Of a stretch of DNA of 64,000 bases, positions 1 to 64,000 are shown in pieces. This DNA comes from an uncultured virus (IMG/VR IMGVR_UViG_2855689977_000003) (taxonomy: Duplodnaviria > Heunggongvirae > Uroviricota > Caudoviricetes): IMG/VR virus record IMGVR_UViG_2855689977_000003. One strand, 5' to 3'. The position numbers and the translations under genes are program-made. Below the pieces are notes generated by a model that was not told where the DNA came from, ran no database searches, and saw nothing but the letters and a program-made list of their open reading frames with translations. Each line of letters starts with the position of its first letter. The stretch's first letter is position 1.

Positions 1-1485
1 TCAGCTCTGAGGCGGTTGGGTTGCGCTCTTGGGTTGCAGTAGCGCCGCCAGGTTGCCGTCCATCAGCGCGGAGACGGCCCGGTCCATGGCCTCCCGCTGC
101 GTCTTCTTCGCCACGTCGACGTAGATCCGAGTGGTCTTGATGTCGGTGTGGCCGAGGACCTCCTGGACCACGCTGATGTCGGCGCCGCTCGCCACGAGCA
201 TGGTGCCGGCCGTGTGCCGGGCCGCGTGGAGCTTCGCGTCGTCGACGCCCGCGCGGCGGAGCAGCTCCTCCCACGCCTTGTGATCCTGCCCCGCGTCGAT
301 CGGCCTCCCCCATGGCGTGGTGAACACGAGCTCCTTCGGCGTCCACTTCAGCCCGAGGAGCTCGAACTCCTGCTGCTGCTTCTCCCGCCGCCTGCGGAGC
401 AGCTCGACGAGCACGGCTGGCAGGGCGACCGGGCGGACGGATTCCTCGGTCTTCAGGTCCACCTCCTGGAGCCCGCCACCGACGCGCTGAGGGCACCGGC
501 GGGCGTGCTCGATGCAGCCGGGCGGGCACAGCGGCGGGCAGGCCCGGGTGTGGCGGTTGCAGCCGTCCCCTGGGCGCCGGTGGGGGCAGAGGTGCGGCCG
601 CGCGCGGCACGCTGCCGGGTCCTTGCAGCCGTGTACCCACGGCGGCCGGCACGGCTCGACCCGATGCTTCCCCTCGGTGCACTTCACCGGGTCGTCGCAG
701 CCGTGCTGCCACGCCCGCCGCTGGAGCTGGGTCTCCAGCTCGAAGTACGGTTCCTCGCCCGCTGGCGGGTCGAGGTGTACTCGGGGCCACCGCAGCCCGA
801 GCGTCTCGCCCTGCCGCGGCCCGGCGAGCAGGCCGAGAAGCCACCGCGCAGCCATGTCGTCGTTCAGCGCCATCTTGATGACGGCCTCCGTCTCGGCGAT
901 GGTCAGCGCGGCGACCTTCCGCCGGCGGTAGCTGGGCGGCTCGATCAGGCTAGCCACGTTCCTCGACGCCTTGCCCCGCCGAACGGCCGCTTTGAAGGCC
1001 ACGCTGAGCATCCGGTGGGTCTTGTGGATCGTGCCCTGCGACACCGTCGGCGCCCGGTCCGCGCCGCGGCTGCCGCGCACGATCTTTGTGGCGGCCATCG
1101 CCGTGTACATCGCTTCGAGGTGTTCCGGCTCCAGGCGGCGGCGGGTTCCGTCGAGCTTCCACCCGCCGATGTGCGGGATGACGTAGTTGTTGATCAGCCC
1201 TCGGTAGGCGGTGTAGGTGCCGTAGGCGCGACGCGGCTTGATCACATGCTCCAGCCAGTGCGTCATCCACTGCTCGACGGTCTCGATCTTCTGCGGCACG
1301 CCGTGCCCGCGCTTCGTCCGGTCGAGGAGTTCGTCGACCTTCGCGGCCACCTCGGTGGCGGTCCGGCCCTTGCGGTGCTTGCGGTCCGGCTTGCCGTTCG
1401 GCTTGGTGCCGATGGTCACCCAGCAGTGGTACAGCCCGTCGCTGCCCAGGTAGATCGCGGGCCGGCGGTTGGGCTGTCGGGGCAT
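1..1485 (-). CDS. int: Tyrosine integrase with Cys/His-rich insertion
   Basis: GPRQGE (R), LHAARH (HxxR), LGH and RIY (Y) catalytic motifs; N-terminal arm-binding region. Confidence 0.95.
   Translation of the reverse strand: MPRQPNRRPAIYLGSDGLYHCWVTIGTKPNGKPDRKHRKGRTATEVAAKVDELLDRTKRGHGVPQKIETVEQWMTHWLEHVIKPRRAYGTYTAYRGLINNYVIPHIGGWKLDGTRRRLEPEHLEAMYTAMAATKIVRGSRGADRAPTVSQGTIHKTHRMLSVAFKAAVRRGKASRNVASLIEPPSYRRRKVAALTIAETEAVIKMALNDDMAARWLLGLLAGPRQGETLGLRWPRVHLDPPAGEEPYFELETQLQRRAWQHGCDDPVKCTEGKHRVEPCRPPWVHGCKDPAACRARPHLCPHRRPGDGCNRHTRACPPLCPPGCIEHARRCPQRVGGGLQEVDLKTEESVRPVALPAVLVELLRRRREKQQQEFELLGLKWTPKELVFTTPWGRPIDAGQDHKAWEELLRRAGVDDAKLHAARHTAGTMLVASGADISVVQEVLGHTDIKTTRIYVDVAKKTQREAMDRAVSALMDGNLAALLQPKSATQPPQS
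18..40 (+). promoter_or_regulatory. Putative integrase arm-type sites (left)
   Basis: GGGTTGCGCT (18-27) and GGGTTGCAGT (31-40), 13-bp period; the same pair recurs at 40881-40903. Confidence 0.6.
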
Positions 1486-1492
1486 GGGCGCA

Positions 1493-2026
1493 TCACTCCT
1501 TGGCGAGGTGCCTCAACGTCGCGCGGATGATCGTCTTCTGCTCGGTAGGCACGTTGGGGTCAGTGAGCTTCCGCATGATCGCGCGGATGTCCGGGTCGAC
1601 GGTCGGGTCCGGGGCGGTCGGCTGCCGGGAGTCGTCCCAGCCGAGGATCTGCCCGGCGGTGGTCACGGGGATGCCGAGGCCTCTGCAGAACGCCTGGACC
1701 TGCCGGCGCTGGGGTGACTCGACCTCGGCGCGGCGCCAACGGTAGATGGTGGAGCGGCCTACCTTGGCGTCCGGGTCGGCTTCCTTGATGGCCGCCTCGA
1801 CGTCCTCAATGGACATCCCCCGCTCGCGGGCGCTTGCCAGCTCACGCCGGATGAACTGCGCGAATAGGCGGACCCGTGGGTCGTTGCTGGGCTGCGGCGG
1901 CGGCACGCCCCCACCATAGGTGCCGGATTCGGTACCCGTTTGCCGAGCGTGGCTCGATTGCCATTCCCGGCTCCGGCGGGCGACACGTGTCTGTGGGGTG
2001 AAGACACGCTCGTCTATGACCGTCAT
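1493..2026 (-). CDS. XRE-family immunity repressor (long form from ATG 2026, short form from GTG 1906)
   Basis: HTH 'MSIEDVEAA..VGRSTIYRWRRAEVESPQ'; upstream of int and divergent from xis; homologous to 42643-43209. Confidence 0.85.
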   Translation of the reverse strand: MTVIDERVFTPQTRVARRSREWQSSHARQTGTESGTYGGGVPPPQPSNDPRVRLFAQFIRRELASARERGMSIEDVEAAIKEADPDAKVGRSTIYRWRRAEVESPQRRQVQAFCRGLGIPVTTAGQILGWDDSRQPTAPDPTVDPDIRAIMRKLTDPNVPTEQKTIIRATLRHLAKE

Positions 2027-2100
2027 GGCCACAGCGTAGGGCTATGAGCGCCGCCAGAGAGTGTCCGAAAGTACTAGCGTTGCCATAGTTGGCAATAGCG
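1940..2100. promoter_or_regulatory. Genetic switch with candidate operators TTGCCA-N4-TGGCAA
   Basis: Palindrome at 2080-2095; degenerate copies at 1940-1955 and 1958-1973; -10 boxes at 2033-2038 (-) and 2113-2118 (+). Confidence 0.6.
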
Positions 2101-2125
2101 CAACATGCCTGCTAACTTCAGTGCC

Positions 2126-2410
2126 ATGAACGGCAATCAGGGAGCCGAGGGCGGCACCAGACCGCAACTCGTCATCCAGACCCCACCCCGTGTGCTGCGC
2201 CTCCCGGCCGCCGGCCAGTTCCTCGGCGGCATCAATCGGCAGACCGTCGCTCGGCTGATCCGTGAGGGCGAGCTGGAGGCGGTCTACATCGGTGGCACCC
2301 GCATGGTCTGCCGCCTGTCCTGCGAGGCGTACGTCGAGCGGCAGAAGAAGAAGGCAAAGGCCGAGGCCGCTCGGCAGGACAGCGACGCCGGCGTGCTGGC
2401 CGCTGCCTGA
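2126..2410 (+). CDS. xis: Excisionase/Cro-like HTH protein
   Basis: 'LRLPAAGQFLGGINRQTVARLIREGELEAVYIGGTRMV' is a typical excisionase HTH; leaderless after TAACTT. Confidence 0.8.
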   Translation: MNGNQGAEGGTRPQLVIQTPPRVLRLPAAGQFLGGINRQTVARLIREGELEAVYIGGTRMVCRLSCEAYVERQKKKAKAEAARQDSDAGVLAAA

Positions 2411-2418
2411 ACGAACGA

Positions 2419-2440
2419 AGCCCCCGCTGACACGGGGGCT
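2419..2440 (+). terminator. Hairpin after xis
   Basis: AGCCCCCG-ctgaca-CGGGGGCT. Confidence 0.5.
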
Positions 2441-2477
2441 CCCACCCGGACACCCCAGCCCTAACCAAGGAGTCCAG

Positions 2478-2724
2478 ATGCACACGCAGCCTACCGTCCA
2501 GGCCGACGCGGAGCAGCCGCGCGACTGGCATTTCACCTTCGGTGGCCGCCGCGACCCGGGAGGTCACGAGCGGCAGCTTCAAGTACGAGGCGTGCTGCCG
2601 GATCGGGGCGCTGGAGGTGGAGGCGTTTACCCACGCCCCGGCGCCGGAGGACCCGGAGAAGGCGGCGATGCGCGCCCGGCTCGCCGAGCTGGAGGCGCAG
2701 CTCGCCGAAGGCGGCCCGAAGTGA
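2478..2724 (+). pseudogene. Probable out-of-frame fusion of two gene remnants
   Basis: Strong RBS and ATG give MHTQ..WHFTFG, then the GC3-rich coding frame shifts +1 near 2542. Confidence 0.45.
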
Positions 2725-3038
2725 CCCCGACCTGGCCGGCCGTCGCTGACATCCCCGAGCTGACCCCGCAGCTCCCGCCCACCGGCGACGCCTTCCCGGT
2801 GCGCCGCGACCCGGCCCTCGGCCCCGAGGCGACCACGGAGCAGCTCCTCCAGGAGTCCCAGCTGATCACCCTCGGCATCGACCCCCTCTGCGGGCACCTG
2901 CCCGGCCATTGGTGCGACGACGAGTGCGCCTACTGGCGGGGCGTCGTCCTGGGCGAGTACGACGCCCCGGAGGGCATGGAGGCGGTCGTGGAGCAGGTCC
3001 GCGCCAGGTACGCCGCAACCCGGGGGGCAGCCGCGTGA
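2721..3038 (+). CDS. Hypothetical phage protein
   Basis: GTGA-coupled to both neighbours; GC3-rich. Confidence 0.6.
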   Translation: MTPTWPAVADIPELTPQLPPTGDAFPVRRDPALGPEATTEQLLQESQLITLGIDPLCGHLPGHWCDDECAYWRGVVLGEYDAPEGMEAVVEQVRARYAATRGAAA

Positions 3039-3310
3039 GCCGCGCCGAGACGTACCTCCTCGCCATCGCGTTCGTGCTCTTCGCCGCCCTCGTGATCGTG
3101 ATCGCGCTCGGCCGGATCGACGCCCGCGCCATCACCCGGCTCACCGAGGACAAGGCCGCCCTCCACCGGCAGGTCCGCCACTACCGGGAGCGCAACGCGG
3201 AGCTTCGCGACGCGCTCGACGCCCAGGCCGCCGGCGAGCCGTCCCTCACCGAGGCGGTCACCGCCACCATCGCCGACCTACCGCTGACCTACCCGGGAGA
3301 CCCCCGATGA
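3035..3310 (+). CDS. Small membrane protein with coiled coil
   Basis: TM 'YLLAIAFVLFAALVIVIALG'; coupled start. Confidence 0.65.
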   Translation: MSRAETYLLAIAFVLFAALVIVIALGRIDARAITRLTEDKAALHRQVRHYRERNAELRDALDAQAAGEPSLTEAVTATIADLPLTYPGDPR

Positions 3311-3461
3311 CCACCGTCCGAGACCGACTCACCCACCTGCTCCACCGCGACCAGCAGCCGGAGCAGCCCGACGAGATCGAGCAGTGGATCGCCGACCTCG
3401 GCCGTGAGCCCGCGGCCGGGCTGGAGACCGACACCACCGACACGACCCAGGGAGCCGAGCA

Positions 3462-4769
3462 GTGACCGCCCTGCGTACCCGACGCCCCACCGGCCGCGTG
3501 CCGTGGCCGCTCATCCTCGTCGAGGGCGGCGAGAAGGCCGGCAAGAGCTGGGCTGCCGCCGTCCTGTCCGCCTCTGCCAAGGTCGGCCAGACCTACTGGC
3601 TGGATCTCGGCGAGGGAGCCGCTGACGAGTACGGCGCCATCCCCGGCAGCCGCTACGAGGTCATCGAGCACGACGGCTCGTGGGGGCAGATCTTTGGTGC
3701 CGTCGAGGCCGTACGCGACCTCGCCCGGCAGGCCGCCGACGCCGGACAGCCCCCCGTCGTCCTGGTCATCGACTCGATGACCGCTGAGTGGGAGCTGCTC
3801 AAGAGCCTGGCCGACCACGCCGCCAGGGAACGCTACTTCGAGAAGAAGAAGCGGCGCCTCCCGGCCGACGTGGAGCCCACGATCTCCATGGACCTGTGGA
3901 ACGAGGCCAACGGCCGGCACCGCAAGCTCATGACGCTGCTGATGACCATGCCGGGCATTGTCGTCATGACCGCCCGTGGCAAGGAGACCGCGGCGCTCGA
4001 CGCCAACGGGCGGCCGATCGAGCGGACCAAGGAATACAAGGTCGAGGGTCAGAAGACTCTCGCCTTCGATGCGAGCTGCTGGGTTCGGCTGTCCCGCGAT
4101 GCCAAGCCGATCGTCGTGGGTGCCCGGTCGGTGCACACCGGTATCCGACCCGGCGTCGACGAGCCGCAGGAGCTGCCGGCGGACTGGTCGCTGGAGTGGC
4201 TGATCTTCGAGGCGCTGCGCTGCGACCCGGGTACGGCCCACGTGCGGGACCTGACGCCGCTGGCGACCTCGGACGACTCGTTCGGCCGCGATACCGACGA
4301 GCGGCCCGTGTCGGGCCCACCGGCCAGCCGTCCCGTGTCCGGCCCGCCCGCGGCGCTGTCCGCCGCCGCCACCGGCCTGCTCGACGACCTCAAGCAAGCC
4401 ACCGACGAGACCGGCCTCCGGCGGATCTGGAAGGCCGCCGGCGACGCCGCCAAGGACAGCCGGATCAGCCCGGCCGAACTCGAGCACTTCCGCACCCAGT
4501 GGAAGGCCCGCAAGGACGAGCTCTTCCCGCCGCAGCCGAAGAACCCGGCCAACGACCCGGCTCGCCGCCGGATGTTCGCGCTGCTCGGCCAGGCCGACAT
4601 CACGGACCGGGACGAGCGCCTCGCCTACGTCAGCGACATCGCCGGCCGGGAGGTCGCTAGCACCAACGACCTGACCGATGACGAGGTCAGCCGCGTGATC
4701 GAGCGGACCGAGTCGTGCATCGCGCAGAACACCCCGCCCGCCCAGACCGAGATGGAGATGGCCGGATGA
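3462..4769 (+). CDS. AAA-family ATPase, probable recombination protein
   Basis: Walker A GGEKAGKS, Walker B VLVIDS. Confidence 0.8.
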   Translation: MTALRTRRPTGRVPWPLILVEGGEKAGKSWAAAVLSASAKVGQTYWLDLGEGAADEYGAIPGSRYEVIEHDGSWGQIFGAVEAVRDLARQAADAGQPPVVLVIDSMTAEWELLKSLADHAARERYFEKKKRRLPADVEPTISMDLWNEANGRHRKLMTLLMTMPGIVVMTARGKETAALDANGRPIERTKEYKVEGQKTLAFDASCWVRLSRDAKPIVVGARSVHTGIRPGVDEPQELPADWSLEWLIFEALRCDPGTAHVRDLTPLATSDDSFGRDTDERPVSGPPASRPVSGPPAALSAAATGLLDDLKQATDETGLRRIWKAAGDAAKDSRISPAELEHFRTQWKARKDELFPPQPKNPANDPARRRMFALLGQADITDRDERLAYVSDIAGREVASTNDLTDDEVSRVIERTESCIAQNTPPAQTEMEMAG

Positions 4770-6484
4770 GCCACACCCCGACCCCGGAGCAGGACGCGAT
4801 CGTTGAGGGCGGCCTGACCGGCGACGACATCACCATCGAGGCCGGCGCCGGTACCGGCAAGACCAGCACCCTCAAGCTGTTCGCCCGGGCCGCTGGCCGC
4901 AAGCGCGGTGCGTACCTCGCCTACAACAAGTCGATCGCCACCGACGCGGCCAAGGAGTTCCCCTCCACCGTCGTCTGCAAGACCGCGCACTCCTTTGCCT
5001 ACGGCGCGGTCGGCCGCCAATACGCGCATCGCCTCAACGGGCCCCGGGTGCCCGCACGGCAGGCCGCCATCATCCTCGGCCTCAACGAGCCGGTGAAGGT
5101 CGGCGAGACGATGCTCGCGCCGCAGCAGCTCGCCCGCTTGGTCGCCGAGACCATCCAGCGGTTCTGCTACAGCGACGACCGGCAGATCCAGCGAATGAAC
5201 GTGCCGCTGGTCAACGGCCTCGACAAGGCCGGCCAGGCGGAGCTCGCCAAGTACCTCGTCCCGATCGCCCAGAAGGCGTGGGACGACGACCTCACCCAGC
5301 TCAACGGGCAGCTCCGGTACACGCACGACTGCTACCTCAAGCAGTGGATCCTCACCGACCCGGTAATCCACGCCGACTACGTCCTCCTCGACGAGGCGCA
5401 GGACTCCAACCCCGCGGTCGCCGGGCTCGTCTCCCGTCAGCCCGCCCAGCGGATCCTCGTCGGCGACCGCGCCCAGGCCATCTACGGCTGGCGCGGCGCC
5501 ACCGACGCGATGGCCAGCTTCGACGGCCGCCGCTTCCAGCTGAGCCAGTCCTTCCGCTTCGGGCCGGCAGTGGCGGCTGAGGCCAACAAGTGGCTGTCGC
5601 TGCTCGACAACACCGACCTACGGCTGACCGGCTACGAGCGGATCCAGTCCCGCGTGGAGCCCCTCGACGCCCCGGACGCCGTGCTGTGCCGGTCCAACGC
5701 CGGCGCCATCATCCGCGTCATCGACGCCCTCGGGCAGGGCCGCCGCGCCGCGCTGGTCGGCGGCGGCAACGACATCCGGCGGATGGCCGAGGCCGCCGAG
5801 CGGCTCCAGGCCGGCATCCCCACCGACCACCCCGACCTGTTCGCCTTCACCAGCTGGCGGGAGGTCCAGGAGTACGTCGAGATGGACGCGGGCGGCTCCG
5901 ACCTGCGCGTGTTCGTCCGCCTCATCGACAAGCACGGCGCCCGCGAGGTCATGCGGGTGTGCGACGCCCTGGTCGACGAGCGGTACGCCGACACCATCGT
6001 GTCGACAGCGCACAAGGCAAAGGGCCGCGAGTGGGGCCGGGTGCTGATCGCGGACGACTTCCCGGAGCCGAAGGTCAAGGAGGACGGATCGACCCGGATC
6101 GCCCGGGACGAGGTGATGTTGGCGTACGTCGCGGTGACCAGGGCTCAGCAGGTGCTCGACCGGTACGGCCTGTCCTGGGTGGACCGGTACGCCGGCGGCC
6201 CCGTGCCGGCCGCCGCGCCGGTGCCGGTGGTGGGGAAGGTGCACCCGGAGCACGCGATTCTGCCGGACGCGCCGGACCCCCTCGCGGAACTGGCCGGAAT
6301 TTCAGACGACGCCGACACGATGCCGCTCGTGGAGCACCCTGCCGACGTCATCGCCGAGGAGCTGACCGGCCCCACCCCGGCGCCCGGTGCGGGCTGCACG
6401 GGAGGGCGGCCGTGCTTCCTGTGCGACCCGGCGGTCCGCGCCACCTGGCCGGCACCGGTGACCGCCGGAGCGAGCCGTGGCTGA
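4766..6484 (+). CDS. UvrD/Rep-like SF1 helicase
   Basis: PTPEQ, AGAGTGKT, LLDEAQD, VGDRAQAIYGWRGA, STAHKAKGREW and YVAVTRA motifs. Confidence 0.92.
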   Translation: MSHTPTPEQDAIVEGGLTGDDITIEAGAGTGKTSTLKLFARAAGRKRGAYLAYNKSIATDAAKEFPSTVVCKTAHSFAYGAVGRQYAHRLNGPRVPARQAAIILGLNEPVKVGETMLAPQQLARLVAETIQRFCYSDDRQIQRMNVPLVNGLDKAGQAELAKYLVPIAQKAWDDDLTQLNGQLRYTHDCYLKQWILTDPVIHADYVLLDEAQDSNPAVAGLVSRQPAQRILVGDRAQAIYGWRGATDAMASFDGRRFQLSQSFRFGPAVAAEANKWLSLLDNTDLRLTGYERIQSRVEPLDAPDAVLCRSNAGAIIRVIDALGQGRRAALVGGGNDIRRMAEAAERLQAGIPTDHPDLFAFTSWREVQEYVEMDAGGSDLRVFVRLIDKHGAREVMRVCDALVDERYADTIVSTAHKAKGREWGRVLIADDFPEPKVKEDGSTRIARDEVMLAYVAVTRAQQVLDRYGLSWVDRYAGGPVPAAAPVPVVGKVHPEHAILPDAPDPLAELAGISDDADTMPLVEHPADVIAEELTGPTPAPGAGCTGGRPCFLCDPAVRATWPAPVTAGASRG

Positions 6485-7630
6485 CGTCATCCAGTTCCCC
6501 GGGGCCGGCACGGTGCCGGCCCTGGGGCCCCGGGCGGTCCCCGCCGACCTGGACGGCATGGGGGAGCGGTACATCGCGTACTGCGAGGCCCGCGACAGCG
6601 GCCGGGAGGACGAGGCCAACAAGCTGGCCCGCGCCGTCGCCGACGACGTGCCGGCCTGGCTGGGCGAGGTCGCCCGCGTCGAGGCACTCCGCCAGGAGCT
6701 GGCGGCCGAGGTGAACCGGCTGAAGGGCGGCGCGTGATGGCCGCTCGACGAACCCTGAACAACTTCGGCCGGCAGCGGGCCGCCGTGCCGACCGTCATCG
6801 GCCGCTGCAAGGTCTACGGCGACCCCATCCGCACCGGCGACGACACCGTCTGGCTGGCCGAGCCGGTGGGCCTGTCCCACCGGGAATGCAAGCAGCGTGC
6901 CGACGCCGCGGCCGTGCTCGAGGACGGGGCTCCGTGATGGCCACGCCGACCTGCCTCGACACCATCTGCACTTGCGGCTGCGCCAAGGCCTGCCATCGGG
7001 CCGCACTGCGATGGGGCCAGAAGACCTGGGAGAAGTGCCGTCACTGCGACGACTGCCAGGAGTTCACTTCAGGGCCGGCCCGCCGGCGGCCGCCGGAGCC
7101 CGAGGTGCTGGACCGGCAGGAACGATGGGCGTGCCGGGCCTGCGGCGCCCGCTACGGCAAGCCGTACGGCGACCACGAGTGCGGGCCGCTGACCCCCGTC
7201 ACGGTCACCATCGCGGTCCGGACGCCGGAGGTGGCCCGGTGAGCCGCCGCCAGCGCCGCCGCCCGGGGCGTACCCATCCGTACACCCCGTCCGGGGTGAT
7301 CCCCGCCGACCACAACGGGCTGAAGCCGTGCATCTGCGGCCGGGCCAAGGCCAACGCCGTGCACGACCAGCGGGTGTCCGCCGAGGTGGAAGCCGCCCAG
7401 GCCGAACACCTCCGCCGGATCGGAGACGACCTGTGATCGGCCAGTGGATCGGCGCGAGCATCCTCCTCGGCCGCCCCGTGCCCGCCGACAGGCCGTACCC
7501 GCACATCTGCGGGTCGGTGATGGCCGCCGGGCTGATGACGGGCCGGCCGGTCCGGGTCGGCCACCGGGACTGTGCGGCGTGCGCCCAGATCGCCGCCGCG
7601 GCCAACGTGCGCATGGGAGACGACCGGTGA
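6477..7630 (+). other. Run of about five small coupled hypothetical genes, several Cys-rich
   Basis: ORFs at 6477-6737, 6734-6937, 6934-7242, about 7239-7436 and about 7433-7630 with overlapping stop/start codons. Confidence 0.55.
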
Positions 7631-8070
7631 ACGACTGCCCCGCCCGCCACCACGGCACCTGGTACGCCTACCTCCGCCTCGGCTGCACCCACCCGGAGGC
7701 CCGAGATGCCTACCTGGCGCACAAGCGGCGAGAGAACCGCCGCCGCCCATACATCCGTGGCCGGATGAGCAACCGCGGTTCTCGCCGCGGCCCGGTCGAC
7801 CCGATGGCCGTCGATCGGGCTGTTGGGGGTGACCGGGCGCTGCGGCTGACCGTCGACGAGCGCCAGGCCGCCATCGACGTCCTCGACGCACAGGGCCTGT
7901 CCGCCAACGCGATCGCCATCCGCCTCGGCATCAGCGCCCGCACCGTCCATCGTCGGCGCTCCGCCCGCGCCCGCCAGATGGAGGCCGGCCTGCTGATCGA
8001 GCGCTTTGGGCCGCTCGACGACATCGAGAACGAGTCTTCCCACCGGACCGAGGAGGCCCGAGCCGCATGA
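7627..8070 (+). CDS. HTH DNA-binding protein
   Basis: 'GLSANAIAIRLGISARTVHRRR'; N-terminal HGT..Y..GC motif shared with 53895-54584. Confidence 0.7.
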   Translation: MNDCPARHHGTWYAYLRLGCTHPEARDAYLAHKRRENRRRPYIRGRMSNRGSRRGPVDPMAVDRAVGGDRALRLTVDERQAAIDVLDAQGLSANAIAIRLGISARTVHRRRSARARQMEAGLLIERFGPLDDIENESSHRTEEARAA

Positions 8071-8606
8071 CCACCACGACCCTGCCCCGCCTGCCCCGCG
8101 AACTGTTGGCATCGCTGACCGTCGCCGTACCCGTCCGCAAGAACCACCCCAGATTCACCGCGCATCGCGTTGAGCGGGTCTACAACGGGGAACGCACCGC
8201 TGGCCAGCTCCGGTGGGAGCAGAACAAGGGCGGCGTCCTGATCGTCCCTGCCTGCCTGCCGAAGGGCCAGGTGCCGGACGTTCCGCACCACGAGCTGTCC
8301 GGGCCGATGGCCGACCACGTCGGTGCGGTGGCGTGCACCAAGCCGGCCTGCTTCCCCGGCGCCGCCGCTCCCGGCCCCAACCCGATGGGGGCGGAGCAGC
8401 CCGTCACCGTGCCGCCCGGCGGGCCGACCGCCGAGGAGACGGTGTGGATCGCCGCCGCACGGCGCGAGATCGAGGCGCACCGGATCGACGAGCCCCTGAC
8501 GGGGTGCGGCCGGTCCACTCGCACCGGCCAGCGGCTCGCCGCAGGGCAGGCCTGGGGGCTCCATGAGGCGCGCTGGTGCCGCCGTTGCTGGCCCTCCAAG
8601 GCCTGA
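8067..8606 (+). CDS. Hypothetical protein
   Basis: ATGA-coupled ORF with C-terminal CxxC. Confidence 0.55.
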   Translation: MTTTTLPRLPRELLASLTVAVPVRKNHPRFTAHRVERVYNGERTAGQLRWEQNKGGVLIVPACLPKGQVPDVPHHELSGPMADHVGAVACTKPACFPGAAAPGPNPMGAEQPVTVPPGGPTAEETVWIAAARREIEAHRIDEPLTGCGRSTRTGQRLAAGQAWGLHEARWCRRCWPSKA

Positions 8607-8690
8607 CCGGGCTGGCCGGGCCCCTCTTCCCCGAGGCCCGGCCAGCCACCCCAGCACCACAACCCCAGCCAGCAGATCAGGAGCCACCGG

Positions 8691-9593
8691 GTGAGCTACC
8701 AGGCCGTGCAGTGGGCCCTCGACGACGCCCCCATGCTCCGGACCAAGTCCGGGCACCCCGACACGACCGCCCGCGGCGTCCTCATCGCCCGCGCCGAGCG
8801 AGCCGACGAGTTCGGCCGCGACACCCACGCCGCGATCACCGACGTCATCTGGCGCACCGGCTACGACGCCCGCACCATCCAGCGCGCCCAGGAACGCCTG
8901 GAGGCCGCCGGACTGCTGATCCCGGACGGCACCACCCGGTGGGGCACGCCCCGCTGGAACCTCGACATGACCAAGAAGCGCGACCCGGCCGAGATGGCTC
9001 AGTTAGAGGCCGACATCGATGAGAAGAGGGCGGCTGAGGCGGCCCGGGTGCGGGATTACCGGCGCAAGCAGAAGCGGCAGCGTACGGACGCAGAGTCAGT
9101 ACGTACGGGTTCGGTGTCAGTACGTACGGACGCAGACGACGTACGTACGGATTCTGGCGACGTACGTACGGACGCAGTGCCGCCCGAACCACCCGTGAAC
9201 CTCCCGGGAACCCCCCAAGAACCACCCCTGGAACCTCCCTCTGGGGGCACGCTGCCCCCAGACCCCCTGCGCCCCCAGTCGCCTACGGCTCCTGGGAACG
9301 GGATTGAAAGCTCACTCTCTGAGGACGGCGAGCAACCACCTCAGCCTGAGACCGCAACTTACGACCGCACGCGCGAAGCCGACCCCGCGCCGGCCCTCCG
9401 CCTGGTCCCCGGCAACCCCGACGCAACTCCCACCGAGAACCGGCCCAGCCTGTTCCCCGCCCCGGTGCCCAGCCAGCCTGGCAACCCGCTGCGCCGCCCC
9501 AACCGGGCCGCCCAGGCCATCGCTGAGGCCACCGCACGCCGCCAGGCAGCCCGCGACGCGTACCAAGCCCAGCGAGAGGCAGCAGGCGAATGA
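8691..9593 (+). CDS. Replication initiator (lambda O-like layout)
   Basis: N-terminal wHTH 'MSYQAVQWAL..RTIQRAQERLEAAGLL'; internal iteron array. Confidence 0.75.
   Translation: MSYQAVQWALDDAPMLRTKSGHPDTTARGVLIARAERADEFGRDTHAAITDVIWRTGYDARTIQRAQERLEAAGLLIPDGTTRWGTPRWNLDMTKKRDPAEMAQLEADIDEKRAAEAARVRDYRRKQKRQRTDAESVRTGSVSVRTDADDVRTDSGDVRTDAVPPEPPVNLPGTPQEPPLEPPSGGTLPPDPLRPQSPTAPGNGIESSLSEDGEQPPQPETATYDRTREADPAPALRLVPGNPDATPTENRPSLFPAPVPSQPGNPLRRPNRAAQAIAEATARRQAARDAYQAQREAAGE
9078..9178. repeat. 21-bp-period iterons (putative ori)
   Basis: GTACGTACGG at 9099, 9120, 9141 and 9162, plus a partial copy at 9078. Confidence 0.8.
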
Positions 9594-9797
9594 CCGCCCC
9601 GCACCGGCACCTCACGCCCGGCATGCGACGCGCCCGCGCCTCCGCCCAGGAAGCCATCCGCCGCGCCCAAGCCCACACCCCACCCCCACCCGCCACCGAC
9701 CCAGACGACCCCTGGAACGGCAGCTGGCCACCCAGCCCCCAAGCCTGGCGCACCCGCTGCCGCCAGATCCGCGAAGAGATCGAGGAGACCCGCCGCC

Positions 9798-11069
9798 ATG
9801 CCTGAACAGCCCACCGCCCCCCGCATCCGCGTCTTCGACCACGAGGACTCCGCCGCCGTCCGCGGCCTCCTCGACCAGATCGACCAGCAGCGCACCCGAG
9901 CCGAAGCAGCCGAGCAGGAACACGACCAGCTCCTCAAGCTCCTGCTCGCCGCAGCCCGAGCCCTCGGCATGCTCCCTGGCGACCGCATCGACTCCATCCC
10001 CGCCGTCGCCAGCCGCCTCCGTGCCGAGCTGGACCAGTGGCGTGCCACCTACGGCGAGAAAGCCCTCCGGGACGGCCTGGCCCACCACACCGAGCTGCAC
10101 ACCAAGCTCAACGCCACCGAGAACGACCTCCGCAGCCAGACCCGCGCCGTACGCGAGCTGACCGCCGAACGAGACCGAGCCCGCGCCGAACTGGACTGCA
10201 TGACCCGCGCCCGCGACGTCTTCGCCCTCCAGGTGAGCCAGGCATGCAGCGACCGCGACGCCGCACGAGACGCCGCCCACCGCCAGTTCAAGGCCAACCA
10301 GGCCGCCCGCGAACAGCACAACGCCGAATGGGCACACCTCCGCCACTTCCTCGCCCAGTACGACGACGACGTCCTGATCCGCATCCGCGACATCCGCCAG
10401 GCCCTCCACGACGGCCCCGGACTCGTCGACATCACCGACGACACGCCGCCCGCGCCGGGCCTCGGTTCCCCGCGTCGCGCGCAGGAGGCCTGGCCGCCAG
10501 CCGCCGAGACCGCCTGCCTGTGGCACCACACCTACGAGAAGCTGCGCCGTCCGTCCGGTTGGGTGCTGTGGTCGGACCTGCCGGAGGCAGACCGGGAGGC
10601 GCTGGTCGAGACCGCGTCGAAGCTGTACGCGTTCCTGGAGCGCCGGTGGCGGCGAGAGGCCAGCCGTGCTGAGGCCGAGCTGCCCGCCTGGGTGCTGACG
10701 CTGGTTGCCGGGCTCGTGAAGTACGAGGACGAGCACCCCAAGCTGTACCGGCACTGGGGTGTGGACGAGGTCAAGCCGTACCCGTGCCCGGGATCGCTGC
10801 TGGACCTGGTGCCCGCCGAGGTGCGCGGCACCGCCGGCCAGGTTGCCCGGTGCGCCCGTAACTGGCCCGACGACGGGTGCGGCGTCTGCTGGGCCTGCCG
10901 CTCCACCGACCCGGACGACTACTTCGCCACGGTCGTCCGCGCCGCCCTGGACTGGCGTACCGCCGTCGACGTGCCGCAGCCGGGTACGCCGCGCGCCGAC
11001 CTGGCTGCCGCCGTGGACGCGCTACTGGCGCTGCCGGCCTGCGCCGACCCGACGAAGGCGGAGGGCTGA
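9798..11069 (+). CDS. Mosaic coiled-coil hypothetical protein
   Basis: Long GC3-rich ORF with RBS; heptad-like N-terminal half. Confidence 0.65.
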   Translation: MPEQPTAPRIRVFDHEDSAAVRGLLDQIDQQRTRAEAAEQEHDQLLKLLLAAARALGMLPGDRIDSIPAVASRLRAELDQWRATYGEKALRDGLAHHTELHTKLNATENDLRSQTRAVRELTAERDRARAELDCMTRARDVFALQVSQACSDRDAARDAAHRQFKANQAAREQHNAEWAHLRHFLAQYDDDVLIRIRDIRQALHDGPGLVDITDDTPPAPGLGSPRRAQEAWPPAAETACLWHHTYEKLRRPSGWVLWSDLPEADREALVETASKLYAFLERRWRREASRAEAELPAWVLTLVAGLVKYEDEHPKLYRHWGVDEVKPYPCPGSLLDLVPAEVRGTAGQVARCARNWPDDGCGVCWACRSTDPDDYFATVVRAALDWRTAVDVPQPGTPRADLAAAVDALLALPACADPTKAEG

Positions 11070-11538
11070 CCGGTGGCCGCAACCCCGCACTCCACCCGCG
11101 TCTACATCGCCGTCGACCCCGTCCAGGACTACGAGGAGACCCTGACCATCCTCGGCGTGTACGGCTCCCTCGCTGCCGCTCAGGTCGCCGTGCGGCAGAT
11201 GCGCGCCCGCCCCGACGGCCTTTACCGGTGGTCGCCGGAGCGCGCCACCGAGGTGCAGGAGTGGGTTGGCGACGAGCACCGCACCACATGGAGCTTCCAC
11301 CCGGCCAGCGGGTGGAAGGGGCCGGTTGTCACCGTCGAGCCGTCCGGGGCGTACCTGTGATCCGCCGCCTCCTGCTCGCCGCCAGCGCCGCCTACGTGAC
11401 CCTCGCCGCCGCCATCCTCGGCCTCTCCGCCGCCCTCGACATCCACTGGGACCCACAGATGGCCGTCGTCGAAGCGGTCGCCGCGGTGTTCCTCGGCCAG
11501 TACCTGCTCGTCGCCTACCTGCTCACCCGGAGGCCCCG

Positions 11539-11850
11539 ATGAGCGTTTACGTCGACAACGCCCGCATCCCCGCCCGGGTCAACCGGATCAACGGCCGCTG
11601 GTCCCACCTGACCGCTGACACCGTGGAGGAGCTGAACGCCTTCGCTGCCCGGCTCGGTCTGCGGCCTGAGTGGTTCCAGACCTGCAAGCGGAAGTGCCAC
11701 AGCACCATGCCGTGCGTCCACTGGCACTACGACGTAACCGACTCCAAGCGCACCGAAGCCATCGCCGCCGGCGCGCAGCCGATCGACCTCCGGACGTGGG
11801 CTGAGATCACCAAGGCTCGCCGCGAAGCTGCCGCCCGCACCACCGCCTGA
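11539..11850 (+). CDS. DUF4031-family protein
   Basis: 'VYVD..WSHLTADTVEELNAFAARLGL..WFQ..HYDVT..AIAAGA'. Confidence 0.8.
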   Translation: MSVYVDNARIPARVNRINGRWSHLTADTVEELNAFAARLGLRPEWFQTCKRKCHSTMPCVHWHYDVTDSKRTEAIAAGAQPIDLRTWAEITKARREAAARTTA

Positions 11851-11859
11851 GGAGCCCCG

Positions 11860-12111
11860 ATGATCGACCCCGACACCGAGCTACTCACCCGCGGCCAAGT
11901 CGCCACCCTCATCGGCCGCGACCGGCGCCGCGTCCCCGACTGGTGCGCCGCCCGCGGCATCCCCCGATACCGCGACCCCAACGACCCGCACCGCCGCTGG
12001 CTGTACCCAGCCGCCCCGATCCGCGCCGTCCTCGCCGTCGAGCGTCGGCCGCGCCCCGTACCGGAGGTCATCCGCCTCCACCGCTTCATCCGCCGAGCCC
12101 TGATCGCCTGA
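11860..12111 (+). CDS. MerR/excisionase-like HTH protein
   Basis: 'LLTRGQVATLIGRDRRRVPDW'. Confidence 0.6.
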   Translation: MIDPDTELLTRGQVATLIGRDRRRVPDWCAARGIPRYRDPNDPHRRWLYPAAPIRAVLAVERRPRPVPEVIRLHRFIRRALIA

Positions 12112-12125
12112 GGAGCACCACCAAC

Positions 12126-12815
12126 GTGAGCCCGCACCACCTCCACGCCCTGGCCGCCGCCTGGTCCCTCCGGGCGGCCCGGGAACGCCTCGCCGAGCTG
12201 GCCCGCGAGGAAGCCGCCCGCAACGTCTGGGCCGAGCAGTTGCCCGCCGCCCCGATCCTCCGCGCCCCCACCTACGGCAGCCGCCACGCCACCGGCAGCC
12301 ACGCCGACCCCGTCAGCGCCACCCTCACGACCGAAGAGCCGCCCGCCCGGAACATCACCTGGCGCACCCGCCAAGAGACCGCCCACCATCGTCTCGACGG
12401 CATCGCCCGCATGTTCGGCATCCCGCAGACCGGCGGGCTCGCCCGGATCCGCGACGCCATCCCGCAGATGCTGCCCGGCACGGCGCGGCTCATGGCCAAG
12501 CACCTCCAGGACGAAGACGCGCTGATCCGTAGCCGTGACTGGCTCGACCTGCCGCCTGACCGGGAGCCGTTGCCCGGGATCGCCTGCCCGGCGTGCGATC
12601 ACCGGACGCTGTACGTCCAGCAGGCCGGCCCGCAGGAGGCGTGGACCGTCGTGTGTGCCCGGACGGACAACCCGTGCCTGTGCGTCGGCCAGGGCTGCCC
12701 GTGCGGGATGGACGGGGCGGTCGAGGGAGTGGCGCACATCTGGCTCCGGCACGTCGTCCTCGGCGCGGTCGCGGGGGCCGCACCGACCCAACCCACGGAA
12801 GGAACCGCCGCATGA
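12126..12815 (+). CDS. Conserved phage protein with C-terminal Cys-rich zinc-finger-like region
   Basis: CPAC..VVC..CLCVGQGCPCGM..GVAHIW; homologue at 58132-58800. Confidence 0.7.
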   Translation: MSPHHLHALAAAWSLRAARERLAELAREEAARNVWAEQLPAAPILRAPTYGSRHATGSHADPVSATLTTEEPPARNITWRTRQETAHHRLDGIARMFGIPQTGGLARIRDAIPQMLPGTARLMAKHLQDEDALIRSRDWLDLPPDREPLPGIACPACDHRTLYVQQAGPQEAWTVVCARTDNPCLCVGQGCPCGMDGAVEGVAHIWLRHVVLGAVAGAAPTQPTEGTAA

Positions 12816-13123
12816 CGAAGCGCATCTCACCCGGCCCGCTGTCCAGCCAGGTGGCGCGATCGGTCGCCCGCCTGCGCAAGCAGAAGGGCATGACGTACAC
12901 CGAGCTGGTCAAGCGGCTCGCCGACGTCGGCCGTCCGATTCCCATTCTCGGGCTCCGACGGCTGGAGGACGGAGATCGCCGCCTGGACGCTGACGACATG
13001 GCCGCGCTCGCCCGCGTCTTCGGCGTCGAGCCCTGGAGCCTCACCGAACCGGCGCACTGTGACGCCTGCCTCGGATCCCCGCCCGCTGGATTCACCTGCA
13101 ACGAGTGCGGCGCGAGCCGCTGA
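12812..13123 (+). CDS. XRE-family regulator with C-terminal CxxC..CxxC
   Basis: 'LRKQKGMTYTELVKRL..LRRLEDGDRRLDADDMAALARVFGV'. Confidence 0.8.
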   Translation: MTKRISPGPLSSQVARSVARLRKQKGMTYTELVKRLADVGRPIPILGLRRLEDGDRRLDADDMAALARVFGVEPWSLTEPAHCDACLGSPPAGFTCNECGASR

Positions 13124-13138
13124 CCGAAGGAGAGCACC

Positions 13139-13426
13139 ATGCTGAGCACCTTCCGCAAGAAGCCCGTCGAGATCCAGGCCATGCAGTGGACCGGCGAGAA
13201 CTCCGGCGACCTCTACCGCTTCGCGGCAGGCCACTTCGCCGTGATGGACGAGCAGGACCGCGCCAACAGCGACGATCCCGAGGCGACCGCGCAGATCTTT
13301 GACGTGCTGCACTCCACCTGGGTGCTGGTCTACACCGGCGACTGGATCATCCGAGGCGTGAAGGGCGAGATGTACCCGTGCCGCCCCGACGTCTTCGAGG
13401 CGACCTATGAGCCGGTCGCGGGCTAA
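13139..13426 (+). CDS. Conserved phage protein (KKPVEIQAMQWTG..GDWIIRG..YPCRPDVFEATYE family)
   Basis: Recognisable motif family; near-identical copy at 56688-56981. Confidence 0.85.
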   Translation: MLSTFRKKPVEIQAMQWTGENSGDLYRFAAGHFAVMDEQDRANSDDPEATAQIFDVLHSTWVLVYTGDWIIRGVKGEMYPCRPDVFEATYEPVAG

Positions 13427-13493
13427 CTGCCGGTGGCCCGTGGCGTGAATCCACCTCGCGTCACGGGCCGCCTGCCGACCTATCCTCGGACCC

Positions 13494-13751
13494 ATGCAAC
13501 CCGACCCCGAACTCGTCGAGCAGTACCGCCAGCGCATCGCCGAACAGCCGAAGGTAGCCCGCAGCGCATACGCCATGGGCTACCTCGCTGCGACCATCCG
13601 CGAGTTAGCCCAGGCCCACGAGCGCAACTGCGCGAGCTGCTCGACCTGCGTCCACCTCCGCGAGATGCTCGCCTTCATCTTCGCGTTCGAGCTGAACGAA
13701 GCGCCGCCGGACTTCCTCCGGAAGATCCACGGAATAGGCGACGACGACTGA
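13494..13751 (+). CDS. Leaderless hypothetical protein (CxxCxxC)
   Basis: TATCCT 7 nt before ATG. Confidence 0.6.
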   Translation: MQPDPELVEQYRQRIAEQPKVARSAYAMGYLAATIRELAQAHERNCASCSTCVHLREMLAFIFAFELNEAPPDFLRKIHGIGDDD

Positions 13752-13883
13752 TTGGCACCGCCCAAGGGCAACCATTCACAGCCAGCACTCAGGTAACGCG
13801 CCCAAGAATGACACTTATGGTGTAACGAGGCTGGTAGCAGCCTAGGACGCTACGGATTCGCCTCCGTGAGGGAGAATCGAGCC

Positions 13884-14174
13884 ATGGCCGAACCGATCCG
13901 GGTCCTAGCCGGCGAACCCAACCCGCTTACCCCCGCCGAGATGCTCGACGCAGGAATCCCGCAGGGCGCCGTGGTCACCGCCGATCGGGTCAACGCCGCG
14001 CTCGACCGGATCCGCGCGGCTGGCGGCGGACAACTGCCACCTCACCTTCAGGCCAAGCTCGACCAGCTCGCTGCCGCCCGCGCCGGTCGCCAGAGCCGCA
14101 TCCGCGACATGATCCCCGCCGAGGACGGCGGACCCTTCGCCGAGTACGAGCCTGGCCCCTGGCGGCCCGAGTGA
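13884..14174 (+). CDS. Hypothetical protein
   Basis: GC3-rich ORF coupled to 14171. Confidence 0.55.
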   Translation: MAEPIRVLAGEPNPLTPAEMLDAGIPQGAVVTADRVNAALDRIRAAGGGQLPPHLQAKLDQLAAARAGRQSRIRDMIPAEDGGPFAEYEPGPWRPE

Positions 14175-14527
14175 TTTGCCGCCACTGCCGGTCCAGGCTC
14201 GACGCCGCCGGCCGCTGCCTCGGCGACGTACCCCTGATCTGGCTGCGCGGCCACTACTGGGGCACCGCCGCGCAGATCGCCCACACCCGCGGCTCGGACA
14301 TCACCGCCGACCGGGTACGCGACTGGGCCCGCCGCTCCCGCCAGCCCGGCGACACGCTCCACGGCCTACTCCCCGGCCATCACCTGCCGGGACGGGGCCG
14401 TGGCACCACCTGGTACCGGGACGACCAGGCCGCCACCGTCGAGGCCATCACCCGTAAGACCGTCGAGGAGCAGGGTGGGCCAGCGCGACGCGGCACACAG
14501 CGCGCCGAGTTGACGCCGGCCGCCTGA
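14171..14527 (+). CDS. HTH protein, candidate late-gene regulator
   Basis: 'GTAAQIAHTRGSDITADRVRDWARR'; last gene before the late leader; positional analogue at 59978-60229. Confidence 0.55.
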   Translation: MICRHCRSRLDAAGRCLGDVPLIWLRGHYWGTAAQIAHTRGSDITADRVRDWARRSRQPGDTLHGLLPGHHLPGRGRGTTWYRDDQAATVEAITRKTVEEQGGPARRGTQRAELTPAA

Positions 14528-14576
14528 CCGAGCGAAGATCGCATCACACATTCACCGACAGGCGGAGTGTGTCCAC

Positions 14577-14608
14577 AGCCCGTAGAGCCACAGCTCTCGG
14601 GCTTTTTT
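14577..14608 (+). terminator. Intrinsic terminator in the late leader
   Basis: AGCCCG.AGAGC-caca-GCTCT.CGGGCT followed by a T run. Confidence 0.75.
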
Positions 14609-14693
14609 GCGTCCTGGCCGCTGACACAACCGGGGGGTATCAGCGGCCAGGCACCCCCGGAGGTCCTGACCCCCGCGGACGACGGGAGATCCC

Positions 14694-15434
14694 GTGCCGC
14701 ACTGGACCCTGCACGAAGGCGACGCGCTCGCCATCCTGCCCACTCTGCCCGATGACCACGTCGACCTGGTCCTAACGGACCCGCCCTACAACTCGGGCGG
14801 CCGGACCCAGTCCGACCGGACGAAGGTCACCGCCCGGGACAAATACGTGTCCGGCGACGCCGCCCACCAGCTCGCCGACTTCGCCGGCGACAACCGCGAC
14901 CAGCGCGGCTACACCGCCTGGCTCGCGCTGATTCTCGCCGAGTGCCTGCGCGCGTCCCGGCCTGGGGCGAGCCTGCTGGTCTTCACCGACTGGCGGCAAC
15001 TACCCGCCACATCCGACGCCCTGCAGGCCGGTGGCTGGTTGTGGCGCGGCATCATCCCGTGGCACAAGCCGATCAGCCGCCCGCGCGTCGGTGGCTTCAA
15101 GGCCGAGTGCGAGTACCTGCTCTGGGGATCGAACGGGCCGGTCGACGCCACCCGCAACCCGGTCTACCTGCCCGGGCTCTACAGCGCGAGCCAGCCGAGA
15201 GGCAAGTCGCGCAAGCACATCACCCAGAAGCCCGTCGACCTGCTCAGTGATCTGATCAAGGTCTGTCCGCCCGGCGGAGTCGTTCTTGACCCCTTTGCGG
15301 GGTCCGGGTCGACCGGCGTGGCCGCGATCGAGTCTGGCTACTCGTTCGTCGGTGTTGAGATGACGGCTCACTATGCGGCGACAGCGAGAGATCGCCTGGC
15401 TGAGGCGGAGGCGTTGCGGTTCTCCGCTTCCTGA
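14694..15434 (+). CDS. Orphan N6A/N4C DNA methyltransferase (beta class)
   Basis: TDPPY, HITQKP and VLDPFAGSGSTG in beta-class order. Confidence 0.93.
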   Translation: MPHWTLHEGDALAILPTLPDDHVDLVLTDPPYNSGGRTQSDRTKVTARDKYVSGDAAHQLADFAGDNRDQRGYTAWLALILAECLRASRPGASLLVFTDWRQLPATSDALQAGGWLWRGIIPWHKPISRPRVGGFKAECEYLLWGSNGPVDATRNPVYLPGLYSASQPRGKSRKHITQKPVDLLSDLIKVCPPGGVVLDPFAGSGSTGVAAIESGYSFVGVEMTAHYAATARDRLAEAEALRFSAS

Positions 15435-15498
15435 GGGCCTTGCGGGGCGGGGGATGGCGGGCAGGCTGCTGTGGTGGCCGGCCTGCCCGCACACCCCA

Positions 15499-15687
15499 CT
15501 ACTCGACGACGGCGCTCAGCCACTTGCCCGGCGCGTAGATCGCAACCGTCTTCAGCGGCCCGGTCTTCTTGACGTGAAGGTGTCCGTCCGCCACGTCGAT
15601 CGTGTTGGCACCGTCGTGCCTGACCTCGTTGACCGTCGTGTTCACGGGGACCTTGACCGTGACGCCCTTCGGCGTGCTCTCACTCAT
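15499..15687 (-). CDS. Small antisense moron (62 aa)
   Basis: TACGGT 7 nt before ATG; GC3-rich on the minus strand. Confidence 0.6.
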   Translation of the reverse strand: MSESTPKGVTVKVPVNTTVNEVRHDGANTIDVADGHLHVKKTGPLKTVAIYAPGKWLSAVVE

Positions 15688-15763
15688 GGCATCGACCGTA
15701 GCGGGCTGAACCGACACGCCCGCCCCCCGACCTGGCGAGGTGAGCCGCCTGTGAGGTGACCGC

Positions 15764-16249
15764 ATGGGCATGGCCCCCTTCACCGAGGACGAGCGGCGCC
15801 TCGTCGCCGAGCTGCACGCCGAAGGCAAGGGCCGCAACGCGATCTCCCGCGAGACCGGCATCCACCAGAAGCGCGTCTCCGCCATCGCCGCAGAACTGGG
15901 CCTGTCCTTCCAGCGCGGTGGTGCCCGGACCGCGGCCGCCACCGAGGCACGCAAGGCCGACGCCGCCACCCGCCGGGCACGCATCGAGGAGCAGGCCCTG
16001 GTCGCTGCCGAGAAGCTGCTTGGCCAGATGTTCTCCGAAGCCAAGGTCTTCAACTTCGGTGGCAAGGAGAACGACTACAACGAGCAGACGCACCCCGAGC
16101 CGCCGTTCGCCGACAAGCGGGCCATCGCCACCAGCGTCCAGGCGCTCCTGCAGACCGCGCTGAAGATCTCCGAGCACGACCGGGCCGACGTCGCCACCTC
16201 GGGCGTGGACGCCTGGCTGGAGCACATGACCGAAGACGGCGACGACTGA
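15764..16249 (+). CDS. terS: Terminase small subunit (HTH)
   Basis: N-terminal HTH; coupled to TerL. Confidence 0.75.
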   Translation: MGMAPFTEDERRLVAELHAEGKGRNAISRETGIHQKRVSAIAAELGLSFQRGGARTAAATEARKADAATRRARIEEQALVAAEKLLGQMFSEAKVFNFGGKENDYNEQTHPEPPFADKRAIATSVQALLQTALKISEHDRADVATSGVDAWLEHMTEDGDD

Positions 16250-17547
16250 TGACGTACAAGCCCCTGACCGGGAAGGCCAAGCAGTCGGTCAGGCTGTCCA
16301 CGGCCCGGTTCAACATCTGGGAGGGCGCGGTCCGGAGCAGCAAGACCGTGGCCTCGATCCTGCGGTGGCAGAAGTACGCCAGGCAGGGCCCGGGCGGCAA
16401 CCTCGCCATGATCGGCAAGACGGAGCGGTCGCTGAAGCGCAACGTCATCGACCCGATCATCGAGATGGTCGGCACCAAGCGCTGCCGCTACCTCGCCGGA
16501 GCCGGCGAGCTGCACCTGTTCGGCCGCCGCATCTACACCGCCGGAGCCAACGACGCTCGCGCCGTCGAGAAGATCCAAGGCCTCACCCTGGCCGGCGCGT
16601 ACGGCGACGAGATCGCCACCTGGCCGGAGCCGTTCTGGGACATGCTCGGCACCCGCCTCAGCGTCCCGGGCGCCCAGTTCTTCGGGACCTGCAACCCGGC
16701 CGGCCCCGTCCACTGGCTCAAGCGGAACTGGCTCGACCGGTCCGCCCTCTGGGTCGGCCACGACGGGACCATCTCGACCGGCCACGCCTCAGACCCGGTC
16801 GACCTCCACCGGTTCAGCTTCACTCTCGACGACAACCCGCACCTCTCCCCGGACTTCGTCGAGTCTCTGAAGCGGCAGTACGTGGGCCTGTTCTTCAAGC
16901 GGTACATCCAAGGCCTGTGGGTGCCCGCCGAGGGCGCCATCTACGACATGTTCGACGAGGACCGCCACGTCGTCCCCGACCTGCCGGTCATTACCCGGTG
17001 GATCTCCATGGGGATCGACCACGGCACCCGCAACCCGCTGCACGCCGTCGTCGTCGGCCTGGGCGTCGACCGGAAGCTCCACATCACCCGCGAGTGGCGC
17101 TGGGACTCCGCGCAGAAGCGCCGCCAGCTGTCCGACGCCGAATACTCGAGGGAACTGCGGCAGTGGCTGACCACCGTGCCAATACCCACCACCAACCTGA
17201 CCGGCGTCAGCCCGGAGCGGATCGTCGTCGACCCCTCGGCGACCGGCTTCCGCGTCCAGCTGCACCACGACGGCATGCCGAGCATGGTCGCCGACAACGA
17301 GGTCCTACCCGGCATCCGCACCCTCTCCTCGCTGTACGCCCTGAACCTGCTCGACATCCACGAGTCCTGCCCCGAGCTGATCCGGGAAACCCTCGGCTAC
17401 TGCTGGGACGACAAGGCCGCGGAGAAGGGCGAGGACAAGCCCCTCAAGGTCGCCGACCACGGACCCGACGCGAAGCGGTACGCCGTCCACTCGACCCGCA
17501 GCATGTGGCGCCCGACGCTGCGCGCTGACCTCCACATCGCCGCCTGA
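16249..17547 (+). CDS. terL: PBSX-type terminase large subunit
   Basis: EGAVRSSKT, YGDE, TCNP, LDDNPHL, GIDHG, VDPSA and DHGPDA motifs. Confidence 0.93.
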   Translation: MTYKPLTGKAKQSVRLSTARFNIWEGAVRSSKTVASILRWQKYARQGPGGNLAMIGKTERSLKRNVIDPIIEMVGTKRCRYLAGAGELHLFGRRIYTAGANDARAVEKIQGLTLAGAYGDEIATWPEPFWDMLGTRLSVPGAQFFGTCNPAGPVHWLKRNWLDRSALWVGHDGTISTGHASDPVDLHRFSFTLDDNPHLSPDFVESLKRQYVGLFFKRYIQGLWVPAEGAIYDMFDEDRHVVPDLPVITRWISMGIDHGTRNPLHAVVVGLGVDRKLHITREWRWDSAQKRRQLSDAEYSRELRQWLTTVPIPTTNLTGVSPERIVVDPSATGFRVQLHHDGMPSMVADNEVLPGIRTLSSLYALNLLDIHESCPELIRETLGYCWDDKAAEKGEDKPLKVADHGPDAKRYAVHSTRSMWRPTLRADLHIAA

Positions 17548-17561
17548 CGAAGGAGAACGCC

Positions 17562-17867
17562 ATGCAGCCCACCATCGGCCGCATCGTCCACTACACCCTC
17601 ACCGAGCAGGACGCCGAGCAGATCAACCGGCGACGCCAGGACTTCGCCAACCGCCCGGGCGGGCCGGGTCACGAGGGATTCCAGGCCCACGTCGGCAACC
17701 GCGCCGAGGCCGGGCAGACGTTCCCGGCCGAGGTGGTTCGCACCTTCGGCGGCAGCGCCGTCAACCTCCAGGTACGGCTCGACGGCACCGACACCTACTG
17801 GGCGACGTCCCGGTCCGAGGGCGAGCCCGGCGAGCAGGGCCACTGGATCTGGCCGCCGCGAGTCTGA
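17562..17867 (+). CDS. Conserved small phage protein
   Basis: 'PTIGRIVHY..VNLQV..W.WPPRV'; RBS AAGGAG. Confidence 0.75.
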   Translation: MQPTIGRIVHYTLTEQDAEQINRRRQDFANRPGGPGHEGFQAHVGNRAEAGQTFPAEVVRTFGGSAVNLQVRLDGTDTYWATSRSEGEPGEQGHWIWPPRV

Positions 17868-17908
17868 CCCCAACCACCTGACCGGACAGCCCGAAGGAGG
17901 GCAGACCG

Positions 17909-19543
17909 ATGCCGCTGCCCGACGGAGGGTCCGTTCCCTGGCCGCCGCCGCACTGCGAGCCCATCAACCAGCAGTACGCCACCTGGGCCGCATGGTGGAC
18001 CGGTGACGTCGACCAGCTTGCCGCCATCTACGGCAGTGACGGCGGTGGCCGCGACACGTACGGCTTCTTCGCCAGCGAGGGCGGCGGATTCAAGGCCACC
18101 GCCAAGCGGGCCATGCAGGCGATCCGTCGCTGGTTTTGGGGCGAGCGGCAGAACGCGTCACAGCCGCGGTCCCGACTGCACGTGCCCCTTGCCGGCGACA
18201 TCGCCACCGCCAGCGCCGACCTGCTCTTCTCCGAACCGCCGACCATCACCGTCGACAAAGACCCGGTCGACGAGCCGGGCGAGGAGCAGACCGACGAGGT
18301 CACCCAGGCCCGCCTCGACCTGCTCTGGGGTGACAGCACCCACGCCGCCCTCCTGGAGGCAGCTGAGGTGTGCGCGGCGCTCGGTGGCGTCTACCTGCGC
18401 ATCGTGTGGGGCTCCGACCGGGCGTACCCGTGGATCACCGCCGTGCACCCCGATGTCGCGGTCCCCGAGTGGCAGTGGGGCCGGCTGGCGGCGGTGACGT
18501 TCTGGCGTGAGCTCGGCCGCCGTGGCAAGACCGTGTGGCGGCATCTGGAGCGCCACGAGCCCGGCAAGATCCTTCACGGGCTGTACGAGGGCACCGTTGA
18601 CGAGATCGGCCGGGTCGTCCCGCTCACCGACCACCCGGCCACCAAGCACCTCGCCGACGACCGACTCGTCAATGGCAACGAGATCCACACCGGTACCAAC
18701 CGGCTCACCGCCAGCTACATCCCTAACGTCAGGCCGAACCGGGTGTGGCGAAACGTGCCCGATGCCGCCTACCTCGGCCGCCCCGACATCGCCGGCACCG
18801 AACCGCTCTTGGACGCCCTCGACCTGACCTGGTCGTCCTGGGTGCGGGACGTCGATCTGGGCAAGGCGCGGCTGATCGTGCCGCAGGAATACCTCCAGTC
18901 CAACGGGCCCGGCCAGGGCGCCAGCGTGGACCTCGACCGCGAGGTGTACGAGGGCGTCAACATCATGGGCTCGGAGCGCGGCGACAAGGTCCAGATGGAG
19001 CAGGTCCAGTTCAAAATCCGCGTCGACGAGCACCGCTCCACTGCCGACGCGTTGAAGGCGACCATCGTCGGCGCCGCCGGCTACAGCGTCTCCACCTTCG
19101 GCATGGAGGGCGACGGCCAGGCCGTCACCGCCACGGAGATCGCCGCCCGCGACCGCCGCTCGCTGATCACCCGCGACCGGAAGGTCCGCTACTGGCGGTC
19201 CGAGCTGGCCGACCTGCTCGAAACGTGGACGTACGTCGACGCCGTCCAGTACAAGTCCGGCATCAAGCCGCAACGGCCCGTCATCGAGTGGGCCGCGGCC
19301 GTCTCCGTCGACCCAGAGGCGCTCGCCCGGGAGCTGCGGGAGCTACACATCGCCGAGGCCATCTCAATCGAGCAAAAGGTCCGCCGGCAGCACCCAGACT
19401 GGGACAACGACCAGGTCGCCGACGAGGTCACCCGGATCCGGGAGGACTACGGCCACGTCGTGGAGGACCCGGGCACCTTCACCGGCGTCGGCGGCGGGCC
19501 TGGCAACCCCGGCGACCCGGGGCAGCCGCCGTCCGGAGGGTGA
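17909..19543 (+). CDS. Portal protein
   Basis: Position, size (544 aa), 'ADLLFSEPP' and 'TATEI' motifs. Confidence 0.88.
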   Translation: MPLPDGGSVPWPPPHCEPINQQYATWAAWWTGDVDQLAAIYGSDGGGRDTYGFFASEGGGFKATAKRAMQAIRRWFWGERQNASQPRSRLHVPLAGDIATASADLLFSEPPTITVDKDPVDEPGEEQTDEVTQARLDLLWGDSTHAALLEAAEVCAALGGVYLRIVWGSDRAYPWITAVHPDVAVPEWQWGRLAAVTFWRELGRRGKTVWRHLERHEPGKILHGLYEGTVDEIGRVVPLTDHPATKHLADDRLVNGNEIHTGTNRLTASYIPNVRPNRVWRNVPDAAYLGRPDIAGTEPLLDALDLTWSSWVRDVDLGKARLIVPQEYLQSNGPGQGASVDLDREVYEGVNIMGSERGDKVQMEQVQFKIRVDEHRSTADALKATIVGAAGYSVSTFGMEGDGQAVTATEIAARDRRSLITRDRKVRYWRSELADLLETWTYVDAVQYKSGIKPQRPVIEWAAAVSVDPEALARELRELHIAEAISIEQKVRRQHPDWDNDQVADEVTRIREDYGHVVEDPGTFTGVGGGPGNPGDPGQPPSGG

Positions 19544-19549
19544 CCGGAG

Positions 19550-20674
19550 ATGCCCGTCAGCCGCCCGCTCGCCGAAGACCTGGCCCGCGTCCTCGTCGAG
19601 CTGTACACCGCGGCGGAGACCCGCCTCGCCGCCGGCATCGCCCGGATGCTCGCCGACGACATGGATGCCCCGGACTGGGCCCTGCAGAAGCTGACCGCGA
19701 TCGGCGGGGTGCGGGAGCTGGCCGAGCGGATCGTCCGCCGCCTCGACACCCAGTCGGCCGCCGAGGTCGAGCAGATGCTCATCCTCGCGCACGCGCGCGG
19801 CGGCCAGGCCGCCCTCGACGAGCTCGGCCGCCTCGGCAGCGCCGTGCCGTCGCAGGTGTCCGCGATCCGCAAGGCGCTGCCCGGGTCGGAGGCCATCCAG
19901 CGGCTCGTCTGGTCGCTGGTGTCCACCCTGCGCGGTACGCACCTACGGATCGTCCGCTGGTCCCTCGACACCTACCGGACCGTCGTGGCCCGGGCCAGCG
20001 CGGACACCCTGCTCGGCGTCGCCACCCGGCGGCGTACCGCCCAGGTGGCATGGGAGCAACTGCTCAGCCGCGGCATCACGGGCTTCACCGACCGAGCCGG
20101 CCGTAACTGGGAACTCGCCAGCTACGTGGAGATGGCCACCCGCACGACCGTCGCTCAGGCGGCCGTGGAGGGCCACCTTGACCGGCTCGGCGCGGCCGGC
20201 CTGGACCTGGTCATCGTGTCCAACGCGCCGCAGGAGTGCATCAAGTGCCGGCCGTGGGAGGGCAAGGTCCTCACCCGCACCGGCGTAGGCGGCAGCCGGG
20301 AGCTGGAGCTGGAGCACACGACCCGACCGGGGCAGATGGTCACGGTCGATGTGGCCGGGTCGGTCGCCGAGGCGGTCCTCGCCGGGCTGATGCACCCCAA
20401 CTGCCGGCACTCGCTCTCCGCGTACCTGCCCGGGGTCACCCGCGCGCCGACCAACACCGAGGACCCGGAGGGCGACCGCAACCGCCAGCAGCTCCGCTAC
20501 CTGGAGCGGCAGGTCCGCTCCTGGAAGCTGCGCCAGGCCGCCGCCATCGACCCGGCCGCGGCCAAGGCCGCCGCCGCGAAGGTCCGCGACTACCAGGCCC
20601 GGATCCGCGAGCACATCGCCGCGACCGGGCTGCACCGGCAGCCTGCCCGCGAGCAGATCGGCACCGCCCGCTGA
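19550..20674 (+). CDS. Minor capsid / head morphogenesis protein
   Basis: 'SYVEMATRT', 'CRPWEGKV' and 'GLMHPNCRH' motifs. Confidence 0.88.
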   Translation: MPVSRPLAEDLARVLVELYTAAETRLAAGIARMLADDMDAPDWALQKLTAIGGVRELAERIVRRLDTQSAAEVEQMLILAHARGGQAALDELGRLGSAVPSQVSAIRKALPGSEAIQRLVWSLVSTLRGTHLRIVRWSLDTYRTVVARASADTLLGVATRRRTAQVAWEQLLSRGITGFTDRAGRNWELASYVEMATRTTVAQAAVEGHLDRLGAAGLDLVIVSNAPQECIKCRPWEGKVLTRTGVGGSRELELEHTTRPGQMVTVDVAGSVAEAVLAGLMHPNCRHSLSAYLPGVTRAPTNTEDPEGDRNRQQLRYLERQVRSWKLRQAAAIDPAAAKAAAAKVRDYQARIREHIAATGLHRQPAREQIGTAR

Positions 20675-20734
20675 AGACGTCCCCGCACCTGCGGGGCAGC
20701 ACCACCCATCCAACCAACGAACCAGGAGGGGTCC

Positions 20735-21538
20735 GTGACCCAGCCCGCCCAGCAGCCGCCCGCCGGGCCGCCGCAGCAGCCGACCACCCCACCCACGGGG
20801 CAGGCCGGCCAGCAGCCGCCGCCCGCCGCGCCGCCCGCTCCGCCGGCACCCACCGCGCCGCCGCAGCCGGCCCCGGCACCTCAGCCGGCCGCACCGGCGT
20901 ACCCGTACGGCACCCAGCCGCCGACCCCGCCCCAGCAGCCGCCCACACCTCCGGTGTGGCCGCAGCCGCCGGCGCCGGGCCAGCCGCCCACCTCGCCGTA
21001 CCCCCAGCACTACCCGACACCGCCGGCTGGCCAGCAGCCCCACCCGCCCGCACCGCAGCCGCCCATCCCCGGCGACGACGGCCAAGGCGGATACGACCTC
21101 TCCCGCCTACCCAAGGGCGCGCGGGACGAGATCGAGCGGCTCCGCGGCCAGGTCTCGCAGCGCGACACCCAGCTGCGCACCACGACGGTGTCCCAGCAGG
21201 CCTGGCAGGTCGCCCCCCAGATGGGCGTCAACGCCCAGGCCCTGCTCGGCTCGACGGCCTGGCAGCAGGCCGCCGCGCAGCTGGACCCGGCCGCCCCGGA
21301 CTACACGCAGCGCCTGGCCTGGACCATCCAGGGCATCGCCGCGCAGAACCCGTGGATGGCACAGCCGGCGACACCGCCCACCCCGCCGCAGCCCCCGACA
21401 CCGCCGCCGACCAGCGGTGGCGAGTTCCCCGGCGGCCAGCCCGGCAACACGCCCATCACCGAAGCGCAGCTCGCGCAGATGACGCCCGAGCAGATCGCCC
21501 AGGCGATGAGCGAGGGCAAGCTCAAGCACCTCCTCTGA
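20735..21538 (+). CDS. Scaffolding protein, Pro/Gln-rich
   Basis: Directly upstream of the capsid gene; C-terminal 'ITEAQLAQMTPEQI..GKL'. Confidence 0.75.
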   Translation: MTQPAQQPPAGPPQQPTTPPTGQAGQQPPPAAPPAPPAPTAPPQPAPAPQPAAPAYPYGTQPPTPPQQPPTPPVWPQPPAPGQPPTSPYPQHYPTPPAGQQPHPPAPQPPIPGDDGQGGYDLSRLPKGARDEIERLRGQVSQRDTQLRTTTVSQQAWQVAPQMGVNAQALLGSTAWQQAAAQLDPAAPDYTQRLAWTIQGIAAQNPWMAQPATPPTPPQPPTPPPTSGGEFPGGQPGNTPITEAQLAQMTPEQIAQAMSEGKLKHLL

Positions 21539-21575
21539 CCCGCGCCGGATCCCGGCCGGAAAGGACACGCACACC

Positions 21576-22436
21576 ATGGCAATCACTCGTTTCCGGCCGG
21601 AAATCTGGTCGGCGATGCTCCTGGTCGCCCTCCGCAAGGCCCTCGTCTACGCGGGTCCGACCGTGGTCAACCGCGACTACGAGGGCGAGATCGTGGAGGC
21701 CGGCGACACCGTGCGCATCACCTCGGTGTCCCGGCCGAGCGTGGGCAACTACGTGCCCAACCAGACCAACATCGTCCCGGAGGAGCTGACCGACGCCCAG
21801 CGGACCATGGTCGTCGACCAGTCGAAGTACTTCGCCTTCAAGGTGGACGACGTCGACAAGCGGCAGGCCAAGGGCGACGTCATGCCGCAGGCGATGAACG
21901 AGGCCGCGTACGCGGTCGCCGACGTCATCGACCAGTACGTGGCGAACTTCTACACCAACACCGCGGCGGCCAACGTCATCGGCAGCACGGGCGCGCCGAT
22001 CAACACCTTCACCGCCCCGACCGACGCGTACGACAAGATCCTCGTGCCGCTGCGCACCCGGCTGACCAAGGCCAACGTGCCGACCGCCGGCCGGTTCGTG
22101 GTCGTGTCCCCGGAGCTGCACGCGTCGCTGCTGCTCGACGGCCGGTTCATCAAGGCCAGCGAGTCCGCGGACCCGGGCGCGCTGCGCAACGGCCAGGTCG
22201 GCCGGGCCGCCGGCTTCGACATCCTGGAGTCCAACAACGTCCCGGTGCCGTCCGGCGACACCCAGGCGATCATCGCCGGCACGAACATGGCGATCAGCTT
22301 CGCCGAGCAGATCTCCAAGACCGAGGCATACCGGCCCGAGTCCAGCTTCAGCGACGCCATCAAGGGCCTGACCCTCTACGGCGCGAAGCTCGTCCGCCCG
22401 GAGTGCCTGGCCGTCGCCTACATCGACCCGGCCTGA
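21576..22436 (+). CDS. Major capsid protein
   Basis: 'FRPEIWSA..VNRDYEGEI..GDTVRI..LYGAKLVRPE'. Confidence 0.92.
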   Translation: MAITRFRPEIWSAMLLVALRKALVYAGPTVVNRDYEGEIVEAGDTVRITSVSRPSVGNYVPNQTNIVPEELTDAQRTMVVDQSKYFAFKVDDVDKRQAKGDVMPQAMNEAAYAVADVIDQYVANFYTNTAAANVIGSTGAPINTFTAPTDAYDKILVPLRTRLTKANVPTAGRFVVVSPELHASLLLDGRFIKASESADPGALRNGQVGRAAGFDILESNNVPVPSGDTQAIIAGTNMAISFAEQISKTEAYRPESSFSDAIKGLTLYGAKLVRPECLAVAYIDPA

Positions 22437-22492
22437 CCGGTCCCCGGCCAGCCAACCACCTGACCAGCAGGACCTGACAGGAAGGACGCCTC

Positions 22493-22870
22493 ATGGCGCG
22501 CACAGCGGTTGCGTACAGCAACCTCGTACCGAACGGGAGCCTCGCGGACACCGCAGCGACGGCGGTCCCGACCAACGCCGGCGCCGGCAACGGTCACAGC
22601 ATCGCGAAGGCCGAACCGGAGGAGACCGTCCTCCGCATCGTCGCCGGCGCGACCGGCGGCAACGTCACGATCAAGGCGGGCCCGAACCCGCCGGCCGCCG
22701 CAGGCAGCCTCGGCGACCTGGTCGTCCCCGTGGCCAACGGCGCCACCCAGTGGATCGGCCCGCTCGAGTCCGGGCGGTTCATCCAGTCCGACGGGTCCAT
22801 GCTCGTCGACATCGCGGCCGGCTTCGTCGCCGGCTCCATCACCGCGTTCCGCGTGCCTCGGACCGCCTGA
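22493..22870 (+). CDS. Probable capsid decoration/structural protein
   Basis: Small beta-rich ORF after the capsid gene. Confidence 0.6.
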   Translation: MARTAVAYSNLVPNGSLADTAATAVPTNAGAGNGHSIAKAEPEETVLRIVAGATGGNVTIKAGPNPPAAAGSLGDLVVPVANGATQWIGPLESGRFIQSDGSMLVDIAAGFVAGSITAFRVPRTA

Positions 22871-23190
22871 TGGAGCGGGAGCACATCTTCGTGCAGGGAG
22901 GAGGCGGGTCCGTCGTCATCAAGATGGACCTGCCGCTGCACGACGACATCGCCGAGCAGCTCACCAAGGGCTACCTGCGCCGGGTCAACGAGGACGGGTC
23001 GCCGTACGTCGAGCCGGTGGAGGGCGATGGGCCGCCGCCGGAGCCGAAGCCGCCAGCGAAGTCGGCGTCCAAGGCCGAGTGGGTCGGCTGGGCGGTCAAC
23101 CACCCGGACGAGTCGCGGCGGATGACCCCGGACGACGCCGAGGCGCTGACCAAGGACGACCTGATCGAACGTTTCGGCAAGTCCGAGTGA
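22870..23190 (+). CDS. Hypothetical structural-region protein
   Basis: 'PAKSASKAEWVGWAV..AEALTKDDLIE'. Confidence 0.65.
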   Translation: MEREHIFVQGGGGSVVIKMDLPLHDDIAEQLTKGYLRRVNEDGSPYVEPVEGDGPPPEPKPPAKSASKAEWVGWAVNHPDESRRMTPDDAEALTKDDLIERFGKSE

Positions 23191-23247
23191 GTCGTGGGGG
23201 TGGCCGGATCAGGGCCGGCCACCCCCGCCCAACCCGGGGAGGAACCG

Positions 23248-23616
23248 GTGGCGTACGCGACCGTCGTCCAGCTCAACGAGAAGCTTGGCCGCACGCCCGT
23301 CAACGCGCAGCAGCTGCTCGACCGCGCGTCCCGTGACGTGGACCGGGCGCTGCTGTGCACGGTCTACGACCCGGAGGCTCCCGACGTCGTGACCGCGCTG
23401 CGGGAGGCGACGCTGGAGCAGGTCGCCGCGAACCTCGACCAGGGCGACATCACCGGTAGCGGCGGCACCCGGCGGGGCGGCTTCAGCATCGGCCGGTTGG
23501 CCGTCCAGGCGTCCGCCAAGGATGACAAGCCGGTGAAGATCGGCTCCCTGTGGGAGCAGGCCTGGGACATCCTCCAGTCCGCTGGCCTGACCGGCCACGG
23601 CCCGCAGAGCAGGTGA
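23248..23616 (+). CDS. Head-tail adaptor
   Basis: 'MAYATVVQL..LLDRASRDVD'; position. Confidence 0.7.
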   Translation: MAYATVVQLNEKLGRTPVNAQQLLDRASRDVDRALLCTVYDPEAPDVVTALREATLEQVAANLDQGDITGSGGTRRGGFSIGRLAVQASAKDDKPVKIGSLWEQAWDILQSAGLTGHGPQSR

Positions 23617-23619
23617 GCC

Positions 23620-23967
23620 GTGAACTGGGCCGAGTTCGTGGAGCTGTACATCCCAGAGCCGAAGACCATCCAGGTGGAGGCACTCACCGGCTCCGGCGGA
23701 TACGGCGACGTGTACGCCGCCCCCGTCGACGTGGGCCCGTGCGTCGTCGACGACACCACCCGCCGCGTCGTGGCCCAAACCCAGGACGCCGAGGGCGGCG
23801 AGGTCGTCTCCGGCACGACAGTGGCCGCGCCGCCAGACACTGTCGCCCCGCCAGGCTCCCGGGTCACGCTGCCCTGGAGCGACCGGGTCACCCGCGTGCT
23901 GGCCACCTCGTACCTAGACGATCACGGGCTCGGCCTCCCCGAGCACCTGGAGCTCTCCCTGGAGTAG
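23620..23967 (+). CDS. Head-tail stopper
   Basis: Position and size. Confidence 0.6.
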   Translation: MNWAEFVELYIPEPKTIQVEALTGSGGYGDVYAAPVDVGPCVVDDTTRRVVAQTQDAEGGEVVSGTTVAAPPDTVAPPGSRVTLPWSDRVTRVLATSYLDDHGLGLPEHLELSLE

Positions 23968-23970
23968 CCC

Positions 23971-24324
23971 ATGGCCGACGACGTCGATGTGGAATGGAAC
24001 GGCCCGGAGATCATCGCCATCATCGAGGGCGCAGAACCTGACGGCCTGCTCCTCGCCGCCGAGCACCTCCTCACGGTTTCCCGCACCGAGGTGCCCATCG
24101 AGGAGGCCACCCTGGAGCGCTCCGGCGTCGCCTCCGTCGACGAGAGCGCCCTGACCGCCGCCGTCTCCTACGACACCGAGTACGCGGTCAGGCAGCACGA
24201 GGAGATGACCTGGCGGCACGACGAGGGCCGCAAAGCGAAGTACCTCGAAGACCCCATGCACAACGAGCGAGACACGATGCTGGAGCTGGCCGCCGCGCCC
24301 ATCCAGCAGGCGCTGGGAGGCTGA
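23971..24324 (+). CDS. Neck/tail-completion protein (HK97 gp10-like)
   Basis: 'VPIEEATLERSG..YDTEYAVRQHE..KAKYLE'. Confidence 0.75.
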   Translation: MADDVDVEWNGPEIIAIIEGAEPDGLLLAAEHLLTVSRTEVPIEEATLERSGVASVDESALTAAVSYDTEYAVRQHEEMTWRHDEGRKAKYLEDPMHNERDTMLELAAAPIQQALGG

Positions 24325-24325
24325 C

Positions 24326-24772
24326 GTGGCCACAGGTGACGGCTGGACCTCCCGACTCCTGACCGGCCTCGCCGAGCACATCGCCGCCGCCGGCATCGCC
24401 GCGTGGCGGCCGACCGGCAGCTACCAGGCCACCGAGGTCGGCATCATCATCCGGGGCATCCCGCCCAACCCCGACCGGCTCATCACCCTCGCCCCGTACC
24501 CCGTGGCCAGCACTCCGGGCGAGGCCGATGTGACCCAAGGGGTGCAGATCCGCCTGCGCGGCACCCAGGACCCGCGCGTCGTTGAAGACCTGGGCGACGG
24601 CCTCTTCGACCTGCTCGACTCCGCCACCGGGCTTACCTGGTCTGGCATCCCCATCGTCCAGGTCTACCGGCAGTCGTACGCCGCCCTCGGCGCCGACAGC
24701 AACGGCCGGTGGGAGGCGTCGCACAACTACTACTTCGAGGCCATGAGGCCAACCCAGCACCGCACGATCTGA
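24326..24772 (+). CDS. Tail terminator
   Basis: 'VQIRLRG..LGADSNGRWE..NY'; position. Confidence 0.65.
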   Translation: MATGDGWTSRLLTGLAEHIAAAGIAAWRPTGSYQATEVGIIIRGIPPNPDRLITLAPYPVASTPGEADVTQGVQIRLRGTQDPRVVEDLGDGLFDLLDSATGLTWSGIPIVQVYRQSYAALGADSNGRWEASHNYYFEAMRPTQHRTI

Positions 24773-24788
24773 CGTCCTGGAGGACACC

Positions 24789-25526
24789 ATGACGAGCCCC
24801 GTTCAGACCGTCACCGCCCTCGCGCGCCGATTCGCCGTCGAGGTCGACGTCAACCCCAGCGGCGTCGCCGACTGGCAGCCCCTCATCGGCATCGAAGACC
24901 TCAAGCCGAACCGCACGCAGCGGAAGGTGGCCGACGAGTCGTACGACGACGCCGGCGCCGAGCGGTCCGCCATCACCGGCTCCAGCTGGACCCTCGACAT
25001 CAAGCTCATCCACCGCACCGGCATCGACGGCGTGACCTTCAACGCCGTCCAGGAACACCTCCGGGTGAAGGGCGAGGCGAACGACGCGCTGACCGGCGAG
25101 GCGCACGTCCGATGGTTCGACCGCAGCGGCCAGGGCGAGGCGTGGGAGGGCCGCTGCCTGGTCGACTGGGTCCCGGACGGCGGCAACGGCGGAGCCCGCG
25201 ACATGATCTCCGTCAAGCTGAACGGGCAGGGCGCCCGCGTTGCGATCGTCAACCCCAACGCCAGCCCGCTGCCCGTGGTCGCGGCGCTCGCCCCGACCAC
25301 CGGCCCGGCCGCCGGCGGGACGCTCGTGGAGATTCGGGGCCGGAAGCTGACCGGCGCCACTGCGGTGACGTTCGGCGGCACCCCCGCGACCTCGTTCCGG
25401 CCCGTCTCCGACACCCTCATCGTCGCCGTCGCCCCGGCCAAGGCCGCGTCCACGGTCGACGTGGTCGTCACCACTCCCGGCGGCACCAGCGCCAACACCG
25501 CCGCCGACAACTACATCTACGTCTGA
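24789..25526 (+). CDS. Major tail protein with C-terminal IPT/TIG (Ig-like) domain
   Basis: 'PTTGPAAGGTLVEIRG..GATAVTFGG..VDVVVTTPGGTS'. Confidence 0.85.
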   Translation: MTSPVQTVTALARRFAVEVDVNPSGVADWQPLIGIEDLKPNRTQRKVADESYDDAGAERSAITGSSWTLDIKLIHRTGIDGVTFNAVQEHLRVKGEANDALTGEAHVRWFDRSGQGEAWEGRCLVDWVPDGGNGGARDMISVKLNGQGARVAIVNPNASPLPVVAALAPTTGPAAGGTLVEIRGRKLTGATAVTFGGTPATSFRPVSDTLIVAVAPAKAASTVDVVVTTPGGTSANTAADNYIYV

Positions 25527-25531
25527 TCCGC

Positions 25532-26068
25532 ATGAAGTTCGACGACATCACGCAGTACTTCGACCCGGGCTTGGAGCTGACGGTCAAGGGCAAGGAGTAC
25601 CGCGTCCCGCTGCCCTCGGCGGAGCTCGGGTTGTGGTGCCGCACCATGATGGCCGCCAGCGAGCTCGACGACACCGCGACCGGCGATCAGCTCCAGGCCA
25701 CAGCCGAGCAGGTGAGCAAGCTTCCGCCGCTGCCGGGCAACCGGACGATGCCCGAGCACCTCCTCGGCCCCGTGTACCGGCAGATGATGACCGACGGGGT
25801 CGAGGACCCGTACATCGAGTTCTGCGCGATGACGGTCTTCTTCTGGATCGTTGGCGGGGAAGCCATGGCGGAGCGGTACTGGCGGTCCGGTGGCCGCCCG
25901 GAAGCGAGGGGCCCGGACAACCGGGCCTCTCGCCGGGCGAACGCCCAGAGGACCGGTACGGCCGGGGCTTCCGCGACCCCGACACCGGCATCTACGAGTG
26001 GTATGAGTTCCCCGAAGAGGTCCGGCAGGAGCGGTCGTCGTCGCGGGTCACGTGGGCGCAGATCCTGA
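25532..26068 (+). CDS. Tail assembly chaperone (G)
   Basis: Between the major tail and tape measure genes. Confidence 0.75.
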   Translation: MKFDDITQYFDPGLELTVKGKEYRVPLPSAELGLWCRTMMAASELDDTATGDQLQATAEQVSKLPPLPGNRTMPEHLLGPVYRQMMTDGVEDPYIEFCAMTVFFWIVGGEAMAERYWRSGGRPEARGPDNRASRRANAQRTGTAGASATPTPASTSGMSSPKRSGRSGRRRGSRGRRS

Positions 26069-26247
26069 CCCACTGGCTCGTCGTCGAGTGCGACCTCCAG
26101 GACCGAGGCATCGACGTCGGCGACCCGGACCTGATGCAGGCCCGGACCTGGCGGTGGCTTGAAGTCCGCATCATCGGGCTGCTCTCCGCCGACACCCGCT
26201 TGTCGAGAGCACTCAAGCCGAGACCCGACCCGGCCCAGACGTCCTGA
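25897..26247 (+). CDS. Tail assembly chaperone extension (GT), -1 frame; start approximate
   Basis: Open -1 frame '..ILTHWLVVECDLQDRGID..TWRWLEVRIIGLLS' without its own RBS. Confidence 0.65.
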   Translation, partial: PGSEGPGQPGLSPGERPEDRYGRGFRDPDTGIYEWYEFPEEVRQERSSSRVTWAQILTHWLVVECDLQDRGIDVGDPDLMQARTWRWLEVRIIGLLSADTRLSRALKPRPDPAQTS

Positions 26248-26262
26248 CGGTGGAGGTGACCT

Positions 26263-28728
26263 GTGGCGCTCAAGCTCGGCGAACTGGTCGCCTACCTGAA
26301 GACCGACAACAGCGGGCTCAAACGGGGCCTCGCCGAGGGCAAGGCCGAGATCAAGGCGGCCGGCGCCGACATGGGCCGAGACGTCGACCTGGTCGGCAAG
26401 GCCATCGGGGAGAAGCTGGGCGCTGGCGGCGCTGCCGGTGGTGAGAAGTTCACCCGGGACGTCAACGGCAAGCTCCGCGACGCCCACGGCCGGTTCGTCC
26501 GCGAGGGCGAGCAGCTCGGCAAGGGTCTCGGGGACGGCCTCGGGAACGGGGTCAAGGGGCACACCGGCTGGCTCTCGTCGGTGCAGTCTGCGGTGCGGTC
26601 GCTGGGCACCCAGGTCAGCGAGGCCGGCAACTGGGTCAGGAACGCGGGCCAGCGGGTGTCCGACTTTGCCGGCAACGTCACCTCGGTCATCGGCAGCGTC
26701 TGGGGCTTCGTGGCCGTCCTCGCTGCCCTGTCGACCGCTGCGGCGGTCGCCATCCCGGCGGTCGGCCTCCTCGGCGGGGTGCTCGGGTCGTTGCCCGCTC
26801 TCGCTGGCGGCGCCGGGATCGGCATCGGCGCTCTCGTGATTGGCTTCGCCGGGCTCGCCGACCACTTCAAGCAGACCAGCGCCGCTGGCGGGGCGGTAGT
26901 CGACAAGACCTGGCAGGTGCGTCAGGCCGTCCTCGCGCTCGGCAACGCGCAACGCGAGGAGCGCGCCGCCCAGGAGGCGTTGACGCGGGCCCGTGGAGAC
27001 GAGATCGAGCGGCTCTCGGACCTCAACCGGGAACTGCGCGAGGCCCGCAACAGCGAGGAAGAGGCCGCTCTCGATGCGGAGGCCGCCGAGAAGCGCCTCG
27101 CCGAGGCGAAGAACGCCGTCCAGATCGCCCAGCAGAAGCTCAACGACGCGCAGCGATCCGGCGACGTAGCGGCGGTCCGGCAGGCCACCCAGGAGCTGCT
27201 CGACGCCCAGCGGCAGCAGCCGGACGAGATCCGCCGCGCCGAGCTGGCGTACGAGCGGGCCAAGCTCGCCGTGGAGGCGGCGAAGGACCGGACCGAGGAC
27301 CTGACCGTCGAGCAGCAGCGGGCCGCCCGGGTCGGCGTGGAGGGCTCGGATCAGGTGCGGGCCGCGCTGGACCGGCAGCGCCGGGCGGTGGAGGCGGTGG
27401 AGGCCGCTGAGCATGCCCTCGCTGAGGCCCGCAAGCCGGCCGGCGGTGGCGGTGGGGCGGCGCAGCAGCTGATGCGCCTCGCCCCAGCCGCCCAGGACCT
27501 GGTCAACGTGCTCAAGTCGCTCAAGCCGGCCTGGGATGACTTGCGGCTGGACGTTCAGCAGCGGTTGTTCGCCGGTGTTGGCGGTGAGGTCAAGTCGCTG
27601 GCGTCGGCGTGGCTTCCCACCCTGCGCGAAAAGCTCGGCCAGTCCGCGGACACGGCCAACAGTCTGTTCAAAACCTTCTCCACCAGCGTGAAGAAGCCTG
27701 AGTTCATCGAGAACATCAGCGAAGGGCTCGACACGGTTGACCGGCTGGTCGACAAGGTCGGAGGTGCCCTGGCTGGCCCCTTCGTCGACGCCTGGGGGCG
27801 GCTGTCGAAGGCGGCAGGACCGTTCCTCGATGCGGTCGGTGACGAGGTCGCGGGGCTGGTTGAGGACTTTGCTCGGTGGATCGAAAAGGCGGATAAGAGC
27901 GGCGGGCTCGAAGATTTCTTCGAGAAGGCGGGCGATTTCTTCCGCGATGTGGTCGACATGGGCAAGGACGTCGGCGCGATCATCGGGGATATCGTCGGCG
28001 CTCTGTTCGACGATCCGGCGAACGCGAATGGCGGGGACACCTGGGAATCCTTCAAACAAACATTGAAGGATGTGCGGGAATGGTTCGACGACCCCAAGAA
28101 TCAGAAGACGATTCAGGACTGGTTCCACAAGCTTGAGACAGCCGCGGCGGTCCTGGGGCTGATCGTCGGCTGGGCCACCAACCTGATCCTGTGTCTGGAC
28201 AAGGCGGACACCAAGTTCCGTGAGTGGGCTGCCTCGACGAAGAAGGCCGTGGATGGCCTGGGCAAGTGGCTCGACGAGAAGTGGGACAAACTGGTCACGT
28301 CGGTGAGCAAACTGCCGGGGCGCATCGGCAAGGCTGCCTCCGGCATGTGGGACGGCGTCAAGGACAGTTTCCGGGCCGCGCTCAACTGGGTGATCGGCAA
28401 ATGGAACAACTTCGAGTTGAAGCTGCCCACCGCACAGTTTCTCGGCGCGACGATCGGCGGTGGGTCGATCGGCACACCAAACATCCCCTTCCTCGGGGAC
28501 GGCGGTGTCGTACGGGCAACTCCAGGTGGCCGCCTGGTCAACGTCGCCGAGCGCGGCGAGGACGAAGCGGTCATCCCGCTGTCGAAGCTCGGCAGCCTCG
28601 GCGGTCACTCGGAGCTGCGCATCACCGGCGAGCTGGTGGCACGCGGCTCCGACCTCGTCCTGGTGCTCCGCGAGAACATCGCTGGCCTGGGCGGCGACGT
28701 CCAAAAAGCCGTCGGCACCAGCGCGTGA
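26263..28728 (+). CDS. Tape measure protein
   Basis: 'MALKLGELVAYL', helical Ala/Gly-rich body, C-terminal 'AERGEDEAVIPL'. Confidence 0.9.
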   Translation: MALKLGELVAYLKTDNSGLKRGLAEGKAEIKAAGADMGRDVDLVGKAIGEKLGAGGAAGGEKFTRDVNGKLRDAHGRFVREGEQLGKGLGDGLGNGVKGHTGWLSSVQSAVRSLGTQVSEAGNWVRNAGQRVSDFAGNVTSVIGSVWGFVAVLAALSTAAAVAIPAVGLLGGVLGSLPALAGGAGIGIGALVIGFAGLADHFKQTSAAGGAVVDKTWQVRQAVLALGNAQREERAAQEALTRARGDEIERLSDLNRELREARNSEEEAALDAEAAEKRLAEAKNAVQIAQQKLNDAQRSGDVAAVRQATQELLDAQRQQPDEIRRAELAYERAKLAVEAAKDRTEDLTVEQQRAARVGVEGSDQVRAALDRQRRAVEAVEAAEHALAEARKPAGGGGGAAQQLMRLAPAAQDLVNVLKSLKPAWDDLRLDVQQRLFAGVGGEVKSLASAWLPTLREKLGQSADTANSLFKTFSTSVKKPEFIENISEGLDTVDRLVDKVGGALAGPFVDAWGRLSKAAGPFLDAVGDEVAGLVEDFARWIEKADKSGGLEDFFEKAGDFFRDVVDMGKDVGAIIGDIVGALFDDPANANGGDTWESFKQTLKDVREWFDDPKNQKTIQDWFHKLETAAAVLGLIVGWATNLILCLDKADTKFREWAASTKKAVDGLGKWLDEKWDKLVTSVSKLPGRIGKAASGMWDGVKDSFRAALNWVIGKWNNFELKLPTAQFLGATIGGGSIGTPNIPFLGDGGVVRATPGGRLVNVAERGEDEAVIPLSKLGSLGGHSELRITGELVARGSDLVLVLRENIAGLGGDVQKAVGTSA

Positions 28729-28729
28729 C

Positions 28730-29038
28730 CTACGGCTTGATGCCGGCGGCGTTGAGGATCGCGACCGCGACCAGCGGGATCAGCACGACGTAGCCGAGGA
28801 CCAAGCCGGTGGTCGCATGGTGGTGGCCGCTCTTCGCGCCGCGGCGGGTCTCGCTGCGTGCGGCGTGACCGAAGATCACGGCGAAGGCTGACGGCACACC
28901 GAACGTGCAGAGGAACGTCACCAGTCCGAGGATCCCGAAGGTCAGCGCCACTGTCGCCATCCATGACTTGGGTGGCTGCTGGGGAACCACGTACACCGGC
29001 TGCGGTCCGTACGGCGGGGGCTGAGGCGGATTGGTCAT
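28730..29038 (-). CDS. DUF4190-like membrane protein (moron)
   Basis: Pro-rich N-terminus, 'MATVALTFGILG..AVIFGH..G..ATTGLVLGY'. Confidence 0.75.
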   Translation of the reverse strand: MTNPPQPPPYGPQPVYVVPQQPPKSWMATVALTFGILGLVTFLCTFGVPSAFAVIFGHAARSETRRGAKSGHHHATTGLVLGYVVLIPLVAVAILNAAGIKP

Positions 29039-29086
29039 CGAGTCAGTGTCGCGGTCGCTGTCAATGCACGGGAAGGGAGGATCGCG

Positions 29087-31849
29087 GTGTCGTACCTGAC
29101 TGGCGATCCGCTCAGCGTCCGCATCAGGATCGCCTTCGGAGCGAGCATCGCCGCCGACCCGGCCACATGGGCGTGGACCGACGTCACCCAGTGGTGGCAT
29201 GTGCCGGACGACGTGCAGATCACCTGGGGTCGGTCGTCGGGCGCCGAGCAGCCCGAGCGCTCCAAGATCAGCCTGACTCTGAAGAACACCGACGGCCGAT
29301 TCACGTCAATGGACCCGAGGTCACCGTACTGGCCGAACGTCCGCAAGTGGACGCCCATCCAGTACGACATCGACTTGGGCGACGGCGTGGGCTGGAGGAA
29401 CCGCTTTAGCGGCTTCATCCGCCGATGGCCGCTCACCTGGCCAGACGCGTCTGGTCTGATGGCCCTGGCGAAGATCGAAGCGGTGGGCGTGCTCGGCCGA
29501 CTTGGCCGTGGCAAGCCTCCCTCCCGGTCGCCGCTGCGGCGCACCATCGGCGCGTCCGCGCCGGTCGCCTACTGGCCCGTCGAGGACGGCAAGACCGCCG
29601 GGCAGGTCGCATCGGCAATCGCCGGGCACCCGCCGCTGACCCTCACCGGAATCGTCGAGTTCACCCCGGTCGACGACTATGTTGACCTCGGCTACACCGT
29701 GCGCTTCGGCACGAGCGCGCTGGTCGACCTGTCCGCCGGCGGTCGGCTGTCCGGGACGGTGCCCGCCGCGGCCACCCAGGCGACCAGCACCCGCTGGACC
29801 GTCACGGTGGCGGCCGGTGGCCTGGACCCCGCCACGACCGCCGGCGACGTCGTCCTGCTGGAGTGGACCACCCCCGGCGCCACCCCCTTCGTGCGGTGGC
29901 GGCTCGTCGCCCAGAAGTCGCCGACCCGGACTCAGGTGGTCGGCTACGACGCCGGCGGCATCACGACGGTGCTCATCGACCACATCGGTCTGTCGTTCGG
30001 CTTCGCGCAGTACGCGGTGTCGTGTCGGCAGACCGGGGCCAACATCACCGTCGAGCTGTATCTCGGCGACAACGACCCGGCCTTCGAGACCTACAGCGGG
30101 CCGGGAACTATCACCGGAGTCGTGAGTGTCGCGGCCAACGCGGCGGGGACGACGTCTACCGCACAGATGCCGTTCGGGCACGTCGCCGTGTGGTCGGCGC
30201 AGAAGCCGCCGGTGGACTTCGCAGGCCGCGTTGACGCCTCCGGGACGACCGTCAACGCCGCCTGGGCCTCATTCGACGCCGAGACGGCACACGTCCGCTT
30301 CGCCCGGCTGTGCGCCGAGGACGGGGTGCCGCTGTCCGTGCCGGCCGTGCCGGATCTCCTGGCGACGCGGATGGGCGCGCAGCAGTCCGGCACCTCGCTA
30401 GACCTGTACCAGCACTGCGAGGATGCCGACCAGGGTCTTATCTACGAGGAGGGCTTCGGGCTCGGCTACCTGCCACGGGCCAGCCGCTACAACGCCCTGG
30501 TCGCACTCAGCATCGACGTCGCGCTGGGCCAGCTGGGCATGCCGTTCGAGCCCGTCGACGACGACCAGGCACTGCGCAATCGGTGGACGGTGGAGCGGTT
30601 CGAGGGCGCATTGGCGGTCGCCGCAGACCAGCAGTCGATCGACCTTCAGGGCGAGATCGAGGGGTCGGCCACGGTCAACCTTGCCACAGACGATCCGCTA
30701 TCGGAGCACGCGTCGTGGCGGCTGCACCTGTCCACCGTCCAAGAGCCCCGCTACCCGGCCGTGTCCATCAATCTCGCCACCCACCCTGAGCTGGCGGCCG
30801 CGTGGTGCGCCTGCAAGCCAGGCGGCCGCGTCCAGGTGGTGAACCCGCCTTTGCAGAACCCGCCAGGCGTCGTTGACCAACTGGTGGTCGGGGCGACGGA
30901 AACGTACCGGGGTCGGCGGTCCTGGCGGGCCACCCTCAACGTCATCCCCGCCTCGCCGTGGGACGTCGCCACGGTAGATGGGGAGCAGCGGGTGGCCGTG
31001 GACGGGTCGATGCTGGCCGCAGCGATCAGCCCCGGGGACGTGTCGCTGCTGCTCACCTCCACCGCCGAGCAAGGACCGTGGACCACCGACCCGGCCGATA
31101 TGCCGTTGGCCGTCAGGGTCGGTGGGGAGCGGGTGACCGCGGCGGCGATCGGGACGCAGCTCAACGACGGCTTCGACCGCACCGGCAGCAACGGGTGGGC
31201 CTCCGCACTGTGGACGCCCTTCAACGGGGCGACGTCGGAGTACTCGGTGGGGTCGAGTCAGGCGGTGATCGCCCCGCCAGCCACCAGCCAGGACCGGGGC
31301 ATGCTCTACCTGGCTGGCGGCCCGGATCAGAACATCCGCGTCCGGATCGCCGGGCAGGGCACGCCTGCGGGCGCCGGGATCGTCCAGGGTCTGGTGCTGC
31401 GGTACGTCGACGGGTCGAACTACTACCGGGTCGTCTTGGCGTACGCCACCTCGGGGCAGGTCAGCGTCCAACTGCACAAGCGGGTCGGCGGCACACTCAC
31501 GGGCCTCGGCTCGGTGAACCTGTCCCTGGCCGCCACCGCCGACGTGTGGCTGCGCGCCGCGGTGTCCGGCACCCAGCTGCTCGCGAAGGCATGGGCGAAC
31601 GGGCAGCCGGAGCCGCCGGCCTGGGACGTGTCCGCCGTCGACAGCGCCCTGCCCGTCGGCGACTGGGTCGGCGTCCTCGGACGGCGGGACACCGGCAACA
31701 CCTCGCCCACCCAACTGGTTTACCCGCATTTCCTGGTCGAGGTGCCGCAGAGGGTGACCCTGTCCGCCCGCGGCGTCAACGGCTTCTCCAGGGCGTGGCC
31801 CGCCGGCACTCCAGTGGACACGTGGCAGCCCGCGATCGTCTCGCTATGA
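29087..31849 (+). CDS. Minor tail / tail-tip protein
   Basis: 920 aa after the tape measure; 'LKNTDGRF', 'PVAYWPVED'; beta-sandwich-like inserts. Confidence 0.8.
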   Translation: MSYLTGDPLSVRIRIAFGASIAADPATWAWTDVTQWWHVPDDVQITWGRSSGAEQPERSKISLTLKNTDGRFTSMDPRSPYWPNVRKWTPIQYDIDLGDGVGWRNRFSGFIRRWPLTWPDASGLMALAKIEAVGVLGRLGRGKPPSRSPLRRTIGASAPVAYWPVEDGKTAGQVASAIAGHPPLTLTGIVEFTPVDDYVDLGYTVRFGTSALVDLSAGGRLSGTVPAAATQATSTRWTVTVAAGGLDPATTAGDVVLLEWTTPGATPFVRWRLVAQKSPTRTQVVGYDAGGITTVLIDHIGLSFGFAQYAVSCRQTGANITVELYLGDNDPAFETYSGPGTITGVVSVAANAAGTTSTAQMPFGHVAVWSAQKPPVDFAGRVDASGTTVNAAWASFDAETAHVRFARLCAEDGVPLSVPAVPDLLATRMGAQQSGTSLDLYQHCEDADQGLIYEEGFGLGYLPRASRYNALVALSIDVALGQLGMPFEPVDDDQALRNRWTVERFEGALAVAADQQSIDLQGEIEGSATVNLATDDPLSEHASWRLHLSTVQEPRYPAVSINLATHPELAAAWCACKPGGRVQVVNPPLQNPPGVVDQLVVGATETYRGRRSWRATLNVIPASPWDVATVDGEQRVAVDGSMLAAAISPGDVSLLLTSTAEQGPWTTDPADMPLAVRVGGERVTAAAIGTQLNDGFDRTGSNGWASALWTPFNGATSEYSVGSSQAVIAPPATSQDRGMLYLAGGPDQNIRVRIAGQGTPAGAGIVQGLVLRYVDGSNYYRVVLAYATSGQVSVQLHKRVGGTLTGLGSVNLSLAATADVWLRAAVSGTQLLAKAWANGQPEPPAWDVSAVDSALPVGDWVGVLGRRDTGNTSPTQLVYPHFLVEVPQRVTLSARGVNGFSRAWPAGTPVDTWQPAIVSL

Positions 31850-31859
31850 GGAGGCACCT

Positions 31860-32327
31860 TTGACATCACCTGTGCAGCTCCCCGCCGGGAGCAGGGTCAC
31901 CGCCGCCAAGCTCGACGCGTACGAGAACACCACCAACGTGTGGCAGCCGTACACCCCCGTCTGGACGGCGTCGACCACCAACCCGGCTCTCAACAACGGG
32001 ACGCTGGTGGGCGCGTACCGGCAGGTCGGCAAGACCGTCGATGTCCGGATCATCCTGACGCTCGGGGGGTCAACCGCCGTCGGGGCGGGTCTGTACCTGC
32101 TGAGCCTGCCGGTGGCGCCGGTCATCGGTGGGCTGCTGGGCGCGCACTGCGTCGGCCCGTCGGGCGTCCGCTGGGCGGGCACGGCGGCGCTGATCGCGGC
32201 CAGCGCGACCGGGAGCAACATGCGGATCTCCGTCGGCGCGGATGGCGCGTCAGTGGGCGCGACCGTGCCGTTCACGTGGGCGTCCGGGCACCAGCTGATC
32301 CTGGCCGGCACGTACGAGGCGGTGTGA
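31860..32327 (+). CDS. Tail fibre / receptor-binding protein
   Basis: 'WQPYTPVW..NPALNNGTLVGAYRQVGKTV..GTYE'. Confidence 0.7.
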   Translation: MTSPVQLPAGSRVTAAKLDAYENTTNVWQPYTPVWTASTTNPALNNGTLVGAYRQVGKTVDVRIILTLGGSTAVGAGLYLLSLPVAPVIGGLLGAHCVGPSGVRWAGTAALIAASATGSNMRISVGADGASVGATVPFTWASGHQLILAGTYEAV

Positions 32328-32331
32328 CATC

Positions 32332-33258
32332 GTGACCAGACTTCTATGGCTGCCCCAGATCCTCCGCGTCGCCGGGCTGACCGTGCACGAGGTCGACGGG
32401 TGGCGCGAGCGCGGCTCGTCCGACTACGACCCGCGTGGCGTCATCTGCCACGCCACCGCCGGCAGCTCCACGTCCACGGACGCCGGTGAGATCGGCGTGT
32501 TGCTGAACGGATCCACCAGCGCGCCGCCACCGATCGCGCAGCTGTACCTGTCCCGCACCGGCACCTGGCATGTCGTCGCGTCCGGACGCTGCAACCACGC
32601 CAAGGTCGGGTGGGACGGCCCGCTCAAGGGCTACGGCAACACCCACCTGCTCGGGATCGAGGCGCAGAACGACAACCGCGGCCAGGCGTGGCCAGCGGTG
32701 CAGCTCGACGCCTACCAGCGGGGTGTGGCCGCGATCTGCAAGCACATGGGCTGGACGGCCGCCCGCAACGTGGCCGCCCACCGCGAGCACCAGCCGGGCG
32801 CGAAGACCGACCCGGCCGGCATCGACATGAAGACATTCCGGTCGCGGGTGACTGCGATCCTGGCAGGAGAGGACGACGACATGACGACCCCAGACCAGTT
32901 CCTGGCCATCCTGAAGGACCCGTCGGTGGCCGCCGAGATGCGCCGTCTCGCGGTGAGCTACACCGGTGGTGGCATCCCGGCCGGGAAGAACGTGCTCAAC
33001 GTGTGGAACGACACGCTGGCCACCGTGAAGGCGCTGGGCGAGGTGATCGCCCGGGAGTCATCCAGCCCGGCCGAGGTGCGGGCGCTGCTGGCCGAGCTGC
33101 CGAAGCCAGATCCCTTCGACGTCGACCAGCTGGCCGACGACGTGGCCGCGCGGGTGCTGGCCGGCCTGCCGACCAGCGACGGCCCGGTCAGCCGCGAGGA
33201 CCTGGTGGCCGCGATCCGCACCGTCCTGGCCTCGCTGGCCGCCGCACCGCAGGGCTGA
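32332..33258 (+). CDS. Endolysin, N-acetylmuramoyl-L-alanine amidase
   Basis: CHATA, NHA, GIEAQN and AHREH..KTDP zinc-amidase motifs. Confidence 0.9.
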   Translation: MTRLLWLPQILRVAGLTVHEVDGWRERGSSDYDPRGVICHATAGSSTSTDAGEIGVLLNGSTSAPPPIAQLYLSRTGTWHVVASGRCNHAKVGWDGPLKGYGNTHLLGIEAQNDNRGQAWPAVQLDAYQRGVAAICKHMGWTAARNVAAHREHQPGAKTDPAGIDMKTFRSRVTAILAGEDDDMTTPDQFLAILKDPSVAAEMRRLAVSYTGGGIPAGKNVLNVWNDTLATVKALGEVIARESSSPAEVRALLAELPKPDPFDVDQLADDVAARVLAGLPTSDGPVSREDLVAAIRTVLASLAAAPQG

Positions 33259-33260
33259 GT

Positions 33261-33716
33261 GTGGAGACCGGCGTCATCGTCGCCCTGGTCGCCGCGGCCG
33301 GGACGGTCGGCGCCGGCGTCACCGGCACGGTCGTTGCGCACCTTCTCGGCCGCCGGCTCAGGGCCGCCCAGGCGGCGCAGAGCACCGCGCAGACCGAGCA
33401 GATCAAGACGCAGACCGCGTTGCTCCGACAGGACATCTACCAGCAGCTCACGGACGACCTCCGCCAGGAGTTGGCCAGGGTCAAGGCCGACCTGGAGACC
33501 ACCCGGGAGTCGCTACGGATCACATCGTCTGAGGAGGAGCGGCTCCGGGGCCGGGTGCTGGAGCTGGAGTCGCGGGTGGCGGAGCTGGCCACGGTGCGCG
33601 ATGAGCGGGACCGGCTACGGATCGACCTGGCCGCCCGCGAGGCGACGATCAGCGAGCTGCAGCGGCAGGTGGCCGACCTCAAGGTGCAGCTGGCCGTGTC
33701 CACCTCCACGCCCTGA
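33261..33716 (+). CDS. Lysis-region membrane protein with coiled coil
   Basis: N-terminal TM followed by heptads. Confidence 0.7.
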   Translation: METGVIVALVAAAGTVGAGVTGTVVAHLLGRRLRAAQAAQSTAQTEQIKTQTALLRQDIYQQLTDDLRQELARVKADLETTRESLRITSSEEERLRGRVLELESRVAELATVRDERDRLRIDLAAREATISELQRQVADLKVQLAVSTSTP

Positions 33717-33731
33717 CCGGGCGTGGCCGGG

Positions 33732-34049
33732 CTACCCGTGGTCGTATCGGGTGCCCTGCGCCTCCAGCCTCTCGCGCACCTCGGCCGCGTGCTCCGCGGC
33801 CACCGTCATGTCGGCGCCCGCCGCCTCCAGCAGCTCCACCGTCGGCCCGCTAATCCCGTGGGGGTCGGCCATCGCCACCCCGGCCTGGACGCCCAGTAGT
33901 CGCGGGTCGGTCGTCACCTTGTGCACCGCGGCGATCGCCTCGTCGCGGGGCCGGTCTCGATCGGTGCCGTTGCCGTATCGGCCGGCCACCCCAGACAGCT
34001 CGGCAAGGACCAGCCGGTCAGCGGCCGGCAGCGAAGGCACATGCACCAT
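33732..34049 (-). CDS. Antisense moron within the lysis cassette
   Basis: TACGGT 6 nt before ATG; GC3-rich on the minus strand. Confidence 0.6.
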   Translation of the reverse strand: MVHVPSLPAADRLVLAELSGVAGRYGNGTDRDRPRDEAIAAVHKVTTDPRLLGVQAGVAMADPHGISGPTVELLEAAGADMTVAAEHAAEVRERLEAQGTRYDHG

Positions 34050-34079
34050 CCCCCGACCGTACCCAGGAGGTACTCCACC

Positions 34080-34439
34080 ATGCCCGACAAGTGGTCTGCG
34101 CGCATCCGCACCGCCTGGCCGATGCTGCTCGGCTACCTCGCCGCCCGGCTCCTCGTCATCGGCGCACCCGTCGCCACCTGGCTGCACGACACGTTCGGCC
34201 TGGAGGTGACGGAGCCGCAGATCGCCGCTGCCCTCGGCATCATCCTCGGCTTCGCCATCTACGAGGCGGGCCGGTGGCTGGAGCGCCGCGCCGGAGAGGG
34301 CCGACCGTCGAAGGTGGCCCGGTTCGTCGGCAGGCTGCTGCTGAGTCTGGGCTTGTCGACCGGTCAGCCGGTGTACGCCCTGCCGGGTCAGCGGGTGCGG
34401 GTGCTCGGCAGTGACGGCAGCATGCGACCGCCCCGGTAG
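34080..34439 (+). CDS. Holin-like membrane protein
   Basis: RBS AGGAGG; 'IRTAWP..Y..RWLE..LL.LG..PVY'. Confidence 0.7.
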   Translation: MPDKWSARIRTAWPMLLGYLAARLLVIGAPVATWLHDTFGLEVTEPQIAAALGIILGFAIYEAGRWLERRAGEGRPSKVARFVGRLLLSLGLSTGQPVYALPGQRVRVLGSDGSMRPPR

Positions 34440-34490
34440 TATCACGATCGCGGCGCACGCCTGGATGGATCCCCGGGCAGCGCCGACCAA

Positions 34491-34533
34491 GACGAACGGC
34501 CCGCTCTCCCCGATCGGAGGGTGGGCCGTCGTC
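34491..34533. terminator. Hairpin ending the late operon
   Basis: GACGAACGGCCCGCTCTCC / GGAGGGTGGGCCGTCGTC. Confidence 0.65.
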
Positions 34534-34604
34534 ATGCTGGTGGCCGCCAGGGCCAGCCGTCTTACCGATGGTCGCTAGCCCGTAACGAACCGTAACATTC
34601 GCTG

Positions 34605-34868
34605 ATGTCCGTCGATCCGGCGTCACTCATAGCGTTGCTGCTGCTACTCCTGATGCTCGCCGTGCAGATCATCATCGTGCCGCTGATGAAGCGGGCCGCC
34701 CAGATGGGACGCCGTCCGCCAACCCGCAGCAGCGCCGATCAGGAGACCGCGGCCTCACCCTCCTGCCAGGAGGGTGAGGCCGCTTCGTCGTCTCCGGGCT
34801 ACACCGCGGACCGGGCCTCCCGGCTGTCCCGGATGCGCCGCTTGGCGGTGCTCTCCGACACCTGGTAG
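34605..34868 (+). CDS. Small leaderless hydrophobic protein
   Basis: TAACAT 6 nt before ATG; TM 'LIALLLLLLMLAVQIIIVPLM'; 3' part runs through a hairpin. Confidence 0.45.
   Translation: MSVDPASLIALLLLLLMLAVQIIIVPLMKRAAQMGRRPPTRSSADQETAASPSCQEGEAASSSPGYTADRASRLSRMRRLAVLSDTW
34749..34783. terminator. 17-bp perfect inverted repeat, probable bidirectional terminator
   Basis: GCGGCCTCACCCTCCTG-c-CAGGAGGGTGAGGCCGC. Confidence 0.75.
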
Positions 34869-35266
34869 TCCGCCATCACCCGGCGGACGATCTCCACGTA
34901 CGGCACGCCCTGCCGGTCCATCCGGTCGACGGCCTCCTCGAGGGATTCGGGCTTCTCGTCTTCCAGGTCGAGATCGAGCGCCTCGTCACGCGGCTCCTGG
35001 TCGACGCGGACGCGCCGGCCGCCAACCTCTGCGATCCGCCCCCACCAGCTGGTGTCACGGTCGGTGTCATCGGTGTCAGACACCGAGCTGACCTGCGAAG
35101 TGTCACCGCCATCGGTGTCATCCCCCTCGGTGGGGGAGGGGAGGCCTCGGCGCATCCACACGTCGTGCAGGGTGGCGAAAGCCACGAAGACGACGGCAGC
35201 GATGAGCAGCGCGACGGGGCCACCCCAGCCGCGGGACGGCTCGGCAGCAGCGAGGGTGAACATCAT
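34799..35266 (-). CDS. Membrane-anchored protein with C-terminal HTH-like region
   Basis: N-terminal TM; C-terminal 'YVEIVRRVMADYQVSESTAKRRIR'. Confidence 0.7.
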   Translation of the reverse strand: MMFTLAAAEPSRGWGGPVALLIAAVVFVAFATLHDVWMRRGLPSPTEGDDTDGGDTSQVSSVSDTDDTDRDTSWWGRIAEVGGRRVRVDQEPRDEALDLDLEDEKPESLEEAVDRMDRQGVPYVEIVRRVMADYQVSESTAKRRIRDSREARSAV

Positions 35267-35862
35267 GCGGCTCCAAACAGCCAGGCGGGCAGAGGCGCGA
35301 CGAGACCGGTGAGGAAGTCGACGCAGCCTCGGGTGACATCACCGACGGTGCCGCCCGGCAGGTCGGCCATGAGGCCGAGCAGCACGGCGGCGATCCACAG
35401 GCGGGTGTTGAGCCGGTACAGCGGGCTCTGCGGGAACGTGAGGGTGGCGAACCGGCCGAGCTTCTTGCTGGCCTTGACCGGCAGCATGCACCCGATGACG
35501 TAGATGAACAGCATCCCCACCAGGGCGCCCAGGATTGCGTTGATCGACGCGCCGGCGACGTAGGCGCCGCCGGTCGCGTCGAGCAGCTGCTCGATGAAGC
35601 TGCTGGCGGTCTGCACCGTCCACTGGTCGAGCGGCGAGCCGTCGAAGCCCTCGCGGATAGCCGGCACAGCGAGGAGGAACGCGAGCCGGTCGCGGATGCT
35701 GTTGGGGCCGACCGACATGTAGTCGATGACCAGGGCGAGCAGCAGCAGCACCGCGACGGCGGTCGGGGACATGGTGTGCTCGAGCAGAGTTGCCCCCTTG
35801 TCCGGGGAGGGCGCTGGACTCGGGCTCGGTGTAGGGGCGAGCAGCATGATCGTGTGCAGCAT
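35263..35862 (-). CDS. Multi-pass membrane protein
   Basis: Several hydrophobic segments; coupled to both neighbours. Confidence 0.75.
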   Translation of the reverse strand: MLHTIMLLAPTPSPSPAPSPDKGATLLEHTMSPTAVAVLLLLALVIDYMSVGPNSIRDRLAFLLAVPAIREGFDGSPLDQWTVQTASSFIEQLLDATGGAYVAGASINAILGALVGMLFIYVIGCMLPVKASKKLGRFATLTFPQSPLYRLNTRLWIAAVLLGLMADLPGGTVGDVTRGCVDFLTGLVAPLPAWLFGAA

Positions 35863-36098
35863 CAGGCGCCGCTCCAGTCGAGCACCTTGGTTCCGGTCGC
35901 GGCGTCGCAGACCTCCAACCTCGGGGCGTCCATCGGCTCGTTGGCCGCGCGGGCGTCACGGGTGAGCGCCTGGAGCTGCTGGCTGAGGATGCTCGCGTAG
36001 CCCGGGACCGACAGGTCGAGGACAACCACGTAGCGGCGGCTGGCCAGCACCTCGTACTGGCCGTCGAAGATGTGCAGGCGGTACGGCAGGGCGGCCAT
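35862..36098 (-). CDS. Hypothetical protein (78 aa)
   Basis: Stop/start overlaps on both sides. Confidence 0.65.
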   Translation of the reverse strand: MAALPYRLHIFDGQYEVLASRRYVVVLDLSVPGYASILSQQLQALTRDARAANEPMDAPRLEVCDAATGTKVLDWSGA

Positions 36099-36445
36099 CA
36101 GAGATCCTTCTCAAGGTGGGTGAGCACCGGGAACAGGCTGATGCCGAGCAGCACCATGCCAGCTGCAGCGACCCACGCGGAGGTGGTGTGCCCGGTGAGG
36201 ATGGCGGCCAGGGCGGCGACGAGGTCGGCGAGGACGCCGGCCGTGAGGGCCACGGCGATCCGGGTCCAGTTCACCGGCCGGGGCACGGCGAGGACGAAGG
36301 GTCGGGCGCCGGCGGCGCGCAGTTGTCCGATCCGCTCGTAGAGCTGCTGGAGACCGTTGGCGGGCAGGGTGATGATTCGGCCGGCGAGGGCGCGCAGCGG
36401 CGAGCCTGGGGGGATGTAGCCGCACACGTGGTGGGTCGGGGTCAT
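36098..36445 (-). CDS. Two-TM membrane protein
   Basis: RBS GGAAGGA; two hydrophobic helices. Confidence 0.65.
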   Translation of the reverse strand: MTPTHHVCGYIPPGSPLRALAGRIITLPANGLQQLYERIGQLRAAGARPFVLAVPRPVNWTRIAVALTAGVLADLVAALAAILTGHTTSAWVAAAGMVLLGISLFPVLTHLEKDL

Positions 36446-36523
36446 GATGGTGGTCCTTCCTTCCGGGGAGGGCCCGGGGCGCGGCGCTTGCTCTTGGTCG
36501 GGTGAGCCGCGCCCCGGGGGCGT

Positions 36524-37786
36524 CTACTTCTGGCTGCTCTTCCAGCGCTTGACGGTGGCCACGCTGACCTCGGCGGCCTCGGCCAGCTCCGGGTTGGTCG
36601 GCTCGCGCTTGAGCCGGCGGGTGAGCCGGGCGTGAGCCTGGCTGAGCTTCTTGGCGGTGTCGGTCGCGGCCGGTTTGGTGACCCGTTCGGTGACCCTGCC
36701 GCGAGCCGGTACCTGAGCCGCTGCGGCGGGGGCGGATGAGCCATTGACCGGCTCACGGACCGGCTCATCCGGGGCGTCCCGGACCAGCTCAGGCAGCGGG
36801 CCGATCTGCGCCGCGAGGCGAGCCGGCATCCGGATCCCGCCCAGCTCCACCAACGGCTCACGGCGGGGCCGCACCGGCAGGGCGTGGTGGTGGGCGACGT
36901 GCACCTGGCGGCGGAGCGTGTGGACCGCGCGCCGGGTGTCGGCCAGCGTCTGGTCGAGCTGCTGGCGCGTCCAGTCGTCCACCTCGCCAGCCCGGGACGG
37001 CGGCGGGGGCGTCAGGTCCAGCTCGGCGAGCCGGGGCGCGCCCAGCCACGGCTGGGCGTTGCTGACGTAGGAGTCGAAGAGGCCGATGAGGAACGCGGTC
37101 CCGGCCGCGCCGACCGGGCCAACCGAGTGGGCCAGCGCGCCGCCGAGGGCGTCCAGGCCGGTGCCGGCCCACCCGCCGGCCATGTTCAACGCCACCGACG
37201 TACCAAGGGCCGCCCACTCGGCGACGGTCGCCCGCCAGTCGGTGTCGCCACCCGACGACCGCAGGATCGCCCGGCCGACGATGATCAGCGCAACGATGGT
37301 CAGGAGTGCGGGCTCCATCGCCCACGCCGCCCACCACCCGGCCGACTCGTGGTCGAAGCCGAGGAGCCGGACCACGCCGGCCTGAACCCCGGCGGTGGAC
37401 CACGCGCCGAACGCGATCAGGACGGGGACGCCAGCCAGGAGGGTGGCCGACCGGACTCGGGCGATGCGCAGGGCACGCATCTCGGCCGACCGATTGATGT
37501 CGGTACGGATGCGAGCGCGGGCGCCGGAGCGGGTGGCGCGGCGGTACAGCTCGGCGAGGGCTGCGGCCTCTTCCCCGTCGCGGTCGCGTCCGCGGCGGGC
37601 CCGGCGGCGGGTCTCGGTCAGCTCTTCGACCTGGGCGAGGGCGTCGCGGTGCTCGGCGTCGAGGCGGCGGCGCTCGCGCAGGTCGGTGCGCTGCACGTCG
37701 ATGACGGCGCGCTGCTCGGCGAGCTGCTCGGCGAGATCTCGCGCGGTACGCGCCTCGGCTGGCGGCCTTCGGCGGATCAGCTTCAT
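36524..37786 (-). CDS. SpdB/DUF2637-like protein: coiled coil, about 4 TM, C-terminal HTH
   Basis: 'WSTAGVQ..WAMEPAL..SVALN..HSVGP'; C-terminal 'REPTNPELAEAAEVSVATVKRW'. Confidence 0.7.
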   Translation of the reverse strand: MKLIRRRPPAEARTARDLAEQLAEQRAVIDVQRTDLRERRRLDAEHRDALAQVEELTETRRRARRGRDRDGEEAAALAELYRRATRSGARARIRTDINRSAEMRALRIARVRSATLLAGVPVLIAFGAWSTAGVQAGVVRLLGFDHESAGWWAAWAMEPALLTIVALIIVGRAILRSSGGDTDWRATVAEWAALGTSVALNMAGGWAGTGLDALGGALAHSVGPVGAAGTAFLIGLFDSYVSNAQPWLGAPRLAELDLTPPPPSRAGEVDDWTRQQLDQTLADTRRAVHTLRRQVHVAHHHALPVRPRREPLVELGGIRMPARLAAQIGPLPELVRDAPDEPVREPVNGSSAPAAAAQVPARGRVTERVTKPAATDTAKKLSQAHARLTRRLKREPTNPELAEAAEVSVATVKRWKSSQK

Positions 37787-37797
37787 GCCGGCCAGTA

Positions 37798-37831
37798 TGA
37801 CACACTAGGCACGCTTGACACATTAGGCACG
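37798..37831. promoter_or_regulatory. Direct-repeat operator over the promoter of the 37786 operon
   Basis: TGACACAYTAGGCACG at 37798 and 37816; -10 CATACT at 37794-37799 (-). Confidence 0.65.
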
Positions 37832-37891
37832 GTGAGGGGAGCGCTCGTGTCGATCACTGCCACAGTCGGCCCGCCCGCTACGATCGGCACG

Positions 37892-38128
37892 ATGGCCAGG
37901 ACGGTGGAGGAACTGGAGCGCGCGCTCGACGCGGGCGAGTGGCTGCGGCCCGCCGATGTCGCTGAGCTGCTCGGCGTCTCCAAGAGCACCGTGGTGCGGA
38001 TGCTGAACGCCGACCCGCCCGGGCTCCGCTTCCGCCGGAAGGCCGGCACCGGACGGCACCGCGAGGTTCATCCCGAGGACGTGCGCCGGCAGCTGGCTGC
38101 CCGCCGCCAGGTGCACGGCGAGCAGTAG
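37892..38128 (+). CDS. Divergent HTH regulator
   Basis: 'WLRPADVAELLGVSKSTVVRML'; leaderless after TACGAT. Confidence 0.8.
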   Translation: MARTVEELERALDAGEWLRPADVAELLGVSKSTVVRMLNADPPGLRFRRKAGTGRHREVHPEDVRRQLAARRQVHGEQ

Positions 38129-38139
38129 CCCAGACGCAG

Positions 38140-38172
38140 AGCCGCCCCCGACTGCACTGGTCGGGGGCGGCT
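38140..38172. terminator. Bidirectional hairpin between convergent genes
   Basis: AGCCGCCCCCGAC / GTCGGGGGCGGCT. Confidence 0.7.
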
Positions 38173-38184
38173 TCGTTGTGCGGG

Positions 38185-38385
38185 TCAGCGGGCGAACGCA
38201 CCGCCCCTGGCGTTGGTCACGAACGCCCGCCAGTCACCCGGGGCGAACACCAGCGCCGGGCCGGTCTTGTCCTTCGAGTCCCGCACCCCGACCGCGCCGG
38301 TCACGTAGGCGACCTCCACGCAGTTGTCGCAGTTCGGGCCGCTCTTGCTGCTCTTGAACCATGTCGCGCCGGTCAGATTGATCAT
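38185..38385 (-). CDS. DUF397-family protein
   Basis: 'WFKSSKS..NCVEVA..VGVRDSKD..GPALVF..W.AF'. Confidence 0.93.
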   Translation of the reverse strand: MINLTGATWFKSSKSGPNCDNCVEVAYVTGAVGVRDSKDKTGPALVFAPGDWRAFVTNARGGAFAR

Positions 38386-38603
38386 CGCTTCGCTCCGTAT
38401 TCCGTCGGCCGCTGGTTTCGGCCGGTCGTCTGCTTGGGTGGTCCAAGGTGGTAGCGGTCGGTCTCGATGAGCGCCGCGAAGGCATCGGCGCGGGCCTGGC
38501 ATCGACGCGGAGTGTGGCAGATGGGGCAGACACCGCCGCGCTGCCGATGATCGTCAAGGATCTGCCACCAGCCTGCCACCTGATCGGCGCGGGGCGCGGT
38601 CAC
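38382..38603 (-). CDS. Small Cys/His protein
   Basis: 'DDH..CPICHTPRRC'; coupled on both sides. Confidence 0.6.
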   Translation of the reverse strand: MTAPRADQVAGWWQILDDHRQRGGVCPICHTPRRCQARADAFAALIETDRYHLGPPKQTTGRNQRPTEYGAKR

Positions 38604-38797
38604 CACAGCCCCGCGATACGACCAACCGCGGCGACCAGGACGACGGCGCCGATGACGCAGCCGTAGACCACCTCGCGGGTGGCAAGGGGGAGCCGGCGCG
38701 GCCGGTGGGGAACGGTCTGCCCGTCGGGCTGCGGTGGCAGGCCGTACGGGTCTGGGTGCACGGGCGGGAGCGGGCCTGTGTGGGGGCGCTCAACCAT
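38600..38797 (-). CDS. Small C-terminal-TM protein
   Basis: RBS AGGAGG; Pro-rich then hydrophobic. Confidence 0.6.
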   Translation of the reverse strand: MVERPHTGPLPPVHPDPYGLPPQPDGQTVPHRPRRLPLATREVVYGCVIGAVVLVAAVGRIAGLW

Positions 38798-38919
38798 CGC
38801 CGGATCCTCCTCAGGGGTGGAGGCGGGACCGGGCGGGGAAGCGGGTGAAAGTCCGGGGGGACCTGCCACCGGTCCCCCGCCCGGCCGGGCGCTCCCTGCT
38901 GAGGAGAGGCCCTGAAGGC

Positions 38920-38963
38920 AACTTAGAGTGCAGAGTATGCAGAGTCAACAGAGCATGCACAGT
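38920..38963 (-). promoter_or_regulatory. Housekeeping-sigma promoter overlaid by 9-bp-period repeats
   Basis: TTGACT-17 nt-TAAGTT on the minus strand; CAGAGT-like units at 38931, 38940, 38949 and 38958. Confidence 0.7.
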
Positions 38964-39013
38964 GTGTCATCGGAGGTGCCACGATCGGGGGGCTGAGGAG
39001 AGGTGGCCCCGCC

Positions 39014-39241
39014 ATGCCCCGAAAGTCCATCCGTGACCAGGTGATCGAGGACGTCACCAACTCGATCCGGTCCGGCCAGCTCCGGCCGGGCGACAAGCTG
39101 CCGTCCATCGCCGAGCTGTGCGCGACGTACAAGGCAAGCGCCACCCCGATCCGGTTGGCGCTGGTGCTCCTCGACGAGCGCGGCTGGATCGAGGTACATC
39201 AGGGCAAGGGGAGCTACGTGGCCGAGCGCCCACCGGCCTGA
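39014..39241 (+). CDS. GntR-family wHTH-only regulator
   Basis: 'IRSGQLRPGDKLPSIAEL..GKGSYV'. Confidence 0.88.
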   Translation: MPRKSIRDQVIEDVTNSIRSGQLRPGDKLPSIAELCATYKASATPIRLALVLLDERGWIEVHQGKGSYVAERPPA

Positions 39242-39338
39242 TCGGCCGAGCGGCGACCGATGCAATGGAAGTGCGTAGGACCCGGGGATCCCCGGTCCCT
39301 CGGCTCCTAAGTGGATATGCGCTCCGTACCGTGCGGGA

Positions 39339-39743
39339 GTGATCGACTTCCGGGCGGAGCGGGCTGTCTACCAGCAGCTCGCCGATCTGCTGCGCGAGCA
39401 GATCGTGTCCGGGGACGTCGAGCCTGGCGGGCTGCTGCCGTCCAGCACTCGACTGGAGCAGGAGCACGGGGTGAGTCGGGAGACCGTGCGGCGGGCGCTG
39501 GCGGTGCTGCGCTCGGAGGGCTTGGTGGTCACCGAGCCCAGCTACGGTACGCGGGTGCGGGTGGCCGAGGAGCGGGCGCGGGTTGCGGTGCCCCGCGGGG
39601 CGTCGGTGATCAGCCGGCCTGCCACGGTCGAGGAGCGCGAGCAGCTGGACGTGGCGTTGGGCGGTCACGTCCTTGTGGTGATGGTCGGCGGTCGGGTGCG
39701 TGGCCGGTACGCGGCGGATCGGACCGAGTTGACCTTCTCATGA
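39339..39743 (+). CDS. GntR-family regulator
   Basis: 'VYQQLADLLREQIVSG..LPS..VSRETVRRAL'; leaderless after TACCGT. Confidence 0.88.
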   Translation: MIDFRAERAVYQQLADLLREQIVSGDVEPGGLLPSSTRLEQEHGVSRETVRRALAVLRSEGLVVTEPSYGTRVRVAEERARVAVPRGASVISRPATVEEREQLDVALGGHVLVVMVGGRVRGRYAADRTELTFS

Positions 39744-39977
39744 TCGCCGATCTTGATAGGTTCGTACACCTGTACGAGGCGTTCTGACCCTTAAATCACC
39801 TTGTCGGTACAGGCCGTATTTTGCACATCACGCACAGAGAATCGGGATGTAACGGTCATCTGACCTTGCAACTTGCGCTGTGCATACCCCTGAGCGCTCG
39901 CATTAGATCGACATCTGCGCCAATATGGGCCCCTGCTGATCCCTTGCTCAGCCTGGCCGGACAGGTCAGCACCTGAG

Positions 39978-40448
39978 TTGTCGCGCCTCATTCCGGGGAG
40001 GGTCGTGCCGCACCGACCGTGGGCCATCCGAACCGCACTCGCGGCCGGCCTCGCCGCCACCGTGCTGGTCGTGCCCACTCCGGCTCCCGCCGCTACCGCC
40101 GACCCTTCCTCCGTCGAGGTCGCCCCGGCCGGCGTCCCTGCCGTCGCCCTACTTGCTGGTCCCGCGCCGTCCACGGTCACCATTCCGGCCGCCGCGCCGA
40201 GCGCCGCAGAGACCGCCATCGCCGCCATCGGCACCGTCCGCTGCCGCGACGTTCCCTGCCCTCCGCACCCAGCCGACTGGACCGCATCCACCCTCGCCGT
40301 CCTCAAGCAACCCCACCCGGCTGCGGAGTTGCAGGCCACCGAGCAGGCCGGCCTGGACTTCCCCAATCTCCAGCGGCTGCACCGGGTCCGCCCGCGTTCG
40401 ACGCTTCTCACCGGCCGCGCAACACACCTGGATCCAAGACCGGCGTGA
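39978..40448 (+). CDS. Possible secreted hypothetical protein
   Basis: Signal-peptide-like N-terminus; start and integrity uncertain. Confidence 0.35.
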   Translation: MSRLIPGRVVPHRPWAIRTALAAGLAATVLVVPTPAPAATADPSSVEVAPAGVPAVALLAGPAPSTVTIPAAAPSAAETAIAAIGTVRCRDVPCPPHPADWTASTLAVLKQPHPAAELQATEQAGLDFPNLQRLHRVRPRSTLLTGRATHLDPRPA

Positions 40449-40563
40449 CCCGATCCGCCCACCACACTGGTGGGAGACGGCGCCGGCCGCCCCAGGTGTG
40501 CCCGGCTGGAGGTGACCCGGACCTCCGAATCACACCCCCGCTCGATAGATCGGAGCACCAGCT

Positions 40564-40875
40564 GTGCAGCACTGCAAGACCCGGTCCTCCAACATCCTGC
40601 TCGCGTGCGCCGTCGCCGTGTTCATCGTCGCGGGCGTGCTCGCCTTCGTTGACGGCCACGTCAGCGGCAGGGCTTTCGCTGCCGGACTTGTCGGCCTGGG
40701 CGTCGCCACCGCCGCGCTGGCCGCCAACACCCGCGCGGTCGGCGCCGGACTCGAGGTGTCCGTGGCACGCGCCCCTCGGGCCGAGTACCACAGGGGTTAC
40801 GGCGACTGCGCCGAAGACATGTTCCGCGGTGCGCTCGACGACCCGGGGGAGGACCCGGATGGCCGCAACCCCTGA
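40564..40875 (+). CDS. Two-TM membrane protein
   Basis: Two hydrophobic helices; GC3-rich. Confidence 0.55.
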   Translation: MQHCKTRSSNILLACAVAVFIVAGVLAFVDGHVSGRAFAAGLVGLGVATAALAANTRAVGAGLEVSVARAPRAEYHRGYGDCAEDMFRGALDDPGEDPDGRNP

Positions 40876-40903
40876 CCGCAGGGTTGCAGCAAATGGTTGC
40901 AGT
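40864..40903. promoter_or_regulatory. Prophage 1 integrase arm-type sites (right)
   Basis: GGGTTGCAGC and TGGTTGCAGT at a 13-bp period, plus inverted CGCAACCC. Confidence 0.6.
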
Positions 40904-41007
40904 ACCAAGAATGAACATGGTTTGCCATAGGTGGTAATAGCGTTCCGAGCAGGGGCGGGACGCCACCACGATCACCCATGTTGAACCCTGATCCGTCGAT
41001 CCGATCA

Positions 41008-41051
41008 ACTCGTAATGCGTAGGTCGACGGTTCGATTCCGTCAGGCGGCTC
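41008..41051 (+). other. att core: 3' half of tRNA-Thr(CGT), not a complete tRNA
   Basis: Anticodon loop CT-CGT-AA, stem half TGCGT, AGGTC, T-arm GACGG-TTCGATT-CCGTC, acceptor half AGGCGGC-T; the 5' half is absent. Confidence 0.9.
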
Positions 41052-41059
41052 GGAGGGGC

Positions 41060-41091
41060 AAGCCCCTGGTCATGCTGGTGGCCAGGGGCTT
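41060..41091. terminator. Terminator hairpin between the att core and int
   Basis: AAGCCCCTGG / CCAGGGGCTT. Confidence 0.8.
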
Positions 41092-41142
41092 CTTCGTGTC
41101 CGCCGCCGGTCGCTTCGACCACGCCTATCCACTGATCACTAT

Positions 41143-41163
41143 CTGAGGACAATCCTGAGGACA
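41143..41163. promoter_or_regulatory. Prophage 2 integrase arm-type sites
   Basis: CTGAGGACA twice at a 12-bp period. Confidence 0.6.
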
Positions 41164-41166
41164 CAG

Positions 41167-42630
41167 CTACCCGGCAGCCTTCCGCACCCGCCGCTCGGCG
41201 AGGTCGGTCACGGGCCGGAACAGCGCCTTCTCCGCCGCCTCCGCCGCCCGCTTCGCCTGGGTGAGGCTGGGCGCCGCGTACCGGCGCGCGGTCCGGATGT
41301 CCCGCCACCCCATCGCCTGCTGCACGTCGGCGATGTCCAGCCCCGAGTCCAGCAGCATCGTCGCCGCCGTGTGCCGAGCAACGTGCGACCCGGCCCGCGG
41401 CAGGCCGGCCTCCGCCAGGATCTGGTACCAGTCCTCCAGGTCGGCGCGCGGGTCGATCGGCCGCCCGTCCGGCTGGCAGAACACGAGGTCGTTGTCCTGC
41501 CACGCCTTGCCGAGCGCTTCCTTGGCGGCGTCCTGCCGACGCTTGTGCACCCGCAGCTCCTCCGCGAGGGTCTCCGGCAGCACCACCAGATCAGTCGCCA
41601 CCTCGTCATCCTCGGGCTCAAGCCACGTCTTCGGGCGGGTGAGGACCAGGCCGCCGTCCTTGCGTTGTGGGCAGCGCGCCGCGTGCCGGGTGCATCCGGG
41701 CGGGCATGGTTCGGGGCATGGCCGCCGGTGCAGCCGGCAGCGGTCGCCGCGGGCTCGCGCGGGGCAGCGGAATGGCTGCTGGTAGCAGCTGTCCGGGTTG
41801 GCGCACCCGTGCACCCAGATCGGCTGGCACTTCTCACGGCGGCAGAACTTCGCCGCGCACTCCGCCGGGTTCTCGCAGCCGTGCCGCCACCGCAGCCGCT
41901 GCAACTGCCAGTCCTTCGCGATCGCGCCGGCGTCGAGGTCGACGCACGGCCACGTCAGGCCAAGTGCCTCACCCTGCCTGGGGCCGATAGCAAGGCCGAC
42001 TTTCCATCGCAGCGCGCCCGGACGCTTTTCAATCGCGACGACCAGGCCGCGTGCCTGCTCGACCGTCAGCGGCTTCTTTCGGCGCCCCTTGGTGCTGCCC
42101 GGATTACCGCGAATGGCTGCCACATTCCGGTGCACCAGATCACGAGCCATCGCAATTTTGAGCCCGCGCCGGATGATCGCGTGCACCTTCAGCAGATACG
42201 TCGCTGCGCGGTGGGGGCGCATTTTCGCGTACAGCGCGTCAAGGTTCGCCGCCGTTAGTTCGTCGATGACGACATCACCAATGGCGGGGAATATCCATTC
42301 GGTGCACGCCGACATGTAAGCGTCAACGGTGCGCGGGGCGAGTGGCCTTTCCAGCGTCAGATGGATCTCGGTCAGCCATTCGGTGAAGAACTTCCGGACC
42401 GTCGGCTTGCGGCCCGGCGCAACCGGGATCTTCTTGTCGGCCTTTTCCTGTAGCTCGCGGATTTCAGCCTTGATGGCGTCGGGGGTCTTTCCGTACACGC
42501 TCTTTCGGTCGTAGCGGCCATCGGCGCGTTTGCCGAGAGTCACCTTGCCCTCGTAGCGTTTCCGCTTCTCGCTCCAGATGACGGAGACTCCGCGGTACGA
42601 GAACCCCGGGCGCCCAGTCTTGCTGGGCAT
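41167..42630 (-). CDS. int: Tyrosine integrase with Cys/His-rich insertion
   Basis: GPRQGE, SHVARH, MGW and RRY motifs. Confidence 0.95.
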   Translation of the reverse strand: MPSKTGRPGFSYRGVSVIWSEKRKRYEGKVTLGKRADGRYDRKSVYGKTPDAIKAEIRELQEKADKKIPVAPGRKPTVRKFFTEWLTEIHLTLERPLAPRTVDAYMSACTEWIFPAIGDVVIDELTAANLDALYAKMRPHRAATYLLKVHAIIRRGLKIAMARDLVHRNVAAIRGNPGSTKGRRKKPLTVEQARGLVVAIEKRPGALRWKVGLAIGPRQGEALGLTWPCVDLDAGAIAKDWQLQRLRWRHGCENPAECAAKFCRREKCQPIWVHGCANPDSCYQQPFRCPARARGDRCRLHRRPCPEPCPPGCTRHAARCPQRKDGGLVLTRPKTWLEPEDDEVATDLVVLPETLAEELRVHKRRQDAAKEALGKAWQDNDLVFCQPDGRPIDPRADLEDWYQILAEAGLPRAGSHVARHTAATMLLDSGLDIADVQQAMGWRDIRTARRYAAPSLTQAKRAAEAAEKALFRPVTDLAERRVRKAAG

Positions 42631-42642
42631 CGTTCCTCCGGG

Positions 42643-43209
42643 TCAGTTGGCGGCGCGAGGCCGGCCGCGCTTGACGATCCGGCCGCGCTGGACGGGGCGG
42701 TCGGCGAGCTGGCGGATCGTCTCGCGGATGAACTCGCGCTCGAACTCGCTCACGTTGGGATCGTTGAGCTTGCGCATGAGGGTCTGGAGGTCGGAGTCCA
42801 TCGGGATCGGCTCCGGCTCCGCCCGCAGCTCGTTCTTGCCGGGCCACAGGATGGAGAACGCCGCGGCTGACGGGATGTCGAGCGCGTCGCAGAACGCCAG
42901 GACCTGCTCGGGGTTCGGCAGTTCCTTGCCGGTGGCGTTCGCCCACCGGTAGATGGTGGGGTTGCCGATGCCGGCCATCTCGGCGATCTGCACGACGCCC
43001 AGGCCGCGAACCTCCTTGGCCTGCTTGAGGACGCGGCGGACCCACTTCGCGAAGGCGTCTCTGCGCACCTCAACCGGCGGGGCCACGGGACCAAGATACG
43101 TCTCACGCGTGGAGACGATTCCCTGCTCACGACGCATTCTCCACGTGCGTTGACATCCTCGTCCCCGCGCTACGGACCGTCGAACTGTGTAGGAATACGT
43201 GTACGCCAT
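42643..43209 (-). CDS. XRE-family immunity repressor (long form ATG 43209, short form GTG 43086)
   Basis: 'VVQIAEMAGIGNPTIYRW..FCDALDI..MRKLNDPNV', homologous to the prophage 1 repressor. Confidence 0.85.
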   Translation of the reverse strand: MAYTYSYTVRRSVARGRGCQRTWRMRREQGIVSTRETYLGPVAPPVEVRRDAFAKWVRRVLKQAKEVRGLGVVQIAEMAGIGNPTIYRWANATGKELPNPEQVLAFCDALDIPSAAAFSILWPGKNELRAEPEPIPMDSDLQTLMRKLNDPNVSEFEREFIRETIRQLADRPVQRGRIVKRGRPRAAN

Positions 43210-43307
43210 GGGACAAAGGTAGGCCGCGCGGCCGGGTATCAGAATCAGCCGAACGTACGAACCTCTTCATGCACGTAGACGGGGTACGGTGTCTTCATGC
43301 GTGAAGA
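43099..43307. promoter_or_regulatory. Genetic switch with candidate operators TCTTCA-N4-TGAAGA
   Basis: Palindrome at 43292-43307; variants at 43264-43279, about 43138 and 43099-43117. Confidence 0.6.
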
Positions 43308-43560
43308 GAAGTTCTCCGACTCCAACACGCGCGAAGAGTCCGAGGTTGAGCCGCGGGTGGTGTCGGTCGAGGTGGCACAGCGCCTGCTCGGCGACGTCAC
43401 CTACCGGCAGGTCGGCCTCATGCTCAAGCGCGGCGATCTCCGTGGTTGCAAGCTCGGCCGCCGCCGGCTGATCGAGCTTGCGTCCATCGACGAGTACATC
43501 GACGCCCGGCTGGCCGAGGCGCGCAAGCTCCGCAAGAGCCGCAAGGCGGCAGCGGCATGA
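43297..43560 (+). CDS. xis: Excisionase/Cro-like HTH protein
   Basis: 'VSVEVAQRLLG..LKRGDLRGCKLGRRRLIELASIDEYI'; leaderless after TACGGT. Confidence 0.8.
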   Translation: MREEKFSDSNTREESEVEPRVVSVEVAQRLLGDVTYRQVGLMLKRGDLRGCKLGRRRLIELASIDEYIDARLAEARKLRKSRKAAAA

Positions 43561-43838
43561 CCCGCGTTGCCTGGGAGGAACCGCGCTCGCCCCGCCTGGA
43601 GCGCATACAGCACCTCCACGCGATGGCAAACGAACTCCGGGCCAATCCGGGTCGGTGGGCGGTGGCATACGACGACGTCACCCCCAACGTTGCCAGCCGT
43701 AGGGCTGGGGACATTCGCAACGGGCTACTCGCCTCGTTCCGACCGGCTGGCGCGTTCGAAGCGACGACGCGGGCGACCGCTGGACGGGCCCGGGTGTACG
43801 TGCGCTACATCGGCGAGAAGGGCGGCAGCGCGTCATGA
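43557..43838 (+). CDS. Conserved actinophage protein
   Basis: 'WEEP..LRANPGRWA..GAFEA..VYVRYIG'. Confidence 0.7.
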   Translation: MTRVAWEEPRSPRLERIQHLHAMANELRANPGRWAVAYDDVTPNVASRRAGDIRNGLLASFRPAGAFEATTRATAGRARVYVRYIGEKGGSAS

Positions 43839-44677
43839 CTCACCCACCTGGCCAGCCCGGCGGAGGCGGCGGCAGCGGCGGCGGAACCACCGGCCCCGGC
43901 CGCGAGATCCAGACGTTCCAGTTCGGCGACTTGCCTCTGCGGACCGTCATGGTCGGCGGAGAGCCGTGGTTCGTCACGGCCGACGCGCTCGCACCGCTCG
44001 GCCTCAACCGATCTTCGCTCGCCGCGCTCGACGACGACGAGAAGGGCGTACAGAGTCTGTACACCCTTGGCGGCTACCAGCAGATGAGCATCATCAGCGA
44101 GGCCGGCCTCTACTCGCTGATCCTCCGCAGCCGCAAGCCGGAGGCGAAGGCGTTCAAGCGGTGGATCACCCACGACGTTCTGCCGGCGATCCGCCGCACT
44201 GGTAGCTACACCGCTCCGGCCGCCGATCTGGACGAGCTTGAGGTGGCCCGCCGATACGTCCTCGCCCTCGAAGCGAAGAAGGCCATCGAGGCGGAGCTGG
44301 CGATCGCAGCGCCCAAGGCCCACTCCTGGGACACCCTCGCTTCCGGCGACGGGGACTTCTCCGTCGGCGACGCCGCGAAGATCCTGTCCCGCGACCCGGT
44401 GATCGCCGTCGGCGAGCGGCGCCTGTTCACGGTGCTGTCCGACCACGGCTGGATCTACCGGGGCGGAGACGGACGGTGGCGCGTCTACCAGTCCGCGATC
44501 GAGGCGGGCCGCCTGTCGGAGTTGCCGTCCAGCCACTACCACCCGCGTACGGGCGAGCTGGTGTTGGACCCGCCGCAGGTGCGGGTGACGCCGAAGGGTC
44601 TGGCCGAGCTGCACCGCCGGCTTGGTGGGATGCAGCCGCTGCGCATGCACGAGCAGATCGCGCTTCCCGCGCCGTAG
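43835..44677 (+). CDS. BRO-N / KilAC antirepressor
   Basis: 'GEPWFV..IISEAGLYSLILRSRKPEAKAFKRWITHDVLPAIRRTGSY..APKA..VTPKG'. Confidence 0.92.
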   Translation: MTHPPGQPGGGGGSGGGTTGPGREIQTFQFGDLPLRTVMVGGEPWFVTADALAPLGLNRSSLAALDDDEKGVQSLYTLGGYQQMSIISEAGLYSLILRSRKPEAKAFKRWITHDVLPAIRRTGSYTAPAADLDELEVARRYVLALEAKKAIEAELAIAAPKAHSWDTLASGDGDFSVGDAAKILSRDPVIAVGERRLFTVLSDHGWIYRGGDGRWRVYQSAIEAGRLSELPSSHYHPRTGELVLDPPQVRVTPKGLAELHRRLGGMQPLRMHEQIALPAP

Positions 44678-44844
44678 AGCTTCCCCGCCCTTGTGCCCTC
44701 AGGAGGGGTGACGACACAAGGCGCGGGGATCGGGGTCGGCCCCACTTCCCCGGGGCCGACCCCCACCCCAACCAGACATAGACCAGCGCTCCCGCCGACC
44801 GAGCGACCAGCAGCGGAAGCGCCAGACAGGAAGAAGGGTATCCC

Positions 44845-46117
44845 GTGACCTGCAAAGACGTGAAGGACCAGGCCGAGTTGGATGCGGCGCTGGCCGACAA
44901 GGCCGTGACGTGCGTGCATGTCCGGTCGGAGGCCGGTGTGTGGCTGTCGGTGTCGTCCGGCTCGGCCACCGTCGAGGCGTACGGCTCGGCCACCGTCGAG
45001 GCGTACGGCTCGGCCACCGTCGAGGCGTCCGGCTCGGCCACCGTCCGGGCGTCCGGCTCGGCCACCGTCGAGGCGTCCGGCTCGGCCACCGTCGAGGCGT
45101 CCGGCTCGGCCACCGTCCGGGCGTNNNNNNNNNNNNNNNNNNNNNNNNNNNNNNNNNNNNNNNNNNNNNNNNNNNNNNNNNNNNNNNNNNNNNNNNNNNN
45201 NNNNNNNNNNNNNNNNNNNNNNNNNNNNNNNNNNNNNNNNNNNNNNNNNNNNNNNNNNNNNNNNNNNNNNNNNNNNNNNNNNNNNNNNNNNNNNNNNNNN
45301 NNNNNNNNNNNNNNNNNNNNNNNNNNNNNNNNNNNNNNNNNNNNNNNNNNNNNNNNNNNNNNNNNNNNNNNNNNNNNNNNNNNNNNNNNNNNNNNNNNNN
45401 NNNNNNNNNNNNNNNNNNNNNNNNNNNNNNNNNNNNNNNNNNNNNNNNNNNNNNNNNNNNNNNNNNNNNNNNNNNNNNNNNNNNNNNNNNNNNNNNNNNN
45501 NNNNNNNNNNNNNNNNNNNCGGCTCGGCCACCGTCGAGGCGTCCGGCTCGGCCACCGTCGAGGCGTCCGGCTCGGCCACCGTCCGGGCGTCCGGCTCGGC
45601 CACCGTCCGGGCGTCCGGCACCAGCAGCGTGCACGCCCACCACGACGCCACGGTCACCGCTGGCAGTCACGTCGCCGTCCACCTCCACTCCGGGCAGGCC
45701 ACCGTCACCGGCGGCGTCGTCATCGACATCACCCAGCTTGACCTGTCGACAGCCGCCGTCTGGTGCGACCACCACGGCATCCCCGTCACCGACGGCAAGG
45801 CCGTCCTCTACAAGGCCCTCGGTGACGACCTGACCGCCGGCCAGGACTACGGCAAGCCCACTGTCTACGCGATCGGCGAGACCGTCACCTGCGACGACTG
45901 GGCTGACAACGCGGACTGCGGTGGCGGACTGCACTTCTCGCCGACCCCGCACATGGCCTCGCAGTACGCGTCCAGCGCGACCCGCTGGCTGGCGGTGGAG
46001 GTCGACGTGGCGACGTTGCGGCCGATCGACGGCGGCACGCCGAAGGCCAAGGCCCCGGGCTGCCGGGTGCTGCGGGAGGTCGACGCATTCGGCCGCGAGC
46101 TGGCCGCCAAACCCTGA
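44845..46117 (+). CDS. Octapeptide-repeat protein with conserved C-terminal domain (spans the gap)
   Basis: [S/Y]GSATV[E/R]A repeats on both sides of the N gap; C-terminal 'YKAL..CGGGLHF..KAK..VLREVD'. Confidence 0.8.
44956..45613 (+). repeat. 24-bp coding tandem repeat; assembly gap 45125-45519
   Basis: T(C/A)CGGCTCGGCCACCGTC(GAG/CGG)GCG; 7 units before and 4 after the gap. Confidence 0.95.
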
Positions 46118-46200
46118 CAGCAGCGAAGCCCTCAGCTGACCGCAGATCGGCTGAGGGCCCCTAACACCCGGACCCACCCACCGTCAAGCAAGGAGTCCAG

Positions 46201-47447
46201 ATGTCCGACAGCACCGTACCGCAGCCGCTGCACGTGAAGCTCGACAAGCAGCCCCACCCCGCCGACGGCTCCGACCGCTGGTCCGTCACCGGTGAGCTGG
46301 GCAAGGTCGCCTACGACGTGCTCGGCAACCACCTGGCCGTCATCGACGCCGACGGCGACGTCGAGTCGATGGGCCGCGAGTACGCCAACCGGGTCCACGA
46401 GTACGCGCGGATGAACGACGACGACGCGGTGTTCGCCGTCCTCGCCGACCTGTACCGGACCGAGCTGGCCGGCGGTGCCCGGTGAGCGCCCGCGACGAGC
46501 TGATCGCCGGCCTGCTCGCCCTGGCCGACTTCTACAAGAACAACCCGACCATGCCGGCCGACGGTTTCCCGCGCTGGTTGGTGTCGTGCAGCGTCATCGC
46601 CGCCGACGACGCGGCAGCGTCCGCGATGGTCGAGCACGCCGCCGGGCTGCTGGGCACCGAGGTCACGCGGAGCGGCGGCCACACGAAGACCAAGCGGATG
46701 TTCGGGCCCATCGAGGTCGCCGTGCACGCCGTGACCGCAGAGCGCATGGCCGCCCACAACGCCCTGATGTCGTACGCCGACGCGGTCGTGCCCGAGGGCG
46801 GTGCGTCGTGATGGCCGGGGAGTTCGCCACCGGCACCGCACCGCTGCCGCCGGTCCGCCACGACGACGGCACCGCCCGAATCCTCGCCGGCTACCGCGCC
46901 CGCCGCGAAGCGGACACCGACGCCGAAGTGTTGGCCGCCGCTGCCGCCCTCGAGCGGCCCGCCGCTTCCCGGCACCCGCTGTGCGCCGAGTTCCGGGCCA
47001 TCGTCGACGCCCAGCTGGACGCCCGTCACCTGTCCCTCGCCGAACTCGCCGGAGGTGCGGCGTGAAGAACCTCGCCGAACGTGCCCGCTGGCGCGTCGCT
47101 GGCCTGCTGGACAAGCTGCCCGGCCAGTGCTGGTCGGAACTCGTGATGTGGGCGCTGAAGTACAAGCGCAACCCATGGTCGCCGCAGGACGCCGTGTGCC
47201 GTAGCGACGCCGCCCGGGTTGGTGCCTGCTACTGCGGGAAACTCCGCAAGCCCGAGGGCGGTGAGCCGCGATGACGTGGCCGAATCCTCCCCAGCTTCCC
47301 AACCCGCCCCGCACCGACCGCCGCTGCCAGTACTGCGGGAAGACCGCCGAGGTGTTCGACGTGGACGGCGCGTGGTGCACACCCGAGCACCAGACGTTCG
47401 ACCGGCAGTCGGAGATCACCATCTGGCGGAAGGCGGTAGCGGTGTGA
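46201..47447 (+). other. Run of five small coupled hypothetical genes
   Basis: 46201-46485, 46482-46811, about 46808-47065, about 47062-47274 and 47271-47447. Confidence 0.6.
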
Positions 47448-47965
47448 GTGCCAACTCGACGATCCGGCGGACCCAAGGATTCCGCAAGAGCACCGTCAAG
47501 ACTCGCTTCTTCGCCAAGGTGCGCGTCGCACCGGGAACCGACTGCCTGGAGTGGGCCGGGACTCGCATCAACAACGGATACGGCCGACTCAAGGTCTATG
47601 GGCTGGACGTAGTGGCCCACCGGTTCTCCTACGAGCTGTTCGTCGGCCCGATCCCGGAGGGTATGCAGCTCGACCACCTGTGCCGGAACCGGGCGTGTGT
47701 ACGGCCTGACCACCTGGAGCCGGTAACTCCGCAGGAGAACACGCTTCGCGGGGAGACGCTGACCGCTCGGTACGCCGAGCGGACGCACTGCGACAACGGA
47801 CACCCGTTCGCCGGCGAGAACCTGATCCAGACCTCCGCCGGACACCGCGAGTGCCGCCAGTGCAAGCGGGACCGTCAGGCCCGATACCGGGCGCGGCGCA
47901 GCGCGGCGAAGCTCGCCGCCGAGCACGCCACGGTCACCCCGACCGGAGTGGAGGCAACGAGATGA
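47444..47965 (+). CDS. HNH endonuclease (free-standing homing type)
   Basis: 'CLEW..GYG..AHRFSY..DHLCRNRACVRPDHLEPVT..EN'. Confidence 0.9.
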   Translation: MSANSTIRRTQGFRKSTVKTRFFAKVRVAPGTDCLEWAGTRINNGYGRLKVYGLDVVAHRFSYELFVGPIPEGMQLDHLCRNRACVRPDHLEPVTPQENTLRGETLTARYAERTHCDNGHPFAGENLIQTSAGHRECRQCKRDRQARYRARRSAAKLAAEHATVTPTGVEATR

Positions 47966-48942
47966 GCGACAACACCGCAATCGAGTGGACCGAGGCCACC
48001 TGGAACCCGGTTACCGGATGCACGAAGGTGAGCCCCGGCTGCGACCACTGCTACGCCGAGCGGATCGTCGAGCGGTTCCACGGCAAGGGCAGCTTCGCCG
48101 TCGTCACCCGTAGCGAGGACAAGCTGTACGCCCCGCTGAAGTGGAAGCGACCCCGGCGGATCTTCGTCAACTCGATGTCCGACCTGTTCCACGACCAGGT
48201 GCCGCTGTCGTTCATCGAGCGGGTCTTCTCCGTGATGGCGCGCACGCCGCAGCACACCTACCAGTTGCTCACCAAGCGACACGCCCGTATGGCGTCGATC
48301 CTCCGTCGCCCGACCTTCCGTGACTCGGTGGCGTCGATCGTCGGTGCCGACATCGAGTGGCCGCTGCCGAACCTGTGGCTGGGTGTCTCGGTCGAGAACC
48401 AGCAGTGGGCTGACATCCGCATCCCGGCGCTGCTCGACACCCCGGCCGCCGTCCGCTGGCTGTCGATGGAGCCGCTGCTCGGGCCGGTCGATCTCGACCA
48501 ACCGCGCTGCGACGACCACGACCGCCGAGAGGTCGTCACTGACGCGGACGGCCGGGAGTGGTGCGGGTACTGCGCCGCTGACGGGTTCACCGGCGAGATG
48601 TCGCACGGGCACTGGCTCAACCTCGACGGCGGGATCGACTGGGTGGTGGTCGGCGGCGAGTCCGGCCCTGGCAGCCGACCCATGCACCCCGGCTGGGCCC
48701 GCTCGCTCCGCGACCAGTGCACCACCGCCGGCGTGCCCTTCTTCTTCAAGCAGTGGGGCGAGTGGGCTCCCAACGGCTGGCGCGCCATCGGGTGGCTCGA
48801 CCCCAAGCGGGAGCGTCTCGTCGGCGACCCGGTAGACGAACTGGGACACCGCGAGGTCATCGAGCGCGTGGGCAAGAAGCGCGCTGGCCGCGAGCTGGAC
48901 GGCCGCACCTGGGACGAGTACCCGGCGGAGGTGGCGTCGTGA
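47962..48942 (+). CDS. DUF5131 (phage Gp37/Gp68) radical-SAM-like protein
   Basis: 'IEWT..WNPVTGCTKVSPGCDHCYA..FVNSMSDLFH..VVGGESG..FFKQWG'. Confidence 0.93.
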   Translation: MSDNTAIEWTEATWNPVTGCTKVSPGCDHCYAERIVERFHGKGSFAVVTRSEDKLYAPLKWKRPRRIFVNSMSDLFHDQVPLSFIERVFSVMARTPQHTYQLLTKRHARMASILRRPTFRDSVASIVGADIEWPLPNLWLGVSVENQQWADIRIPALLDTPAAVRWLSMEPLLGPVDLDQPRCDDHDRREVVTDADGREWCGYCAADGFTGEMSHGHWLNLDGGIDWVVVGGESGPGSRPMHPGWARSLRDQCTTAGVPFFFKQWGEWAPNGWRAIGWLDPKRERLVGDPVDELGHREVIERVGKKRAGRELDGRTWDEYPAEVAS

Positions 48943-49132
48943 AGACCCGCTTCCCTGACCTGCCCAACAACACGCGGCTGCTGGTGGCCGGTGACGCCCA
49001 CCTCGACACCGACGGCCGGCCCGAATGCGGACAGGACGCCAACGGCAGGTCGATGACCCTCGCCCAGGCGCTGGTCTTCGTTCAGCCGGTGTGGTGTCAC
49101 CGCTGCTTCGGCCAGTGGATGGGAGGCCGGCA

Positions 49133-49390
49133 GTGACCGCCCTCCTGCAGGTCCCCGAGTGGCACGAGCGGGCGCTGTGCCGGCAGACCGACCCGGACCT
49201 GTTCTTTCCGGAGAAGGGCTCCGGTCTCAGTTCGCTGCGGCAGGCGCGGCGAATCTGCGCCCGCTGCGAGGTCCGGACGGAGTGCCGTGAGGACGCCATC
49301 GCCCGCGATGAGCGGTTCGGCGTGTGGGGTGGCACCTCGGAGGCTGAGCGGCGCGGGATGCGGCGGGCACGTCGGGAGGCGTCGTGCTGA
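49133..49390 (+). CDS. whiB: WhiB-family Fe-S transcription factor
   Basis: 'W.ERALCRQTDPDLFFP..CARCEVRTEC..GVWGG'. Confidence 0.93.
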   Translation: MTALLQVPEWHERALCRQTDPDLFFPEKGSGLSSLRQARRICARCEVRTECREDAIARDERFGVWGGTSEAERRGMRRARREASC

Positions 49391-50145
49391 CCGCCGTCCT
49401 GGTCTTGCTCGTCGTCGTCGCGGTCGTCGTCGGCTGCGTCAACGGCTGCGGCCGGCCCGACCCGAAGCCCACGTTCGACGAGCACGCCGCCACCGCGCTG
49501 GCGCTGCTGCAACCCGACCACCCCGACCTGCCCGAGTCCACGCCGTTCGCCGACGAGGTAGAGGCGTGGCTCGCCACCGAACACACCCAGGAGCAGCCCT
49601 GATGTGCGACTGCGACGAGTGCCGCGAATGCGGCTGCGGCGTGCCGGAGGACCACCACGGCGACGACTGGAACAGCGACGACAGCAAGGACTGGTGGGAG
49701 ACCTACTGATGAACATCAACCCGAGTGACATCGCTACCGGCCTGCTGGGGCTGGGTGTGATCGCCGGAGCGGTCGGGCTGGTTGCCCTCGGTGGCCGGGA
49801 CCGTACCGCGGACCAGCACGACGTCGCCGACTACCGGCCGACGCTGCACCCGTCCCGCCGGGACTGGCCGCTGCTCGACCGCCAGGGGCCGCGCCGGCTG
49901 CGCCCGCACGCCATCGCCGACCTGATCCTCCCGCCGGCGCCCGCCGGCACCCGGGTGTCGCTGCCGCTGTACGCGGAGCAGGTCGTCGCCGAGGTGATGC
50001 GCGCCCGGTACGGCACCACCAACCGGGCTGCGATTGCTGGCGGGTTCCTGCGGGAGATCGCCGCCGAGCAGCAGGACGACGACATCATCTGGACGTCAAC
50101 CGCAGGCCGGGACCTGGTCGGTGCGTTCCCCGTGGTGCGTGCCGC

Positions 50146-50466
50146 ATGACCGCTCAGGACGTCTACACCCACCGGCCGTGGAAGGTCGCCGCGATCCAGT
50201 GGACCGGCGACAACTTCCCCGAGGTCGAGCGGTTCCTGATCGACAACGTGGGCGAGGACTGCGGCCCGCGCAACGAGCCCGATGAGGGCTGGCCGCACGA
50301 GAAGTACGCCTACAACATGGTCCAGTTCTACGCCTGGAACGGCGACCAGGAGGTCGACCCGGGCATGTGGATCGTCGTGTACCTCGGGCTGGACGAGCCG
50401 GCCGGCGAGATCATGCACGCGGATGACTTCCGGGCGGCCTACGAGGCGTCGGGGGTGTCTCGGTGA
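50146..50466 (+). CDS. Divergent paralogue of 13139/56688
   Basis: 'AAIQWTGDN..PGMWIV..FRAAYE'. Confidence 0.65.
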   Translation: MTAQDVYTHRPWKVAAIQWTGDNFPEVERFLIDNVGEDCGPRNEPDEGWPHEKYAYNMVQFYAWNGDQEVDPGMWIVVYLGLDEPAGEIMHADDFRAAYEASGVSR

Positions 50467-51318
50467 CCACCAACGACATCGACGCCCCGCTCCGCACCTT
50501 CTCGTACGGCGGCGGCGTCCAGTCGACGGCTGCCCCTGGTGCTGGCCGCGACCGGCCGCATCGACTTCCGCACGTTCCTGTTCTCCAACGTCGGCCACGA
50601 CAGCGAGCACCCGGGCACGCTCGACTACATCGAGCGGTACGCGGCCCCGTACGCCGCGCGGCACGGGATCGAACTGGTCGAGCTGCATCGCCGCCCGACG
50701 CGGGGCCGGTCAGCCGGACAGGTCGAAACCCTGTACTCGCGGCTCATGCGGGACGGGTCGCGGTCGCTGCCGATCCCGGTGCGGATGGACAACGGCGCAC
50801 CGGGCACCCGGTCGTGCACGGTCGATTTCAAGATCAAGAACATCGGCCGATGGCTCACGGCGAATGGGGCCAGCGACACCAACAAGGCCACCGTCGGCAT
50901 CGGGATCAGCCTCGATGAGATCCACCGGGTCAACGCCCGGCGGGCGATGCCGTACGAGGTCCCGGTGTACCCGCTGCTGGACCACGATCCGCCCCTGCGT
51001 CGGCAGGACTGCGAGGGCATCATCCGCTCGGCGGGGCTGCCCGTACCGCCAAAGTCGTCGTGCTGGTTCTGCCCGTTCCACACGCCGCAGCGGTGGGCGG
51101 AGATGCGCCGCGACGAACCGGACCTGTTCGCCAAGGCATGCCACCTCGAAGACACGCTGAACGCCCGCCGTGACGAGCTGGGCAAAGACCACGTGTACCT
51201 GACCCGCTTCGCCCGCCCGCTAGCCGATGCGATCCCGGTAGCCGGAGCCATGCTGCCGATCTTCGACGTGGCCAGCGACGACGACGCACTTTGTGACAAC
51301 GGAGCGTGCTTCACGTGA
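50463..51318 (+). pseudogene. PAPS-reductase-like (PP-loop) gene with a 1-nt frameshift
   Basis: SYGGGVQSTAA continues in the +1 frame as LVLAATGR..EHP..CT..K..PPKSSCWFCP; extra C in 50533-50536. Confidence 0.75.
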
Positions 51319-51800
51319 CCACCAACGACATCGACGCCATCCGCAAGCTCGCCGCCGCCGCCACCGAGGGCCCGTGGTTCTACAACTCGTACTCGGCCGT
51401 CCTGGCGGGACCGAAGGTGCAGCCACACGAGGAATGGCTGGACACCACCGGCGAGCACTCGCTTGAGCGTCACGGCAACTGCGAGGCATGCGGCCCGGAC
51501 CGGCGCGGATGCCTGCTGTTCTCCGAGGACTACAAGCGCGACCCCATCGTGGCGCACGTCCCCGCCCACCACGGTGACACCGCCGTCGGGGAGCGCGTCG
51601 CCGACGCCGAGTTCATCGCCGCCGCCCGCACCGTCGTTCCCGCCCTCTGCGACGAGATCGAACAACTCCGCGACTCCTTCAAGTGCGCGCACGAGGACCG
51701 ACTGGCCCGGGCGCTGGAGCGGGACCGCACGACGGCCGTCGACCAGGCCGAGTTGGGTGCTGACTGGCCGGAACCCGTACGGCCGGGAGACCCCGGGTGA
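51315..51800 (+). CDS. Ead/Ea22-like protein
   Basis: 'AAATEGPW..DAEFIAAARTVVPALCDEIEQLR'. Confidence 0.7.
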   Translation: MTTNDIDAIRKLAAAATEGPWFYNSYSAVLAGPKVQPHEEWLDTTGEHSLERHGNCEACGPDRRGCLLFSEDYKRDPIVAHVPAHHGDTAVGERVADAEFIAAARTVVPALCDEIEQLRDSFKCAHEDRLARALERDRTTAVDQAELGADWPEPVRPGDPG

Positions 51801-52059
51801 CCGTGCTCCCGGACTGTGCGATCTGCGGCGGCCCGGTCGTCCTCGACCCCGAGGGCGACCGGGGCCCTGCCGAGGAGTGCGGGTGGTGCGGGAACCGGCA
51901 GCGGCCGATCTCGCCGAAGCCGGACCGGGCGGAGATCCGCCGGGCGGTCCGGGCGCGGCGCCGGGTGCTCGCCCCGAAGTGCTTCGGCCGACGACACCAC
52001 CAGTGCAAGGCATCCCGCTGTGAATGCCTCTGCCACGACAAGACGAAGGGAGCGCAGTC

Positions 52060-52440
52060 ATGCTCCGACGCGACCTGACGCCGTCGCGCCGTAAGGCGAT
52101 CAAGCGGGTGATGTTGCCCCGCCGGTACAAGGCGACCGGCCCCACGGCTGAGGCGGTTGGGGACCGGCGCGGGGTGGATCACCACATCCACCACCGCCGG
52201 CCCCGCGCCGCCGGGGGCAGCAAGCGGCCGGACACGAACCTGCCGTCCAATCTGCTGCTGCTCTGCCCGCCATGCCACCAGCAGATCGAGTCGCACCGGG
52301 CCGTCGCGCAGTCGATGGGCTGGCTGGTCGTCCAGGCCGCCGACCCTGCACAAACCGCAGTGCTTGTGCAGCGGGACCGGTGGACGTACCTCACCGCCGA
52401 CGGGCGGTACTCCGACGATCCGCCGGAGGTGGAGGCATGA
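52060..52440 (+). CDS. HNH-like protein, possibly internally deleted
   Basis: 'HHRRPR..GG..NL..LCPPCH'; no first CxxC. Confidence 0.6.
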   Translation: MLRRDLTPSRRKAIKRVMLPRRYKATGPTAEAVGDRRGVDHHIHHRRPRAAGGSKRPDTNLPSNLLLLCPPCHQQIESHRAVAQSMGWLVVQAADPAQTAVLVQRDRWTYLTADGRYSDDPPEVEA

Positions 52441-52790
52441 TCCTCTATCACTTCACCTGCGAGGACGGTGCGCAGGGCATCGCCGAATGCGGCGAGCTGC
52501 GTGCCTTCCCTCAGCCGCTGCTCGGACGGCGGCTGATCTGGCTGACCGACCTCGACGCGCCCAACCGGCTGGCGCTCGGCCTCACCTCGCACACCCTCGG
52601 CTGCGACCGCACTGCGTACCGGGTGACGGTGGACGTGGAGGCGCAGCGGTGGACGGACTACGTCCGGGAGCTGCCGCGTCCGGATCGTCGGCATGCCCGG
52701 TTGCTGGCCGCGTCGCCGGGCGCCCTGCCGATGCACTGGCTGGTGCTGGCCGAGCCGGTGCCGGTGCTGTCCGTGGAGCGTGCCCGGTGA
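52437..52790 (+). CDS. Possible ADP-ribosyltransferase-fold protein
   Basis: 'LYHFT..I..G.L..IWLT' pattern. Confidence 0.45.
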   Translation: MILYHFTCEDGAQGIAECGELRAFPQPLLGRRLIWLTDLDAPNRLALGLTSHTLGCDRTAYRVTVDVEAQRWTDYVRELPRPDRRHARLLAASPGALPMHWLVLAEPVPVLSVERAR

Positions 52791-53894
52791 GCCGCACGCC
52801 CGCGCACCGCCGCAAGCGGGACCCGTTCCGCAGGCAGATCCTCGGCGTCTACAAGCCGCCCCCGCCGCCGGTGCCGGAGCCGTCGCCGGCCTGCTGCCGC
52901 TGCGACCCGAAGCTGTGCGCCACCGACGACACCGGCGAGCACTGCAACGAGCAGTCCTGCGGGGTGTGCCTCCACGGATGCCCCGCCCCGGTGGGTGTCC
53001 CCTGCTGCCGAGAGGAGCCCTGATGCTTGTCTCCATCATCCTCGAATGGCCCTGCCCCTGCGGCACCACCGCCAAGGGCGTCACCGTCAAGCAGCGGCGC
53101 ATCAACAAGCTGTCGATGCGCACCACCGGGCAGGCACTCGGCCTGATGCCACGCATCTGCAAGGGCTGTGGTGGGGCGCTGCCGGACACCCTGCCCGTGT
53201 CGGCCCGGCTCGCCGACGACTCCCTCACGGCGGTCAACGCGTACCGGGAGCGGAAGGGGTGGTTCCCGCTCACGGCGGCGGACACCACTCGGCAGGCGGG
53301 AGGCGTGTGATGCCCCGCGTTCGCCCGTCGATGGGGCTGCACAACCTCGGCCGCGGAAAGGCCGAACTGGCATCCCTCTACGTCTCCGACTGCAAGATCT
53401 GCGAGCTGGGGATCTACAAGGGGCAGCCGCACCGGTTCTCCACTGGGAAGGTGCTCGGGCTGGTGCACGACGACTGCATCGAGCCGGAGCCGGCGCCGTG
53501 ACCGCCTACGTCGTGGAGGTCAACGAGGGCGTCGTGGAGGCGACTCGGCAGGGCGTCCGCTGGTGGAACATGTTCCGCCGCTACGAGGCGACCAGCGGCC
53601 GAATCCGCGAGACGAAGCCCGCCTGCATCGTCGGCGGCCTCGTCGAGGTGGCCTGTGAGAGCCGCGAGCACGCCGACTGGCTGGCCGCGCACATGGTCGA
53701 CCACGGCGGGCTGCCCCGCACTGCTGTTCGCGTCAAGACCCCCGCCGCGCAGCGGGAGGCGTCGTGAGGGCCCTGTGTGTGGGTCAGCCACCAGAGCACT
53801 GGGACACCGGCAACCGGCTAGCAGCCGCTGTCAACAACACCGGTGGACGAACGGTCTCCACCGGTGTTGTTGGCCGCGTTCGGAGGGTGGAGAC

Positions 53895-54584
53895 ATGAGC
53901 CGCATCGCCCGCGACCGGGGCCGCATCAGCCCGGACTGCGCCGCAACGTTCCACGGCACCGACTCCGCCTACCGGTACGGCTGCCGCTGCCCTCACGCCC
54001 GGGAGCACAAGCGCATCCGGGTGAAGCGGTGGCGTGAGGGCCGCTCGATCGCCCGCCGTGTCGACGGCACCGGCACCCGCCGCCGGCTGCGTGCCCTGGC
54101 AGTCCTCGGGTGGCGGTGGCCGGACATCGGCGAGCGGCTGGGTGTCACCGGGTCGGCGGTGGCGATCCTGGCGGCATCGGCCGGGCTGGTGGAGCTGCCC
54201 ACGGTTGCCCGGGTGAAGGCCGTCTACCGGGAGCTGTGCGAGCGGCCGGGCCCGTCGCGGATCACGGCGCGGCGGGCTGCGGCGAAGGGCTGGCACGGCC
54301 CTCTGGCGTGGGCGGACATCGACGACCCGGCGTGCGTTCCGGACGACGCCGGCCCCGACGCGGCGCCGGTCGACGAGTGGGCCGTCACCGAGGCCATGGC
54401 CGGGCGACTGCCATCGTCCCGACTTGCCGACATCGACTTGGTCGAGGCCATGCGCAGGCTCCTCGCCGAAGGGCTGTCCGAGGGGCAGGCCCGCTACCGG
54501 CTTCGGCTGACGAACGCGCACGCCCGGCGAGCAATCCGGGCCGCCAAGAAGGACCACCCCGAGACGGAGAAAAAGGCGGCGTGA
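53895..54584 (+). CDS. HTH-containing phage protein
   Basis: 'HGT..Y..GCRC', 'RRRLRALAVLGW..IGERLG', 'PLAWADIDDP'. Confidence 0.7.
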   Translation: MSRIARDRGRISPDCAATFHGTDSAYRYGCRCPHAREHKRIRVKRWREGRSIARRVDGTGTRRRLRALAVLGWRWPDIGERLGVTGSAVAILAASAGLVELPTVARVKAVYRELCERPGPSRITARRAAAKGWHGPLAWADIDDPACVPDDAGPDAAPVDEWAVTEAMAGRLPSSRLADIDLVEAMRRLLAEGLSEGQARYRLRLTNAHARRAIRAAKKDHPETEKKAA

Positions 54585-54786
54585 CCAGCGGAAACAGAGC
54601 ACGTGTCGTGTTGGTACACGTGTCGGAATCATGGGAGAATGAGGCGTCCGGAACGGGTGCGCCAACACCCGCCCGGACTGACCGACTCTCCTTCTGTGGA
54701 AAGGAGGCGGCTGCCGTGCATCGTATCCATGCACGCAACGCCTGGGAACCGTCACGCGCCGCGCATCACACCGGCGGTGCGGGTTG

Positions 54787-55608
54787 GTGACCCGCTGGGA
54801 CGTGACGAAGGCCGTCCGCGCGTCGGACCTGCCCTCGGCGTCCCGCCTGATCATGCTGACGCTCGCCGACGTGGCCGAGGTCGGCACCGCCGAGATCCCC
54901 GCGCGCTTCACTCCGTCGCTGACCGTGCTGGCCCGTGAGACGGGGCTGGCGAAGAGCACCGTCAAGGCGCACCTTGCCGCGCTCGATGAGGCGGGGTGGC
55001 TGGTGCGTACCCGGCCGGACGCCAAGGCGCAGTGGCACGGGGAGCGGACCCGCTACCGGCTGGCGCTGCCGGACGGTGCGGGGGTAGGCCATGACGTGGC
55101 CCAGGTAGGCCAGGAGATGGCCCAGGGTGGGCCGGTAGATGACCCAGGGGTAGGCCAGGAGTTGGCCCTACCTAGGCCGGGAGATGGCCACCTAGAGACA
55201 GATCATTCAGATCAGGATCAGATCTCTACTGATCGTCCTTCCCGAGGGAAGGACGTGGCGATCCCAGACCGCGCCGACGTCGAGCAGGTCTGCCGTCACC
55301 TCGCCGACCGCATCGAGGGCAACGGCTCCAAGCGCCCCACGATCACCAAGACGTGGCGGGACGCCGCCCGGCGGCTCATCGACCGCGACGGCCGCACCGT
55401 CGAGCAGATCACGCGGGCCATCGACTGGTGCCAGGACGACGACTTCTGGCGCTCCAACATCCTCTCGATGCCAAAGCTCCGCGAGAAGTACGACCAGCTT
55501 CGCCTCGCCGCCCAGCGCGGCAACCGCACCAACCGCACCACTGGCCAGGACATCGACTGGAACGCAGCAATGGAACGCGCTATGGCGCGAGAGGGGATCG
55601 AGGCATGA
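54787..55608 (+). CDS. Replication initiator
   Basis: wHTH 'PSLTVLARETGLAKSTV..L..GWL'; C-terminal 'DDFWRSNILSMPKLREKYDQL'; internal repeats. Confidence 0.85.
   Translation: MTRWDVTKAVRASDLPSASRLIMLTLADVAEVGTAEIPARFTPSLTVLARETGLAKSTVKAHLAALDEAGWLVRTRPDAKAQWHGERTRYRLALPDGAGVGHDVAQVGQEMAQGGPVDDPGVGQELALPRPGDGHLETDHSDQDQISTDRPSRGKDVAIPDRADVEQVCRHLADRIEGNGSKRPTITKTWRDAARRLIDRDGRTVEQITRAIDWCQDDDFWRSNILSMPKLREKYDQLRLAAQRGNRTNRTTGQDIDWNAAMERAMAREGIEA
55084..55195. repeat. Palindromic iterons (putative ori)
   Basis: TAGGCC(A/G)-N5-TGGCC at 55085, 55106, 55151 and 55173, followed by an AT-richer GATC-rich tract. Confidence 0.7.
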
Positions 55609-56099
55609 CGCCCACGGAGGCGGTGAAGCTGGTCGGGGTGATCCGGCAGATCTGGCCGTCGATGAAGATCGACCAGTTCACTCCGGACGCCTGGCACATG
55701 GCGCTGGATGACGTGTCCCTTGATGACGCGTTGGCGGCCGTGCGGCACCTCGCCCGCAGTCGTGGCGGGTACGTGCAGCCGGTCGACATCCGCCGACGCA
55801 TCGCCGAAGCGGCCGGGCTGCTGCCGCGCAGCGAAGCCGAGGGGTTGGCGGACGCCGCCCAGGTCGCGGGGAACCGGGGCGCGGGGGCGTCGAAGCTCGA
55901 CGCGGTGACCTACCGCGCGTACCGGGCGATGGGCGGACCGACGGCGTTCGACGCCCCTATGTCGGTGATTCGGCCGCAGTGGGCGCGGGTCTGGTCCGAC
56001 GTGGCGCAGCGGTACGAGGAGGAGTTGCTGGCCGGCGACCTCGGTCGCGAGGTTGAGGCGCGCCGCGTGCTGGCCATCGAGGCCGGGGGGTCCGCCTGA
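55605..56099 (+). CDS. Helicase loader/inhibitor-like protein (SPP1 G39P-like)
   Basis: 'MTPTEAVKLV..DAWHMAL..ALAAV..QPVDIR'; directly after the initiator. Confidence 0.65.
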   Translation: MTPTEAVKLVGVIRQIWPSMKIDQFTPDAWHMALDDVSLDDALAAVRHLARSRGGYVQPVDIRRRIAEAAGLLPRSEAEGLADAAQVAGNRGAGASKLDAVTYRAYRAMGGPTAFDAPMSVIRPQWARVWSDVAQRYEEELLAGDLGREVEARRVLAIEAGGSA

Positions 56100-58132
56100 T
56101 GTCCCACACCCCGCCCGCCCCGCGCCGCCAGCCCGCCTACGACGCCGTGTACGCCGTCATCCGCCAGTACCCGCCGATCACCAGCGGCGACATCATGCCG
56201 GCCGTCGAGAACGGCCGCGTGTGGCGTGCTGTCCATGCCGCTCTCGACGCTGTGGAGCCTGCCGCGCATCTGCTGCCGCTGCTCGACCTCACCGCCGACG
56301 AGCTGGACGCGCTCCGCCTGGCCGCCGCGAAGTACCGGGCGATCGACACCAAGGTGCCGGCCCTCAACTCCGCCCTGGACAAGCTCACCACCACCGACAC
56401 CACCGAGGAGACGTCATGAGCCAGCCTGACCCGATCACCGACCGGCCGCCCATGCCGCCCGCCGATTTCCTCGCCGCCGTCACCATGGTCGGCGAGCGCG
56501 CCGCCGCCGGATACGGCTGGCAGGAGGGCTACCTTGCCGGACGCGCCGCCGCCGCTGCCGACATTCGCGCCCGCATCGCCCAGTACACCGACCCGACCGC
56601 GACGGAAGCCGAGCGGGATGTGGCTCACGGGCTGCGTACCGCCGCTGACATCGCCGCCCGGCTCACCACCACCGAGGAGACCGACCGATGACCGCGCTGA
56701 CGTTCCGTAAAAAGCCCGTCGAGATCCAAGCTATGCAGTGGACCGGCGACAACTCTGGCGACCTCTACCGCTTCGCGGCGGGCCACTTCGCCGTGATGGA
56801 CGAGCAGGACAGGGCCAACTGTGATGATCCGGAGGCGACCGCCCAAATCTTCGACGTGCTGCATTCCACCTGGGTGCTGGTCTACACCGGCGACTGGATC
56901 ATCCGGGGTATCCAGGGCGAGCACTACCCGTGCCGCCCCGACGTGTTCGAGGCGACCTACGAGCGGGTGGACCGTGGCTGAGTCTCGTCGGTTGCGTACT
57001 CAGGCCGACGAGCACGGCAACATCGCCGACGACTGCGGCCACTGCACCCTGCTGCCCGGCGTCAACGGCCCCGTGCGTGTCGCCCAGGTCGGCTGCCCGG
57101 TGCACAGCGAGCACCCGACTGCGCGCCGGTTGCGTACTCAGGCTGAGCGGGACGCCGACGGGCAGGCGTGGCGCGCCCCGGGCTGCACATCAGGCCAGCC
57201 GTGGATCTGCACCCCTGCCGACTGCCCCGGATGCTTCAACCCGCACTGCTGGATCACCGACGGGATCACCTGCCGCAACGGGTGCACCGTGGTCCCGCAC
57301 AACCAGTTGACGCCCGACCAGCTCGCAGCGATCAGGGAGCGGATGGTCACGGACATGCGCGCGGCCCGGGATCGCTTCCTTGCCGCTGTGGCAACCGAGA
57401 GCCCGCGCGTGCTGGTCGACCCGGACATCTGGGTCCACATGGAGCCGATCGCCCCGCCGCGCCGCCGTTGGTGGCACCGACTCACCCGGAGAGCCCGATG
57501 ACCACCGAACAGCTTGACCTCTTCGCCCCGCAGCAGACCGACGCACCGCTGACCGTCGCCGACCTCGACGAATGGATCGCCGCTACCCGCGCCGTCGCCA
57601 ATCCGCACGTCGCCGGGCATTGGCCGAACGAGTGGGCTCGCGCCGGCCTCGGTGCACTGCTCGGCGAGGGGATCCCGCATCGCCGCTGGTCGACGCGGGA
57701 ACTGCTCGATGCGCTGGCCCGCGCCCGCCAGATCGCCATCCGCACCGAGGAGCCCGCCCGACTCACCCGGAGGAACCCGTGACCCAGCCCGCCTACACCG
57801 ACGCCGACGTCGACCAGCTACACGAAACGTTCGCCAAGGCGTGGACTCTGCACCTGGGTCAGCACTCGGGTCAGCACTCGGCGCTCGCCGGTTGCAACTC
57901 GGAGCTGAACACCGAGGACTGCTGCGACCGAGAGGGCCTGCGTGCCGTGCTGGCCCACCTCGCTGACGCCGGCCGGCTTACCACCAACGGCCGGTGCGGC
58001 GACATCGCCCCCAACCTCTCGCTGATCGCCAGCCACATCCGGCAGGTCTGCTGCCTCACCGCAGGCCACGCCGGATGGCATCGCGGCGACGACGGCAGCG
58101 AATGGGTCGAGCACAACGAGGAGCCCGCCTGA
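56099..58132 (+). other. Run of six small coupled genes
   Basis: 56099-56419, 56416-56691, 56688-56981, 56974-57501, 57498-57782 and 57779-58132. Confidence 0.65.
56688..56981 (+). CDS. Near-identical copy of 13139-13426
   Basis: Direct comparison of the translated ORFs. Confidence 0.85.
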   Translation: MTALTFRKKPVEIQAMQWTGDNSGDLYRFAAGHFAVMDEQDRANCDDPEATAQIFDVLHSTWVLVYTGDWIIRGIQGEHYPCRPDVFEATYERVDRG

Positions 58133-58800
58133 TGCACCCGCACATCCTTCACGCCCTGGCCGCCGCCGACAGCCTCCGCCGCGCTCTGACCGCGTTGGAG
58201 GCGAGCGCCAAGGCGGCAGCGGACGGCGCGGTCGACGGCTCCCGCATCGACGATGTGGCGATCCCGTCGCAGGTGTTCGGCCGCCGCACCGCCCTCGGCG
58301 GGCACGGCGACCCCACCGCAGCCCTCGCACTCGGGGCGTGGGCGCCCGGCGGCCCCAACCCCGACGCCCAGCTGCTCGGTGATCTGATGCGCCAGCTCGA
58401 CGAGATGGCCGCACATGTGCCCGGCGCGAACGGCCAGGATCCGCTCGCCCGCATCCGCCTACACATCCCGCACATGCGCCCCCACATCGCCGCCCGCACC
58501 ACCCAAGCCCTCACCCACCTCGACGGGCAGGCACGCCGCCGGTTGCAGATGCCACCCGACCAGCAGCCCCTCGCCGGGGAGTGCCCGGGATGCCGCGCCC
58601 GTGGGGTGCTGTACGTCGCGACCTGCGGGCCGGAGGCGGAACGCACCGTCGTCTGCGGCGCCGGCTGCGTCTGCGTCGGCGACGGCTGCCGCTGCGGAAT
58701 GCCGACGCGCGAGGCGGGTGTGGCGCACATCTGGGACCACACCGCGTTCGCCGCCGTCGGTGTGGTTGCGGGGAACGCGCCGACCGGCACCACCAACTGA
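58132..58800 (+). CDS. Homologue of 12126-12815
   Basis: 'LHALAAA.SLR..HGDP..CPGC..CVCVGDGCRCGM..GVAHIW'. Confidence 0.75.
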   Translation: MHPHILHALAAADSLRRALTALEASAKAAADGAVDGSRIDDVAIPSQVFGRRTALGGHGDPTAALALGAWAPGGPNPDAQLLGDLMRQLDEMAAHVPGANGQDPLARIRLHIPHMRPHIAARTTQALTHLDGQARRRLQMPPDQQPLAGECPGCRARGVLYVATCGPEAERTVVCGAGCVCVGDGCRCGMPTREAGVAHIWDHTAFAAVGVVAGNAPTGTTN

Positions 58801-58821
58801 CCCGACCCGAAGGAGATCACC

Positions 58822-59175
58822 ATGGGCTACCTGAACCCACACACCCACCAGCTCGACACCCCGTCCCGGACGCGAGTCGTCGTGCTCTGCGGCTCCACCC
58901 GCTTCAAGGACGACTTCGAGCGCGTCAACCGATCCCTCACCCTGGGCGGCCACATCGTGCTCGCCCCTGGCGTGTTCGGCCACGCTGACGGCATCGAGCT
59001 GTCCGAGGCGAGCAAGGAGGCGCTGGACGAGCTGCACCTACGGAAGATCGACATGGCCGACGAGGTGATCGTGGTCAACCCGGGCGGCTACATCGGAGAT
59101 AGCACCCGGCGGGAGATCGCCTACGCCGAGCAGATCGGGAAGCACGTCGACTACCTCGACGCCCGAGGATGGTAG
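58822..59175 (+). CDS. Nucleoside 2-deoxyribosyltransferase-like protein
   Basis: 'VLCGS.RF..KIDMADEVIVVN..GYIG.ST..EI.YA..GK'. Confidence 0.65.
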   Translation: MGYLNPHTHQLDTPSRTRVVVLCGSTRFKDDFERVNRSLTLGGHIVLAPGVFGHADGIELSEASKEALDELHLRKIDMADEVIVVNPGGYIGDSTRREIAYAEQIGKHVDYLDARGW

Positions 59176-59977
59176 CCGCGACCGTTCGACCTGGGAGGAT
59201 GGACCCGTGAACACACCAGCCAACGAACCAGCCGACGCGTTCTACGTGCTGTCCGTGGTGAAGCAGACCGAGGGCGGCGTCACTAGCCAGATGTGGGCGA
59301 TCACGGCTGAGCAGGCCGAGCAGGTCGCCCGCGACATGGGGCCGGCCAGCAGTGAGATGTTTGCTCCCCGGGAAGCGGCTGAGGGTTTGCACGACTCCGC
59401 TCACGCTGCCGGTGCCGTGTTCATGGACGTTGAGCCGTGACCACACCAGCCGACCAGCCCGACCCGATCCGCTGCACGTCGACGACGCGGCCACACCACC
59501 CGCCGTACGGCACGCGGGTGCTGGAAGAGGACACCGGCCTGATCCAACGGTTCCACTCCGGCGCATACGGCTCGGGCTGGAGCGTCGACGGAACCACAGA
59601 CGCCCGACGGCCACCCGCGTACCGCGCTTTGCTCGCCGCAACGGACGGGCTCGCCCGCGAGATGGTGGAGCTTCACCGACCCGAGCCGGACATCGTTCAC
59701 GGAAACGACGTCCGGCGTTGGCGGTGCGCGGGCTGCGACGCCGAAGGCTGCGACTGGGAGCACCCGGAGTGGCCGTGCCGCACCAGCCAGCTTGCCGCCG
59801 AGCGGGCCGACGTGTCGCTACGCGAGGACCACTACACCGTGGAGTCCGGGTGATCTGGGTTAGGGGTGTGGAGTACGGCACCGCCGCCGTCGGATGGACG
59901 CTCACCGCCGTCGCGGTAGCCCTCGTCGGCGCTCTGGCCTGGCTGCTGTGGGATGCCCTACGAGGTCGGTGGCGTCC

Positions 59978-60229
59978 GTGATCTGGAACCTGCGCGACAA
60001 CGAGGAATGGCTGACCGCCGCCGAACTCGCCGACCGACTCGGCGTCACCATCTGGACCGTCTACAAGTGGCGTGACCCGAAGGAGTGGAAGAACCCCGCC
60101 GACGCCCTCACCACCGTCCGCATCGACGGCGTGGACCACTCGCCGCTGCCCGAAGCTGCTGCGATCGACCGGGGCAAGCGGGACGAGACACGCGGAGCAC
60201 CCCGCCTGGCTGGCGCTGCCGCCACCTGA
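59978..60229 (+). CDS. HTH protein, candidate late-gene regulator
   Basis: 'WLTAAELADRLGVTIWTVYKW'. Confidence 0.65.
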   Translation: MIWNLRDNEEWLTAAELADRLGVTIWTVYKWRDPKEWKNPADALTTVRIDGVDHSPLPEAAAIDRGKRDETRGAPRLAGAAAT

Positions 60230-60234
60230 TCCAC

Positions 60235-60321
60235 TATTCTCCAAGCGAGGGGTAGGCGAAGTCTGCCCTGAAACAGCCCGGACGGTTGATCACTCAGATC
60301 CCGCCGGGCTGTTGTGCGTCC
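60235..60321 (+). promoter_or_regulatory. Late leader: -10 box, hairpin and terminator
   Basis: TATTCT; GGGTAGGCGAAGTCTGCCC; AACAGCCCGG / CCGGGCTGTT. Confidence 0.55.
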
Positions 60322-60396
60322 AGGGACCGGGACGCGTCACGGGGCGGGACGACCTGGCTGGTGCCGGCCCGCCCCACACGCAGCACAGGAGGGTCG

Positions 60397-60646
60397 ATGA
60401 ACCGCTACACGGCTGCCGGGCGCCCTTCCTGGCGAGAAGGTCCGCCGCGCCAACGGCGAGGAAGCGATCCGGGTCGAGAACGGTCAGGGCTGCGTGAAGT
60501 TCCGCTCGGTCCGTTCGACAGCCGGGTTGCGCGGGATCACCGTGGACGTGGTGGTCTTCGACTTCCCCAACCCGACCTACGAGGCGATGCAGGCTGTCAT
60601 GCCCAACATCGCAGGCTCACCCGACGGCGAAGTCATCCGGCCCTGA
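60397..60646 (+). pseudogene. Frame-broken remnant resembling a TerL ATPase segment
   Basis: RBS and MNRYTAAG, then +1 frame 'VRRANGEEAI..VKFRS..GLRGITVDVVVFD'. Confidence 0.5.
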
Positions 60647-60683
60647 CGAACCCCGGGGCTGATCGAACGAGGGGGTGGATCAC

Positions 60684-60989
60684 ATGGCCCGCCCCACCAC
60701 CACCGGTCGCGGCTACGGGTGGGAACACCAGCAGGCCAGGGCCAAGGCACTAGCCGAGCTACGCCGCACAGGCGTCGCGCCCTGCCCGTTCTGCACACAC
60801 GACATGGACGCCAGCATGGCACTGGACTACGACCACTACCCGCCCCTCGCCCTGGGCGGTGGTGGCACCCGACGCCTGGCCCATGCCACCTGCAACCGTC
60901 GTGCTGGTCAACGCCTTGGACTCCAGCGTCGTCGCCTTCGCACTCGCACACACCAACCAACTCGCGCGACCAACTCGCAGCAGTGGTGA
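60684..60989 (+). CDS. Packaging-associated HNH endonuclease
   Basis: 'RGYG.EHQ..CPFC..DYDH..AHATCN'. Confidence 0.8.
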   Translation: MARPTTTGRGYGWEHQQARAKALAELRRTGVAPCPFCTHDMDASMALDYDHYPPLALGGGGTRRLAHATCNRRAGQRLGLQRRRLRTRTHQPTRATNSQQW

Positions 60990-61197
60990 CGGTGGGTGGA
61001 GGTAGGGGGGCAGGGTCGTCACGCAACGTGGCGAGCCCTGACCCATCGCCTTTCCGTCAGGCTTTCTGTGTGCGGAGGATCTTGACCGGCCCTCCGTTAC
61101 GCGCACGGCACCCGCACAACCGATAGACGCCCTCGGCTGATCCCCGAGGGAAGGCGGCCCCGAGTCTCCCGGCTCGGGGCCCCCGCATATCCGGGAG

Positions 61198-61812
61198 ATG
61201 ACCATGGCGAGGAAACCCGATACCCCGTGCGCTGGCGGCTGCGGCACCCTGCTTTGGAGCGGGACGACGTCCCTCCCGGCCGGCGAGCGAATGTGCCAGC
61301 CGTGCCGGCGGCAACGGACCACGCGAACGTGTGAGGTCTGCGGCGAGCAGTTCCATCCGAACAGCCACCGCGATCGGCAGCAGCTCACGTGCTCCCGTAA
61401 GTGCGGCGTGGTGTCCCGCCGCTCCAAGCTCGGCACCATGGCGCGGCCCAGCCGCCCCTGCGGCGACTGCAAGACGACGACGGTCACCTGGCCGCGGATC
61501 TACTGCCCGAACTGCGCGGGCGTCCGCCGGTTGGAGCACTACCAGCGGAAGAACCTGAAGCGCCGGGCGGGCGGTACTCGAATCATGTCGATCCGGGAGC
61601 TCGCCGAGCGGGACCGGTGGCGGTGCCACCTCTGTCGGCGGCGGGTCAGCCGGACGTTGCGCTACCCGCACCCGCGGTCGGCCAGCCGAGACCACCTGAT
61701 CCCCGTTGCCGACGGCGGCACTAACGACCCGGCGAACCTGGCTCTGGCGCACTGGGATTGCAACGTGCGCCGGCGTACGGGCGGCACGGTTCAGCTCCAG
61801 TTGGTGGTGTGA
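61198..61812 (+). CDS. HNH endonuclease with zinc ribbons
   Basis: Several CxxC motifs; 'ERDRWRCHLC..DHLIP..GG..NL.LAH..CN'. Confidence 0.88.
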   Translation: MTMARKPDTPCAGGCGTLLWSGTTSLPAGERMCQPCRRQRTTRTCEVCGEQFHPNSHRDRQQLTCSRKCGVVSRRSKLGTMARPSRPCGDCKTTTVTWPRIYCPNCAGVRRLEHYQRKNLKRRAGGTRIMSIRELAERDRWRCHLCRRRVSRTLRYPHPRSASRDHLIPVADGGTNDPANLALAHWDCNVRRRTGGTVQLQLVV

Positions 61813-61814
61813 CC

Positions 61815-62303
61815 ATGGCCGACGCTACGAACGCCGAGCGGCAGCGCCGGCACCGCAAGCACAAGGCCGGTGACCACTCGCTGTGTGACCCGAGACGGTG
61901 CGATGACGCCGTTACCCCGGTCGTAACGCGTCCGGCGGACCGTCGGCTTGGTCCCCGCGGCCGGCGGCTGTGGGAGGAAGAGGGCGGCGACGGTCTGACC
62001 GGCGTCCGCCGGAACGTCCTCGAGGAAGCTTGCCGGCTGGTCGACCGGCTGGATCGGCTCGACGCGATCCTTAACGGCCGGGACCGGGCGTGGCTGACGT
62101 TGGAGCTCGACGACGAGACCGGCGAGATCACCGTGGTCGTCGACAAGATCCTGTCGGAGTCCCGCCAGCAGCAGTTGGCGCTGAAGCAGCTCGCCGGGGA
62201 ACTGCGAGCGGGTGGCGGCGCCGCGAAGCCCGCGACGGGAGGCAGCATCCTTGACCAGCTCGCTGCTCGACGTGCGCAGAGGCTCGCAAACCCCGCGGGT
62301 TAG
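61815..62303 (+). CDS. terS: Terminase small subunit
   Basis: 'GRRLW..LEEACRLVDRLDRL..ESRQQ..LDQLAARRA'; overlaps the TerL start. Confidence 0.8.
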   Translation: MADATNAERQRRHRKHKAGDHSLCDPRRCDDAVTPVVTRPADRRLGPRGRRLWEEEGGDGLTGVRRNVLEEACRLVDRLDRLDAILNGRDRAWLTLELDDETGEITVVVDKILSESRQQQLALKQLAGELRAGGGAAKPATGGSILDQLAARRAQRLANPAG

Positions 62304-63741
62304 CACCTACCCGACCGCCCCTTACAGCTCTGGCCCCGATGTGGCGGACCTGGCGGAGGCGGCGGGGCTGGTGCTGGACCCGTGGCAGCGGTACGTGCTG
62401 GAGCACGGCCTGGGCGAGCGGCCGGACGGGAAGTGGTCGGCGCTCGAGGTGTCCTGCTGGGTGCCACGCCAGAACGGCAAGGGCGCCGTCATCGAGGCCC
62501 GCGTGTTGGCTGGCCTGTTCCTCTTCGGCGAGAAGAAGATTCTCTGGAGCGCACACGAGTACAAGACCGCGCAGGAAGGGTTCCTGCGCATCCGGGAGTT
62601 GATCCAGGCCGCCCCGGACTTCAACCGGCTGGTGAAGCGGTACTGGGAAGGCTCCGGCGAGCAGGGCATTGAGCTGACCACCGGCCAGCGGTTGAAGTTC
62701 ATCGCCCGCAGCCGCGGCTCCGGCCGAGGGTTCTCCGGTGACTGCATCATTCTCGACGAGGCGCAGGAACTGACCCTGCTTCAGATGAAGGCGCTGTTCT
62801 CGACGATGAGCGCCAAGTCGATGCACGGGAACCCGCAGATCTGGTACTTCGGCACCCCGCCTGAGGATCCGGCTGCATGGGTGTACGGCATCCGCAAGGA
62901 CGGGGAAGCCGGGAAGGACCGGCTGGCGTACTTCGACTGGGGGTTGGGTGAGATTGACCCGGCCGTCCCGCTGAAGGACCGGCTGAAGGAGTACGCCGAT
63001 CGGGACCTCTGGTACCGGGCCAACCCGGGGCTGGGCATCCGGATCAGCGAGGAGTTCTGCGAGAACGAGCTGTCCCGGCTGAAGGAAGGCTTCGCCCCTG
63101 AACGGCTGGGCATGTGGCTTCCGTGGGCGGGCGAGGGCGTGCCGAAGTGGCAGGTCATCTCCGAGGCCGCGTGGACGGCCCGGTGCAACCCGGATTCCAA
63201 GCGCGACGGGCGACCCGCGTTCGGGGTGTACGTGCCGCCCGACAGGTCGTACACGGCGATCGGCGCCGCCGGCGTATCCACGCTCGGCGGCAGGCACATC
63301 GAGGTGACCGGACGTGACGGTGTCCTCGACTACCGCCCCGGCGTCAAGTGGGTCGTGGCGCGGCTGAAGGAACTTGAGCGGCATCAGCCGTCCGTGCTCG
63401 TCATCGACGACAAGGCCCTGGCCGACGAGGCGGAAGCCGCCGGCCTGACGGTGCACCGCGCCACTCCTAGCGATGTGGTGACCGGCTGCCAGCTGTTCTA
63501 CGACGGGGTTGCCGGCCCTGACGAGGATGCGCGGGACGTGTGGCACATCGGCCAGAAAGAGGTCGACGACGCCGTTGAAGGCGCGGTGAAGCGGGACGTG
63601 GGCGGTTCGTGGGCGTGGCAACGCCGGGACCTGGCCGTCGACGTCACCACGCTGCCCGCCCTGTCCCTGGCGCTGTTCGGCCACTCGACCAAGCGTGTGC
63701 ACCGGCCCAGCCGGCCAACACCGATGGCGGCATTCGCCTGA
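62251..63741 (+). CDS. terL: Terminase large subunit (HK97-like/cos type)
   Basis: LDPWQ, PRQNGK, GRG..ILDEAQ and W.RANPGLG motifs; TTG start with GGGAGG. Confidence 0.93.
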   Translation: MTSSLLDVRRGSQTPRVSTYPTAPYSSGPDVADLAEAAGLVLDPWQRYVLEHGLGERPDGKWSALEVSCWVPRQNGKGAVIEARVLAGLFLFGEKKILWSAHEYKTAQEGFLRIRELIQAAPDFNRLVKRYWEGSGEQGIELTTGQRLKFIARSRGSGRGFSGDCIILDEAQELTLLQMKALFSTMSAKSMHGNPQIWYFGTPPEDPAAWVYGIRKDGEAGKDRLAYFDWGLGEIDPAVPLKDRLKEYADRDLWYRANPGLGIRISEEFCENELSRLKEGFAPERLGMWLPWAGEGVPKWQVISEAAWTARCNPDSKRDGRPAFGVYVPPDRSYTAIGAAGVSTLGGRHIEVTGRDGVLDYRPGVKWVVARLKELERHQPSVLVIDDKALADEAEAAGLTVHRATPSDVVTGCQLFYDGVAGPDEDARDVWHIGQKEVDDAVEGAVKRDVGGSWAWQRRDLAVDVTTLPALSLALFGHSTKRVHRPSRPTPMAAFA

Positions 63742-63756
63742 GACAAGGAGGCCCCG

Positions 63757-64000
63757 GTGACGGTGCTGGAGTACACGGACGTGACCAGGGCCGAACGGGT
63801 GGACCGGATCACCGCCAAGGCGCGGCAGTGGACGCCCGGCCGGGTGCTGCTGGGGCTGCTCGCGGCGATCCTGGTCGGCGTGGGGCGGCTGGCGTTCGCG
63901 CTGTTCGCCGCCCTGTGGCTGGCGGTCACGTGGTGTGCGGCGGCGGTCAAGGTCGGGTGGGACGACGCCCGGCAGGCCCGGCAGGCTGCGGTTGGCGAGG
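63757..64000 (+). CDS. Small membrane protein after TerL (truncated by the window)
   Basis: RBS AAGGAGG; hydrophobic segment. Confidence 0.6.
   Translation, partial: MTVLEYTDVTRAERVDRITAKARQWTPGRVLLGLLAAILVGVGRLAFALFAALWLAVTWCAAAVKVGWDDARQARQAAVGE

Follow-up and report, generated by a model that had tools for sequence, protein, structure and literature searches.

The window, by which we mean the whole 64,000-nucleotide stretch that was analysed, carries an operon of five genes, here called A to E, which is a real accessory unit with its own regulation in a temperate phage of the pMLP1 type. Judging from gene order and relatives, we put at about 0.62 the probability that this operon is the membrane part of an AICE- or plasmid-type machinery for transfer and spread of double-stranded DNA, that is, a pump-less Spd-like module of AICE ancestry on such a phage. 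The genes are co-oriented on the minus strand and tightly packed (34799–37786; B/C and C/D have one base each in common, D and E overlap by four bases, and 78 bp separate A from B), and all five frames are intact with high third-position GC (0.87–0.95). Hydropathy (Kyte-Doolittle, window 19, threshold 1.5) places membrane segments in A, B (two), D (three or more) and E (one) and none in C, in agreement with the initial annotation, which had counted four membrane proteins among five co-oriented genes. The operon and its control region comprise:

36524..37786, minus strand: gene A, first in the operon, 420 aa (open reading frame, GC3 0.91)
36098..36445, minus strand: gene B, 115 aa, two C-terminal membrane segments (open reading frame, hydropathy)
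35862..36098, minus strand: gene C, 78 aa, soluble (open reading frame, hydropathy); the shared base joins its start to the B stop
35263..35862, minus strand: gene D, 199 aa (possibly about 170 aa from an internal Met), polytopic membrane protein (open reading frame, hydropathy)
34799..35266, minus strand: gene E, 155 aa (open reading frame, hydropathy, AlphaFold2)
37794..37831, minus strand: operon promoter/operator, with CATACT at 37794–37799 and four 9-bp direct-repeat units (37796–37831) that overlap this hexamer
37879..37891, plus strand: probable leaderless promoter of the regulator gene, read as TACGAT, then 7 nt, then ATG
37892..38128, plus strand: divergent gene for a 78-aa protein of HTH_17 (MerR/Xis/BldC) type (Pfam HTH_17 31.5 bits, cut-off 27; TIGR01764, an excisionase family; phrog_66)

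Searches of A to E against Pfam, PHROGs, NCBIfam and PADLOC gave no match except to the C-terminal HTH of gene A, and structural comparison of B to E gave no significant match. In its AlphaFold2 model (mean pLDDT 78; helices at 15–98, 101–142, 149–177, 184–205 and 211–243) the gene A protein shows, after a long helix at the N terminus, four membrane helices spanning 101–243, a linker and a C-terminal HTH of three helices (374–419, pLDDT about 97); residues 378–414 match Pfam Sigma70_r3 (E 1.7e-5, 25.2 bits versus a cut-off of 25.3). The gene E protein has a conserved RGWGGP motif and one membrane helix, after which come a disordered acidic stretch and a hairpin; its C-terminal domain is modelled by AlphaFold2 as three helices (109–154, pLDDT about 91). 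Because Foldseek gave only E about 1 (its top matches being mostly HTH domains) and there is no Pfam match, the HTH-like nature of this domain is plausible but short of proof; thus the earlier statement that the first and last genes end in HTH-like motifs stands for A and is only plausible for E.

The initial annotation had also placed a small divergent HTH gene and direct repeats of 18-bp period upstream of the operon, and both are there. The four 9-bp units make up two 18-bp copies, within which the 16-nt motif TGACACAyTAGGCACG occurs as two exact copies (37798–37813 and 37816–37831). With up to three mismatches allowed this motif has three matches in the window where 0.74 would be expected, a count attained by 4 of 100 shuffles and so a modest excess over chance for the window alone; genome-wide, with up to two mismatches, it occurs at these two copies and one other site. 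CATACT lies 7 nt before the gene A ATG, so a leaderless transcript is implied. The same layout of hexamer, 7 nt and ATG with tandem 9-bp repeats is present in all nine further distinct loci that were read through the region (L082, L086 and L090 included; L073 and L076 read once); it was not seen in L084, whose extract missed the region, or in L085. The sequence of the repeats co-varies with the class of the regulator, differing between the two classes. In L063, L073, L076, L078, L080, L082 and L086 a homologue of the regulator likewise lies divergent to the operon, and the block CCGATCGTAnCGG at the regulator promoter is kept in L063, L082 and L086. From this arrangement the 78-aa protein is probably the repressor of the operon; it could instead be the phage excisionase.

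The operon lies in a prophage, as had been supposed; this prophage is integrated at tRNA-Thr and bounded by att repeats. A 44-bp segment forming the 3' part of tRNA-Thr(CGT), which lies immediately to the left of the window, is repeated exactly on the other side of the operon, and between the two copies are terminase, portal, capsid, tail and amidase genes. Within this genome the operon occupies an accessory arm, with lysis genes on one side, attR on the other and lysogeny-type regulators beside it:

39014–39241 and 39339–39743, plus strand: two small GntR-family genes (Pfam GntR, E 3e-19 and 1.5e-16)
41008..41051, plus strand: 44-bp att core, exact repeat of the tRNA-Thr 3' part, forming attR of this prophage and attL of the next

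The GntR pair are Kor/TraR-like neighbours of a kind that recurs beside operon relatives (GntR matches near 11 of the 15 loci of A and 10 of the 17 loci of D). PF01580 gives 21 matches genome-wide and none inside the window span, which bears out the earlier remark that no FtsK/TraB is seen there. The Streptomyces setting first proposed has to be given up: the host appears to be a Micromonospora-like soil actinomycete of the family Micromonosporaceae, because the names of the homologues point there.

Relatives of the operon are widespread. The C-D-E core, often with B, is found in 24 of 400 other genomes of the family, as well as 31 viral contigs from IMG/VR and the Micromonospora phage pMLP1; its position is unchanged in most phage-bearing loci, and lysis or tail genes adjoin it in 11 of the 17 genome loci. 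Gene D is the most conserved member; it too has a homologue in 24 of the 400 genomes (15 of 69 genera, including the window's own), and there are 265 protein clusters at E<=0.001, of which all 119 listed (the window's own aside) are without functional name or Pfam domain. Homologues of C are present in 11/17 genome loci and 23/31 viral contigs, those of B in 4/17 and 10/31 as well as in L030 and pMLP1. Gene A has 130 homologues at E<=1e-5, whose common region is residues ~20–250, and is present in 16 of 274 other genomes of the genus. The first position is always taken by a membrane protein, of families that differ among loci (A type, A2 type, DUF2637 plus HTH). PycTM-type effector-like proteins adjoin gene A relatives in five loci.

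Some of these relatives lie directly upstream of a DNA pump. A complete FtsK gene directly follows the cassette in 10 of 48 fetched relatives (5/17 genome loci and 5/31 IMG/VR contigs), in AICE-, plasmid- or phage-like contexts; in the five genome loci the FtsK after D/E has alpha, motor and gamma domains (E 1e-53 to 1e-59), and the neighbours at FtsK-linked D loci include Prim-Pol, NUDIX, GntR-UTRA and a TrwC relaxase. Likewise, an FtsK/TraB-like P-loop ATPase, belonging to one BLAST cluster, is encoded a few genes downstream of the A homologue in 11 of 15 fetched loci, the contexts including AICE-like (DUF6284, Prim-Pol, DUF3631, integrase), plasmid-like (relaxase) and prophage (amidase, holin) ones; an Actinomadura plasmid carries, in order, GntR | a gene of the BldC family, then the A homologue, four small genes and FtsK. 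The C-D-E loci without a pump are 12/17 in genomes and 26/31 among viral contigs, so the pump-less form may serve a separate purpose that has nothing to do with transfer. The initial annotation had asked whether the genes fail to co-occur elsewhere or occur only next to traB; they co-occur widely, with and, more often, without a translocase. Of 19 gene pairs, 17 have dN/dS values under 0.6 (0.09–0.56 for D; the two exceptions are C versus L063, 0.93, and B versus L030, 1.17), and we read this as purifying selection on the cassette in pMLP1-type phages.

Among the known systems closest to the operon are the Spd-TraB transfer and spread loci, with Kor/TraR repressors, of the Streptomyces plasmids and AICEs pIJ101, pSVH1 and pSAM2. 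Spd proteins are small and hydrophobic, and SpdB2 has four membrane helices and binds double-stranded DNA; gene A encodes a four-helix membrane protein with a predicted DNA-binding end. The kil/kor-spd-like layout described earlier was recovered as well, with small, hydrophobic, translationally coupled proteins, a divergent repressor-type gene, repeat operators and GntR genes nearby, and in elements that also carry Int, Rep and NUDIX genes, operon relatives immediately precede FtsK/TraB pumps. The operon differs from those loci in that it has no pump, its divergent regulator is of HTH_17 rather than GntR type, its carrier is a tailed prophage and its host family is Micromonosporaceae. Sequence homology to SpdB is not detectable: gene A gives an hhalign probability of 0.2% both with pIJ101 SpdB alone and with a five-member SpdB alignment. 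The Spd-type reading is drawn from gene order and relatives, not from homology to SpdB or DUF2637 proteins. The latter (PF10935) stand first, in the place of A, upstream of C-D in L068, L075, L078 and two viral contigs, they resemble gene A in joining a membrane domain to a C-terminal HTH, and three gene A homologues bear the UniRef label DUF2637; however, none of gene A and 30 aligned relatives (0/31) matches the DUF2637 Pfam model, and the membrane part of A shows no similarity to it (hhalign probability 1%).

That Spd proteins occur on actinophages is already in print. Thoma et al. 2015 describe SpdB2 homologues on phages phiC31 and VWB, which might spread phage DNA, so that there, too, spread-type membrane genes with the same proposed role sit on temperate phages of mycelial actinomycetes. 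A tblastn search of A to E against the phiC31 genome gave nothing at E below 0.1; the phiC31 SpdB2 homologues are therefore of other protein families. A named relative is pMLP1 (CP058906.1, a record without annotation), which has homologues of B, C, D and E (53–68% identity) in the same order between GntR/integrase and tail genes, and whose terminase, portal and tail proteins are related to those of the operon's prophage; its first-position gene (404 aa) is not homologous to A, and ahead of B it has an extra gene for a two-helix protein of 147 aa. A literature search on the pMLP1 cassette genes gave only unrelated papers and no functional study. Given Thoma et al. and the deposited pMLP1 genome, to call the system undescribed was too strong. 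A parallel for the control region is BldC of Streptomyces, a small MerR-like protein which attaches to four direct repeats spaced by one helical turn over -60 to -10 of the promoter of smeA-sffA (PMC5859096), encoding a membrane protein and an FtsK-like translocase. Here too a small MerR/Xis-like HTH protein goes with four direct repeats at the promoter of a membrane-protein operon, binding being predicted, but the 78-aa protein is only weakly similar to BldC (6ama_A, E 0.3) and the repeats have a 9-bp period and another sequence.

In machinery of this type, Spd-like proteins work with an FtsK/TraB pump in mycelial actinomycetes. TraB is the sole protein essential for plasmid transfer (PMC4447253), and with no FtsK/TraB in operon or window the cassette alone is unable to pump DNA. 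We infer that the proteins bind DNA, form a complex, are under repression and have a part in spread, as follows. Proteins A (four membrane helices and a cytoplasmic HTH) and E (one helix and a cytoplasmic HTH-like domain) would keep DNA bound to the membrane, with B and D as integral membrane partners and C as a small soluble one. At hyphal cross-walls the complex would move or anchor the phage genome once this is excised and plasmid-like, and either the host or a resident AICE would provide the translocase in trans. The complex may instead occupy the cross-wall DNA route. The divergent HTH_17 protein would keep the operon off by binding the four repeats head to tail, in BldC fashion, over the -10 element of the leaderless promoter, a kor-like control of potentially toxic membrane genes.

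An unlikely alternative is exclusion, in which membrane proteins made by the lysogen block incoming phage genomes, or AICE and plasmid DNA delivered by TraB-type pumps, by occupying or disabling a recipient-side structure used by Spd/TraB complexes. In its favour, the pump-less form is the commoner one in phage contexts, and the place of the operon between lysis genes and attR, beside lysogeny-type regulators, suits it. This genome also has a sibling prophage in which the E homologue is directly followed by a ShosTA defence pair (ShosA E 2.7e-69, ShosT E 1.5e-12), so the arm collects genes of benefit to the lysogen, and AICEs are known to carry immunity functions, for example Pif of pSAM2 (PMC2440964). 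However, the operon proteins show no similarity to known exclusion or defence proteins (PADLOC, 0/5), two cytoplasmic HTH domains are unexpected in a simple entry block, and a dedicated predicted repressor suggests an operon that is normally off rather than constitutive in lysogens. We have little confidence in an abortive-infection type of membrane defence, sensing phage DNA through the HTH domains. It would make use of membrane proteins with predicted DNA-binding domains in a prophage accessory arm, and the PycTM-type neighbours of gene A relatives speak for it, but no enzymatic or sensor domain was found, the lack of a PADLOC match leaves the defence alternative of the initial annotation without support, and this reading would not explain why relatives in AICE and plasmid settings are linked to FtsK/TraB.

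Two membrane-anchored proteins with predicted HTH ends could also tether an extrachromosomal phage replicon to the membrane and spread its copies along hyphae and into spores, a partition-like role rather than transfer between compartments. The presence of the cassette in pMLP1 favours this; Alexander and colleagues are said to have described that element in 2003 as both free and integrated. We think it improbable, as the arm has no ParA/ParB-type gene, the genes that accompany its relatives are FtsK pumps and transfer genes rather than partition genes, and the element here is integrated. That the operon is a decaying, functionless remnant of a phage-captured AICE transfer module is a long shot: the FtsK gene is absent, the first gene is swapped for unrelated types across loci and B is often missing, but against this stand five intact frames of high GC3, dN/dS values far under 1 for the pairs of D and E and for most of those of C, a pump-less core kept at the same position across many genera and 26 viral contigs, and a conserved promoter/operator layout.

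One further element, recognised by reading the sequence and not reported by the consensus terminator scan, sits between the convergent regulator and DUF397 genes:

38141..38179, no strand assigned: terminator-like GC-rich inverted repeat of 12 bp around a 7-nt loop, with a T-rich run after it

Gene calls based on third-position GC (the G+C of the window is about 71%) place five co-oriented minus-strand genes, which we call A to E in order of transcription, at 34799-37786, beside a divergent regulator gene. The genes discussed here are:

1-1485, integrase, between the tRNA gene and the first att repeat
32332-33258, amidase endolysin, between the tRNA gene and the first att repeat
34799-35266, minus strand, gene E, 155 aa
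35263-35862, minus strand, gene D, 199 aa
35862-36098, minus strand, gene C, 78 aa
36098-36445, minus strand, gene B, 115 aa
36524-37786, minus strand, gene A, 420 aa
37892-38128, plus strand, regulator, a 78-aa HTH_17 protein and putative repressor of A-E

One base is common to B and C and one to C and D, D and E overlap by 4 bases, and a gap of 78 bp separates A from B; overlaps of this kind (one base and 4 bases) are how a translationally coupled operon is packed. By hydropathy, A, B, D and E have membrane segments and C has none, so the initial annotation of five co-oriented genes, four of them with transmembrane segments, is borne out, as is its statement that the window has no FtsK/TraB (PF01580 has 21 matches in the genome and none in the window). 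An 87-aa ORF at 34605-34868 (plus strand), with a strongly hydrophobic N-terminus and in a holin-like position past the lysis genes, is convergent with E (34799-35266, minus strand) and shares 70 bases with its 3' end; perhaps one of these ends is called wrongly, or the two transcripts overlap.

At least two prophages stand in tandem here, and the operon is part of the first, in the arm that runs from the lysis genes to attR. The tRNA-Thr(CGT) gene ends 70 bases to the left of the window, and its 44-bp 3' part is repeated exactly at 41008-41051, with two more copies farther right. Between the tRNA and the first of these repeats are found, in addition to the integrase and endolysin, helicase, methylase, terminase, portal, capsid and tail genes, and a second set of integrase, repressor and antirepressor genes begins directly past 41051. 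The arm with the operon also carries a DUF397 gene and two small GntR genes. We considered whether this arm (34.8-41 kb) might be a separate element integrated beside the phage, and rejected it because copies of the att core occur on the contig only at the tRNA, at 41008-41051 and at the two places farther right, and because the same arm is present between the late genes and the integrase in Micromonospora phage pMLP1 and other loci. The two tailed prophages (window 1-41051 and 41051-64000) share the one tRNA-Thr(CGT) gene; the four att core copies on the contig comprise three exact 44-bp copies and one of 45 bp at 98% identity, and the short distance of about 1.3 kb between the last two suggests that a third insertion left a remnant. 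The names of the closest homologues are overwhelmingly from Micromonospora and other Micromonosporaceae, and point to a host of that family and not to a Streptomyces.

None of the five operon proteins has a match in Pfam, PHROGs or NCBIfam except for the C-terminal HTH of A, which matches Pfam Sigma70_r3 (E 1.7e-5, slightly below the cut-off). The AlphaFold2 model of A (31 sequences, mean pLDDT 78) has an N-terminal helix of 84 residues, four membrane helices (101-243), a further helix, a disordered linker and a confident three-helix end (residues 374-419); the even number of membrane helices and the basic N-terminus imply that both ends of A would be cytoplasmic. The model of E (10 sequences, mean pLDDT 67) has a conserved RGWGGP motif followed by one membrane helix, an acidic disordered stretch, a hairpin and a three-helix end (pLDDT about 91). 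HTH domains make up most of the top Foldseek rows for E, though at E of about 1, and we describe this modelled end as HTH-like without calling it an HTH. The annotation of HTH-like motifs at the ends of the first and last genes thus agrees with the Sigma70_r3 match and three-helix model of A and with the three-helix model of E. Foldseek comparison of the A and E models with the PDB gave nothing at E<=0.001, sequence profiles of A, D and E found nothing in the PDB below E 0.1, and D matched only unnamed clusters in the ESM Atlas, with scores below 0.9. None of the five proteins matches a defence model in PADLOC-DB 2.0, where the regulator alone matches the generic HTH model mad1.

The family of A is defined by its first 250 residues, which give 130 matches at E<=1e-5; the C-terminal parts of its members vary and include HTH domains of several Pfam types. 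An A homologue is present in 16 of 274 other genomes of the genus. We fetched 15 loci (14-20 kb each) around A homologues, and in 11 of them a P-loop ATPase of a single BLAST cluster, which mixes clear FtsK_SpoIIIE proteins with weak FtsK/HerA matches carrying a C-terminal winged helix, is encoded a few genes downstream; GntR genes are likewise present in 11 of the 15. These loci include AICE-like ones (DUF6284, Prim-Pol, DUF3631, an excisionase-type HTH and integrase), plasmid-like ones (relaxase, sigma factor and GGDEF) and prophages (amidase, holin and tail genes). In the plasmid-like loci L024, L025, L026 and L032 a conserved ECF-type sigma factor gene and a GGDEF diguanylate cyclase gene precede the A homologue, a hint at c-di-GMP control of the transfer operon there. 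The only tblastn match of A in PLSDB is to an 18.7-kb Actinomadura plasmid, with the order GntR / BldC-family gene, A homologue, four small genes, "DNA translocase FtsK", which mirrors that of pIJ101: korA (GntR) / tra, spdA, spdB, orf, kilB. A had no tblastn match among the INPHARED phages, and L030 is the only one of the 15 A loci in which B, C, D and E follow A.

Among the operon genes, conservation is strongest for D. A profile search with D finds 265 protein clusters at E<=0.001, and the 119 listed besides the window's own are all hypothetical, uncharacterised or nameless, none with a Pfam domain. D homologues are found in 24 of 400 other genomes sampled from the family (5 of the 24 are weak partial matches) and in 15 of 69 genera, the window's own included; D has no tblastn match in PLSDB. 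A second copy, 92% identical, lies on another contig of the window's own genome; in this sibling prophage (contig C94, L062 11009-12796) a DprA-like and phosphoribosyltransferase gene pair, identified by PADLOC as ShosA (E 2.7e-69) and ShosT (E 1.5e-12), directly follows E of the second B-E copy, and the window's prophage has no such insert.

In 17 fetched 20-kb neighbourhoods of D, tblastn finds C in 11, E in 9, B in 4 and the membrane domain of A in none. GntR matches are present in 10 of the 17, and 11 have phage late genes (amidase, tail or tape-measure homologues of the window's prophage) within the 20 kb. A complete FtsK (alpha, motor and gamma; E 1e-53 to 1e-59) directly follows D or E in five, namely L072 (with phage lysis genes as neighbours), L073, L074 (two Prim-Pol genes), L076 (integrase) and L077 (GntR-UTRA, NUDIX and TrwC relaxase). 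Among 31 IMG/VR contigs with D, C is found in 23, E in 21, B in 10 and FtsK directly downstream in 5. The unannotated genome of pMLP1 (CP058906.1) has B-C-D-E in the same order at 5860-7476 (53-68% identity), between the GntR/integrase side and the tail genes; a literature search on pMLP1 found no pertinent paper. A 147-aa protein with two membrane segments is encoded at pMLP1 5343-5786. The gene in first position varies from locus to locus, being of the A type, of a second type that shares only its C-terminal part with A, a 268-aa membrane protein, or a bona fide DUF2637+HTH protein, and the unit is therefore modular: [membrane protein, C-terminal HTH where detectable]-(B)-C-D-E-(FtsK). The recurrence of C, D and E in the D loci, the 31 IMG/VR contigs and pMLP1 shows that the genes do co-occur elsewhere, and with FtsK directly downstream in just 5 of 17 genome loci and 5 of 31 IMG/VR contigs they are not confined to the vicinity of a traB, as a captured plasmid fragment might have been. 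Small two-helix proteins that match Pfam PycTM (Pycsar effector; E down to 1.6e-14), are encoded beside or inside the A/D operons of L024, L025, L032, L070 and L071, which are plasmid-like and phage loci.

Nei-Gojobori comparison of B-E with five relatives gave dN/dS below 0.6 in 17 of 19 pairs (0.09-0.56 for D), so these genes are kept and not decaying. Only C compared with L063 (0.93) and B compared with L030 (1.17) lie above that, and B is the least constrained of the four.

The divergent regulator matches PF12728 (HTH_17) with 31.5 bits against a cut-off of 27. The 105-bp spacer between it and A contains two exact 16-nt motif copies with an 18-bp period, so the divergent small HTH gene and upstream direct repeats noted in the initial annotation hold up; the 18-bp repeat consists of four 9-bp units GTGnCwAnn (37796-37831). 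In the window and in all nine further distinct loci whose extracts cover the region, a NANNNT-like hexamer lies exactly 7 nt ahead of the ATG of the first gene, which is the geometry of a putative leaderless actinomycete promoter, and three or four tandem 9-bp units abut or overlap the hexamer. Two further extracts lack this layout (in L084 the region is outside the extract, and L085 shows the repeats but lacks the spacing between hexamer and ATG). The regulator gene has TACGAT plus 7 nt ahead of its own ATG. A scan of 34300-39400 for consensus promoters and terminators found no sites, so the leaderless reading rests on comparison of the loci and not on a consensus match.

The sequence of the repeats follows the class of the regulator: GTGnCwAnn-like units occur in L063, L082 and L086, loci with homologues of the 78-aa HTH_17 protein, and GCAACCyTn units in L062, L065, L085 and L090, loci with a second small HTH_17-like protein; the units of L070 are TACAACTCT. 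The strongest argument that the divergent protein would bind the repeats is this co-variation. The 78-aa protein could alternatively be an excisionase; it scores 25.9 bits with TIGR01764, below the cut-off of 28.8. A model for the predicted repressor is BldC, which is described as a 68-residue MerR-like protein that forms head-to-tail oligomers on direct repeats and protects four tracts spaced by one helical turn between -60 and -10 of the smeA-sffA promoter (PMC5859096); the same account describes smeA-sffA as encoding a small membrane protein and the FtsK-like translocase that it targets to septa. The four 9-bp units of the window match a target of the BldC type (tandem direct repeats about one helical turn apart), on which binding is predicted, and the 78-aa protein has weak similarity (E 0.3) to the sequence of the BldC structure.

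In actinomycete conjugation double-stranded DNA is moved by a single FtsK-like pump, together with poorly understood "spread" membrane proteins. TraB alone is described as sufficient for transfer, with traB-traR as a kil-kor pair, spd genes as short with overlapping stops and starts, and SpdB2 as a dsDNA-binding oligomer whose subunit has four membrane helices (Thoma et al. 2015, PMC4447253); Spd proteins are described as few, small and often hydrophobic, and every AICE as carrying a homologue of the GntR-type KorSA (te Poele et al. 2008, PMC2440964). AICEs are defined by the presence of Int, Rep and a Tra of the FtsK/SpoIIIE type (Ghinet et al. 2011, PMC3218068). Operon A-E shares with transfer-spread loci its several small, often hydrophobic proteins and overlapping stops and starts; A, like SpdB2, has four membrane helices (by AlphaFold2 at 101-243, and by hydropathy), and any dsDNA binding like that of SpdB2 would fall to its predicted C-terminal HTH. 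The divergent Kor/TraR gene of such loci is of the GntR type, whereas that of the window is HTH_17, with two GntR genes 1.2-1.6 kb away. Int, Rep and Tra accompany homologues of the operon genes in L023, L029, L074, L076 and L077, and a DUF6284 gene, which precedes spdB in a Streptomyces plasmid, lies two genes ahead of the A homologue in two AICE-like loci, a positional hint for the Spd analogy. By this analogy the locus would work like the Spd part of a transfer system, and its relatives link it to such systems.

Two features of that class are missing. One is the translocase: PF01580 finds none of its 21 genome matches in the window, and the operon proteins have no FtsK/SpoIIIE-type domain. 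The other is detectable sequence homology to SpdB, or to DUF2637. The A alignment gives an hhalign probability of 0.2% against pIJ101 SpdB and 0.2% against a 5-member SpdB alignment, and D against SpdB gives BLASTP E>5; none of 31 members of the A family matches DUF2637 (PF10935) at E<=0.1, hhalign gives the A family 1% against the DUF2637 alignment, a search of the window's own genome for DUF2637 finds three other loci and not A, and hhalign finds no similarity between DUF2637 and SpdB.

The finding is real and well delimited. The description that fits the locus best is that of a pump-less membrane module, Spd-like and of AICE ancestry, and a stable accessory cassette of pMLP1-type temperate phages, with predicted control by a small HTH_17 repressor at tandem repeats. 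Possible roles of the cassette are to transport or anchor phage DNA at hyphal membranes, with a motor provided in trans, to keep out incoming DNA, or to support a plasmid form. It is unlikely, at perhaps one chance in five, that such a pump-less Spd-type module, with a borrowed FtsK/TraB motor and a BldC-like repressor as gate, serves a lysis-free, conjugation-like spread of the phage. The carriers would then be temperate tailed phages of mycelial actinomycetes whose excised, plasmid-like genomes would cross hyphal cross-walls or enter neighbouring hyphae without virions; the motor would be recruited from the host or a resident AICE, the spread would depend on another mobile element, and the BldC-like repressor would gate it. 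The general idea is already in print; the novelty lies in the protein families, in the modular structure, in the division into pump-bearing and pump-less forms, and in the co-variation of operator and regulator.

Spd-like accessory proteins thus form a conserved cassette, usually without a pump, across a lineage of Micromonosporaceae temperate phages. None belongs to a described family, and B, C, D, E and the N-terminal domain of A are new families; the predicted operator-repressor pair is clearly defined and quickly testable. If active, the cassette would offer a handle on what Spd-type proteins do alone and on whether the phages of filamentous bacteria can travel through the mycelium in the form of DNA; if it is instead an exclusion device, it would be a new way for prophages to guard hyphae against conjugative elements.

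Comparison with phiC31 found nothing for A-E (tblastn, E below 0.1). The phiC31 protein gp26 (37114-37638 of the phiC31 genome), encoded just ahead of the integrase region, is a match for the small GntR protein of the window (tblastn E 8e-7); having a small GntR gene close to attP/int may be a trait that actinophages share. A 269-nt stretch of the window (13148-13416 and 56700-56968), a 95-aa early gene, is common to both tandem prophages (89% identity), which might recombine with each other there. The early region of the first prophage also has three tandem units of 21 bp (9081-9164), rich in CGTACGG, which may be a protein-binding array or an origin. The second prophage has a 24-bp tandem repeat array with 12 registered copies (44886-45703), broken by 395 masked bases (45125-45519), in a stretch where the G+C drops to 0.57.
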